A stretch of DNA of 60,529 nt, counting the filler, from Basidioascus undulatus (taxonomy: Eukaryota), in assembly GCA_000826855.1 (NCBI GenBank). It is 5 parts of 5 records of this genome, joined end to end, with 100 filler letters (N's around TTAATTAATTAA, not from the genome) between each part and the next. Parts side by side here need not be neighbours in the genome. Positions count along the whole stretch, not along the records: positions 12,130 to 24,155 come from JTLS01000956.1; 4 more parts are not named here. The stretch is one strand, 5' to 3'. A program made the translations under genes and the position numbers. Below the pieces are notes generated by a model. The model made no database searches. It was not told the DNA's origin and worked only from the letters and a program-made list of their open reading frames with translations. Of the stretch, positions 1 through 60,529 are shown one piece after another. Positions within the stretch are counted from its first letter, which is position 1; each line of letters opens with the position of its first letter.

Positions 1-1
1 T

Positions 2-190
2 CACCAAGAGGGAAGGCCCCGACCGACAGTACACACCGTGAGGCGGACCGCCGGTCAAGGCCTGAAGTTCAACTACGAGCTCTCTCCTCTGACCTCTAAA
101 AACAGCTACCTCCTCGCCGCGGGGATCGACCCCAACCTCCCGCCCGCCGAGCGGCTCGCCGCGCTCCGCGCCGTCTCTGCCGAGACTTGA
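2..190 (+). CDS. 3' end of an unidentified protein-coding gene (contig-truncated)
   Basis: Open GC3-rich frame from the contig start: HQEGRPRPTVHTVRRTAGQGLKFNYELSPLTSKNSYLLAAGIDPNLPPAERLAALRAVSAET*. No family recognised. Confidence 0.45.
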   Translation, partial: HQEGRPRPTVHTVRRTAGQGLKFNYELSPLTSKNSYLLAAGIDPNLPPAERLAALRAVSAET

Positions 191-239
191 TGCCACCGAG
201 ACCACCCATTTGTGAGAACGCCCAGATCAGGATTTTACT

Positions 240-900
240 GTTTCAGCGCAGCTGGGTAAGTCACAGTCTGTACAATTTTTCAAAGCGATCGACGAACCTG
301 AATCCCTGAAAGACCTGGCGAAGCAAGTGGAATGCAGCGATGCGCTTGTGCACTTCGTACCGACGGTACCTGACAATGCCTAGGTAAGCAACTGACGATA
401 TCGCATCACTGGCCAGTCCAGACCCCTTGAAGACTTACCAGGTGGAGACGAGGTAGGTTGCTCCGAGCAGCAAGCCACCCTCGAGGGCACCGAGCACGAT
501 ACGGAGAATAGCGATATTGTACTGCAAATAAAGGCAGGATGAGATGGTCAACTCGGCAGCGACTAAAGCCTTCTCAGATCGAGTTGCTAACCCAGTGCTT
601 TGCGAAGCCGCAACCAAGCTGAAAACGCGGAAGTGCCTGTCAGTTTTTGCTGCTGTTGCCTTCCAGGAACAGTATCGTTCAGACGCACCACCACGATGCC
701 GAAAGGAATGCCAAGGCAGGGAAGGTACCACTGCGGAGGGAGGCGGCGGATAAGCACGTTGGAGGGAATGGCGCAGAGAACATAAGTCGGGAAAAAGCAA
801 AGAGATGTGTTGCTGTAGCGTGCGCCAATATCGAAGCCCTGCAATTCGGTAGTCAGCATGGTGGCCTTGACATGAAAGATATGAAGCGTATGGGGGGTAA
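240..900 (-). pseudogene. MFS transporter fragment (anion:cation symporter, Dal5/Tna1-like)
   Basis: Spliced pieces read RYSNTSLCFFPTYVLCAIPSNVLIRRLPPQWYLP, LRIVLGALEGG..GATYLVSTW, then an intron (GTAAGT at ~437, AG at 371-370), then YRRYEVHKRIAAF. Similarity stops after about TM4-5. Boundaries approximate. Confidence 0.7.
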
Positions 901-1712
901 AAGGCAAGTCAGGCCAAGAAAAGACTTTCAAGGGAAGTGACGGCGAGGACAAACTCGGCCCGAGCCCGGGTGGTGCTCTGTCCCTAGCAGCGGGTTGACA
1001 GCGGTGCCATGTCCGTAGAAGCGGCAAGAACCCCGACACTCTAGAATACGGGAAAACACGTATTAATCAAGAAGGTACAGCCTGATGTGCAAACCTTTAC
1101 AAAGCCGTCGGGATCCTCTCCGTGACCGGCGCTAATCGGCAAAAAGATGAAACTTACGCTGTGCATCGTTACTTTTCATCCACGTAGTAGTAGAACCTTT
1201 AAGATACAGTTGATATGTCCACGCGGTAGCCAAGATCACAGCGGGGGAACTTGCGAGAATCCGGGTGCGGGGGGACTTCCTTCCTGGCTCGAAGCCGTGG
1301 TTGCGCCGCCATTCACAGCCGAAACCGAGCATTCGTTCAAATCAACTTCGTGAATGGCTGAGAGGTATCGTTGCGATCGTCGAGGGGACCGGTTGAGAAA
1401 AGGGAGAGAAAGTGGGACGGGGGGAGGGGGTGTTACAGTCCAAGCGTGTACGTGCAGGGCGAGCTCCGCGCGAGGTAAGACAGGGAGGGAATGTGGGAAC
1501 AGGACAGGGAGAGGCGAGGCCAAGGAGTACTAGTGAGAGAACAGCAAGGATTACCGGGCTGTACGAGCCGAACGGGAGGGGATGGGGATCGGATCGGGAT
1601 GATATGCGGTCAGGAAAAGGAGGAGCGGAGGGGGTGAAGAGGGGTGAAGAGGGGAGGGGGCGAAAGGTGGGGAGCCAGGGCAGGAAGGCGGGCAAACGAG
1701 GATATGGGTGCT

Positions 1713-2728
1713 TCAGCATGCGCAATAGCTCCCCCACCCTGCGGGCTCGTCCTCCAGCGTGACGGTGCTCGACTGCGCGGCGGCTGCGGGTCGTTGTCGC
1801 CGGTACAATGAGGGCGTGTTGATGATCTGCGTGCATACCAAAGCGCTCAGCAACCATCTCTTCCCCGCGCCAGGCTTCAGCTTTCGCTGGGACTCACTTG
1901 GGTGACCAGTTCATCAAACATCTCGTTCACGCCGGTTGACGTTTTTGCGCTGCACTCGACAAACAACGCGCCCATCCGCTCCGCAAACGCCTCGGCTTCT
2001 TCCCGCTTGACTTGCCGAGAGAACTCCTGCGCCACAGAACAAGTGCTTCATCGGCTGCGAGCCTCGCGTCAGGCCCAGATGGAAGAGCGTACCTTATCCA
2101 GCTTGTTCCCCACAATCATCTTCACAGCGTCCCCAGAGGAATAGGTCTCGAGCTCGTTGAACCAGACCTTGAGCTTGTCGAACGACTCGCGGTTCGAGAC
2201 ATCGTACACTGCAGTGATGCGTGAGCGCCTGCGGCATGGTTGCGGTGGAAGGAGAACATACCAAGAATGACCCCTTGCGCACCCCGATAGTAGGAGGACG
2301 TGAGCGTCCTGAACCGTTCTTGCCCGGCAGTGTCCCTGTGCAGCCAACGAGCCGTAAGCGCGGGGCTCCCTCAAAATAGCTTGTCACGACGCACCATATC
2401 GACAACTTGTACCGCTTCCCGTTCACCTCCACGCTCTTCACCTTGAAGTCCACCCCGATCGTTGCTGCCGAGACCAGCCCAACATTCTCAGCCTCCCCCC
2501 CCAAAGACCCGTTTCCCACGCTCCCTGGAAGAACGTACCGGTTGTCTCCTCCGGCGTCAAGAAGACCTCGTCCGTGAAGCGTAGCAAGAGCGAGCTCTTC
2601 CCGACGCTGCTGTTGCCGATGAGGAGCAGCTTGAGCGTTTGGGGCGGGTCGTGTGACGAGCGGGGCGTGCCAGATGCGGACGCGGGTGTTGCGGTGCGCG
2701 AGGGGGGCATCGCGCCGGGAAGAGACAT
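1713..2728 (-). CDS. RAB18: Rab18-like small GTPase, multi-exon
   Basis: Spliced motifs [60 protein letters not shown] and ECSAKT. C-terminal CAC* (CxC prenylation). Canonical GT-AG introns. Confidence 0.92.
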
Positions 2729-3784
2729 GCTCGAGGGATAGGACGAGGCGGAAAGCGGGCCGTTCTGGGGAGGTAAGTGAACGGGGGATGAGATCGTGAG
2801 CTGCATGATCGATAATCAAGCAGAGTGTGCGAAGAGAACGCAGACGCCACCGGGACGTGAGAGATGACGGTGGTAACGCTCAGCAAGTCGCGCCCACAGC
2901 GCGCAGAGTCCTGCAACCCGCCGGCGCGTCCATGCCGAGCAATTTCCCAAGCAGCGGCGTCACATAAAGCAGGGCAGCAACGCACCGAGTATTCGAGGGG
3001 CTAGCAGCAGGCTCGGGCGGCGTCAAGCGGCGTGGAGGCGCGGTCCAACAGGGGTTCTGCTGGGCGAAGTTCCAACGGTCGGATGGGACAAGCTGTGAGG
3101 TCTATAGGGCGCTGGTGGCGTTGGAGTGCGCTATGGCGTCGTGAACGATGGACTGGAGTAGGGGCGTGGATGGGGAGAAAGCAGGGGAGGCGAGGAGGAG
3201 GGTGTGGAACGAAGGCAAGGGGAGCCGTGCGTGCAGGTCTGGGCGCGTCATGCACCGCTTTTCACGTGTTCAAACAGCTTTCAACTTCCCCAGCCTCACC
3301 GCAACGCCATGCCGCGTATCGTTCTAAGGCTTTGATGCAGTATTTGCAAGGCAGACTTAAGGTAGATATTCTAGTAAACTTGGAAGGAAGGGCAGAAAAC
3401 CGCAGTAGTCGTGGCCACATGCTCTGTCCCTTGCGAGAGTGAAACCCGAACACAATAGTTGAACCTTCAGCTTTGAAAGGGAGCCCGATGTCTTCAACAT
3501 AAAGGATTGAGGCAAGAGAGGTGGGAGGCATAGCCCGACAGTCGGACTCTGCAGCCTGCAGGCGACCGATCTGTCTTCTCTCACACTTGGCTCGGCTCAT
3601 AAACAAGAACCTTGCCAAGGTCTGCCGTAAAATTATTGTAACTATCCATGTGAGGTGCGGCAGACACAGAGCGTGCACTGGATCGACTGGGCAGGCATCG
3701 CTGACCTCGAAGCCACACACTCGTCCTGTTTATTTGTTTAGAAGGCCCAGGAACCAATCAATACAGGGTGGGAGGATTGCATAC

Positions 3785-4173
3785 CTGGTACAGCTCGCCG
3801 ACGTGCGGGCGTTCAGGCATCCTGAACGGGTAGACTTTGCGCTGTAGGTCGCCGTGGACCACTATCCTACCTGAAAGTATAAGATGATTATGCATATCGC
3901 AGGCTGCGGGCACATCGGCCTGTTGTCTTGCCCTCTCGTCAGGATCCGTGCTCGCTTCTCGAAGTATCGAGCCCAGCACGCACCCAAGCTTGCACCCATC
4001 CCACTTTCCGTCCGGCGAGGACGTGCTGACCTCAAACGGACGCAAGCGCGCCTGAATCTTTGCATAAGGGACGCTGAAGAACTGGCGCGTCCCGTCTGAG
4101 GGTTGAGCCAGCCCGTGAAGGTCCCCAGGTTCTGGACGGGGAGGGTCGTCGACTCGGGAGGGGCACTAGACAT
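3785..4173 (-). pseudogene. N-terminal fragment of a type-B carboxylesterase
   Basis: LGTFTGWLNPQTG, then a 1-nt frameshift near 4090, then TRQFFSVPYAKIQARLRPF...WDGCKLG, an intron, and PMCPQP. No CLNL, GGG or GxSxG motifs downstream. Confidence 0.6.
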
Positions 4174-4918
4174 GATCGATGGACGCGGGTCAGTGTATGA
4201 GCGAGTGAGTGCGGGTCAAAGGTGTTGATCCAGTGTGAAGGGAGTAGAGAGAGGTGAGTGTGCGGTTTTGAGAAGTTAGAGAGCTGAGAGAAACGAGGTA
4301 TGAAACGGTATCTCCGGCTCGACTTGGAAGCGGAGGCACAGCCGGGCATGTGCGCCTCGGCTGATAACGTGCCTTGGCCTTCGTGGCGCTTATAATTCCA
4401 ATTTCCTGTAAGTATTCGATATCTCCATTTAATTTGCTTAAGAATAGCGGTAAACCGAAGTCAGATGTTGGCTGTAAGCGCTCTGTGCGGGGTGAGGGAT
4501 GCGACCAAGCGACGATATGTGGCGCCCAATGGCGCCTTCCTGTCAACAGGCCTGTCGGCCGTTTACGTAAAACCTTGGACACCTGCTTCTGCGACGCGTC
4601 TTCCTTTTTGCCCGTCACCCTCGTGCGCGCTCGCAGCCGAGTCTCGGTTGTTCGGGTATCCAAGAAATCGAAGGGTGGCCCATCAGACATTCAGTGCTTA
4701 CGCCGTAGGCGCTATGCGCAGCGGAACGGAGCCCACCCGCGCCTCGAGCCAGCCGTCGACCGGCGTTCAGTCAGGCCTCTGAGCCTGCCGATCGACTTCC
4801 CCATTTCGTACTTCAACCCGATCTTGTTCGCCTTCTTCTTTCCATTCAAATCGACCCTCATTGACTGGCTCTTCCTTCGAAATCAACACACCTCGATCGC
4901 AATCCACTGACCGCCCTC

Positions 4919-6260
4919 ATGCTCTCCCACCGCGCACTCTCCGTCCTGCGCGCTGCACCGCGGCACTCTCGGTCGCTCACAACACCCTCTTCGAGCGGGC
5001 CCCTCTTTCCCGACGAGCCTGTGGCGCCGAGAATGGTCACCCCCGAGTTCCCCGGACCCAAGAGCCGCGCGCTGAGTGCGAGCATCGGCGAGGTGCAGGA
5101 CAGCCGGACGAACGTGTTTGTCGTTGGTGCGTGGTTTATCTCGATTGAACAAGTGAAGTGAGCACTAATGTAAGTTAAATTTATGGGTGCACAGATTACA
5201 AAAAGTCCAAGGGGAACTATGTGGTCGACGCTGATGGGAACACGCTGTTGGACTGCTTCGCGCAGATCGGTACGCCTGCTCTCAACGCACACTCCCCTTC
5301 ACCCGCCTTCAAAACTAACATTCCATCCGCCTGACAGCATCCATCGCCGTGGGGTACAACAGCGTCTCCCTCATCGCGCTCGTCAAGACCGTGCGTCTTC
5401 TTCCCTCTTATCCCCTCCCTCCTTCATCTAACTCTTGACGCTCTACAGGACGAGTTCATCACGGCCGCCATGAACCGGCCTGCCATCGGGAGCTTCCCGC
5501 AGCAAGAGTGGTGTACATGGCTCGACGAGGGCCTGCTCACTGTCAAGCCCAAGGGCCTCACCCAGCTCTTCACGGCCATGTGCGGGAGCTGCGCGAACGA
5601 GAGCGCCTACAAGGCTGCCTTTGTGCGTTGTTTCCTTTCTTCTTCATCTATTAAATAAGTCGTTGAACGACATGCTTCCGGACTGTGCAGATGGCGTACC
5701 GCGATCGTCTGACCGGCAGCACCACCTTCTCCGACGCCGAGCTCTCGTGCATGTCCAACTTCTTCCCCTGCTCGCCGGACCTCTCCATCCTCTCCTTCAA
5801 GTCGGGCTTCCACGGGCGCCTGTTCGGCTCGCTGCCGACCATGCGGAGCAAGGCAATCCACAAGGTGCTTTTCTTTCCAGCTCTTTCGCTTCTCCGCCTT
5901 TGCTGACATTCAGACGTTTGCCCACTATCCAGCTCGGCATGCCCGCGTTCGACTGGCCCGCTGCTCCGTGGTCGGCCGTCAAGTACCCGCTCGAGGAGCA
6001 CGCGGTGGAGAACGCTGCTGCTGAGGCAGCGGCGCTGGCTGAGGTCGAGCAGCTCATCAAGGAGCAGTGCGTTTCACTTTCCTCGTGGCTCCCAGCTTCC
6101 GATCCAATCTTGGGCCTAACGTCTCCCCTCCTTCTCCGATATCATAGCAAATCCACCAATCCCATCGCTGCCGTTGTCGTCGAGCCCATCCAGTCTGAGG
6201 GCGGCGACAACCACGCCTCGCCCGCGTTCTTCCGTGGCCTGCGTGAGCTCACGAAGCGGG
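4919..6260 (+). pseudogene. UGA1: 4-aminobutyrate (GABA) aminotransferase, 3'-truncated
   Basis: Exons encode KSKGNYVVDADGNTLLDCFAQIASIAVGYN, NRPAIGSFP, MCGSCANESAYKAAF, SFKSGFHGRLFGSL and VVVEPIQSEGGDNHASPAFFRGLRELTK. Homology ends before DEVQTG and the PLP lysine. Confidence 0.88.
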
Positions 6261-8059
6261 AGGACCTGGGGAGCAAGCGCTGTGCAGCGGGCTGCACTTG
6301 GCAAGTATCTCCAGTCAAGTACTTGGAAGAAAGGCCGACGCTTTGCGCGGCAGATCCGGTCCCCCTCTACTAATTAAATTCAATCTGCCTTGCGTCTTCC
6401 TGTGCTTGTGGCCGAGCGACAATTATAATGAGTGAGCGACACCCAGCTGCCTGATGCAGTGGGCTTTCTTTCAGCTTCGTCAGGTCAGCCGCTAGCCTGA
6501 CTCCGCCGGCCAGAGGGAAAGGATTAAGTTTATACAAATATCTTTCTGCATGTGTAATGTCCTGTAAGCAAAAAATGCATGTCAGGAGGTCGCAAAGCAT
6601 GGCCAGCCTTGCTGAGTCAAAGTCGCACATGGTCGTTTTGTCCCCTGACAAGCCAGCCCGCGAAATGTTCGGAGACCGATTCTCACTTGTTGAAGAGCTG
6701 AAGTAAGGCCGACGCAAGCGCGTCAGGACCGATTCCTCCGTCTAGGCCAAGCTACAGGTTTGTATAGCTTAACATGAAGCTCTGTGGATGTTTGAAGATG
6801 AACCGCTTCGTATGCCAAAAAGGACTGCCCTGCCCTGCTCAGGCTCAACTCGGTACCTGTTCTTCTTTAGTTGGTATGTTGCATGCGCCTGGACCCTGAG
6901 AAGACTGCATTGAATTATAAGACTTTTCAGCTTGATGCTCGCTTGAAAAGGGCAGCCAAGGGATGCCATGCTCATACTTCAACAGTCGAAGGCGGCTAAC
7001 CTGACTCCATGCACAGAAAAGACTTAGCTTTCCTGATAATTTCTGAGCACTAGTAGCTTTTATATTAAAAAAAACAAAAGGATAAAGTCTGGTTGTGGCG
7101 ACAATTGGCAATATACAGGCCGTAAAGTACAAGCTGCAGTGAACAACACCCGTTCCATGCCTTTTCTTTTTAGGTTTAACTATCACGTTGCATGAATGAT
7201 CTCAGAATGTTTTGCACGCCTTGGAACCTGACGCCCAAATGCAAAAGTCTTGGGTTTGTGGTTTGCATGCAGAACCGCACCGGGACAGCACTGCTGAATC
7301 CACCTGTTTCTTCGGTCAAGCAGCGCCATACTCAACGCTTTGAACAAAAATGCTACAAGAATTTTGAGAACGGTTCAAGGGTATTTTCCGAAAAAAGGGA
7401 TTGACGACTGTAATGCTGAGTGGTTGGATGCAGGCAAACACCGGCAAAGCCCTGCACAGCCGACGGACAAACCACGGAAGAGTCGCTTATTCAGAAAGTT
7501 ATGGTCGCTAGCGACAGAGAAAGATAACGAAACGATTCCCTTTTCGTTCCTCAGGGAAATCGGAATCTTCAGTCAAATAGGCAGTCGAGGAAGAGCTGCT
7601 ATTTGGATAACTTTCTCAGCCGTCGTTCATTCTTCCATAGCAAAAGGAGGTGTGATCCATTCGGGGCCCGAAAACTGACCAGGCTCTGCAGTGTCAGCGC
7701 TCCTGTAAGGATTAGGCTATTTCCAAAAGGAAATACCAGACTTGGCTGGAATCGAGCCACCATCCCGATATACTCATGGGAAGGACTCCGGCCTTACAGC
7801 TCCAGCTTCATATATCAACCCGCAACCTGCTTCAGCAATTCTTCTGTCTCAACGCCCATAACACATACCACACACACCCGTACACGAGCGCTCCAACTGG
7901 ATCTGGTAAATTCCATCTCCCCCCCATTCTGCCTTCTCAAAACCTATCATGGGCATAGCGGCCGACAGACGACTCGCGAAAGTAGATTACATGTAGTCCC
8001 GGAACGCCTTGAAGCCCATCGCCTTCGCTGCCTCTCTCGAAATATGATACCGAGTGGCT

Positions 8060-8555
8060 CGTCACGAGGGGCAGCAAAGCCTACCGAGCGTTTTCAGCCC
8101 CGTACTGCGACGCCGCGACGTATGCAGCCACGACAGTGGCGGCGTCCTTGTGCGATTAAACGTAAAGACGGAGAGCGAGGCCGGCGATGTCTACCGCATG
8201 CTGAGCCGCGTACTTGTCTGCCAAACGGAGGATATGTGTGGCTTGATCAATGCCCTGGATGGTGGGGAGGGACTGCTTGGGATGGATGAGGCAGAGAAAC
8301 TGCTCGCGCTCGTCGAAAGTCTCTGCCACCGGCACGACTTCGTCCGTAGATTTTCTAGCGCCGCCCTGGGAAAGCGAGAACATATCACGGAAGAAGCTGG
8401 AGTTGACTTGAAGGATGTCCTTTGACACATAGAACAGAGTGCCGTCGTTGCACGATAGCGCAAAGCCGATCGACAGACGGGTCGGAAAACCTTAGCGAGA
8501 AGTACCACGGGTCAGCTGCGAGGGGTTCAGTGCGCTTCTGCGACACTTTGGGCAT
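8060..8555 (-). pseudogene. BTB/POZ-domain protein, frameshifted
   Basis: RFSDPSVD, a frameshift near 8465, then FALSCNDGTLFYVSKDILQVNSSFFRDMFSL...LADKY. After the in-frame TAA at 8156-8158, a plausible frame continues (VAAYVAASQYGL). Confidence 0.7.
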
Positions 8556-9117
8556 GTTCTCTGCTCCGTTGAGACGAAGAGGATTGAGGAGGTCACGAAT
8601 CCAGGAGGGAAAGGGCGGACACAGGCGGAACCAGAGACTCCTACTCACTGTGGCCAGTGGCAAATTGAGTCAAGGCCACGCCGTCGGCATGGAATTGTCC
8701 ACCCCAAACAACAGGAGATAAGTCCTCAGAACAAAAGTAAATTCGACAATAGCGAGAGAAAACGGAATCGCGGCGACGAACCGCCTGGATTGAGCTCGAC
8801 GAAATCCCCTGCGGCTGCCAAACAACCTGCTTGACTGTCTATCTCCCAAGCATCCCCGACCAGAAAATGACGAGCCCCGAGCTGTCCCCTCAGTGTGGGC
8901 AATGGTTCCCACATAAGTCTCAGGGAACGCGGAGGACGTAATCCCCCAGGAGGCTGCAGTGCAGGTTCTTGCAGGCCGCACTGCCCGCTGAAAACGCCGA
9001 AACCGGCAACACAGCCGCTGCGTGCTGGTACGACTGCACTCAACCTTCCTTTTCCCATCTTCCTCTTTAAACGAAATTCAAAAATAAAAGAACACGCCGA
9101 TTGACTGACTATGCCCT

Positions 9118-9974
9118 ATGGCAGACTTCAAGCTCCTTCCCCCCGTCGCCGAGAACCCTTACTCCGCTCTCGCGGACCTCGACCTCTCCAAGGCCCCCTC
9201 ACAGTATACTGCTTCCCCATCGCGGACCCCTCCGTCCCGCGCCCCATCCCGAGCTTCTCCACCTTCGGCGTCAAGCTCGAGTGCTACCTCAAGTTCGCCG
9301 AGATCCCGTACACCACTGTCGCCGTCATCCCGCAGGGCGCGCCGCGGGGGAAGGTACCCGCACATCACTGTCGGCGAAAACGTGTTTGCGGACTAGCAGC
9401 TCATCATCGACCGTGTTCTCCGGAAGCACTTCGTCGACTTGGACAAGGACCTCAGCGCCGAGCAGCGAGCACTGGGGGTGCTCGTTCAGCGCACTGTGTG
9501 AGTTCGACACTAGGTCTGCTTCTCCTTTCGAGCCAAAAGGAAAACGCTTCATATTGATGGGCCCGCAGTGACGAGCACCTCGGCTGGATACGATTTACCG
9601 TGTGATGACGCCCGGCGAGGACCCCTCCTCGACGTTCTTTTTCGAAGCGGCGTCAGCGTGGGCAGTCAAGGCCGCCTACCCGCTGCGCCTATGGGACGTT
9701 GGCGTCGGGCGCTTCACGGACGCGGAGATCGTCGAGTCGGCCAAGGCGAACATCCGCGCGCTCGGGGTGCTGCTGGGCGAGAAGGAGTGGGTGCTGGGCA
9801 CCCGGGCCCGACGAGCGCGGACGCGGTGCTGTTTGGGGACGTGTGCGTCTACTTGGAGAGGTTGGGGGGCTGACTTCACGCTGGGTGAGGGACGGTGTGG
9901 AGGTGGAGAATCTGAAGGAGCGGGTGAGGAAGGTGCTGAAGGGGTGGTTTAAGGACAATGAGGTTGCGTTTTGA
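9118..9974 (+). pseudogene. FAX/metaxin-like glutathione S-transferase family gene, disrupted
   Basis: PSFSTFGVKLECYLKFAEIPY..APRGKVP, frameshift, HITVGENVFAD*QLII..DLDKDLSAEQRA, and a C-domain with ALGVLLGEKEWVLG, frameshift, PTSADAVLFG. At least three frameshifts and a TAG at 9394-9396. Confidence 0.75.
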
Positions 9975-10522
9975 GGAGGATGCATGCTGTTCACGTGTTG
10001 ATGTTTGATGTATCGCTCTTGCACTTTAAAGGCCATGTTTTTTCGAAAACGATTTTCTCATAGAACCTTGAGCATCCCAACCGCCATAACGGACGCAGCC
10101 TGGAGAAGCGGCTGTCTTCCACTGCCACAGCCCATCGATTCACTGCCTGTTACCACCGCAATCAGCCAAGTTGGAAATGCGTCTGTGGTCCTCAGCAACT
10201 GTTCAACTCCCAGTCGTATATAGCCACTGTAAGAGTGCTCTATTGCCACTGTGAGGCTACCGTCACTGCTCCACAATAGAAAATCGACTACGCCGTCTGC
10301 GCTGCGTCGAAGTGTGCCTCCGCCCTCCTCAGCCCAACTTGCCGTTCCTGCGCTTTGGCAGGGGGACCCAGTATCACGATTGGGAGCCGCATCAGACCCC
10401 GCCATCCTCAATCCCACATTTCACCCGCTGTGGGACGCTGTGGGATGTGCGCAGCCTTCACATTCCCTTTCCCCTTCAGGCACCTCCTGGCACGACCCAA
10501 TGCCTCCACCCCTTGGCCGCTC

Positions 10523-10528
10523 TATAAA
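10523..10528 (+). promoter_or_regulatory. Putative TATA box
   Basis: TATAAA followed by a pyrimidine-rich leader and an ATG at 10643 that starts a signal-peptide-like sequence. Confidence 0.4.
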
Positions 10529-10642
10529 TCCACCCCCTCTGGCAGCTCCTTCCTCCAATCGCATTCAACGCTCACCCACCAGCCAGTTTCATAAGCCTCA
10601 CTCCCGCAACCCATCCACCTCCTCTTCCTCGAAGCAGACACG

Positions 10643-10732
10643 ATGCACGCCGCCCTCACCGCCGCCCTCACCGCCGCCCTCCTCCTCGCCCTCTCCGCCG
10701 CTGTAGGCTCGGGGCGGTCTTCCCCCTGCTAG
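10643..10732 (+). other. Signal-peptide-only micro-ORF or truncated secreted-protein gene
   Basis: MHAALTAALTAALLLALSAAVGSGRSSPC*, containing a 12-bp tandem repeat (GCCGCCCTCACC). Confidence 0.35.
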
Positions 10733-11309
10733 GAAACAGGGGCGGGCCGAAGAAGAATTAGTGGGTCTAAACAGGCCGTTCGGCCTGTGAGTGCACCTTC
10801 CGATGGCTCAGTGCTGCAATACGTGGACTGTCTGCTCATGACTCTTCTCTCCCTGCCAAGTCGTCCCCCGCTTCTCGTGGATCGATGACCGATTCAAAGT
10901 CAAACTGCTGAAATCATGGTCCGTAACCTACGTCTTCGTTCTCTGTTCTTTGCGTTCCCCGGGGACCCTTCTTTCTTGAGGCTGCCTCACATGCACAGAA
11001 AATGCCTCTTGCACGCTCGCTCGCTCGGGGTTAATTTGCTTCAACCATGCCGTCGTATTGACTCATTGAGTCAGAGGAAACATCTCATGATGGGCCGAGC
11101 CTGGGCTCAGTTCCCTCCTGCCCGTTTGTGAACAACGAAGACAACCCTGTCGAATGACTCGCACTGGGATGTGGATCGGATGCTGTGTAGAGAAGGGCTG
11201 AGCTGTGAAAAGCGACGACGCGAGACGAGTAGGAACTGCCAGCGTCAGAACGGAAGGCGTCCAGGTGTGCAGTGCATCCTCTACGCCCTCAGTAGCCTTC
11301 TCAACTCCT

Positions 11310-11982
11310 TCACTCCTTCACCTTATCCTTCTTGCCCTCCTTCCCCTTGACCTCCTTAACCTCCTCCGGCGCGTCGCCCTTCCCCTGCAGCCGCTCCATC
11401 TCGACCTTCACAATCTCCTCCGCGAGCCTCCTCACCTCCGCCTCGGCACTGGCCGCAGTGTCCGCGACACCGACGCCCGCGCCGCCGCCGCGCAGCCCCT
11501 CCTCCGCGCGCGCCATCATGCGCTTCCCGAGCCCGATCTCCTCGTACTCCCACACCTCCGCGCGCATGCCCACGCCTCCCATCGCATGCTGCTGGAGATA
11601 GTCGAGCCACCTTTGCACAGCCTGGGGATCCGCATCCCACGTCTTCAGCGCACGCTTGTGCGTCTTGCGCTCGAAGATCTCCTGCGCCTTCTTGTGCACG
11701 AACGGGCTCTTGAGCACCGCGAAGCGCTCGACGCGCGTCGGGAGGCGCGCGGGGTTCCCGCACGGGATGCCCAGGTGGTAGGCCGCCCGCTGGGCAAAGT
11801 CGACGAAGAAGTCGAGTGCGGTGGGGGAGAAGGCGCGCACGTGCAGCGTGCAGGCGGGGATGCGGTGCGTGGGCGGCAGGCGCGGGGGGAGGAGGAAGGA
11901 CTTGGGGGCGGTGGACGGGTCGAGCGGGGGGGAGTGCGGCGTGCGCGTGGGGAGGAGCGCGGGGAGGATTTGGGGGTAGATG
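11310..11982 (-). CDS. RSM10: Mitochondrial ribosomal protein uS10m (last exon; 5' end lost at contig edge)
   Basis: LDFFVDFAQRAAYHLGIP...LPTRVERFAVLKSPFVHKKAQEIFERKTHKR (S10 signature). CTAAC branch point and CAG acceptor at 11985-11983. Confidence 0.9.
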
Positions 11983-12029
11983 CTGTGGAGGGAGGGGGTT
12001 AGGGAGAAGAGGCCAGGGGAGGGGGATCG

Positions 12030-12129
12030 NNNNNNNNNNNNNNNNNNNNNNNNNNNNNNNNNNNNNNNNNNNNTTAATTAATTAANNNNNNNNNNNNNNN
12101 NNNNNNNNNNNNNNNNNNNNNNNNNNNNN
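12030..12129. other. Artificial contig linker
   Basis: N44-TTAATTAATTAA-N44, with stops in all six frames. Confidence 0.98.
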
Positions 12130-13931
12130 TCGAAAGAATTCGAGACTGGTCGTTCGGAACAGGTTGTGCCGGGCCGCAGCGTGATGCTAAAGGGATCCCG
12201 TTTGTTGATTAGAATATGAAAAGACTGAGACTTTGGAATGTAATGAGCTGTATGAGATACTCATATTTCAATAAAGTCCTGTCCTTGGGTGAACGATGGA
12301 AACACGAGGCTCCATGCGGTAAGTCACTGCCGAATGTGTGTCGTTCTTACAGCTTGCACAGCCTGCCTACCTCGTTCTGATACTGGACACATCTTTCAAC
12401 TTCCTCAAGCTCGCACCCGGTCGCCAAACGTCCAAAATTGACATATCACCATGTCCCCCAATGGTGACGGCCAGTGAGTACAACGCCGGACTTTGGGAAG
12501 AGAAGAAGCGAAACCTCATAATGACGTTACGTACGCCGCTCAACAGAATCCTCATCGGTGAGCCACTTTCACACTCAGATGGTGGGCATCTGGGACTTTT
12601 CTGATAAGCGTGGAGGTCAGGCCATCAGGTGCGAAGCCTAGCAACCTTAAGTCTCTGCTGGATGAGGGTGAACGACAACCAGCAGGTCTGGTCCAAGACA
12701 CAGACAATCGCGGCGGTCAATCATTGTGTCTTCACGTTGATAGTAACTTCTTAACCGTGTAGTATTCAGTGAATCGATGGGCGTGGTAGCGCCGTTACAT
12801 ATCCCTTTTCTTGAGCGGATTGGCCAATTGGCGTTCTTTGCTAACAATGCTTTGCAGAAGGTCGGCAGGTGATGGACATCCTCCATTACCGCGCACTGAG
12901 GAGTTCAAGATCAAGATGTGAGTTAATATCATAAAGTCGTTGAAAGGCATGCTGACCTGGCGTCTGGTGTACAGCCTGACCGAGACGGGGTCCATAGTCT
13001 TCAAGATACGAGCGGGGCACATCAAAGGCTCGAGTAAGTGTCAGTGGGTCCAGTCTGATCAAGAGAATCAATGTATTGTGTTATATTGCTCTTTCAGACA
13101 CCCTATCATGATATTCTTGCGACAACATGTAGGAATGGAGCGGCCTACCAACGACTGCGAAGCCAGTACAAGCATTCTCATGACTGGTCTGCCAGCATGC
13201 TAATCTTGTTCTATTTTGTCATCTATTTTCAAGTAAGACTTTTCTGCTATAATCTTACCACCATAGCCCAATTCCTATGTACATTGACTCGTCGGGCGGG
13301 CGACTGAAGGCCCAGCACGCTGATGATTGCTGGACGCACACCTGGTCTCATACCGTTCGTGATACTTTTCGGTCGTGAACTCCTGTGTCCGTTTCTGGTC
13401 ATTACATCTCAAAATGCCTGTATGTTAACGCTATTATTATTTGCGGGGTGTCAAAGTTCGACGAGAAGATCGAGCTTGCTGCGGGAGACGTGCCAATTGT
13501 GGAGCCCTTGCGGTTTCTCGAATAGAGGAAGGGTATTTCTTCCTTAATATCATGTCTTATGCGGCAGTGCGTCCAGCTGGATGCTCCTATGCAAGACGGG
13601 ATCGTGAAGCCTGGATAAAGCGGATAGATACAGTATCTCTGCTCGGCATGTACTCTTTTCCGTAATGCATTGTGGGACGGAGTATGCCAGGATCGAGGGC
13701 CCCCCATTGGACCCAAGTCTCTTGCAGAGCCAATGTGTTGTTGTTGTTGTCCGACCTGCGACGTGTGAACTGAGATAACTTATAGACTCCGCGAGCCCAG
13801 GTTGAAATGTTCTGAGTTTCCCGATTTGAGGGACACGCCTGCTGTGCAGATAGTCCAATTATGCAGCCCACTTCTCAGCATCCAGAGCTAAACTTCAGGT
13901 GCCGACTGCAACCGACAATCCCGACTTCAGC

Positions 13932-14016
13932 CTTGCTCACTCCCCGTTCTTGCTCACTCCCCGTTCTTGCTCACTCCCCGTTCTTGCTCACTCCCCGTTC
14001 TTGCTCACTCCCCGTT
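13932..14016. repeat. 17-bp minisatellite, 5 perfect copies
   Basis: (CTTGCTCACTCCCCGTT)x5 head-to-tail, no spacers. Confidence 0.97.
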
Positions 14017-14766
14017 CACCATCTTTAATGAGCCTTTGCGTGGATGATAGTGTCAAGTCGATGGTCCGTGAAGCATAGCATGATCGGATGGCGTGGACAT
14101 ATCTTCGGCACGAGCTCTGCAGTCTGAGTGCCGCTTCCAACCAGAACCGAGACAAAGGCGCGAAAGTAGAACGAGCAGTCCCGTCCGTGAGACTTAGGGG
14201 TCCCGAGGGAGCTCCAGTCAAGCACACGCTGAGGGACTTGGGAATCCTACCTTTCTCTTCCCATCCGGCAAACGTCCTGCTCAACCTGTCGAGTAAAGGC
14301 GGGTAGCGCGAAGCGTGCCACAGCGACACGAGCTGCACCGTCAGATCGCACTCATCCAAGCGCAGCTCCGCGAAGGCCTCGCACATGGGCGGTGCAGTCG
14401 TAGTTCTTAAAGCATAGGTCCAAAGTAATCAAGAGCTCGAGGTGGCGGATGTTCAAACACGAGTCAATGATGAGTGCGATAGTGTCGAACTTGAACTGAG
14501 CGTCGACCGTGAAAGAGGCAGAGCGCCGCACCTTCGTCCGTCCCGTTGAGGCAGAAGAAGTCACGTTGCTCGGCGGTGGAGAACGATTGTGGGGAAGATC
14601 GTTTCGACTGCGCTGTGCGTGCGGCGGGCGATGAGGAGTCCCCGGTACGGCCTTTTCGGGACCGCGGCGGCGCTAGTCCGGCAGGACGCCCCGCGGGGTC
14701 GAGCTCGTATGCGAGGGAGAGGATGTGCGAGAGGATTTCGTTGGGCATGTCAAGAAGAGAGGGCAT
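13988..14766 (-). pseudogene. F-box-like protein, frameshifted
   Basis: The N-terminus MPSLLDMPNEILSHILSLA is F-box-like. LRR-like pieces (IIDSCLNIRHLEL) follow in different frames. Confidence 0.55.
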
Positions 14767-15963
14767 GTCGTTTTGAAGAATATCAAGAGTCGACAAGAAG
14801 AGCGTCAGAAGAATGTGAGTATGGCTGCGTTGTCTGCGTGTTGACACCGATGGTGGCGTTTGGACAAGAGAGGAGTAGCGGACGGAGCTGCCCTTAATAA
14901 CGCCTTTGGGTTTTGGTAGCTCGGAGCCATAAAGGGCGGCACGAGGCGCTTTTTAACAACGTTGAGGACAGAAACGCCGTCGCAAGAACGTCAACCCCTT
15001 TCACGGGTCGTCGGGACGACCCCATCTTATTTACTGTGACATCTTATAGAACATCTTATATCAGTCCACACCGTAGAGATCCTCGAGGGAAGTATCCTGG
15101 TGCACGCTGGGCGTGAACCTTCGCAGCTTGCTTGCTCCGCCGCTGGGCTGCGCTGTCCTCCGCTGACACGACATTCCGGTGGCCACGCTACTTGGGCGTC
15201 TATTCAAACTTATTCGATATGAAATGAACCAACAGAATTCGTAAGAGCATCGGCAGTGCTCCCGATGTGTCTTCTGCTTGAACCTTTCGAGACAGCGTGA
15301 TCCGGTACATTACTGTGCTGTCAAGCACCTGTATCCGGTCTTCAGTATGGTGCTCTTCCACATAAGTACCTAGTTATTACCAAGAAATTTAGTCTCATTA
15401 AAGCACAGTTTGCCTCTACTCAACAATTCAGTTCCATCTTCCCGACCAGCTCGTTCAGCCGAGCCGGCGCCTGAGCCAAGCGCTAGGCGAAGATGTTCTT
15501 CTGTCTGTGCTCAGGAATGTCCATGCAACGGAGATATGGCCGGACGATTGTTCGACGAGAAGCAACCAAGCAGAAGCTGCATGAAGACCGAGGGACGCTC
15601 TTCTCGAGGAATGAGACGGATGAAGGCCCGGCGAGCCTACTTCTTTTCTTGCGAATACATTAGCGTCGTCTCGCCGATATGCGGAACTTGCTGAACCTCA
15701 CATCGAGATCCATCGAAGGCAGCACAAGAACTGATCAACTCGTCCATTCTCCATACAGCGCACAGCCACGAAGACGAGTTGAACCACCGGTACCTGGCTC
15801 AACCGATCTTGCGAAGAAACCTACCTGGTCCGAAGACACGACAGGCTCCCGCACACAGAATCGGAAAGAATGGGTATGTGCAATGCCATGCGTCAACGAC
15901 ACGTTCAAACAAAGAACGCTAATGCGGAGGGGTGACGAAAAGATGGTAGTGCGTCCATGATGA

Positions 15964-17338
15964 TTATGCCCTCTTCTCCTCTCCGGCCTCATGCCGTGCC
16001 TTCCCAGCCTCGTTCTCCAACCCATCCAGCAGCTCGTCGCCCTCCTCGCTCAGACCCTTGACCGACCGCTCGATCTTCCTGCGCTCCCTGCGGCGCTCCG
16101 CCCTCCGCAGCTCCTTCTCCGTCTTGACCTTGCCGAGGTCGACGAACTGCCACTTGCCCCTGACGGACTTGGCCTGATCCTGGACGCGCTTGCCCGTCAA
16201 GTCAAACTCGATCTCCTCCGTCTCCTTCGCCTTGGTCTCCTGCGCGCGCACCGCGCGCTCGATGTCCTCGATCTGCGCCGCGGCCGCCGAGACGCGGCCG
16301 TACTCGTTGTCCTCGAGCACGGCCCACACGGTCGGGTCGCCGAGGGACTGTTTGCGCGGCAGGCGCGGGTTCGACGGGCTCGACGCGGGCGGGGGCACGG
16401 CGGAGGACTCGGCGGGCTCGGGGTCGACCGGCTGCGTCGCGGAAAGGAGCTCGAGGATTTGCGCGCTCGACGATGCCTTGCTCGCGCCCTTCCGCGATGT
16501 AGGGACGCCGAGGTGCGACTCCATGCCGGCGAGGTGGTGTACTTGCAACGGCTTGCCCTGCATCCAGCGCGAGCAACATCGTGTCAGCATGGCTCGCTTG
16601 TGCCAGGGAAAGATGGATGCGGAGAAGCATGTTCAGAGATTAATCAAGTTTCTAACCATGGTTGGGTCTTCAAGACTAATCGAAATATTTTGATAAAGCT
16701 CATCATTCATGCTTGTAGACCGCGAGTCTCTCCATGCACCAGGCGCTGACGCCGCGCCGCCGTGCAACACAAAGGAAACAACCAAGCTCACCTGCGCAAC
16801 CCACTCGTCCTCCAGCGCCTTCAACCGCAGGATCGCGCGCACGCGGTCGATGGAGACGTTGAAGTCCTGTGACAGCTGGCGGGGCGAGAACTCCTTCGGA
16901 TCCCGCTTGTGCAAGAGCGCCATCTGGGACTTGATCGTGTCGGAGATGGGCGGGGGCGGCTTGAAAGTGGGGTTGAGGGGGAATGGCTGCATCCACCCAA
17001 TCAGACATCCAGCATGAGCTCCCACCGGAGCCTGCCGAGACCCAAGGAAGAAGAAGACGCACCGTCGCTCCGATCCAATTCGGCTTCCCCGGCGTCCCGT
17101 CCTTGAACTTCGCGCCCTCCCCTTTCGTCAACCACTCCTTCACCGGCATGTCCATCCGCGCCCGCCCGCCGATGGACCGCTCCCCGTCGTCGCCCGCCTG
17201 CTTTTTCCGACGCCCGCGCGCGCCGCGAACAGGGAGGTCCGGCTCGACGAAGTCGTCCGCGGATGGAGGGGCGGGGAACTGCTGCGAGAGCCGCGCGGAG
17301 GTGCGCAAACCGCGGCGCGCAATCTGCGTGGACGCCAT
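15964..17338 (-). CDS. MRPS35: Mitochondrial ribosomal protein mS45 (Bot1/MRPS35 family), 3 exons
   Basis: Arg/Ser-rich presequence MASTQIARRGLRTSARL, PNWIGAT spliced to PFPLNPTFKPPPPISD, RQLSQDFNVSIDRVRAILRLKALEDEW, then GKPLQ...GMESHLGV. Confidence 0.85.
16625..16714 (-). ncRNA. Intronic box C/D snoRNA
   Basis: Inside the long (~225 nt) intron 2 of mS45. 7-bp terminal stem AAGCATG/CATGCTT, box C ATGATGA (16706-16700), box D CTGA (16636-16633), candidate D' (TTGA) and C' (ATGGTTA), and a guide TTCGATTAGTCTT antisense to conserved LSU rRNA AAGACUAAUCGAA. Confidence 0.88.
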
Positions 17339-18321
17339 GTCGATAGATGCGCGGATCGGTGGGCGGGAAAGAGAGTGGAAGGATGCGTCAGTGCGAAGGG
17401 GGAAGAGAGAAGACCGGCCGGGCACGAGACGTTTTCAGGCCGAGGTTACGGGTGCTCGGTGCCGCGGCAGGGTAGTGTCTTTGTTTTTCTTCCTCTTTCG
17501 CCTCTGAAGGAAGTGTCTCTTTACAAGAAGCAGGAGCACCAAACTACCGTTTATAATATGCTCACTTACAGGATGCGTTCGTACTCGTGTAAGCCGGCAA
17601 GGTGCCGCCGGTCCGGACGTCTTAGGCCATACTCGGTTTCAACCGCCGATCGAGCCGCATCGTAGGCCAAATCCCATCTTTTGCTCCATTGGAGGGTGGG
17701 AATAACGCGTCTGTAAAGAACATCCGTCCAATGAAACTTTGAATGAAGGAGGCGATGCGTTGCGCCCGAACATGTCACGCCGACAAGCCCACTGCGATGG
17801 CGATAGCGACGCTCCCTTACACTTCAGACTCCAATCAGATCCTTGCGTTCCGCTTGCGAATAATGAAGATGGTCATTTGGATATTTCATCTGCAAGCAGA
17901 CAAGGGCGACCGGCGTTCTTGGTTCCACTTCTGCTGATCACCACACGGTTTGGGTTGCGTCGTATGCTCTGACTGCGAGCTTCCGGTGACCTTCAAGAAT
18001 ACACGAAATTGTGCACTGAATATTCCAAGGGGGGAATTAAACTATATTTAGGTCATGCCACCACTTCTCATGACTGTTGGATGCAACGGCCCGCCGTAGC
18101 TGCAGACGTTGAAAGCGGCTGCACGAATGCGCCTCTATCAACCACGTTGTATCTCATATTTGCCAAATGTTCAAGAACCTCGAACGCCAAGCTGATATCA
18201 GACCCCAACGTCCTCATGCTGGGGCAGAAGCGCTGAACTGTCTCGTTCAAGCGCACACCCCTCTCTCCCCCCATCTGCTACCAAGTGCTCTCACCGTCCT
18301 CACTAACGACTCTTCCCTCCG

Positions 18322-19356
18322 ATGCCACCCTCCCCCCCGCCTGACGGCGTCCTCCTCCCGCCCAACTACCCCCCGCCGCTGCCGCAGATCAGGGACGATC
18401 TCCGGGACCTCGCCTTCACGCATAGCTCGTTCGCGAGACCCTCGAGCGCGCCGCCCAAGTTTGAGGACCCCGAGGGTGCGGTGCTGGACAACAATGCGCC
18501 CGAGTTCCTCAGCGACGCGGTGCTTAACCTTGCCGTGGGCGTCGTGCTCAGAAGGAGGTACCCGCGCTTGCGGTCCGGGCCACTAACCGTGCGTGAGCTT
18601 CTTCGCAATTCGTTCCCTGCGCGCGTTGTTTTAGGAAGGAGGAGAGCGTTCCAGGAACTGCGCTCGATGCTAGTGAACGGCGAGCGCCTGGCCGACTGGG
18701 CAAAAATGTACGGCTTCGACCGCGCGCTCAAGGTCCCTGGCGGGGCTAACAGCACCGCGGTGCGGACGAGCACGGCCAATCTCGCCGGGTGCTTTGAGGC
18801 GTACGTGTCGGGGATCTTTGAGGAGCACGGCGAGGAGGTGGGTATCCGGTGCGCAATAGACTGGTGCGTCCTCCCTTCCTCCTTCCCCCCTCCTTCACCC
18901 TTCACCCTTCCTCCCCTGCTGACAGCTATCTTTCATGTCTCGCAGGGTCGAGCGCCTTATCGCTCCCTACGCAGCGCATTACTACACCCTCGTTCGCGCG
19001 CGGTATCTCCGCCCTTCGCTCTCGCCCTCCCCATCCTCGCCCTCGTCCGAATTCGTCTCACGCGGGTACCTCGCGCGCCTGAATGAGGTCGCGCCCAAAC
19101 GGGGGCACAGGCACGAGTGGCGCCAAAGCTGCGCCGGGGAAGGGCATGATCCAGCTTGGATCATGACGCTTGTGATTGATGGGGGGGAGCACGAGATTGC
19201 AAGGCAGGCGAGCACGAAGAAGATCGCGATGGAGATGGCAGCGCTCGAGGGGCTGAGGGTACTTAGGATCGATGTGCCGCAGGTGGGTCGGCGCCTGTGC
19301 CCTGTAGCTGGATGCACTGATCCCGATGCTCTTCTTTTTTTGTTCACAAGTTTTAA
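18322..19356 (+). CDS. Short RNase III-domain plus dsRNA-binding-domain protein
   Basis: LAFTHSS, NNAPEFLSDAVL (cf. NERLEFLGDAVL), LRSMLVN, LAGCFEAYVSGIF and a dsRBD-like YLARLNE...WIMTLVIDG..ASTKKIAMEMAALEGL. Introns at ~18589-18654, ~18864-18945 and ~19283-19350. Confidence 0.85.
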
Positions 19357-20164
19357 GCTGGGCATAATGGCGCTGGGCGGGTATCCCGGCGCGGCGGGCC
19401 GAACTCGGAACTTGGGGGCACAAACGGACATTCTTGAGCACACTGCAAAGCCTCATCGGGCAGCAGCTTATGCCCCTTCTTCTTTCTTTTGCCTACCTTG
19501 TCTTTTTTGTCTTTTGGTCTTCCGGCACTGTACCAACACTCGCCACGCAGCCTCCCAGCCTCGCAACGTCTCTTCTCTTCTCACGATCACCATGCGATAA
19601 TACCACCCGCGCTCTGCCGTCCTGCGTGCCCGACACGATTGTGCGCGGCTGTATGCTGCTGATCGTCCGTGCAGCGTGATAGTACAGACACCTCCAGCCT
19701 CATACAACATGGCGGCACTGAAAGGCCACGCATATCGGGAGGCTTGTTCTAGCTGAAACGTTCTCTCGATAGCGCTTCGTTCCCGGCGTTGTGGGAAGTG
19801 TAAACAGGTGTCTGTTCATCTAATAAGAGTTGCTAAACCCATACCCTTTTGCCAATTTGCTCCTTACACCAAGCAATGGGCCGGACAGGCGCGGCGGTGG
19901 ACTGCGCGGCAAGGCATACGAGACAGCCGCTTGCAGCAACGCTCACTGCTGCAAAACTTTACTAAACGGTGATGGATCTCGAGAGTCCAGTAGACTAATT
20001 GTTATCGACTGAAAGACGGGATGTCCCATTTCCTGGAAGATAAGGCCGCTGAGGGGCTACCCGAAGACGTCCGTCTCAGTGCGATTGCCGTTCCCCGCCA
20101 CTGTCCCATCCTTCGGTGGAAGCTCCCGCTGAATCACCTCCCATCACTGACTTTAACGCTCATC

Positions 20165-21548
20165 ATGACCGCCCCTGACCTAAGCGACCTAATTTGGGAG
20201 CGCATCGGCGCCGGCGGTGGAGACAGCGACTCGAACTTCGAGGAGATGAGTGAGGACCCGCTCCTGCGCTGCGCCGCTCCGCTCGACTGTCAGCGGCGGG
20301 ACCACTCCACGGGCGAGAAGCTCGCGTGCGTTCGCTCGAAATTAATCTCGCGGGACCTGGCCGTGCCGGGGGACTTCATGGCGCTCATATAACAGCGACG
20401 TGCGTTGGCTCTTTCCTCTCATCTTATCCCGCGGGTCGCTGAGTGACTGTGTGTGGGAGCCCCACAAAACGTGATGAACCTCGCAATTAAGATGTTCCAC
20501 GTGCGCGGGAGACTTAAGCTGGAGGTGCTGTCCCTTGTCTGGCGAGCGTGGGACGGCCGTGTGGGGCACGGAGCTCAACGACGGGCAGCTGCTCTACATC
20601 GACGAGCTTGTCGTCGACAAGCCGGTGCACCGCGCGAAGGGTTACGGGAAGGAAGCATTCCGGCGTTTGCTGGACAGCGAGGAGGCCATTGTGAGTGGGC
20701 CCTACCTTAAGTTTTGTTGTGACTGACTACCGGAGACGGAAACAGGACGCCCCCTTCGTGATTGCTTGGTCGACGCCGCTGGTAGGTCCGACCGCGAGGT
20801 CAACAGCCACAAAGGCAGACTATGCCCACGGTACGCGGCGATCCGCTGGATGAGGCAAAGGCAAAGAAGGCCGGCGAAGGACGACAGGATCGTCAAGTTC
20901 TTCCACAGCGTACCTCACACGACAATTTTCTTCTTTACATTGATGCTCCGTGTATTCCATGGTTTCTCACCCGAGTGAGTGGCTCCGATTCGCAGGAGAG
21001 TTTCCGCCGCATCGGGACAACCCAGTTCTTTCGCTACGCGCGATCTTCCTCCCACCCCTCTCGCGCCCTCCACGCGTCCCAAGACGCCGCCCAAGACGCC
21101 GTGGAAGCAGCACTAGTCGACGTCTTTGACCGCGACGAGCGTTTTGGAACAACGCAGCTGTCGCTCCTCCCCCCACGGCTACATAGCCTCCCACATCTTC
21201 AACGGCTACCCACCCTCTCGGGCGAGCTCGCCGCGCAGCCGACCCGATAAGCATCAACCGCCCAGACCCTTCGAACGGGTACTCAGCGCTCCACCTCTTC
21301 GGGGCGGGTCCGAGCCCCGGCGGGCCGAAGTGGGTGCGCGCACTGTTGGACGCGGGCGCGCGGGAGAGCCTGAGGGCGAGGGAGAAGAGGGGCTCACACC
21401 CTTTGAGCTCATGGACCGCGTTATTAGGGACGATGTGGAATTCAGGACGGCTATGGGCATGACGAGGATGATCCCGCATGGCGATAGGACCGCGCCGCAG
21501 GCGAGGGCGCTGCTTTACCAGGAGACGCAACTCGCTGCGAACGCGTAG
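20165..21548 (+). pseudogene. GNAT-like (acetyltransferase-fold) protein, disrupted
   Basis: GTAVWGTELNDGQLLYIDELVVDKPVHRAKGYGK (motif A-like R-x-x-G-x-G) and FFHS..FRRIGTTQFF (motif B-like). Pieces lie in different frames with stops. Confidence 0.55.
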
Positions 21549-23390
21549 GCGCTGTGCTGGACCTCTGTTCTCTCGGACACTACTTCTTCAGCTCAGAATG
21601 AACCATGAACTAATAGTTTTGAACGCTTTTCATGAACGACTTGCGTGCACGACTGTTGGAGGTCGTAAACTGCAATTCATGCAAGTAAGTCGAACAGCAC
21701 CAGCACCGTTGATGTGTCTTCCTCACTTGGTTGCCGCAGGTAGTACAAACCCAGGAAAACATCCCAAGAAGTAGGGTTACGGTCACAGATTGAACAAATA
21801 ACTGAAGAGGCCACTGCTGATTCTTCTCGAGGATGTGAAAGTCGCGTCCTGATAGTTTAATCGTCTGCTAGGGCTGACACTCGACAAGACTTATTCCTTT
21901 CGGCATGACCTTCTGGGGTCATGAATGCACGCAAATCACGTGCCCTTAGGTAGAGTAGACATGCGCGACGGTCACAAAGCCCCGTCCGGAACCATCCCAC
22001 CCTTCTCCTCCCTCAGGACAACAACGACGTCCCATGCCGCTCCTAAAGCGTACCATCAACCACCAGGCTCATCATATGCTCTTATACTCGATCGCTCAAA
22101 AGAAATACAATTTCACCAGAGCAACCCTGAGTCCACCAAGTGCGGGAGCGCGTTCGTAGAACGTGGATGTTGGATACTCTGTTGTATTACCGTCTCCCAA
22201 CAATGAAGATGCAGCTTTCTGGGCCTGCACTGCTGTTCATGGAAAGCTCACAGTCCGGAAGATACTTCTCCTCACTGTGGGACAGCGATGTCGTGAACAG
22301 CCTATGAGCCTGGGTTGTGACAAGATGGGTCAGAGCAGGTAAAGACGCATTGGACGGCAGACCCAGCGCTGCATCCTCGCGAACTCCAAAAGCCAGGGAA
22401 TAAAAGTCACAGTAACGCTAAAGGCTGCAACTTATTAACCTCTAGTGTAGCCCTCATAGAGCCAGGGCAGACGAATTCCTCGAGCAGGGTCATGGTACGA
22501 ATGGTGTCGAGAACGAACGAAAAACTCGCCGGAGCCAAGCCAGAGCTCTTCTTTGGAACTTCAGGAGTAAATACCGCTTCACCACCCCAAGCATGAGTAC
22601 ACCAAGGGCCAGAGCGCGTCCGCGCGACATGGGTTGCCACAATCCTGTGCGGGCTAACGACGAGGTAGATGGAGCTTTTCAAGCCGGGATTGCTGTTCAT
22701 AAAAGCTCGGGAGTCAAGAAGATATCTCTCGAGTCTGATGTGTAGAGGCAGATATGGGCTGAACAGTGGGTGAGCCTCGTCTGTGATGAGGGGGCAGAGA
22801 GATGGCAAGGAAATGTCGGCAAACCCAATATGCACTTGACTGCTGCATGGCAGCTGTCTCGAAACCTAAGGGACAGCTGTCGCTCAAGGTAGCGCAAGAA
22901 CGTGCTCGAATTCGGATTTTAACCAGATTGCGTAGATCAAAAGTTGCACTGCTAGCGATGCAAGTGATAGCAGTCAGACCTTGAGTTTGTTCACGTCCAT
23001 TCTCTGTTCCCCAGCCTGTCTACCGATGGTCCCACGGACAGCACCCCCAACGTTTTGCATGGGGTTGAAAGCAGCTCGAGATGTAGAACAGCAGGGAGGG
23101 TTCCACTGCGAGCTTTCGAACTTCACACGCCTGTCAGTCTGCCTCTTCGTCTCCACAAGGGGTAAACTCATTTCTCCACAGCGGCTAGTCTTCCAGGTCT
23201 GGCTGTGTGACGGATTGGGTGCAAACACACTGCCAGCGGCCAACACTCTGCCTGTTGTCTTTGCGGACAAAATCACATCCAGGGAAGTAAACATCACCGC
23301 AATGTATGCTATCTATGGGTAGTTTTCTCCTGTAGAGAGACTCAAAATTTTCAGCACCTGTCTACTTTAAAACTGAAACAGAGACACAAG

Positions 23391-23463
23391 GGCCGCTTAA
23401 CTCAGTTGGTAGAGTGTTTGCTTAACACGCAAAATGTCGCAGGATCGAGCCCTGCAGTGGTCA
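23391..23463 (+). tRNA. tRNA-Val(AAC), intronless
   Basis: Cloverleaf: acceptor GGCCGCT/AGTGGTC, D stem ACTC/GAGT, anticodon stem TTTGC/GCAAA with loop TTAACAC, T stem GCAGG/CCTGC, discriminator A. TTTT follows immediately. Confidence 0.93.
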
Positions 23464-23472
23464 TTTTATTTT
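23464..23472 (+). terminator. RNA polymerase III terminator
   Basis: TTTTATTTT directly after the tRNA. Confidence 0.7.
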
Positions 23473-23733
23473 GTGACCGGGCATGGTACCTTTTTCTTCT
23501 TCCTTTTCGAATATTACCCCCACCCAAAGAGTCCAAATTGCCGATAAAATGTACAAGATGAAAGAAGGGAGAGCCAAGCTGTGCCTGACTGCGCTGCCTT
23601 TCGGGCGCCTCGAGACCTCCACTCGCCCGCCGGGCTCACCGCTTACCGCTTACCCCTCGTCTCGCCTTCTATTCAACTTCATCGCCAGCCCAGCCTCCGC
23701 GTCTACGATCACATACACAACATCGCTGTATCC

Positions 23734-24155
23734 ATGTCCGGAACGCGCCATGCCGCCGTCGCGCCGCCGCGGCAGCCCACCTTTTTTTGCCATGAGGTCA
23801 GCCAACATCGGGCTGTGGAACCACCGAGCTGATTGTGGGTGTGGGTGGGCAGTGCGCATGGGAAGGCCGCCCAATGATGGCTCCAAATCCTATATGTCCC
23901 AACTGCCAGAGCGATTTCCTTGAAGAGGTGCGTTGTTTCCACTTCTCTGCCGGTAGATAAACAGGTGATCGATCTGCCGCCCCAGCTCGACCCCGACTCG
24001 CTCGACGACCCGCGCGACTTCGCAGCCGACGACGGGGACGACTTCTTTGCTGCCGCGGACGTGGTAGGCGCGGGCGCGGGCGGCTTGCCAGGCCTGCTCG
24101 GGCAGTTGCTAGGCGTCGTGCCCGGCCCGCCACCGCCGCCGCCGCAGCGGCAGTG
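23734..24155 (+). CDS. RNF126/RNF115-like E3 ligase, N-terminal zinc ribbon (3' end lost at contig edge)
   Basis: Spliced MSGTRHAAVAPPRQPTFFCHE + CAWEGRPMMAPNPICPNCQSDFLEE, then DDPRDF. The RING domain is not in the window. Confidence 0.72.
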
Positions 24156-24255
24156 NNNNNNNNNNNNNNNNNNNNNNNNNNNNNNNNNNNNNNNNNNNNT
24201 TAATTAATTAANNNNNNNNNNNNNNNNNNNNNNNNNNNNNNNNNNNNNNNNNNNN
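24156..24255. other. Artificial contig linker
   Basis: N44-TTAATTAATTAA-N44. Confidence 0.98.
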
Positions 24256-24300
24256 CTAGTGTGGAACCAGGTTGTTAAAAAAATAAAAAATAAACCCCTT

Positions 24301-25244
24301 GGGTGCGACGTCTGCGCTGCCTGCGCGGCCCACCGCTGCGCCCATCGGTCCGCCGCCGGCGTTCGGCTTCGGCGCGATCGGCAGCCCCAAGGCTCAGCAC
24401 ATCAACAGCGTCCCCGGCTTTGGCGTCCCGCCGCAGGTCTCGCCGGTGTCTCCAGGCCCGCTGCCGCGCCCGTCCTCTTCTGCGGCGTTCAACCACGACG
24501 GCATGCTCTCGCCTCACCTCGACTCCGACCCGCTGCTCAAGGGCCCGCCGCTCGGCCTTCCCAAGCCGAGTCCGACGCCCGCGCTCGGAGGCCTCGGCTT
24601 CGGTCCCGCACCGATTGGCGCGCCGGCGCACTCCCGTCGTGCGAGCCAAGGCGATGCGTTCGTCGCTCGTCCGCCGCCATTTGGCGCCGTCGGTCGCCCG
24701 ACACCGCCGCCAGCGCCCTCTGTCGGTGCCATCGGTCGGCCTAGCGGATCGAGCACGCCTACGGATGGGACGCCGCGGCCCGAGGCCGACAAGGTCAGCA
24801 AGCCGCTCGGCAGCTCGGCGCTCGTTGGGGATGACGAGCCGGTTGAGCGGGTACCGCGCAGGCCTTCGCAGCATGTCGCTCCCGTGAGCGGCCAGTGGGG
24901 TGTCAACGGCGATGGTAAGCTAGCAGCGCAAACCGGTTACGCAGGGACACATCTGATTCTTTTGGACCGGAACAGCCTTCGGTGGACTGAAGCCTCTCGG
25001 TGGCTCGACCTGGTCGACTCCCACGCTCGGCACGACCCCCCCGCTGCCGTCCATAGGCGCAACCTCCTCCTTCGCCACCCCGCCTGTTCGGCCTGGCCAG
25101 GACATTTGGGGCGCGTCGTCCTGGGGCGGACCGGGACTGTTCGGGTTCTCGTTGCCCAAGCCGAGCCCGACGCCCAACGGGACGCCCGCACCGCCTGCCC
25201 CGCCTGCGCCATCATCGTACGCGAGCCCGCCGCCGCTGTCCTAG
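24301..25244 (+). CDS. 3' part of a Pro/Gly-rich protein, possibly stress-response protein Nst1
   Basis: Repeated APIG/AIGRP motifs and KPLGSSALVGDDEP resemble fungal Nst1 C-termini. One intron (~24915-24975). Ends SYASPPPLS*. Confidence 0.6.
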
Positions 25245-26182
25245 TGACCGCTGCTCCCTCACTTCTGTCTCGTCGCATGTGCAATTTTTCTCACTCTAAC
25301 CTCCTCAACTCGCGTCGAACTTGATCATCATCACCCTACTTCCTGCCCCTTGTCCCCTTCCCCCTTCTGTCTCTTTGTCTCGCGTTCTTCCTCTCTTTCT
25401 TTCGACTCTCGTCATCGACCCATTCCCGACATGCGCATGCACAGTCTCTTTGAAGTTGACAGCCAACTAATGGTCCAACGTGCACCTGTGCAAGTCATAG
25501 AAAGCATGAGAAACAATGTTACAGAACGCTGCCGTCCCGGGCGCCGGTTGTCTGGCTACTTTGACAAGTATCAGATCTTACACAATTATCGAGTGCTTGG
25601 CTCCAATCCGGGATCGTTGTTGAGACAGGAAAGTGCTGGATGCGGGAGAGGGCTGACCCCGCTAAGCCACGCATGGCTGCCGATGTTTGGTCCCGCCTCC
25701 GACCTGTGTTTCCGCTTTCTCTACTTTTGATGGTAAATTTTATGATGTTGTTGTGTGATCCCAGGCTTGGTTCCGCTAGGGGACGGCACGCGTCTGCCGC
25801 TTCAAGATGCAGACCAAAAGGGTCTTTCATCATCTCCTCCCAACCTTTCTCGCTCTCGCCTTCCCCCATCTCGATCACCCTTCTGCCCCCGAGCCGTGCC
25901 CGCTTTCAACACTATCTTTCCTTCTTCTTCTGTCCCAAGACGCATAGTCCGATCTCGGCGTTCCTATTCCCTCCACTCGACTCTCGTTCCATACCAAAAA
26001 GATGAACCACCGCAATGCCGGTTTCGGGCAACAGCTTATGATCCTCGACTTTGGCTGCACTGAACCCGCGCTGGCGCGGGTATTTAAGCTGGCCCAACTT
26101 CCACGTCCGTCAAATTTTTTCTCCCCTACATCTATCCTGCCCCCACCCAGCGGACCCTTTTACCTGTCGTCAACTTGCAGCC

Positions 26183-27696
26183 ATGCACAACTCTCGCCCT
26201 CGCGTTCTCTGCCTCGGGTGGCCGACCGAGCCGGCCGTTCTCAGCGACTTGAAAGAGCTTGCCGAAATCGCCCATGTGGATGTAAGTCTTCCTTAGTCCT
26301 CGCAGAGTAGACGGTGGGTCGTGGCTGACATTTATCGCACGCTGCCGTCCCTCCCCATACAAAGAGCATCCCCTACCAGCCACGAGCGGACATGATCCGC
26401 GCGATCGAGCGGCACGCAGAAGAGAACGGGCCCTACATAGCTACGATGCTCTTCTTCTCGCCCGAGCTCGGAATGGTCGGGCCCTGCGACGCCGAGCTGC
26501 TGAAAGCCTTGGGACCGGGCTGCAAGCTGTATACGGGGCCAGGAGCGGGTGCGTTTCTCTTCGCTGCAATGCGAGGTTGCGTCATCTCAACCCGTCTCGG
26601 TCTGGATTTGCAGGGTATGACAAGGTGGACACCGCGTGGATGTCGAGGATGGGAGCGAGCTACGCGAACTCCCCCTCCGCTGTGGTGCGTTTCTTTGCAG
26701 CCCTCTGCCATCGCCTCCCTTGTCGCTAACCTAACTGACCTCTGAAATAAGGCCGAACCAACCGGCCACGCAACCTGCATGCTCATCCTCATGGCCCTGC
26801 GGGGGATGTCCGCGAACGAGATGAGCGCCCGCGCCGGGAACTGGCTTGGCAAGCGCAAGTTTGGGCAAGTCCTCGGGGAGGACTCGAGGGGCAAGGTGCT
26901 GGGCCTGGTTGGGATGGGGTCGATTGCGAAGGTGCGTCTCGATTCTCCCTCTGCTTTCTTAAGGGTGAACGGGAGTCTGACAGAAAGTGCGTGTGCCCAG
27001 GTCGTCGCTCGGGGGATGAGCGTGTTCGGGATGGAGATCCACTATTACTGCAGGCGACAGGTCACCGATGCTCGTGAGTCTTCGTATTACTGGAGCAATC
27101 GTTGAGGGATCTTCCTAAAATGGCTTCCTTCAGCCGCAAACTACATCTATCACTCGACGCTCGAGTCGCTTCTCGCGGTCACCGACGTCCTCAGCCTGCA
27201 CTGCCCGCTGACGGCCGAGACGCGGCACCTGATCGGCGACGCCGAGCTGACAATCATGAAGAAGGGGAGCTTTGTCGTGAATACTTCTCGGGGTGCCGGT
27301 ACGTTCTCTTCAGTCCCCCTGTTTACACATGAGCACTGAAACTGACGTTGTGCGCTTGCAGTCGTCAACGAGGCCGCGCTGGTTCGCGCCCTCAAGTCTC
27401 GGCACATTGCTCGTGCTGGTGAACTTTATTATCCTATTCTTCACACCGAGGAATCTCGGAAAAATTCTGACTTTGAGGACTCGCCAGCGCTGGACGTCTT
27501 CGAGCACGAGCCGCAAATCCACCCGTTCCTCCTCAAGTGCCCACGCGTGACGCTCTCGCCGCACTGCGCGGCGATGACCCGGAGCGCGCCCATCGGCATG
27601 GACCGCGAGATCATCGAGAACGTCCGCCAGTTCCTCTACGGCGAGGACGTCCGGAACGCGGTCACCGGCCCGCTGTCGATGTTCCAGGACGTCTGA
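26183..27696 (+). CDS. D-isomer-specific 2-hydroxyacid dehydrogenase (glyoxylate reductase-like)
   Basis: GPGAGYDKVD, GKVLGLVGMGSIAK (Rossmann), DVLSLHCPLTAETRHLI, VNTSRGAVVNE, LDVFEHEP and TLSPH. Catalytic R/E/H present. Confidence 0.92.
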
Positions 27697-28249
27697 ATTC
27701 CTTGCTGCGTGTTTACATCAAAGGACCTTTCTGTGTTTAGGACACTCGGATACTTTACTCTCCACTTTTACAATTGTCCTTTTTCTGTAGAACAGCTCGC
27801 ACCTTGCTGGTCAGACGCTTGTATTATTTCGCTTTGCATCGCACATTCGCACGCAGCTGCATTGAACCAACCCACCCTCGGTTCTTTACACTCGTTCTCA
27901 GGAGCAGGTCGGGATTTCCAAGATAGGAGGATCTTAAAGAAAGTTCAAACCACAACTGGAATCGCTAAGTCGTCATTCTGAACTCGGACCTCGAGCTGAA
28001 ACTCGTGTGCGCTGCGGCTGTTGAAAGTCGTCCTCTGCGCGACTCTACTTCCTCGGGTACCTATACGTGAATTTAAGCTGAATCTCATTTAAAAGACCCC
28101 GAGATGTCCTCAACAAGAACGTGACAAAACGATATCTTGTCCGCGCATTTTGGCGCTGCAGAAAACCGATGCGTACTGGCCGGTACCTGCCTCGATGCGA
28201 CATGCCCCTCCTTGCACCGTTGTACATCTCGCTGTTGCTGCTCGCCCCC

Positions 28250-29999
28250 ATGCCGCCGCCTGATTTCCTCCCGCCCGAGATCTGGTCGGAGGTCGTCACG
28301 CACATCTCACCCGATGAGCTTGTGCCCTCCCTCGCAGTCGCCCCGCTTTCGAGCGCCCGCGCCCTGCACGATGCCGCCTTCGCCCGCGTGTTCTCGACTG
28401 TTTCGCTGAGCATCGACACGCCCGTTGCCCTGCGCACCGAGACGACCAAGGTCGAGCGCTGTGCACAGCGACCTGAAGTATGCGCTGCTGCGCGCACGAT
28501 CAAGGTCAAATTCGATGTATCCTCGGTTGCAGAGCCGGAGGACGAGGACGAGCTCGTGAAGGTGGAGGAGAGATGGGCTGGCTTGGCCCCTGCACTTGTT
28601 TTCTGTACGTGGGCATGCAGTTCCAATGGATATGATGTACCCCGGAAAATTGAACAAATCCTCCAATCCAGCGTCCTTCACTCAATCGCTCGGGAACAAC
28701 TTGCGGTTCTTCAGCTGGACGAGCATCGGGACTGTCCAGGTCCAGCTGTTCGCGTTTTACGTCGACAGACTCGCCGCTATCGCACCTCAGCTCGAGAAAT
28801 TGCTTATCGAGTTCGTCAAAGCTCAATCTTAATTACATTCCGCTGGCTCATCGTCTCGCTTTCCAGGCACCTGCGTTTCACCAAGGGCGCCGCGAACGAG
28901 CCCCAAGGCCTGGACCTATCTCTCTTCCCCTCTCTCCGCGACGTTCGCCTTTTCGCCCCCTTGCTCAGAGACTTCTCCGCGCCAATACGGACGATCCCAC
29001 CCAACGTCACCCATTTCTCATACGAGTATGTCATCCCCGCGCAAGGGTACAAGCGGCCCATCCTCGGCCCGCTCGACCTCTCCTCGCTCCTCTCCCTCGA
29101 GCTGTACACCTCGCCCCTCGCCCCCACCGACCTCATGCATGCGCTCCCACCTACTCTTGACGACCGGCTCGCGCCCTCAGACATGCTCCGCAAGCTCGCG
29201 CTGCACGGGTGCCAGGGCCCGAGTCTGCACACGCTCCTCAGCGCGCTCGCCGCGTGCCGGACCTTCCCTCACCTGCAGTCGTTCACCTTCTCCCCGAACG
29301 AGGACGATATCACGGACGAGTCGACCATCCTCGACGTCGTCCACGCCTTCGCGGCCTTCGCGAAGCGCCACCGCTCCCTCAGCCGCGTCTGCTTCGGTGC
29401 GCACTTCTACCCGATCGACTCAAATTTCTCGGACCTCCATCTCGTCGCCGTCTTCAACAACGCGTGTCGCGCCCCGGAACTCCGAGAAGCCCTCGCCTCC
29501 TTGCCCCATCTGCACACGCTGATCCTCGCTGCGCCCGTGCTCCTCGGCTGCGATGTGTTCGCGCTCGACCCGACTTTCGCAGCTGCATTGCCCCGCATCG
29601 AACAGCTCGTCCTCCGATATCTCCACACATCGGCGCTCAATGCCGCGTTCGACCTCTCTGAAGGTTATGTTGCGCCTGACCCGAATTACGTATGTCCTGC
29701 CTGCCTTACAACCACGGAATGACGGATGTCCAGCTGAACTCGTTCTCGCGCCGCAGTTCACGCACGTCGCCAACGCCCTCCGCGCCTATACCTCGCTGGA
29801 GACCTTTGTCGTCCAGACTTCGTTGCAGGGGCAGCTGCCAGCATGGGACGACAAGGACTTCCTCTTCGCAAAGACCGTGCACGACGTCGTGCCTCGCCTC
29901 GAACTTGTGGGAGTCGACGATCAGCTGTGGGAGTGGAAAGGTGACAATGTGCGGATTGTACCGGATGGGATTGAGATGGTCACGCGGTGGGTGCCTTGA
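28250..29999 (+). CDS. F-box-like / LRR-like protein
   Basis: N-terminal FLPPEIWSEVVTHI followed by LxxLxL repeats (FPSLRDVRL, FPHLQSFTF, LPHLHTLIL). Several short introns. Exon boundaries approximate. Confidence 0.7.
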
Positions 30000-30129
30000 C
30001 ATGCATATCTGCTGTACAAGATACGAGCTGCTTGGCTTGCCTGCTGTCGAGCCTGTTACGTCGTCTTGAGTTCAAACAATGCAAAACAACGCGATTGCAA
30101 AGCATCCCAAACTGCATCTACACCGTGCC

Positions 30130-33054
30130 TCAGTTCCACCCTCTCAGCTTGCCCACGCGCTCCCAGACCTCCCCGCCGCCCGCGTCCTTGCCCTCCCTCC
30201 ACTTGCGCGCGTCCCCAGCCTCGCACGCCTCGCGCCACTTGTCCATCTCGTCCCACTCCACGTCCAGCGCCCTGACGACGTTGCCGAGGTACCCCAAGTC
30301 GCTCGCGAGCTGGCGTGCGCCGATCTCGCTCAGCGGCGCACGCAGCGCGGGGAGCATTGTGCCCGTCAAGTGCGAGAGGAGCGTGAGCGTGAGACTGCTG
30401 AGCCACGTGCCGAGCACCATTTCGGCCGGGAGCTGCTCTTCCTCCGCGCCTGCCTGGCTGAGCGGGAGCGCATCGACAAAGGGGAGCGTCTCGACGCTGT
30501 GCGCGAGCGCGCGGTCATCCACCACGTACGACTCAAAGAGCCCGGGCAGGTTGAGCAAGCCCTCGCCCACGCGCGCAATCGTCTCGGTCGGGGAGAGCGA
30601 GAACGTCGGGACGGCGATCGATCCTGGGCGGGCGGCGGGCGGGGACGCGCCCCAGACTGGGAGGGACGGGTAGGGCGCGAGGTGCGCGAGGAGAGGGGAG
30701 AGAATCGTCCGCTGCAGAAGCTGCTGCGTCGAGGCCGTCAGCGTCTTGAGCGCGGAGGCCGTGCGCGGGAGGAGCCGCGGGGTAGGCGCTTGCGCGGGCA
30801 CGGCGGGTGACGGGGGCGTGGGCGCTGAGGCGCTGGGCGCGGGGGAGGGGAGGAACGCCGACTCGGTTCGCCGATGTTCGGGGCGGGAGGGTGTCGTCGG
30901 CGTCTGCGCTGCAGCACTGCTGACGCTGCGCGAGTCGGACCGGCGGTGCTCCAACTTCGGCGTGACGGCCGTGGCAGCCGGCGAAGGCGGGGCGGGCGCG
31001 GGGTCAAACGTCGCGATGAGGGTTTGGAGCTCGAGGGAATTGAGCGCGCTCTGCTGGAGGAGACTCAGGGCGGCCCTAGGACGCCCTTTTGGCGGTGCAG
31101 GCGGGAAGTACCCCGGGCCTCCGCTGCCTCCGCTGCCGCCCTCGAGCGCGTGCAGCTCCTTCGCGACGGACTCGACCTTGCTCCGCGCCGCTTCCTCGAA
31201 CCGCTTCAGCCGGTCTCCGACCTCACGGCACGTCTCGAGAAGGCGCAGGCTGAGCTGGAGCACCGCCAGGTCCTCCGGCGTGTAGTCGAGGTCCGCTGCG
31301 GCGCCCCCAGCACCTTCGGCACCAGACGACGGCTTGTGGCCGTCGAGCGTTGCGCTCGCGCGCGCGAAGAAGCCCGAGAGCGCGGAGTCGAGCGTGGATA
31401 GGAGCGCGGGGAGCGCGAACCCAGCAGTGAAGATGACGCAGCGCGCGAGGGCGTCATCGGCCAGCGCGAATGCACGGGAGGCCTTGTCGCGCAGCGCTTT
31501 GGCGCCGTCCGCGGGGTGCAGTAGCCGCGGGGGCTCGTCCCAGATGGTACGGAGCTGAGGGTCGAGCGCGCGGCGCTCGAGCGTCGCGTATGATGTCTGG
31601 AACTCAAGGAAGGGCTCGAGCAGCGCGACCTCCCATGGCTCTTCTGGGGCAGCCGACGGCGCGCCGTAGAGGCCTCCGCCCGTCCCTGGGAGGGCGAGGA
31701 AGTTGGGGCGCGAGTCGGTGGCGGAAACGCTGAGACGGTGGCTGGTGAGACGGCGGGAGAGGCGCTTAGCTGACCGCTGTGCGGCGGGGGAGGGTGTGGG
31801 ACCAGCGCTGACGGGGGAGTGCTCTGAGATGGGAGAGGCGATAGGGGATGCCGGTGGGAGGAGCTTCGCTGTAGTCGCGTGCGCGAAGAGGACGAACGCG
31901 ACGGTGTGCTCGTACGCGGCGATGAGGTCCGCGAGGCCGGTGGAGGAGGCGAGTTCGGAGAGGGGGGTCGGGAACGAGGGCGAAAGGGCGTCGATGGTGG
32001 AGAGGAGGAACGCCGAGATGGTCGGGAGCGGATCGGGGAAGATGAGGGGCACCGTGTCCGTCTCCTCCACGAGCAGGTTCTGCAGCGCCTTGAACCACGT
32101 CGGCAGGACGTCCACGACGCTCGCCTGCGCGAGCTCCTTCGCCCAAAGCTCCACCACGTCTCCGCGCCTCGTCCCGTTCCAGTAGCCCCTAAACTCCTCC
32201 TCGCGCTCGATCCGCCCAAACACCCCAAAGTACGCCTTGCACGCGTCGACGTCGCGCGCCTGGACCGCCGCGACGAGCGCGCTGCTCAGCGCCGCCTCGA
32301 GCCCGTTCTGGAGCGAGAAGAGCAGAGACCGACGGGAATCGTACTCGGGTGTGTTGGCGAACACGCCCAGGCTCGAGGCTGCTTCGGCGAGCCGGTCTGC
32401 CGCGCGCGCGTGCGCCGACTCGGCGATGAGCGCGGAGACCTCGGGCTCTAGCGTGGACCACGACTCGGCCTCGCGAAGGACGGCGTGCGCAGCGGTCATA
32501 TGGCTCTGGACGGTGTGCAGGTATCGGAGGCGGTCGAGCGCCTGCGTCGTAGGATCTTCGTCGGAGGCGGAGGCGGCGCCCGAGGTGGATGAGGCAGGGG
32601 CAGCTTTGAGCTGGACGGCGCGCAGAGAATGGCGCAGCGCCGACGCGTTCTCGCGCATGAACTGGAGGTCGTAGTTCAGTCGGGGGACAGTGCGCGACAC
32701 GTCAGCGATGGTGCGCTCGAGCGTGGATGCCGTCGCGGCTGCAGCGACCTCGAGGCGGGTGAGGAGCGAGTTGACGCGCTCGTCAACCTCGGCCAGGTCC
32801 GTACTGCTGGAGGCTGAGGTGGTGTTGTTGGTGGTAGAGGGGGAGGGGGAGAGGAGGTCGTTGAGCCAGGCGGTGACGGAGGGATAGGCGTCGAGGGAGG
32901 CGGCGAGCGCGGCGGAGGAGGAGCTCGAGAAGGGATCGTCTGGGGTTGTGGTCGTCTTGCGGGAGATGGGAGGCGGGGACGCAGCGGATTCGGTCAATAC
33001 CGGGAGCGCAGAGGTGCGCTGCGAGCGCCGAGGGAGAGGTGTGCTGGCCGCCAT
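30130..33054 (-). CDS. COG7: Conserved oligomeric Golgi complex subunit 7 (single long ORF)
   Basis: Uninterrupted 974-codon ORF from MAASTP with DVSRTVPRLNYDLQFMRE, LREAESWSTLE, LQNGLEAAL, FSLSPTETIARVGEGLLNLP and GARQLASDLGYLGNVVRAL. Confidence 0.85.
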   Translation of the reverse strand: MAASTPLPRRSQRTSALPVLTESAASPPPISRKTTTTPDDPFSSSSSAALAASLDAYPSVTAWLNDLLSPSPSTTNNTTSASSSTDLAEVDERVNSLLTRLEVAAAATASTLERTIADVSRTVPRLNYDLQFMRENASALRHSLRAVQLKAAPASSTSGAASASDEDPTTQALDRLRYLHTVQSHMTAAHAVLREAESWSTLEPEVSALIAESAHARAADRLAEAASSLGVFANTPEYDSRRSLLFSLQNGLEAALSSALVAAVQARDVDACKAYFGVFGRIEREEEFRGYWNGTRRGDVVELWAKELAQASVVDVLPTWFKALQNLLVEETDTVPLIFPDPLPTISAFLLSTIDALSPSFPTPLSELASSTGLADLIAAYEHTVAFVLFAHATTAKLLPPASPIASPISEHSPVSAGPTPSPAAQRSAKRLSRRLTSHRLSVSATDSRPNFLALPGTGGGLYGAPSAAPEEPWEVALLEPFLEFQTSYATLERRALDPQLRTIWDEPPRLLHPADGAKALRDKASRAFALADDALARCVIFTAGFALPALLSTLDSALSGFFARASATLDGHKPSSGAEGAGGAAADLDYTPEDLAVLQLSLRLLETCREVGDRLKRFEEAARSKVESVAKELHALEGGSGGSGGPGYFPPAPPKGRPRAALSLLQQSALNSLELQTLIATFDPAPAPPSPAATAVTPKLEHRRSDSRSVSSAAAQTPTTPSRPEHRRTESAFLPSPAPSASAPTPPSPAVPAQAPTPRLLPRTASALKTLTASTQQLLQRTILSPLLAHLAPYPSLPVWGASPPAARPGSIAVPTFSLSPTETIARVGEGLLNLPGLFESYVVDDRALAHSVETLPFVDALPLSQAGAEEEQLPAEMVLGTWLSSLTLTLLSHLTGTMLPALRAPLSEIGARQLASDLGYLGNVVRALDVEWDEMDKWREACEAGDARKWREGKDAGGGEVWERVGKLRGWN

Positions 33055-36000
33055 TTTGATCTGTGGGAACGCGTTCAGCCACAAAAGCATGGATGTCGGA
33101 AGAACAGCACTCACCGCTTGTGGCCGCCCTCGTGCTCACTGTCTACGCCGAGCCACCTCCTTTTGCGATTTTTGCCTGAAAGGTTGATTCCTATAGCGTC
33201 AGAACAGTGTCACGGGCCACTGGGTGAAAGCGCTTGTGCAGCATGCTCGGAGGTAGAGGCAGGCGCTGAACTGCCTCGCAGGGAAACGGCAGACAATCCC
33301 CTACAGGAGGTATTATTCTTCCAACCCTGCAGTCGCTTCCGACTCCATGACCGCAGCCAGGTCTCCCTTCACCTCCCTGGAGCGTAGCATGAGCAGCGAG
33401 CGCACCTTGCAACCTGCGCCTCCAAGGCTGAATCTCCAAACTTCGGTATGAGAAGGCCGAATAATATGGCGCAGTGTATCTCCCGAATAAAGGCTAGTTT
33501 GTGCGTGTACAGTTATGATGCGGAGGAGTTCAGACAAGAGGATGTGAGCACCCGAGGCATCAGTGGCCAGCGAGTCGCGCTGGGAACGCGTTTCCTTTCG
33601 GCCACTGTGTATTCTCATGGAGCCGAAACGACTGCGGGAGTTCATCTCGCGGTCCGCTTCGCCTACAGAACTATTAAGTGGTATAGGGAACCCACATCTT
33701 GTGCTTTGAATGAGTAATGCACAAATTTCCAGGACACAGTGTCTGGAATTGGTCATACAGCCCTGTGGGACGAAAGCGCAGGCTTGGGGCAGGCTGCGGA
33801 ATTATTCCGCCCGATGTTGTGTCTGTGCCTCGGCCACTCTCGCAACCAAGTGCAGCTCGAGAAGGTTTGAGCTTGAAGCGATATATCACCTGTGTGAACA
33901 GTACTACATCTGTCGGTATAAACTTGAGATGAGAGTAGTGATGCCGGGGAGTGATTTACGTACGCTCCTGCTCCCAACGCTGCTCGGTCCGTCTTTCCTT
34001 GTTTTCCACCAAGTTCAACTATGACCAAGCGCTCAAAGACCTCTCCGCATTTGTCCAGCATCACAACCTTGGCAAGGTTCTCGTCTACGTCCTCATGGAG
34101 ACGATCCTCAATTCCCGCCTTTGCGGCTGGATCCCCACGAATGTAGCTGTTGCCTTCCTGATAGCTGCGCCGTTCCCCGTAGACACGCTCACAAGGCTGG
34201 TGCATTATCTCGGGCTGTGCCATAGTGTTTACATAATTGACATTCCGATTGCCTGGCTCGGTTTCATCTGACGTTCTGTTAGCTATGCGCCAGAGCCTTC
34301 GTCTCGTCACGACTAGTTACCTGACGCTGTACACCTGATTCATTTCTGACTCCCCTCTTTCTCCCGATGATGGTACCCCCCCGCAACTGGCATCCCGCAT
34401 TTCGCTCGCTCCCGCGTCCGCACATGCATCTCGTTTCACTGCACTCTCCACATTCCCGTCGTTCGCTTTACCATTTTTCGCGCTTCAGACCTGACTCGAG
34501 CCACTGTCACACACGACTGACGTCCGCGCCTGACTCCGTCCATGTGTCGCTCTGTGCAACTTTGTGTGGGTAGGAACGTTCAGGCTTGAGGCTGCTGACT
34601 GACTGCGTCGACGTGCAGAAAGGTCTCAGACTGAGGTGTGGTGGAATGATGCGTTGGCCTGCAACAACGGAACGCAGCTCGAGAGGATTGTTGAATCTCT
34701 TAAATATTGTCTAAATATGCTCTGCAGTTGCCACAGACGCAGAACAGGCTCGTAGTCGCACGCGATTGCATCTAGAGCTTCGCCATTCCCGGTTCATGAT
34801 CGCTTTAGCCCAACTGCCGACTAAGGCTCGAAAGTCCAACAAACTCCAAAGGCGCTGGAGCGCTGCTTAAACCCTTGCTTATTTAACTTGATACTGTAAG
34901 AACACTTCGAATCCGTCTTGACACACAAGCGAGTGAGAAAGGCTTCGACCGACGAAGCCTAAGGAGGAACGTGCAGTGTGCAGTTTGCGCTCGCGACTGT
35001 GTCCAGCTTTTGCGGATATTTCTTAGGGTAAAGTCTCTTCACGTGACAAGATTTTGTAATTTGAGCCATAAGAAGACGGTATTTTTATTATACAGGCAAC
35101 GTTTGCTTAGGTGAACTGTGCTGGGTGCGGGTGCTTCGTGGTTTCGTTCGGTCTACGAGACCACAGGTCCAAGACACTTTCAGCATGACAGGAGTTCCAA
35201 AAACTTCTTGAAAGAGATATTTAAGTTGATTTGTCCCTCAATCTCGCCAGCATGCGGCCCAATGAGCCTCTCCCATAGCTCACGAGTTATGTCGTTGATC
35301 TGGCAGGAGAGAAGTCGACGTGTGCCAACCGCTCCTCACGACCGTGTGCAAGGACTCGTGATCTTTGTGTCTGTTAGTATCTAACGCTGACATTTATTAT
35401 GTGCGCCCGACTGCGACGCATCACTGAGCTGAAGGACGTTCCACGCCGAAGCCCGACCGACACCCTGTACAGGTGGTGGTGACCGTGCGAGGCCTGGTCT
35501 TCTCGTCATGGACTTCTCGGGACGGGCTTGCTAGGGATCGGGGATGGAATGGTCGAAGTCATGCCACTGGGAGCTCCCTCGTCGCTGCGTCGGGTGCCGT
35601 CCTCCGCTGGGTGAAAGCGCTGAGAAGACAGATACAACAATGCACAGTCGCAGCACAAAGTAGCATCAACGAAGACATGTAATCACATTCTCCCAAAGAC
35701 CCAGCTAAATCACGAGCTCTAAAGCGTATACGTGAGTGTCACAAAGCAGCAGTAGTACAGTTGAAGCAAACGAACAAACAAAGCACGAGTAAGCGGGGCG
35801 TTCGATCCGGTCGACACGATACGAGTGGGGGGAAAAGGGTAAGGGTAAACTACTCAGGGTGGGGCGAGTGCGAATATGATCGCTGCTCTCGGGATACGTG
35901 TAGTATAATTCAAGCTAGTTAGGAAGGGTAGGAAGGGGGTGGGAGTACAACAGCGCGGGATATGTGAGGCTATGCGAGCTTGAGTGTGTGTATGGGATGG

Positions 36001-36281
36001 AATGTGTGTGGAGCCAATGCAGGTACGACGTAAACTGGATAAGACGAGAACGAGAACGAGTAACTGGACAGGGACGAATATGCGCAGAGAAAATACAGGA
36101 AAGTGTCCGTGGGGCTGAATGAAACGAGATAGATGCCCGAAAGAGAAGTAACGAAGAAGGGGGAAGGAACCGCCTCATCGCCCGACGACGCGGACTGGTT
36201 GTCGAGCGGGTGCGGGCGCGGGACGGCGGGTGGTGGAGGGTGAGGGAGGACGAGTGGAGGAGCGGGTGTGTGCGGAGGTGG

Positions 36282-36381
36282 NNNNNNNNNNNNNNNNNNN
36301 NNNNNNNNNNNNNNNNNNNNNNNNNTTAATTAATTAANNNNNNNNNNNNNNNNNNNNNNNNNNNNNNNNNNNNNNNNNNNN
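36282..36381. other. Artificial contig linker
   Basis: N44-TTAATTAATTAA-N44. Confidence 0.98.
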
Positions 36382-39300
36382 GCACGAACCCCCGCAGTCC
36401 CATCCACCCTCCTCGGCCCCTCCCGCATCCGCATCTTATCCACCGCCCGTCCCCGCGCGCGCCCCCTCGCCCTCGCCCTCGCCCTCAACGATCTCCTCCT
36501 TCGCGCACCTGCAGCCGCACAACCTCCCGCGCTTGCCCATGACCGAGCATCCGCCTCCAGCACCCTCGTCCTCCCCCGCCCACTCGCCGCAGTCCCAGTC
36601 GCAGTTCCTCGCGCTCCTCCCCCCACGGGAGCATGCGCACGGGCAGGAACAGGAGGCGCACGAGACACAGGCGCAGATGGTCGAGATGGACGTGAATGTG
36701 GGCCAGCTCCCCCCTGTCGAGGAGATGCCGTTTAATCCCGAGGATGATGGGACGGCAATGCTTTTTGATGTACGTGCGCTTCTCCCGGTCCACCCTCCCT
36801 GCGTGGCGGTGGCGTTTCGGGACGCAGGGTGCAGCAAGGCGCGGGCAACTGATTGGGATGAGAACGGGGATGACAGGACGAAGGCCTGTCCGAGCTCGAA
36901 AAGATCTTCTTGTTCGCGCGGAGCGAGCAGACTGTGCACCGGTGCGTTTTCTCCACCCATCCTCCGCCACCCTTTTCCACCCCTCAGAAAATACCCGATT
37001 GCTGATGAATTTTGGCGATGGCGCGGGCGCGCTCACAGCCGCTTCATCGCCTCCACGCTCGGCGAGTCGATCAAGCACGTCGACCCGGCCGAGGCGGTCG
37101 AGTATGTGCTCCCGCTCTTGAACGGGCTCGGGACGGACCCTGGTCAGTCTGACCCCCTAATCTTCGGATGGGACAAGAAAAGAAGCGGGAGAAGCTGATG
37201 CGCTGGGGACGCGGGGTGGCAGAGGACGAAGTCCGGATTGCGTTTGCGCCGCAGCTGGCGTTTGTGGTGTACTACTTCCTCACCGTGAGCCATCTTCTCA
37301 TTTGTCTCTTCGGTGGGTGTGGGAGGCTGATGGGGGTGGAGCATAGAACTTCCCGCTTGTGGAATTGCAGCCGTTCGAGGAGTATGAGGGTGTGGAGCAG
37401 GCTGGGGAGGAGGGCGAGGGCGAGGGCGAGGGGGAGAAGACGACGAGCTTGACGGTTACGTCTGAGAGTTTGCGGACAGTGCGTTCATTCTTTTCTTTCT
37501 CTTTTCCCCTCAAAGCAAGGCCAGGCAAGCTGATCAATGGATGAACGACAAGGTGTCAATGCACCGCACGCTCTCGGACCAGGCCGTGCCCTCTCTCCCG
37601 CCCTCCTTCGACAACGCCACCTCGCCCTCGTCCTCCGACCCGTCCCCGCGCTCGTTTGACGACGGCACGCCCGGGTCCGCGACGTCCGCGTCGACGGCCG
37701 CCTCGTCCGTGCATCAGACGACCCCGCCCCTGTCCGACGCGCCGTGCTCTGCGTCGGCGTCGTCAGGACAAGCGCCCACCGCCGCCGCCGCAGACGAGGG
37801 CCCCATCCAGGCGATCGAGACGGACTACTACTCCGACGTCGATTCGCACGCGGACGGGGATGTCCCCCCCTGCATATCGGTAACGACTTTCACGCCCCTC
37901 ATTGGCTCGCTCCTCCTCAACGCCTCCCCCGACGTCGCCGTCCCCGCCCGCCGCGCGCTCGTTCTTCTCCTCGCGCGCCTGCGCGGCCGCCCGCTGCCGG
38001 AGGCGGAGTACCCCGAGGTGCACGACTGGCCGGCATGGGCGGAGGAGTGCGACGCGCGCGTGCGCGACGCCCCGGACTTGAGGGACTGCGTGGAGGGAGA
38101 GCTCGTGGGGAGCATTGTGCTTGGGCTCGCGAGGCTGGATGAGGAGGAGATGGAAGGGGGTGGGGCGGATAGGAGCAGGGACAGTTGGGCGTCGGTTTCC
38201 TCCCGCGGGGAGGGCAGCACCGGCGCTAGTGAGCCCCCCAGGAGCAGGGGGCCGAGTTCGGGGTGGGAGATGGAGGAGAGCGTGGGCGCGGCAGGGGTGG
38301 ACGGCGAGGAAAGGTGGAGGAGAGTGGGGGAGTTGGACGAGCAGGCGCATGAGATGGGCGCGGCGAGGGGGGACCCGATGCTTGATTGTCCGGAGGAGGA
38401 GGCGAGCTTGGGGAGGATGGTACGCTTCTCCTTTCCCCCTTCTCCCTTAACCCTTCCCCCTTTTCCGCTCGGGACTGACCGCCCTTGAATCCATGGCAGG
38501 TGACGATGAGCCTGATCGCCGAGATCGTCAGCTCGGGCGTCCTCGACGGATCGGACACGCCCGAGAAGCTCTTCCTCCCCGAGGTGCACCGCCTCAAGGA
38601 CGACCCGGCATACTACGTTCGGCGCGAGGCGGCATTCGCCCTGGGCGGACTCGCAAAGGCTGTCCCGCTCGAGCACGTCCATCAGGACCTCGTACGTCGC
38701 TCCCTCTCATCCGCGCACTCCGCACAGTGTTGGGCTGACGTGTACGTGGCCCAGATCCCGCTCATCAACCAGTTCGCGCGCGACCCAGTCTGGCAAGTCC
38801 GGCAGTCGGCATGTCTCGCGCTGCACTCGCTCGCGTCCGCCCTGCCCTCGCCCTACGCAAAGCGCGCCGTCGTCCTCCCCCTCGCGCAGAGCTTCGCGCG
38901 CGACTCGTTCCAGTCCGTGCGCGCCGCGCTCCTCGAGAGCCTCGGCCAACTCGTCGCTCTCTTCATCCCCTCCGCCTCCGACAACGATAGCGGCGCCGGC
39001 AACCAAGAAGCGGGAGGGGACCCGCCCGCGGAGCTTGTGGATCTGTTTCTGGGGCGCGCGGATAGGACGAGCACGACTGCACCGGAGCCAGAGGCTGAGA
39101 GGCAGCTTGTTGCAGCGTATAATTTGCCCGCGTTTGTGTTGGCGCTCGGGAGGGCGAGGTGGGAGGAGGTCCGGGGCGTGCATCGGTTTTTGTGCGGGTC
39201 GCAGTTGCCCAAGGTGGGTCTTTGCCTGCTTCCTTCCCATGGGTGCAGCAGAGAGGATCTGACCCCATTTCGCGTGCGAGCCGCAGGTCCGCCGCTCCCT

Positions 39301-40643
39301 CGCCGCCTCCCTCGCGGACATCGCGCGCATCCTCGGGCCGACCCTCACAGCGCGCGACCTCCTCCAGTCCTTCACCGCGTTCCTCGCAGATGTCCCCGAA
39401 GTGCGCGAGCGCGCGATCGAGCGCTTCTCGCACTTCGTGCGCGCGCTCCCCGCGCCTGAGGCGCTCGCCCAGATCCGCACGCTCCGCGACGACTGGGACG
39501 CCGCGGGGTGGAGGCTCCGCGAGGCTCTCGCAGGGCAGGTCGCGGACCTAGCGGAGGGGTTTGCGGGCGAGGATCGGGAGGCGTGCGTGCTGGCTGCTTG
39601 GGCGAAGGCGCTTAGGGACCCGGTGGGCGCTGTGAGGGACGCGGGGGTACGGGATGTGAGTTTGCTTTTCTGCTGGACGGGACGTGAAGGGGTGCGGCAG
39701 AGTGCTGACTGGTGGGGGGCACACAGACTTGGCCGTTCTATCAAGCGCTGCGCGACGTCCCCGAGCGCCAGCAGCAGCTCTTGGCGCAGCTCTCCGCGCT
39801 CGCGCATGACGAGACGTTCAAGCACCGCCGAACGTGAGTCTCCTCACTCCAATTATCTCCTTCATCCTCCGTCATTATGTCGTGGAAGTTGATCTCACCT
39901 TAACTGTTGTTTCGACCCGTAGCTTCCTCGCGTGCTGCAGCGCGTATGTGTCCCGTCCCGACGCCGACCGCCCGCTCTTCGAGGCCCAGCTTTTGCCCTC
40001 GCTCGTTCGACTTGGAAACGACGCAATCATCGACGTGCGCATCTCCGTTGCACAGGCTTGTCGCGAGGCGATCTTTGCCGGTTCGTCGGACCCGAGCCAT
40101 GCTTCGCGTACTTCACCCATGCGCTGACGTCTTACGTTTCTTACAGACCGCATCTACACCGAGCTCTCCCACCGCCCGCCATCCTTCTCCGCCCTCCTCC
40201 TCCACCTCGACGCGGACCCGACCATCTCCTCTATCGTGCCCGGCCTCACGATCCCCCTCTCCAGGCGCGGATCCGCGCGGACCGCAGGGCTGCACTCGCC
40301 CCGCAAGCGCCCCTCCCCCGCATTCAACGGCGCCTCTCCCGCCCAGCACGCGCCCAAGACGCCCAACGGCGATGTCCCGACGCTGTCGCTGCCCGCTTCC
40401 GACGCCGACGCTGACACGATCATGGCCTCCCCCGACCGACGGTCGCTCTCGCGCTCGCCCGCCGTGTCCCCCGACCCCCGCGAGCTCTCCTTCTTCCCGC
40501 CGTTCTTTGATGGTGGCGACGGCTCCGTTGAGGCGCACGGAGGGTACTTTGACGCTGCAACAGCCGCGCTCGCGGCGCCACCGCCTCGGTCGTCGACGCC
40601 TGCGGAGGGGCAGAGGGGCCAGACGGCGCGCGTGCGGGCCTAG
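36382..40643 (+). CDS. HEAT-repeat protein, protein phosphatase 4 regulatory subunit 1 (PP4R1)-like; 5' end probably beyond the contig
   Basis: ELEKIFLFARSE, EAVEYVLPLLNGLGTD, LKDDPAYYVRREAAFALG, FARDPVWQVRQSA and AAYNLPAFVLALGRARWEEVR...KVRRSLAASLADIARILG. Multiple introns. Confidence 0.82.
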
Positions 40644-41269
40644 GGCTGTTGACTTTGTTGCATTGGACTGTTCTTCACACCTTCTCATCTCTCTTCCCCA
40701 CACTTCCTTCTTCTTTCTTTCTCGTCTCCTTATGTTCTTCTACAGCATCGTTCCGGTTCCGGCCCTTTTTTCGTCCTTCCTATTTCATACTTTAAAGCCC
40801 ACTTCACTACTTCATCTACATCACCCACCGCCTGTTACGCTACATGACCGCATGCATTGCAACGCACGTTTCTACAGACTCCTTCATCTTCATACGCCAT
40901 TTTCCATCATGCCGTCTGATGCAGATGCGCTTGCATCGCGAATGCAGCTTTGTGTTTGGTATCGTGGTCTGTGTTCGCAAAAAGGGACGATTACGCCAAA
41001 TTACGGAGCGCCTGGTTTCTGTCTGCATGGTGCTAGCGATCGTCTTTTCTCAGCTTTGTTCGACTGAAAAAGTTTCGGCCCGTGATTTCAAGGCTTCTCA
41101 ATGGGCAATCCGCGATCAATTGTGTTGGAAGCTGTTCGTTCGTTTGCCTTCATTATTCTGCTCAATTCCGCTGGAAAGTTTGCCGTGGGCTTGGCCGTCT
41201 CCTGCACACCTCCGCACCCGTGTCCCTCATCCCTTTCGCCCGCCATCCAGTCCACACAGACTACTTCAC

Positions 41270-41856
41270 TGAGAAGATACAACGCCCCTAATGCCTACCG
41301 CCCGACGGTCACCGCCGTTCGAGGCGCTGTCAGACAAAAGGCCATCGTGACGTTGGATAAGGCCACCGGATCGGTGACTGAATACTTTCTCGACTTCCCC
41401 TCGGAGGACAGCTTCATCCAGCCGTCGTCCGTGCTCCTCTTCCGCAGGAGAACGCCATTCACTTCAGGATGGCGGCTTTCCTTCAGCTTCTCGGTTTGAT
41501 CGAGCGCGCCGCCCCGGATATCTGGTTCGAGTTCATTATCAACCGTTACTAATCTCCTCCAGTTTGGGTGACTTGGCCAGGCTGCTTCTACGGGATGGTC
41601 GGATGGGAAAAGGCCGCGAGACCATCATGGCACGTCTGAAGTCGCTTTCGAACAAGTCGCGCCTTATCGAAAATCAAACCAGCCAAAGCTTGCTCGAGAG
41701 GAGATGTGTGAATGTCACCGCCCTCTCCGATCCGTCCAGGGTTATATGAGAAGTGTGTGGAGAGAAGGCCGAGAAGACGTGCCAGGCCTGCAAAGGCGCG
41801 GTGTACTGCTCGATCGATCATCAGCGGGAGGACTGGGGGGAACCACACCTCCGATG
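41270..41856 (+). pseudogene. MYND zinc-finger protein remnant
   Basis: *EVCGEKAEKTCQACKGAVYCSIDHQREDWG, with TGA (41747-41749) at the first Cys position and a likely frameshift in the G run near 41840. The 5' boundary is uncertain. Confidence 0.7.
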
Positions 41857-42793
41857 AAGACAGATCAACGGTAACGCTGACATGTCGAATCTCAATGCAT
41901 TTCTCGAGTGCACCAGCGCACTCAAACAAATCATGAATGAGCATGTGTTCTCTTCAGCTTTCCACCCCTTAAAAATACACATCCATCGTATTCTTATGGC
42001 TTTCCGAGTTGACACATGAAGTGCGACTTGCTATCGCGATATCGTTGACACTCAGGTGCAAGTGCAAGGGAAGTGCTTCCGGTGGAGCCTTCCTTTGACT
42101 CGATGATCTTGCAATATTCCTAAAATGAAGAGCGGTAACTCAATTAACCAAATGAAAAAAAGACTAGTTAGTCTTGAGAGCTGCGCGGATGTCAATCCGG
42201 CAGTCATCAACTCGGCTTTCGTCACCCCCACACTTTCAACATCAACGAGATCTCCTTAGAACTTGAAGCGGCAGACCTTACCCTACAAATAAATTATTCT
42301 GTAGTCCTATATACGCGTCTGAGTCTTCCGTTAATTGATGTCGGACGACGTGCGCTCCTCGTCCTCCTTCGCAGCATGGCGACAACTGCACTCGAAGGTC
42401 TCATGTAATCTTCAGTATACCCCCGCACGTCTCATAAGCATCAGTTTCTCCCTACACATGTTTGCGCCAATTAAACAAGTTTACCTTAATCAGGGGGCCC
42501 CGAAAGAGAGGCAATCCATGTAAAAGACTGCGAAGACCGTCGATGCTCTGCTGCTAGGTAAAGGCACGTTGACGACCGGGGCCGTCACTGCCTTTTGGGA
42601 GGTCACGAAGCTGGAGTTTTCGCCGACTTGTCCAAGTGGAAGGAGTGGGGAGATGAGATTCCCTTGTTAGGCACAGTCGCCCTGTCAAAGGGACAAAGCG
42701 GACGCAGCGTGGCTGAACAAATCAGAATCAAATTGACGAGAAAACAGCAGATCATCTCTCCTGTCGCCACCATCCATCCACCCCCGTCCCTGA

Positions 42794-45370
42794 TCAGTTA
42801 TGCGTTGCAACCTTCCTCCCTTCCTCAGCCAGCCAGCTCTCGAGCTGGGCCCGGTCGCGCGGGACAAAGCGGATCTTGAAGGGGTGCGGGGCGGAAGAGA
42901 GGCCGCGGGGGTTGGAGCATCTTCGGGGGGAAGAGAAAGAAGTTCAGCAACTGGGTGCTCGATCGGTAAATATGGTGAGCGTAACTCACGCCGTAGCTGG
43001 GTTGATGTCGAAGTCTTGCTCGGAGGGCACGAGCGACTTGTCGATCTGCGGAGCATGGGAAAAGAGGGGGTGTATGTGGTCAGCATTCCTGGAACCTGGG
43101 CTCAGTTTTATCTGCCGGATTCGAAAGAGAACACACCTTGAAGAAGTGGATGAGTTTGGAGAAGGCGATGTACAGCTCACGGTTTGCGAGGTAGACGCCC
43201 GCGCACATGCGGCTGGGAACGCAATCTTTCAGTGTCTGCCATGTCGGTCGGATATGGGAAAATAACTGGGGTAAGACGCACCGGCCCGCACCGAACGCAT
43301 AGTGCGCCTGGCGGGTGTCCTTCTGGTCCAGGTACCGCTCCGGCTGGAACTCCCAGGGCTGCGGGTATCGCTCGGGGTCGTGGTGGACGCCCCAAGCGTT
43401 GAGGAAGACCTACAGACAGTAAAGGAAGACCTCGGTAAGTAGTTCTGCGCTCAGAGCGAATATGGTTCTGAGGGAACTGATCGCACAGTCGTTCCGTCCG
43501 GAATGAAGTGTCCATTCCAAGACGAGTCGCCGATCGTCGAGCGGGGGAGCGCGAGCTTGAGCACGGTGAAGAAGCGGGAGCATTCCTTGTGGAGCGCGGT
43601 GATGTACTCGATCTGCCACACCCAATCCCATCCAACCAGTGAGCAGTGAGCTGAAGGGGAGGCAAGCGCCAGAAAGCAAGTGTCAGACGCACGTCTTCGA
43701 CATAGGAGTCTGGCGGCTGGCCCTTGTAGACCTTGGAGATCTCGTCGTACGCCTTCTGCTGGATGTCTGGGCGCGTGGCGAGGTACCCGACGGACCAGAT
43801 GAGCGTGTTTGCCAGCGTGTCGAGGCCGGCGGAGACCATCGAGAGGCAGATGGAGGACTGCGAGAAGGTGTTGTTCAGTATGAGGGTTGAACGGGGGAGC
43901 TGGCAGTATTGGGGCATGTCAACTGAGCAGAAGCTGAAGGAAACGCACCAGCTCGAGATCGGTCAGCTGCACCTCGTTGAGCTTGAGGATGTTGCCGGTG
44001 ATGCAGGGGACGTCCGTGCCCTTCCGAATGCGGTCCTTGAGGCCTGTGAGAGTAGCCAAAACCCGGGCCAAGGTCGTTAGCAAAGTCCTGAAAAGAGATG
44101 CAGGATCGCGACGGACCGTCGAGGAGATGGGTCATGTAGACATCGCGCCGCCTGCGCGTCTCCCCCGCCTCCTTCGAAACCTTGCTGCCGGGGAGCCAGC
44201 GCAAAAGGGGCACGTAGTCCGCCAGTGTCCCCGACACAGACCGGAAGTTGGCGACGAGGGTCTCAACTCTGCCAGGCCAACAGCAACAGAGGGTTAGAAA
44301 CGGCGGCAGCGGGGAGGTGTTGACAGCAGGAGAAGGCGCACTCGATGATCTCCTTGAACATCGAGTCTTCCACGTCCGCCAGCCTCGTACCGTAGTTTAC
44401 GACCAGCGACGTGTTGAGCGCGAACCTCTGGAGGTACGAGTACGGATCGATGGCGGTGTCGCCTTCGGGAGACTTCTTGAAGATGTCTTCGATCACGCCG
44501 TGCACTTCGGCGTCGATGATGGGGACGTATCTTAGAAAGGGGAGGTATGAAGAGTTATATACAGGCATGCAAGTGTGAAAGAGTTAAAGGGACGACGAAC
44601 GACTGCACGGCAGGCCGGTTCAGCGGCGTTGCGGCAGCTTTGCGCTTCTTCTTGCAGCTCTCGTCCCACGGAGACGTTCCGATAGCTAGCCATATAGGAT
44701 AAGTGAGTAAAAAGAACATATCATTATATGTATATACCTAGTGAGAGTCTTACTGAAGCCGGCCGTGGACGAAACGAGCTTGTGGAACGTGTAAAACTGT
44801 GCACCGAGAGCGTCAGACACCGCCTAAAAACGAGCACCGATCATGAAAGTGACTTTACCAAAGGACGGGAGATGTAGGTGCCTATTGGGTTCAAATTCTT
44901 GTCAGCTATGGGGACAAGGAGGGACCTGCGATCGAAACTCACTGCCCTGCTCGTTGAAGAGCTGCGTCGCGGCTTTGGCAGAGTTCACGACGACAACGTC
45001 GCGTTCGCCCAGACGAATTTTGTAGACTTCTCCGAACTCCTTGCTCCATTCGTAATATGTCTGTTTTGTTTCGAGAAGCCGTCAGAGCGTTCATATCTCC
45101 GACAGCGTCGGGATCCCCCATTCAACTGCATATCATGCGCCCAGGCTAGCACCTTTGCTCCTTTTCCCGGATTACAGCAAGAATTGGGGATATGAGGCTT
45201 ACCTGACCCGCGTCCTTCCCAACCTGTAACAGGTTCCCCACGATTGGCCAGCCTCGCGGGCCGGGAAGAGACGGCAGCGTATCCTTGTGCTTGAGGGTGC
45301 GATAAAGCAGAGTCAGAAGGAGGGCGGCAGCGGCGGCCCAGAGCTTGAGGTCGAACTCCTCGAGCGACAT
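42794..45370 (-). CDS. CYP504: Cytochrome P450 of the CYP504 family (phenylacetate / 3-hydroxyphenylacetate hydroxylase-like)
   Basis: Membrane anchor plus PGPRGWPIVGNL, FYTFHKLVSSTAGFTIGTSPWDESCKKKRKAAATPLNRPAVQSY, SMVSAGLDT (I-helix), KECSRFF (ExxR), PERY and the heme motif FGAGRRMCAG. Confidence 0.9.
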
Positions 45371-46113
45371 GTTGGAATTTGAGATATGAGGAGCAGGTGA
45401 GCTGCTGAGATTGCGATGAGGCCGAGACGAGACGTTGCGGCGGGATGAGAAAGCAGGGGGGGGGCGGTCACGACGGTCAAGATAATCCGCTGATGATGGG
45501 TATGAAGGTGGACTTTCTGAGAGCCCGATTCTCTTGGGGCGGCGAAGATGAACACGCGACCCAGCGTCCATTTGGAGATCAGCGCAATGCCAGAGCTCAC
45601 TCGGCACGACCACAGGGACACGACCGCGGCCGTCCGCCAAATGCGACCGCTGATCTGCCTCCGCCAAGCTTGCTGGTCCGCTCAAACATTGCAAGTCGAT
45701 GAGGATACTCTTTCCGGACTTAACCCAGACGCGTGCAACGCGTAGCCGACGTTACCGAGACACGTGGACTGTGATTGAGACGAAGAGGGAGCGCGTGGCT
45801 CGCATGTAGCGGCATGCAGAGTCAGCGGACTCAACTTGAGCTCCCGCTGTCTATCCCACGCGCCCCTATCATGAGTATCCTTGGTTCTTTGACACTTTTT
45901 GGAGACGCACGTACTAGACGCACTACCGGGACCGGAAAGCCTGGAGCGGCAAGTCAGCCCTCTCCTTCGAGCCCGTTCGCTTTCGCGCTGACTTCATCTG
46001 CCTCATCGCCTCAGAACTGACTTCTCTCCGGGCCACATTTTCCGCTTTGCTCACAGCGCTTCAAAGATCCTCTCAGTTCTTTCCATCCTATTTTGTATCG
46101 TACGATCATCGCC
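45371..46113. promoter_or_regulatory. Putative bidirectional promoter of CYP504 and hmgA
   Basis: 743-bp interval between head-to-head start codons of two genes from the same pathway. Confidence 0.55.
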
Positions 46114-48129
46114 ATGGGTCCTCAGTACCTCAAGGGCTTCGGCAACCACTTTGAGTCGGAAGCCATCCCGGACACCCTCCCAAGCGTACACAATACGACT
46201 CAACATTGGAACGATGCTTTGACGCTAATGCTATTACATCACCTTTACAGCTCGGCAACAGCCCTCAGAAGGTCGCGCATGGCTTGTACGCCGAGCAGCT
46301 GTCGGGAACAGCCTTCACCGTGCCGCGGCACATTGGCAATCAGCGCACCTGGTTTTACCGTGTACGCCGATCACTCATTAAAAAAGCGCCCAATATTCGT
46401 TTAGACTCATTACTATCACCTGAGCAGATTCGCCCTTCGGTGAACCACAACCCGTTCGAGCCCTACCCGCACCTGCACGTCGTCGGCTCGTTCCACTCCT
46501 TCTCGCCCGGCATCAAGGCCACACCTCAACAGCTTCGCTGGAGCCCGTTTGAGTTGGATGAGAAGGCCAAGTCACAAGGCGCTGACTTCATCGATGGTTG
46601 GCGCGCTCTCATCGCTTTCGGGTGCGAGGGCGTGGCTCATCGTATTCCTCTTCTCAAGGTCTTCGCACGCTCGCCGGCGCCGGCGATGCTCAGACCAAGA
46701 ACGGCCTGGCTATCCACACCTACATCGCCACCAAGTCTATGGGCAAGCGGTCGTTCTACAACTCGGACGGCGACTACCTAATCGGTGAGTTCGTAGGCTT
46801 GCCGTGCTGTGTCTGAAAAGAGAAACAGTACTGACTCTTCGCATCGTGTCTGCAGTGCCTCAGCTCGGCCAGCTCAACATAAAGACCGAGTTCGGCTTGC
46901 TCGAAGTCCCGCCTAATCATATCGCTGTCGTCCAGCGCGGCATGAAGTTCTCTGTCGATCTGCCCGAGTCCTCCGCCTCTTCGCCTGCCCGCGGCTACAT
47001 CTGCGAGATCTTCAAGGTGCCCCTTGTCCAACTGATTGAAGGCGTCTCATGCAGCTCACCTACTCTCTACGTTACTCAGGGTCACTGGTCCCTGCCCGAT
47101 CGTGGACCCATCGGGGCCAACTCGCTCGCGAACGAGAAGGACTTCGAGCATCCCGTCGCGGCGTACGAGGACGACGAGTCCGAGTGGGAGATCATCAACA
47201 AGTTCATGTGCTCTTTCTACCGCTTCACCCAGAACCACTCGCCGTACGATGTTGTTGCGTACTCGGGAAACTACGTCCCGTACCGGTGAGTCGACTGCGT
47301 GCACCCAACGAAGTCCGGGATGCCAGCGCGCCAGCTGAAGGTTTGTGCCTGGGGATGCGGACGAAAGATACGATCTCTCGAATTTCTGCGTGATCGGTTC
47401 CATCTCCTTCGACCATCCCGACCCATCGATCTTTACCGTCCTCACCTGCCAGGTTCGCAGTCTCCTGGCTTCCCGTCGTTGAGCTCGAGGCGCTGACCGG
47501 ACAGGCAATTGACAGTCCGACAGCCCCGGTACGGCCGTGGCCGACTTCGTAATCTTCCCGCCTCGCTGGCTTGTCCAAGAAAATACCTTCAGGCCTCCCT
47601 ACTTCCACCGAAACGTGAGTACCGTCCGCCCCTCTGCCTGATCCTCGTGGCTCACGCTGTTTGAAACCAGTGCATGTCTGAATTCGTGGGTAACGGTCTT
47701 CACTATCACCAGTATCTCAAAGATAAAGCGAAGAGTACTCTTCTCCCTCAGATGGGTAACATCGCCGGCACGTACGATGCGAAAACCGAAGGTTTCCTCC
47801 CTGGAGGAGCTAGCCTGCACAACATGAACTCGGCGCACGGTCCCGACAGCCAAACGTTCGAAAACGCCTCCAACGCCGAGCTCAAGCCTGCCAAGATCGG
47901 TAATGGCAGCATGTCGTTCATGTTTGAGTCGGGGTACCAGCTCGCTACGACGGAATGGGCGATCGAGGAGAGCGGGAAGCTGCAGCAGGACTATTGGATG
48001 GCTGTGCGTTCTTCCCAGCTACGTACCACTCATATAAACCTCAGTGCTGACCTGGAGGATGTGTACTTGCAGTGGAGAGACTTGAAGAAGCACTTCAAAC
48101 CGCCTGCCGGGGATGGAAGGACTGCGTGA
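46114..48129 (+). CDS. hmgA: Homogentisate 1,2-dioxygenase
   Basis: [108 protein letters not shown] and FMFES. Confidence 0.96.
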
Positions 48130-48405
48130 GAGGGTGTGATTGTGGGAGTTGACAATGGACATTCAGAACGAGCATCCTTTCGCGTTTCGACTTGGCTGTG
48201 GACTTTTGTAGCACTGTCAACGTAACATCAATTTCAAATCAATAGTCCTTTGTCCGACTGCGAGATAGATGCAGTTTCTTGACGCTCAACGACCACCATT
48301 GTTGACGAGTACATATTAGTGCGTTGAGGCGCAAAGGAGGGCACGAGAAAAGCGAGCGCAGATGTCGTAACGCGAGGGGGGGGGAAGGGAAGCATTGGAC
48401 GGGGG

Positions 48406-48505
48406 NNNNNNNNNNNNNNNNNNNNNNNNNNNNNNNNNNNNNNNNNNNNTTAATTAATTAANNNNNNNNNNNNNNNNNNNNNNNNNNNNNNNNNNNNNNN
48501 NNNNN
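48406..48505. other. Artificial contig linker
   Basis: N44-TTAATTAATTAA-N44. Confidence 0.98.
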
Positions 48506-48584
48506 CTCAAGAACCGTGATGACTTGATCATGCATGATGCCGGTTCCCTCCACATCTTCTCTTTTCCTCTCCCCTTTTTTGCGC
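48506..48584 (+). repeat. Inverted copy of 54900-54987 (end of the eIF4G-like CDS plus 3'UTR)
   Basis: Reverse complement of 54900-54987, identical except for a 10-nt deletion (TTTGACGAGG) and one extra C. Confidence 0.93.
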
Positions 48585-49129
48585 ATTGGTTTGACGCCAC
48601 TGGAACAGATCAGCTGAGCAATTTATAGACTGAGTGTGTTCAAAGTCTGGCCTTGAACCTGAGGTTAGGCTCCAAGCATGCAACAGCCTGCCTTTATGCT
48701 CCAAGACCGTCTCCAGCTGCCGCTCGTCTCTCACTGCATCCAGTCCAGGCCCCTGATCTTTGCCGGGATTTACAGTGGGCTTAAAGCCTCTGAGAATGTT
48801 CACCATTACCCAGTCATGAGCTCTTCTCAGGGCCGATCTCAATGTCTGCCGACAGGAGCTGCTCTGTCTTGTCACGTTATACTGTACTACACATTGAACG
48901 CAGCCTATATTGCGCAGAAAGTGTGTTGTTTGTGCTAACAACCTATTGTGTAACCAATGCCATTGGTCCCGCACACCCATGGCACTGAAGTCGCAGTACA
49001 ATTCAAGAATCAGTCAATTTTCAGATGCATAAAAGCGAGTATGAGCCCCATGCTAGTTGTCTACAAAAATAAAGTGATCGTTAGGGCACCGCGCGACCTG
49101 GCAGACCAAGGCAGCACATCTAACATAGG

Positions 49130-52100
49130 AAACCCACCTTTTAACACCTTGCAGCTTCTACCAAATGCCTTTCACCATCTGTATCTTCAATACCTGCCCT
49201 AAATAAGAATACAAAAATTAAACCTTTTAACTCTCTAAATTGTGATCGCCATGTGAGAATCCTTGGTTTGAAGGTAGGGTGCTTATTAGGCTCGGCGATT
49301 GAACACCAAACTGGCAGCGGATCACCCTTTTAACGGTCTGCATGCCTGAGGCATGTGCCCTGGAGCACTCACTTACATAATGGTACAGTTGCAAAGGGAA
49401 TTAAAATTTTGGGATATCATTTTTAGAAAGTGGGTTAAGTTCCAGGATTCCTGGACCTCTGGGACAGGTCTTAGAGAGTGGGAGTTGCCCCCCAATTTGA
49501 GGCAGTTTCGCGAATGCTCTATTCAGGGAATGCGGGGGGTGCACGTGCGTATCCTTTACCGTGAATCACTTTGACTCTCTCAACTGCTTTGACTGCTTTG
49601 TAGAAGGCCGTGTTCGGTATGAAAATAAGACGCAATATTTTCTTTACTCAATTTCAGCTTGAAGGTCTGCTAGACAGCGCTTTTCATGAACACTCTCGTA
49701 CTTGCCTAGTTCAGATGCCTTCTCCTGGCATATGTTCCGAATTGCTGTCTTTCCATGCCTTGTTTGCATCATGAAAATATGCAAACAAAAGATAATTTGA
49801 AGTGTATTTTCTCAGGGTGAATATAGGGGAACAAAGATAGAGCAGGCTGGCACTTAGGTAATTCCCCGTTCAGCAGGTGAGACTTTATGCCATGTATGCG
49901 GAAAACAACAATAATGGGTAATTGCACCAAGCATGCCATGCTTCAGTGTAATACATTCACTGCTTGGAAAATTTTGATGTGTTACTGTGGTGCTTTTGCG
50001 CCGGAGCCAGGTTACCAGCGTAAGTGGCTAACCTGGCGGAGGCGCCGCTAGTTGAAGGTTGTCCGGCTTACGTGCATGCCCATTGGTAGGTTAATATCGC
50101 CTTTCAGGATTGTATGAGGTCCTTTGTCGAGTCTCAATTTCAGTACCTGACTTCTAGCGTTTTGTATGATGGGTGCAACTAGGGAGCCAGTTCTGAATGG
50201 GGAGATAAATCAAGGGGGCGGGAAATCAATGCCACTACTGTTACCTGAGGTCCAGGTGCGTGCGGAGCGCCTTATGCATATTCATTGAGGCAGAGGTATT
50301 TGCATGTGCAATGTCTGCTGGTAGCAGAGAGAGTCAGACTTGTGCTCTGGAATGGTGTCTCATGCACGGGCACCCAGGGAAAGTCATTCGCAAGGGATGC
50401 AGGTGAGCCGCAATTTACTGCAAAGGTAGAACCAATCTCAAATTATTGGAATCTGGTTTTGGGTGCAAGGCTGCTGCTGCCAAACTCCAGTTAAGTGGGT
50501 TTCCAAGTATGCAGAGCCTGTCATTCAGCTGACCCGCCCAGGTTCCCATACATTTTTCCAAAGCTACAGGGCAGCAAACAGCAAGCGTATTTCCGAACCC
50601 TTTAGGTTGAGGGTTTGAGACCAATAATTGACAGGGGCGTGGACAGAAACCTGCCCGGACCCTGCAGTAGTACCCCAGGACCGTCTTCAATGCCCCTATC
50701 TGGTGATATTGTTCTGGTGTCCCTTTTACACTATGGCTTCTCCATGTCATGCCATATGGATTACAACTAAGGTCATGTTATTTGCCAATGTACTGGAGTC
50801 CAGGCTCTGATTGCTATAGGCTGTACATCGGTGCCAGCTGGAATGCGCTTCTCATATCTCGCTCGAGCTCGATTCCTTCTGCTCGCCCCTCCTCTTTGTG
50901 TTTGATCAGCGCTATAACCAGCACTTTCAAAGTTTTCACCCTTTCTTCTTAGTACAGTTCACTGATGCTCACAAAGTGGATGCGATCAGCCAACCGGCTC
51001 CCCATATTTGCCGCGGTCACTCCGGGAAGTCCGGTGCATAGAATTCAGTTGCCCAACGGCTGAAATGCCACTTTAAGTCGCAAGCCAACTAATTTCTGGG
51101 GTGATACTTTGGTTGGGCATTGGAAGTTTCAAGGTGTTTTCACTGTACCAGCAAGAATGATGTTGCGTGGCCGCATGCCACTCCGCCGCTTTGCCACTGA
51201 TTTAAGCTGTGCAAGGGAGAATGACATCGAGCGCAGCCTTCAATGACCCTCAAACACAATGCAAGGGCGCTCAGTATTGCTTGATGCAAGCAAGGATCCT
51301 GTACGGAAGGCTGTGTCTCCGGGCAAAGCGCACCGTGCATAGACAGTTGCGTCCATCTTTGGTTGCAGGCCTTACGTACATAATGGTCGGTTTTATATTG
51401 ACGTCCAAGACGTAAATAATGCCCTCAACCTCGCATTCACCTTCTCCTCCTGCCCGCACGGAAATTGCCTTGCCGTGCTCTTTCTCGACGGCTGCATCCA
51501 ATTTGGATAGGATTGGCATCAATTCGGTGTCCACTCTCTCCCTTTACACCTGGTATTTACTCGCCTTCTGATTGTTTTCACGTGGGGGTTGTACTTAGGC
51601 AGGCTGGTCACCTTGCCGCTCCTTGCCCGCCTCAGTCGCGTTGACCTCTTTCCCTCAGACTGGACATCATCCCATGGTGGTTTCCAACCTTGAATCTTCA
51701 ACTTATATCAAGCTTAAAGTTTATGAGAACTTCATTATCTGTCGATATGAAAGCTCTTCCCCCCTTTCCCACTCAGAGTCAGGTTAGCCGCTACCTGACG
51801 GAGGCCCAAGTAGCAGCCGGCACAGGGGGCCCTTAGCAAGTACACTTTGGCAACAACGCCTGTCTGAGGTCTTGGCAGTTAAATTTTGCTGTTGTTGGCA
51901 GGAGCAACTAAATGTGTTGATTCTCCAGAAGCACAGCTTACCAGGCATTTTCATTTGTGGTTCAGTACTTTGTCTGTTCAGCAACAGAAAGGGTTCGGGA
52001 CCTGCCTCGCTTGGATATTATTTTTTACATCAAAGTTTACATATGTGATTCCTCGGGAAAAAAATGCCCTGGGCAAATGATGAGAGTTGTGCTGAGTTTT

Positions 52101-52152
52101 ACTGAGAGCAAAGTCAAAAGCGTAAAAGGGTGGTCCCGTTAAAAGGGTGGTC
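49130..52152 (-). mobile_element. Degenerate transposon-like region, class uncertain
   Basis: AT-richer and stop-riddled. Contains a decayed zinc knuckle CARCHSPLHSLNQW (~51194-51235), a 16/17 inverted repeat at 49320-49336 / 52136-52152, and extra CCTTTTAAC-type motifs near both ends. Confidence 0.4.
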
Positions 52153-52499
52153 TTGCACGTTACACCTCCAAGCGGCCGCTTGCATTGCGTTTGTATACCC
52201 TGAGCTTCTCACCAACGAAGTTGCGATGCGAGAGTTGCAAGATGCCTGCAAGGATGCATGGGTGCCGGCGGAAGCAGCTGGAGAAAAGGTACCGCAGCTT
52301 GCCGTAGAAGTTGTGGCGCTTGAGGCTCACCATGCGGTGCCGTGTGTGCGCATTGTGAGCTTACATCTTGGAAGTACTGTGTGGTCCAACAGTGAGTATG
52401 CAAAACACTTGATCTGTATGCAATCTGAGCACTCACACAAATAAGGCAGCTGTTTGCGTGTCCCATGTAACTGGTATGCACACGTCGAGCTTGCCACAA

Positions 52500-53260
52500 G
52501 GGTATCGCCGCCGCGGTCGAATTGAAGCGGGGCTTGCCGTATCTGCGGAAGCGAGCTCCTTGCAGCTCAGCTTTGATGTCAGAGGGGTGGGTGTCGTGGT
52601 TCAAACTGAAGTGTGCAACAATTTTGTTGAAGAGGTGGGGCGGAGGAGCGAATGCGTGTGACGTAAGGGGGGAAGAGGGTGAAGGCGTAGGAGGGGAAGC
52701 AGTACAGGTGGGCGATCGTGACTGCTGAGCCTGCGAGGTATTGCAGAGTAGATCTGCAGGCTTGAAATCGAGTGTTGCCAACACGTAGATCTACCCGCAA
52801 TGAAAGAAATATGGTCAAAGGTGACAATCAGGGAGGAAGGCGTGTTGAGCGCACTTTTTCACGATGCAGGATGCGATTGGAAAGGTTAGCAAGAAAGTGA
52901 GGGTTTCTGGCAAGGGTGGACTGGCGTACCGCCATTCCCCTGCATGCGTTGCACTGCGCAGGGACGTTTGTACATGACGAAGTGGCGGATCCGCGCTCGG
53001 CATGCCAATAATCGAAGTCTGGACGGCATGAACGTTCGGTCCGGAAAGACTGACAGAGCAGGTGTTCGACTGACCGCAGAATCCGCACGAGAGAAGGTCC
53101 TGTTTCAAGGGTATGACAGTGAGTAAAAGGCAGCTGCTTAACATGAACGAAAAATCACACCGTATGGTTGAGCACGATTTGTGCACCGATGTGCAGCCGC
53201 ATCTCCTTGAGCTTCACAATCGCGCCGCAGCCTGGTTGCATGAGGATAGTGATCGAGGAT
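52500..53260 (-). pseudogene. Decayed Cys/His-rich (zinc-binding) ORF, probably transposon-derived
   Basis: Fragments in shifting frames: CGAIVKLKEMRLHIGAQI, SCGFCGQSNTC, SSCTNVPAQCNAC and IVAHFSLNH. Confidence 0.4.
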
Positions 53261-54963
53261 AAGGCGGTGATGTGTGATTGCTGGTAGTTCCTTTCGACGG
53301 CAGGTCCCATCGACCCGAATGAGCACACAATATTGGCAGGTAAACGGATGGAGGCATACATCCGGGCAAGGAAAAAAGCAGCGAATTAAAAGGGGCAGAG
53401 GAGGATCGCAGCAGAGAGCGCCGGGAGAGTGGCAAGGAGCCTGTAAGTTTCTGATCCATCCAGCCTGTTCACCTACAGGAAATTAAAAACCCCTAGTTTA
53501 CACAGGGGATGTTTTGGTATAATATTTCCCAAAGCTCACGCTTTCTTCAGGCACGAGTAGGAATGACGGACAGGCGAAATACGAGGACCTGTGAGGTTGT
53601 TGAGCTTCTGGGATTCGCGCCCTCACGAATATTTCCTGCCTCTTTGCTTCGGAAAACTTAAATACTTGTTGCGTCAGAACCAGTCTGTTCTTTACTGTGC
53701 GGGCGTAGGCAGCGAAAGTCGCTGCCATGCCTGACACTGCCGGCGAGGCTCACAGCGACGTTGTTTCCAATTGCGGATAGTATAGAACATCTTCTCACGT
53801 CCTGCAATCATTGTAACGTAGATTTGAATTTGAACCCATTCCACATTTACCTGATTGATCAACAACGGTTCATGCTTGCCTCGCTTCCGCAGCCTTTATC
53901 TACCCCCTGGCTCGCTTCGCCGAGTGAATCGGTCCCTCTTTTGTCGTCCCGCAACCTGCCAACTCACTCGCTTTTCCACAGTCTTGTTATCAATCTCGGC
54001 GATCTTTTTTTGATGCGAGAAGGACAGTGTGGGTGCGATGGCCGTAGCGTTTGAACGTTTCAGGCTTCAAAATGGTAGCGAGAGCACCTTTGATAAAAAG
54101 AGATGCCTTGCTTTCGTAACAATCCCAATCAGAAGCGGTCCCTCACTGGAGAGATGCGGGGAACAAAGCGGCAAAGCTGGCAGTAGACACTGGCTTCGCT
54201 CCGAACCACCGAGTTCCGGCTTCTTCTTTCTGCGATATGATGGACAGCGCGCTTGTCGATAGGGAGTGGACGGCGGAAACACCGAGGGCGACTGTCAAAC
54301 AGCTTGTTCGTACGTGCAGCAGCGCACGAAAGAGGGTAAAACAGTTAAAAAGTAGGAGGAAACTGCAAGCTCGGCGGTGGGAGGGTCATGGTACCGCAGC
54401 GTGTACGTTCTCACTCAAATGCTGTCCCAGAGGTCGTACTTCGTCGTGCTCGTGGAAGAGATCACGCAAGATAACGCTTGCATTCAGAACGTGCACGCCC
54501 GCGACAAAAACGCAGCAGTATTCGAGCAAGCTTCGAGCGGCGGCAAACGGTGCTCTTGATCTCTTCACAAAGACATGCACAACACGCACAATTGACATTG
54601 AGGCATAGGGTCATGAGCTTGAGGTGCATGAGACATGACAGGGCGTGGGACGTCACACAAAGATAGAAATCGGGAAGCGCTCTGAATAACAAGCCGCAAA
54701 GAGGAGAGAGCGTAGCGCGTGGAATAGGGACCGGGGGTGGGGTGAGGTGGACTTGTGAACGATGTAGGGAGCGGCGGTGGGCGGGCGAGGAGCATGAGAG
54801 ATGGGGGTGGATGGGGGGGAACAATTACTTGCGATAAGATGCAGCAGCAACGCAAAACAAAGATTGGACAGAAAGAAGAATGGGAAGGGGAAAACGAAAG
54901 CGCAAAAAAGGGAGAGGAAAAGAGAAGATGTGGAGGGAACCGGCATCATGCATGATCAAGTCA

Positions 54964-55410
54964 TCACGCCTCGTCAAAGTTCTTGAGGAGCTTGTCCTTG
55001 GGCTTGACCAGCGGGTCGCCCTCGACCATGATCTTGTCTGCGAGCTCCTCGACGGCGGCGCGCTCGAGCTTGGCGCCCTGGAGCAGCGCAGCGACGAAGG
55101 GATATGCTTGCGGGACCTGCATCGGCGATGGTCCATCAGCCTCTCGGAACAGCAACGCGAAACAAGTAAAGAAAATAGAAACTCACGTCGATAGAGATAT
55201 CGTCTATGATCTCGACGGTCAGGCCCAGCGCTTCCTTGAACTGTCCGGCGGTGACGAGCGACTGCTCTGCCGCAGCAGAGAACAGCAACGCGGTGACGTC
55301 GATCTCCTCCTTCTTCTTGTTGATTGCTTCGTTCGTGAGCGCCTCGACGAGCGCCGTTCTTCGGTCCACGGGGAGCTCCTTGAACGGTTGGACATCCTCG
55401 TCCACTTTCC
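54964..55410 (-). pseudogene. Isolated 3' fragment of an eIF4G-like gene (C-terminal MA3/HEAT region)
   Basis: FSLRKVDEDVQPFKELPVDRRTALVEAL...EIIDDISID, an intron, then VPQAYPFVAALLQGAKL...LADKIMVEGDPLVKPKDKLL. No room for upstream exons: the Pol X gene starts about 330 bp away. Confidence 0.62.
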
Positions 55411-55736
55411 TCAGCGAGAAGATTGTCAATGGCAATCGGCTTGCGATGACCGAACTTGGAAGCACAAAATGATCAGACGCGTGCATAATTTAGAGGCGAC
55501 GTGTCGCGAGTGGCCTCATCGCGCCGTCATGGGACGGTTCGGCGAACTCGCCCCCGTGCTCCTCTGCTCCCACCATATTCTCACATTCTCATTTGAACAA
55601 TTCTACTCGATCCAGCGCTCTTCCATATACCTTTCTACGCCGTGCTTCTGCGGCGAACCCCCGCGTTCTTCACTGCTTCCAAGGTCCGCTAACCGGTTTG
55701 GAACGCCGCTCACGAAACCTCGTACTCTTCGATCGG

Positions 55737-58175
55737 ATGGCCGACCCTTTCGTGCTCCCATTGCGTCCACCAAAGCGCCCCAATCCGTCTTCGTACTCGT
55801 CCTCATCAACCTCGTCGTCCTCCGCGTCCTCCTCATCAGGCCGCGTCCCCACTGCCTCCAAGCGCGTCGCAGGCATCTTCCAGCACTGGCGGATATACGT
55901 GCTCGATGCGAAGGCTCAGATCTGTTCGTCATCCGCCTCAAAGCGCTGATTTGAGGTTCCGGTACACTTCTGACGGGATTGCGTCGGCCCAGATGACCTC
56001 GGCAAGCTCCGGGACATGATCAAGGAGGGTGGCGGGAAGCTTGTGGGCAGCACGGACGAGGCGGAGATCGTCGTGAGCGCTACGAATAGGTGGAATAGGG
56101 TGTTGCGGTGGTTCAGCGGGAAGCCTCCAACAGTGCGTGTCTGCCTCCCCATTATCCGGATCCATGCGCAAGGGCATGACATCCTCTTGCCGCAGATGTC
56201 CATCGTCCGCGCCGAATGGGTGATCGAGTCCTTCTCCTCCGGAACGCTTCAGCCCATCGCGCATTACCTCGTTGCGCCCACAGGCGAGAGCGCCGCATCG
56301 GCAATGCCTCCTCCCTCCGGCGGCCCTCCACCGGCCACAGCGCCCGTGCCGGTCAGCGCGGACCTCTCGGCGCAACTCGACCACCGCTCGGCGTACGCGC
56401 CCGAGCGGTACCACCCGCTCGTTTGTCCCAACGAGCGCTTCGTCGAGCAGCTCAGGGTCATCAAGCGCGAGCGCGAGCTCGACGGCGACGAGGTGGGCGT
56501 CGTCAGCTATGGGAGGGCGATCGCGTGCGTGAAAGGTGGGTGTACTCTTCCAGGTGGATTGCGAGGGGGGAAAGTATTGGGGGAAGCTGATTGAGTTAGG
56601 GTTCGGCGCGAGCAGCGTTCCCGAAGAAGATCAGGAGGGGCGAGGATCTGAGGGGATGCGGCGGAGTAGGAGAGAAGATCATGGCGCTTGTGCTTTGTTT
56701 TCCCTACGTCTTTCCGGAATAAAAATAACTTTTATTTATTCGCAGGCCGATGAGTTCCTTTCCACGAACCGCCTCGAAGCGACCGGTGCGCTCAGGCGCG
56801 AGTCTCACTCTCTCATTCACAGCTGACTTACGCCATTGCCCCCTGATAGAGCGGATTCTCGAGAAGGAGTCCTACCGTACCCGGCAGCAGTTCGCGCGCA
56901 TAGACGGCATCGGGCCGTACCGCGCCACCGCCCTCTGGAACGAGGGCTTCCGCTCGCTCGATGGGCTCATCGCGGCCGGAAAGGCCACTGAGCGCCAAGT
57001 GAAATTGGCGGAGGACTTTGATTTGAAGTGCGTCTTGTTTTCTTCTTCCACGAGCCTGTGGAGTGGAAGATCTGATATGCAGTTATTCGGATTCGGTAAA
57101 AGGATTCCCAGGGACGAGGTCACAGCAATAGCGGACGTCATTGTGAGGCATTTGAGAGACGCTGAGCCGGAGGCGCAGTGTACCATTTGCGGAGGGTGCG
57201 TCTCCTTCATCTTCCCACTTCTTAGGCCGCCCACTCGGCGTTCGCCCAGACTGGGCTGACTTCCATGAATGTGGCGGACAGGCATCGAAGGGGCAAGCCG
57301 GAGTCGAACGACATCGATATTGTTTTCACGCACCCTGAGGTAGACGGTGAGCGGGGACTTCTCAAGAGGCTCGTTGCAAGCTTGCAAAAATCTGGTTCGT
57401 CCCTTTCCCGTAGCGCATTTTCGGAGACGCAGCGAGATGACCAACCAACGCTTCTCCCTTCTTCGCACAGGATTCATCACCGACGTATTGAGTGTGTAAA
57501 TTCCCCAAGCGCACCTACAGAGAAGACCTATCGGAATCCACCTCCACCTCTCCACAGATTTCTCGGATGTGAACTCGCGACGCGAAGGCGGCGGGTACCG
57601 GCAGTCGAGGTCGTTCGACACGCTCGACAAGGCGTTTGTCGTCGTTCGCTCTTGCGTGCGTCCCGCCTCACACATACCAGCCTTCGTCTTTGTCTTTCTG
57701 CTGACACCATTGGTGAGATAGAAAGAGACAGGCACGACCCACCGGGAGCAGCCAATACATCGGCGGGTCGACCTCATTTCTGCGCCCTGCAACCGGTACT
57801 GGACTGCGGTGCTCGGATGGTCTGTCCTACTTTGTGTCCCTTACGTGCTCCGCAATTTCTGACGGGTCGGGTACGAATCGTTCAGGACGGGCTCGACGCA
57901 GTTTGAACGCGATCTCAGGTTCGTTTTTTCTCCACTTCGCGATGCTTTGCTGCACTGCTCCTCCATCACGCACGACAGGCTAGCCTCTGACTCGCTTGTG
58001 CTGAATCTGCAGAGCGTATGCCCGCAAGCAGCACCTCCGATTCGACTCGGGCGGGATCACGACGCGCGCGCCGACGCGCGAGGAGGTCGACCTGAGCTTC
58101 GCAAGGTCCGAGGCGGACGTGCTCGCCGTGCTGGGGCTGCCGTGCGTCCCGCCTGAGGGCAGGAACGCAGATTGA
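55737..58175 (+). CDS. POL4: X-family DNA polymerase, Pol mu-like, with N-terminal BRCT
   Basis: BRCT-like region (IVRAEWVIES), PLVCPNE, GVGEKI, IDGIGP (HhH), GGHRRGKPESNDIDIVFTHP, RRVDLI, AVLGWTGSTQFERDLR and SEADVLAVLGLPCVPPEGRNAD*. Confidence 0.92.
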
Positions 58176-58982
58176 TGATGCGGACGGAGGAGGGACTGAG
58201 GGAGTTTGAAGTAATAATTATGCAGTGCTGAAGAATATTCCAAAAAACGCAGTCTTCCTCGGTTCTGCGACAGCGCAGTCTTGCAAGTTTTCGGAAATGG
58301 GTCCCAGCGCTTGGCTGGCTTGTCGTCTGAACTCCCCGTCACCAAATTTGTTAACGTACTGATAAGGACCACAGGACAAGTACAATAAGGGGAAAACTTC
58401 TTTCCTCAATGCATGAATGGTCTCCCGGGAAGCCTCGACGTGACGATTGCCCGTACCTGCAACAACGCAGCTTTGAAAGGCCATCGTGGGACCGCTGTCT
58501 GCCGATGCTCTTTCTTCGTGCGCTGGTTGCAAATTCACAGATGAACTGTGGGTATCAAGACACTTGGGAACGCCTCGTCTGTTGTTGGTGTACCTGTTTT
58601 GGCATACACGGTTCCACGAGGGTGCCACAGCATCCAAGCAAGGGCGCCCAGTTGCATACCATAATGCGAACTCCGTTGAGGTGCTTCTTTCAAGCAGCAC
58701 TTGAACTGTTTCGAGACGTCAACGCGGCAAGGAAGATGCCCGCGATCGGATGTCCTCGAGAATGTACAGCCAGAGAGCTTGAGCTCGTAACACTTCACAG
58801 CATCGCTGAAACACGACTTACACAACAACATGCAACATGTATTCGGTCTTCAAGCAGTCATGATAGTACAGCATTTTCGAAATGAGCACCGAGCAAACCC
58901 AACCTCGACCGTTTCACTTTTCCTGCACTGCACCGATCAAACCCCTCACCACCTCACCGCCCCACTACTTCTCCATCTCCCC

Positions 58983-59680
58983 TCATCCAGTAGCGGCCCT
59001 CCCCCTGATCCCGCCTCTCACCCACCCACGCCCAGCAAGCCGGTGGCCCGCGAGCGTCGCGCGCATCTTGAGCTCCGCCTCCGAGCGGGTGCCCGCCCCA
59101 GGCAGGGAGGGCAGGACGAGCGCGTGGTCGGGCGAGATCGCTGGGACGGAGAGCGTGCGGGGCGGGAGAGGACTGTGAATGGCAGTGAGGTAAGCTATCG
59201 ACTCGGGAGGAGAGGTTTGTTGTAAGCAGTGATCTCACTTTGAATCGTTCGCCGGATCTCTATAAGGTAAGAGTCAGCTACAACATGCGAAAGGAACGCA
59301 GTTCCAACGCACCCTGATCACGCCCCAGCACGGGGTCGAGCTTGCCAGACTTCGCCAATTCAGTCAAGTCGACGCTCTGCCGCCCCACCCAGGCATCCGG
59401 TCAATCAATCAGCCAATGCTTCCCTACCCGCAGCCTGCTCGAGACGCACGTATTTCTTGAGCGCTGCGCCCTTCTCCTCCTGCCCGCCCATCTGCATGCG
59501 CATCCCGCCCATGCCCCCCGGCGGGCCCTGCGCGTACCCACGCCGCTGCACCGCAGAGATGGCATGGCGGGCGGCTGCGCGGAGGATAGGCGTTGCTGCC
59601 GCGGCTGAGCGCGTGGCGAGGACGCGGGCGGAGGAGCGGGTGACGGCTGTGCGAGATAGTGTGGTGGCTCTGAGCATCAT
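58983..59680 (-). pseudogene. HSP78: Mitochondrial ClpB/Hsp78 5' fragment fused to unrelated coding-like sequence
   Basis: Mitochondrial presequence, then GAALKKY, VDLTELAKSGKLDPVLGRDQ, EIRRTIQ and ILSR. Homology ends at ~59162, before TKSNP and Walker A. Confidence 0.82.
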
Positions 59681-59919
59681 ATTATGAGATTCGAGTAAAT
59701 TGATGCTAGAGAATGAGGCGGATGGGAAGGTAGAAGAGGAACAAAGGATAGCAGAGGGGAGAACGCGTCGGCGGTAGGTTGAGGTCATCTCGACTTGCTC
59801 TCGAACTCTCTCGCGAAGACCACAATCTTCCATTTCATCCTCGCCGCTCGCATCATCCGCGTTTTCGAGCAAGGGCTTTATTCACCCACACTGCGCCCTA
59901 CGCGAAACACCACGCGCGA
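59681..59919. promoter_or_regulatory. Short bidirectional promoter (HSP78 fragment / virilizer-like gene)
   Basis: 239 bp between divergent ATGs. Confidence 0.5.
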
Positions 59920-60529
59920 ATGGCGACGGAGCAACCTCAGGTGCTCTGGTACGGCCACCTCGCGCCCCCGACGCCCGGCGCGGAGGTCGACTGCGTGCGC
60001 TTCACAAAGCCTGTGCGCGTGTCGAGCTTGCGCATTGTACCGCAGGGGCAGATGCTGTTCAAGGGAGGGGATGCTGGGTGCGTGGAAAGCCTGGCGATAA
60101 GGGGTTGTTGGCGGAAGCGCTGATATGCGATGGATGGACAGGACGACCTCGCCCTCGTCCTTCTCGCTCGAACTCCTGTTCCACGTCTCCGGGCCGAAGA
60201 CATCCCCCGCGCTTCAGGGGCGCACGGGCAACTCCCTCGCGCCGACATGGGTCGAGTATGACGAGGAGGAGGGTCTGCGCGAGTGGGACGTGCCCATGCC
60301 CGAAGATGTGCGTGCGGTTTCTCTGGTTTGCCCAACGCCGGCGTTGGGTGCTGAAGCCCTCCAGCAGGTCGCTACCCGGCTCCTCATCGTCCGCGGCGCA
60401 TTCGAGCACCTCACCATAGCGATATACGGCTATCCCGCTGCACCGCCCACGCCCGCACCCGCGCCTTCACCCGTCCCCCAACCCCGCGCTACAGCATCCT
60501 CCACCGTCTCGCTCCAACCCACTCCCGCC
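59920..60529 (+). CDS. Virilizer (VIRMA/Vir1)-like protein, N-terminal VIR_N domain (3' end beyond the window)
   Basis: Three spliced exons: VDCVRFTKPVRVSSLRIVPQG, GTTSPSSFSLELLF...VEYDEEEG and VATRLLIVRGAFEHLTIAIYG. Confidence 0.72.

Follow-up and report, generated by a model that had tools for sequence, protein, structure and literature searches.

The window, a 60,529-nucleotide stretch of Basidioascus undulatus DNA (GCA_000826855.1) assembled from five parts with filler between them, carries a three-exon gene for the mitochondrial ribosomal protein mS45 on the minus strand of the part at positions 12,130 to 24,155 (JTLS01000956.1). The second intron of this gene holds a 90-nt element with the layout of a box C/D snoRNA. 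Gene and element are made up of the following parts, given first for the host and then for the snoRNA:

17063..17338, minus strand: host exon 1, starting at the ATG at 17338; an open frame with limits read from GT/AG sites and no Pfam match
17062..16987, minus strand: host intron 1, 76 nt, placed by the reading frames
16792..16986, minus strand: host exon 2, with the Bot1p / mS45 domain (Pfam PF12298)
16558..16791, minus strand: host intron 2, 234 nt, GUGAGC...CAG, which holds the snoRNA; placed by reading frames and sequence
15967..16557, minus strand: host exon 3, beginning GKPLQV..., with the stop codon at 15966..15964; placed by the reading frames, no Pfam match
16625..16714, minus strand: whole predicted box C/D snoRNA, 90 nt including a 7-bp terminal stem; from sequence, Rfam, alignment A1 and published relatives
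16708..16714, minus strand: 5' terminal-stem arm AAGCAUG, pairing with 16631..16625
16700..16706, minus strand: box C, AUGAUGA, from sequence
16672..16684, minus strand: D' antisense element UUCGAUUAGUCUU, complementary to LSU 5'-AAGACUAAUCGAA-3'
16671..16666, minus strand: GAAGAC, directly after UUCGAUUAGUCUU, from sequence
16667..16670, minus strand: D' box AAGA, assigned as in the published family
16673..16670, minus strand: UUGA, an alternative D' box from another reading of the same region
16653..16659, minus strand: internal motif AUGGUUA, a probable degenerate C' box (UGGUUA) conserved in relatives
16637..16648, minus strand: region 5' of box D, CUUGAUUAAUCU, of doubtful guide status, with 10 nt complementary to SSU AUUAAUCAAG
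16648..16639, minus strand: the 10-nt SSU-complementary stretch itself, CUUGAUUAAU, from sequence
16633..16636, minus strand: box D, CUGA, from sequence and alignment A1
16625..16631, minus strand: 3' terminal-stem arm CAUGCUU, from sequence and the minimum-free-energy fold

The host gene was identified through exon 2, which matches PF12298 with 69.8 bits (cut-off 23; E = 4.2e-19). The same domain was found in 50 of 50 exon 2 homologues, several of which are named 37S ribosomal protein S35, mitochondrial, and ascomycete relatives of the host protein bear the name mS45. Within the protein collection, exon 2 is 60-61% identical to sequences of Trametes and Moniliophthora and 55% identical to that of Malassezia. 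For a COG7-like open reading frame of the window, the best named matches are in Basidiomycota, among them Calocera, Dacryopinax and Tulasnella, with identities of 35-40%. Both proteins thus indicate a basidiomycete to which nothing in the protein collection is closely related.

An earlier note on this DNA had placed a snoRNA in a mitoribosomal-protein intron some three to four times longer than its neighbours. Both statements hold, the intron being the second of the mS45 (Bot1p) gene and exceeding intron 1 by a factor of 3.1 (234 versus 76 nt). Its 3' splice site lies 67 nt past the 3' end of the snoRNA, and 41 nt past the same end comes the A (16584) of CUGAC, a putative branch site. Hirose and Steitz are said to have found, in 2001, that a spacing of this order between snoRNA and branch A is typical for intronic box C/D snoRNAs.

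Read 5' to 3', the element consists of AAGCAUG, A, AUGAUGA, 15 A/U-rich nucleotides, UUCGAUUAGUCUU, GAAGAC, CCAACC, AUGGUUA, GAAA, CUUGAUUAAUCU, CUGA, A and CAUGCUU. A box C (RUGAUGA) lies close to its 5' end and a box D (CUGA) close to its 3' end, the two are joined by a 7-bp terminal stem (AAGCAUG/CAUGCUU), all base pairs of which are present in the minimum-free-energy fold, and an rRNA antisense element longer than 10 nt ends next to the candidate D' box. GC content over the element is 0.37 in two 90-nt windows, against 0.58-0.79 in the flanks. The AT-rich island of 90 nt, with its terminal stem and boxes C and D, is thus entirely present at 16625..16714 as proposed, and boxes, stem and LSU antisense together bear out its reading as a box C/D snoRNA. 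Internally, the D' (AAGA or UUGA) and C' (UGGUUA) candidates are degenerate when compared to CUGA and UGAUGA, though they are strictly conserved.

An Rfam search, which had been suggested as a check, named no family. With Rfam 15, nothing in the window reached its gathering threshold, nor did any family reach gathering score in 15 orthologous loci. At E values of up to 10, the element drew weak matches to generic C/D architecture alone, over 16624/16625..16715, with snoR26 (20.6 bits; threshold 47) and Z173 (20.5 bits; threshold 70) scoring best. Literature searches by sequence string gave nothing beyond papers on 28S primers or probes.

For the analysis of rRNA complementarity, we used a test set of eukaryotic rDNA contaminating prokaryote assemblies together with one contig of the viral collection, in which rRNAs were located by Rfam; the rDNA pieces picked, ascomycete-type L125 and L112 and Saccharomyces-type L132, take the place of B. 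undulatus's own rDNA. All 13 nucleotides of UUCGAUUAGUCUU form Watson-Crick pairs with the LSU segment (13/13; duplex energy -17.8 kcal/mol), and AAGACTAATCGAA is present once per LSU rDNA locus in 4 of the 4 loci examined. Among shuffled 17-mers, 2 of 2000 found a comparably placed Watson-Crick duplex of 13 bp in the 5.4-kb rRNA set. The guide is therefore antisense to a conserved LSU segment, as the earlier note had stated, and a match of this length is rarely reached by chance.

The LSU methylation that this guide might direct had been described as possibly uncharacterised. This does not stand, since the guide has already been described, in S. pombe snR83, with 25S-Am949 as its target (PMC4138321), and in N. 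crassa Nc CD39, with 26S-Am897 (PMC2780460). Nc CD39 (EU780962) is given there as a 73-nt, cDNA-cloned, intronic RNA of chromosome I, whose sequence comprises UUCGAUUAGUCUUGAAGAC, then CAUGGUUA, and which pairs with its target at 13/0 via D', the methylation being predicted and not mapped (Liu et al. 2009, PMC2780460). Its separate D guide, GCCUUUUUUCAA, is predicted to address a further site, 26S-Am375. As its counterpart in S. pombe the paper names snR83, and for budding yeast, Arabidopsis and human it lists no homologue. Nc CD39 agrees with the window element in its identical 13-nt guide, in UUGAAGAC and CAUGGUUA, in its intronic location and in the LSU nucleotide addressed, and differs from it in length as cloned (73 versus 90 nt) and in its D guide.

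According to Diao et al. (2014, PMC4138321), snR83 (AJ617351) is intronic, lies on chromosome III, pairs with its target at 12/0 and has the layout AUGAUGC ... UCGAUUAGUCUUGAAGAC ... GUGGUUA ... CUGA. It has in common with the window element a box C, the guide UCGAUUAGUCUU followed by GAAGAC, an internal RUGGUUA (GUGGUUA in snR83), a box D, an intronic location and a target that is the A of LSU GACUAAUC; unlike the 13-nt guide of the window element, its guide has 12 nt, and its region 5' of box D is unrelated. S. pombe bot1 lies, we assume, on chromosome II, and the host of snR83 is thus probably another gene. Methylation at Am949 is counted among the sites identified by dNTP-dependent primer extension, a statement that one sentence of the main text carries, and is given there as lacking in human, plants and budding yeast (PMC4138321). 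The target A is part of an LSU stretch that is conserved universally. In view of the reported absence, its methylation is a candidate fungus-specific modification of the ribosome, and one already published.

In snoStrip the family is kept as Nc_CD_39, and its target-binding region is noted to recur in a Candida albicans snoRNA, one of four novel ones (Canzler et al. 2018, PMC5824354). For A. fumigatus, two intronic orphan C/D snoRNAs have been described, Afu-199 and Afu-210 (PMC2377427).

Window element, Nc CD39 and snR83 have in common UCGAUUAGUCUUGAAGAC and RUGGUUA. More generally, the family is marked by a D' guide (U)UCGAUUAGUCUU complementary to LSU AAGACUAAUCGA(A), by GAAGAC after the guide with RUGGUUA 5-14 nt later, and by an intronic location. 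The first two features are present in the window element; GAAGAC and the spaced RUGGUUA recur in Nc CD39, in three Schizosaccharomyces snR83 sequences and in 78 metagenome loci; and intron 2 of mS45 matches the intronic setting listed for the published members. RUGGUUA is present in Nc CD39 and the three Schizosaccharomyces sequences, which were chosen independently of the motif filter used below. These shared motifs place the predicted RNA in the published snR83 / Nc CD39 family, as a further member and not as an RNA of a new kind. The annotation of B. undulatus thereby gains a snoRNA gene, and a family described for Taphrinomycotina and Pezizomycotina, with Candida albicans reported to have a related guide, is extended to a basidiomycete; the snoStrip family CD_39 may already include relatives. 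As there is no Rfam model for the family, standard pipelines will miss its members.

To place the target nucleotide on a common scale, L132 was numbered from the LSU 5' end, which puts the contexts of U18, snR39b, snR39/59, snR60-5' and snR60-3' at 649, 805, 807, 817 and 908. The corresponding A649, G805, A807, A817 and G908 are, we take it, the S. cerevisiae methylation-site numbers. A807 is stated as an S. cerevisiae site in PMC8476143. On this scale the stretch in question reads G908 ... G916 A917 C918 U919 A920 A921. Relative to L132 numbering, an offset of +32 applies to sites 837, 839, 849 and 940 of S. pombe and one of -20 to sites 785, 797 and 888 of N. crassa. These offsets are consistent, so that S. 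pombe Am949 and N. crassa Am897 fall on the same nucleotide, the A917-equivalent. In GA*CUAAUC it is the starred A, which lies 9 nt 3' of G908, the snR60/U80 site; with the relatives' targets and L132 numbering, the earlier suggestion that the predicted A is distinct from, and 3' of, the snR60/U80 G is upheld. A placement of S. cerevisiae G805/A807/A817 on the GGGGCGAAAGACUAAUCGAACC stretch was ruled out by the L132 count together with the targets in Additional file 4 of PMC2780460.

By the box+5 rule, a target at the A917-equivalent requires AAGA as the D' box, and only AAGA agrees with the published targets; UUGA would lead to the A920-equivalent instead. Because the D' and C' candidates are degenerate, the exact target nucleotide in B. 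undulatus is a prediction taken from its relatives. The element shares its LSU stretch with the box C/D guides snR60 of S. cerevisiae, U80 of human and plants, Nc CD48 and S. pombe snR60-II. Unlike snR60/U80, it carries a different guide for a different nucleotide, the snR60/U80 G lying 9 nt 5', and has no sequence in common with them beyond the boxes.

We then looked for orthologues by scanning metagenome contigs for exact matches to the 18-mer TTCGATTAGTCTTGAAGA, which yielded at least 109 loci. Loci were retained when the 18-mer was followed downstream by RTGGTTA and then CTGA, and among the matches listed 78 of 109 show the full snoRNA-like layout. A C-box-like motif lies within 45 nt upstream in 76 of these 78 listed loci. 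The other 31 of the 109 listed loci are without the RTGGTTA-then-CTGA layout. Seven loci (L019, L028, L042, L046, L059, L077 and L080) have GAAGAAC and are without RUGGUUA, and were set aside from the orthologues. Five more (L053, L066, L086, L094 and L097) look like distant variants with a canonical GUGAUGA C' box; as L053 has its match within an open frame of 411 codons, with nothing found there by Rfam, this group was treated as chance matches in coding sequence.

Alignment A1 comprises 57 distinct sequences, namely that of the window and 56 distinct metagenomic orthologues among the matches listed, and could seed an Rfam model. Invariance of the 18-mer, TGGTTA and CTGA in A1 is partly by construction, through search pattern and filter. 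GAAGAC, the final C of which is outside the search pattern, is present in all 78 snoRNA-like loci listed. In the box C columns, T15 and G16 show no variation, and conservation reaches at least 90% at G13, A14 and A17. Stems of at least 5 bp with differing sequences were found in the flanks of 25 of the 57 members; when stem partners were permuted, the mean was 9.0 and the maximum 17, and 25 was reached in 0 of 1000 permutations.

The genomic setting is conserved as well. Among the matches listed, 65 of the 78 snoRNA-like loci have a Bot1p-family coding match on the same strand that ends within 250 nt upstream, as opposed to 0 of the 31 listed loci without the layout; 6 of the 13 snoRNA-like loci with no such match have less than 250 nt of upstream sequence. 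At the locus L027, the upstream exon shares 99% identity with a protein of Penicillium canescens that goes by the name 37S ribosomal protein S35, mitochondrial, and the intron position is identical to that of the window (...RSQ|GKPL... and ...VAQ|GKPL..., respectively). Residence in one exactly conserved mS45 intron, whose orthologues the earlier note had named as a check, is thus widespread, the Penicillium-type locus and B. undulatus included. The functional link between the two ribosomes suggested in that note would go beyond this conserved residence, and is a hypothesis. Since L027 and the window share the intron position, the predicted snoRNA and its mS45 host intron are common to ascomycetes and basidiomycetes. 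Retention of this intron, and its greater length compared to its neighbour, would follow in part from the conserved residence of the snoRNA.

On the strength of this comparative sequence evidence, we consider it highly likely that the intron encodes a functional box C/D snoRNA, orthologous in this basidiomycete to snR83 of S. pombe and Nc CD39 of N. crassa. Its role would most likely be 2'-O-methylation of the LSU A of GACUAAUC, and we infer expression, snoRNP assembly and methylation in B. undulatus. Following the established box C/D pathway, the snoRNA would be transcribed within the mS45 pre-mRNA, and Snu13, Nop56, Nop58 and fibrillarin/Nop1 would assemble on the C/D kink-turn brought together by the terminal stem. 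Splicing and debranching, followed by exonucleolytic trimming of the intron, would then release a particle of about 90 nt. Its 13-nt element upstream of the D' box would pair with the LSU and direct fibrillarin to the nucleotide that faces guide position five, counted upstream from D'. If AAGA is D', this would be the A of GA*CUAAUC, equivalent to A917 in S. cerevisiae, A949 in S. pombe and A897 in N. crassa.

A second guide may be added to this reading, in which CUUGAUUAAUCU would also direct 2'-O-methylation of the second U of SSU AUUAAUCAAG. Ten contiguous Watson-Crick pairs with SSU ATTAATCAAG run from the third position upstream of box D and cover the fifth, as expected of a guide, and leave the two positions adjoining box D unpaired, which is not in its favour. 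The decamer ATTAATCAAG occurs in the plant-type loci L138 and L150 and is absent from locus L130; the ascomycete-type SSU of L125, the only one available, reads ATTAATCAGG, which introduces one G-U pair. How often chance does as well depends on the SSU sequence: 68 of 2000 shuffles gave an equally good match to the AAG-type set, in which the SSU reads AUUAAUCAAG, a result that favours a guide, and 260 of 2000 did so with the AGG-type set, in which it reads AUUAAUCAGG, a result that speaks against one. The duplex is also short and AU-rich, at -9.9 kcal/mol.

Comparison with the orthologues likewise cuts both ways. Among the matches listed, the 16 nt upstream of box D take 46 distinct forms in the 57 A1 sequences, and none of the 45 other D-guide 16-mers, those of a basidiomycete-like group included, resembles that of the window; published relatives carry other sequences at this place. 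Nevertheless, the D-guide slot does gain lineage-specific guides in this family. Nine D-guide forms (15 distinct sequences) have GCGAGCCUCU in common and can form 10-11 Watson-Crick pairs with LSU GGAGGCUCGCA(G)(C), and the D guide of L109 matches AUAGGGGCGAAA, at the snR60 G site, with 11. Lineage-specific second guides are also described in general terms by Canzler et al. (PMC5824354). Of the earlier claim for an SSU element, the 10-nt match is therefore real (L138 and L150), whilst its service as a guide falls within the range of chance (68-260 of 2000) and is unconserved in the orthologues listed; we regard the double guide as an unlikely addition. Slightly less likely still is a scenario in which the basidiomycete lineage gained the SSU guide upstream of box D and in which, separately, retention of the mS45 intron reflects selection for co-expression of a cytosolic modifier and a mitoribosomal protein. 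We know of no recorded modification at the second U of SSU AUUAAUCAAG. By count, this U is equivalent to S. cerevisiae U965, 9 nt 5' of the snR54/U59 site.

A different role for the LSU pairing itself also has to be weighed. Some non-methylating C/D snoRNAs have been proposed to help rRNA folding or assembly, and the snoRNP could act on the LSU in this way if its D' and C' boxes were too degenerate to position fibrillarin. Both boxes are indeed off consensus (AAGA or UUGA, and UGGUUA), and GAAGAC and RUGGUUA are conserved much more strictly than usual, being present in the published relatives and in all members among the matches listed. Against this, PMC4138321 has Am949 among the identified S. 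pombe rRNA methylation sites, and methylating eukaryotic snoRNAs often have degenerate D'/C' boxes, a degeneracy noted in PMC2780460. We therefore think pairing without methylation very improbable. That the B. undulatus copy is a relic which lost expression or snoRNP assembly is the least credible reading, given its intact boxes and guide, its perfect 7-bp terminal stem, the AT-rich composition kept inside a GC-rich intron and the position kept relative to the branch site.

In the preferred reading, that of an snR83 / Nc CD39 orthologue resident in the mS45 intron, the locus resembles snR59 in RPL7 and snR191 in NOG2 (PMC8476143), where a snoRNA is likewise kept at the same host intron position across many fungi. 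Unlike these two, it is hosted by a component of the mitochondrial, and not the cytosolic, ribosome.

The guide upstream of box D differs among members of the snR83/Nc CD39 family. In one orthologue, from metagenome locus L109, this region matches a further LSU site:

L109, 255-340, minus strand: orthologue with the D-guide element AACAUUUCGCUCCUAU

This element forms 11 Watson-Crick pairs with LSU AUAGGGGCGAAA, the snR60/U80 G site, which lies 9 nt from the family target. We therefore propose, from complementarity, that a single L109 snoRNA may guide two neighbouring LSU methylations.

Among the matches listed, a large subgroup of metagenome loci has a different D guide in common, conserved and ending in GCGAGCCUCU:

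L022, L024, L025, L032, L044, L045, L048, L057, L061, L065, L067, L073, L075, L076, L096, L103, L104: subgroup with the common D guide

Its complement in the LSU is GGAGGCUCGCA(G)(C), found at position 856 in the ascomycete-type rDNA piece L112. The element looks like a lineage-specific second guide gained by the family.

Further loci among the matches listed form a basidiomycete-like subgroup:

L002, L004, L008, L015, L018, L021, L036, L050, L056, L063, L064, L071, L074, L084, L087, L090, L106: basidiomycete-like subgroup

Their host exon displays 58-65% identity to the mS45 of an agaric. Box C is the variant ACGAUGA, located inside a local inverted repeat (GACUC...GAGUC), and no obvious terminal stem was found in this subgroup.

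The window snoRNA itself contains a perfect 10-nt palindrome overlapping the conserved AUGGUUA:

16654..16663, minus strand: palindrome AACCAUGGUU

The core of its D guide, GAUUAAUC, is likewise a palindrome and is similar to GAUUAGUC, the core of the D' guide; because of this, the two guide regions pair with each other in the MFE fold.

Elsewhere in the window, two further features were observed:

23391..23463, plus strand: tRNA gene, matching Rfam RF00005 with 60.1 bits; no other Rfam hit anywhere in the window reaches gathering score
30130..33090, minus strand: open frame of 986 codons, whose relatives carry Pfam PF10191

PF10191 stands for subunit 7 of the conserved oligomeric Golgi complex. 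The frame's top named matches in the protein collection are Basidiomycota at only 35-40% identity, and the organism thus lacks a close relative there.

Separately, at least 40 prokaryote genome assemblies or MAGs (L111-L150) contain contigs of eukaryotic rDNA of plant-, fungus- and protist-like type, which is contamination of public assemblies.
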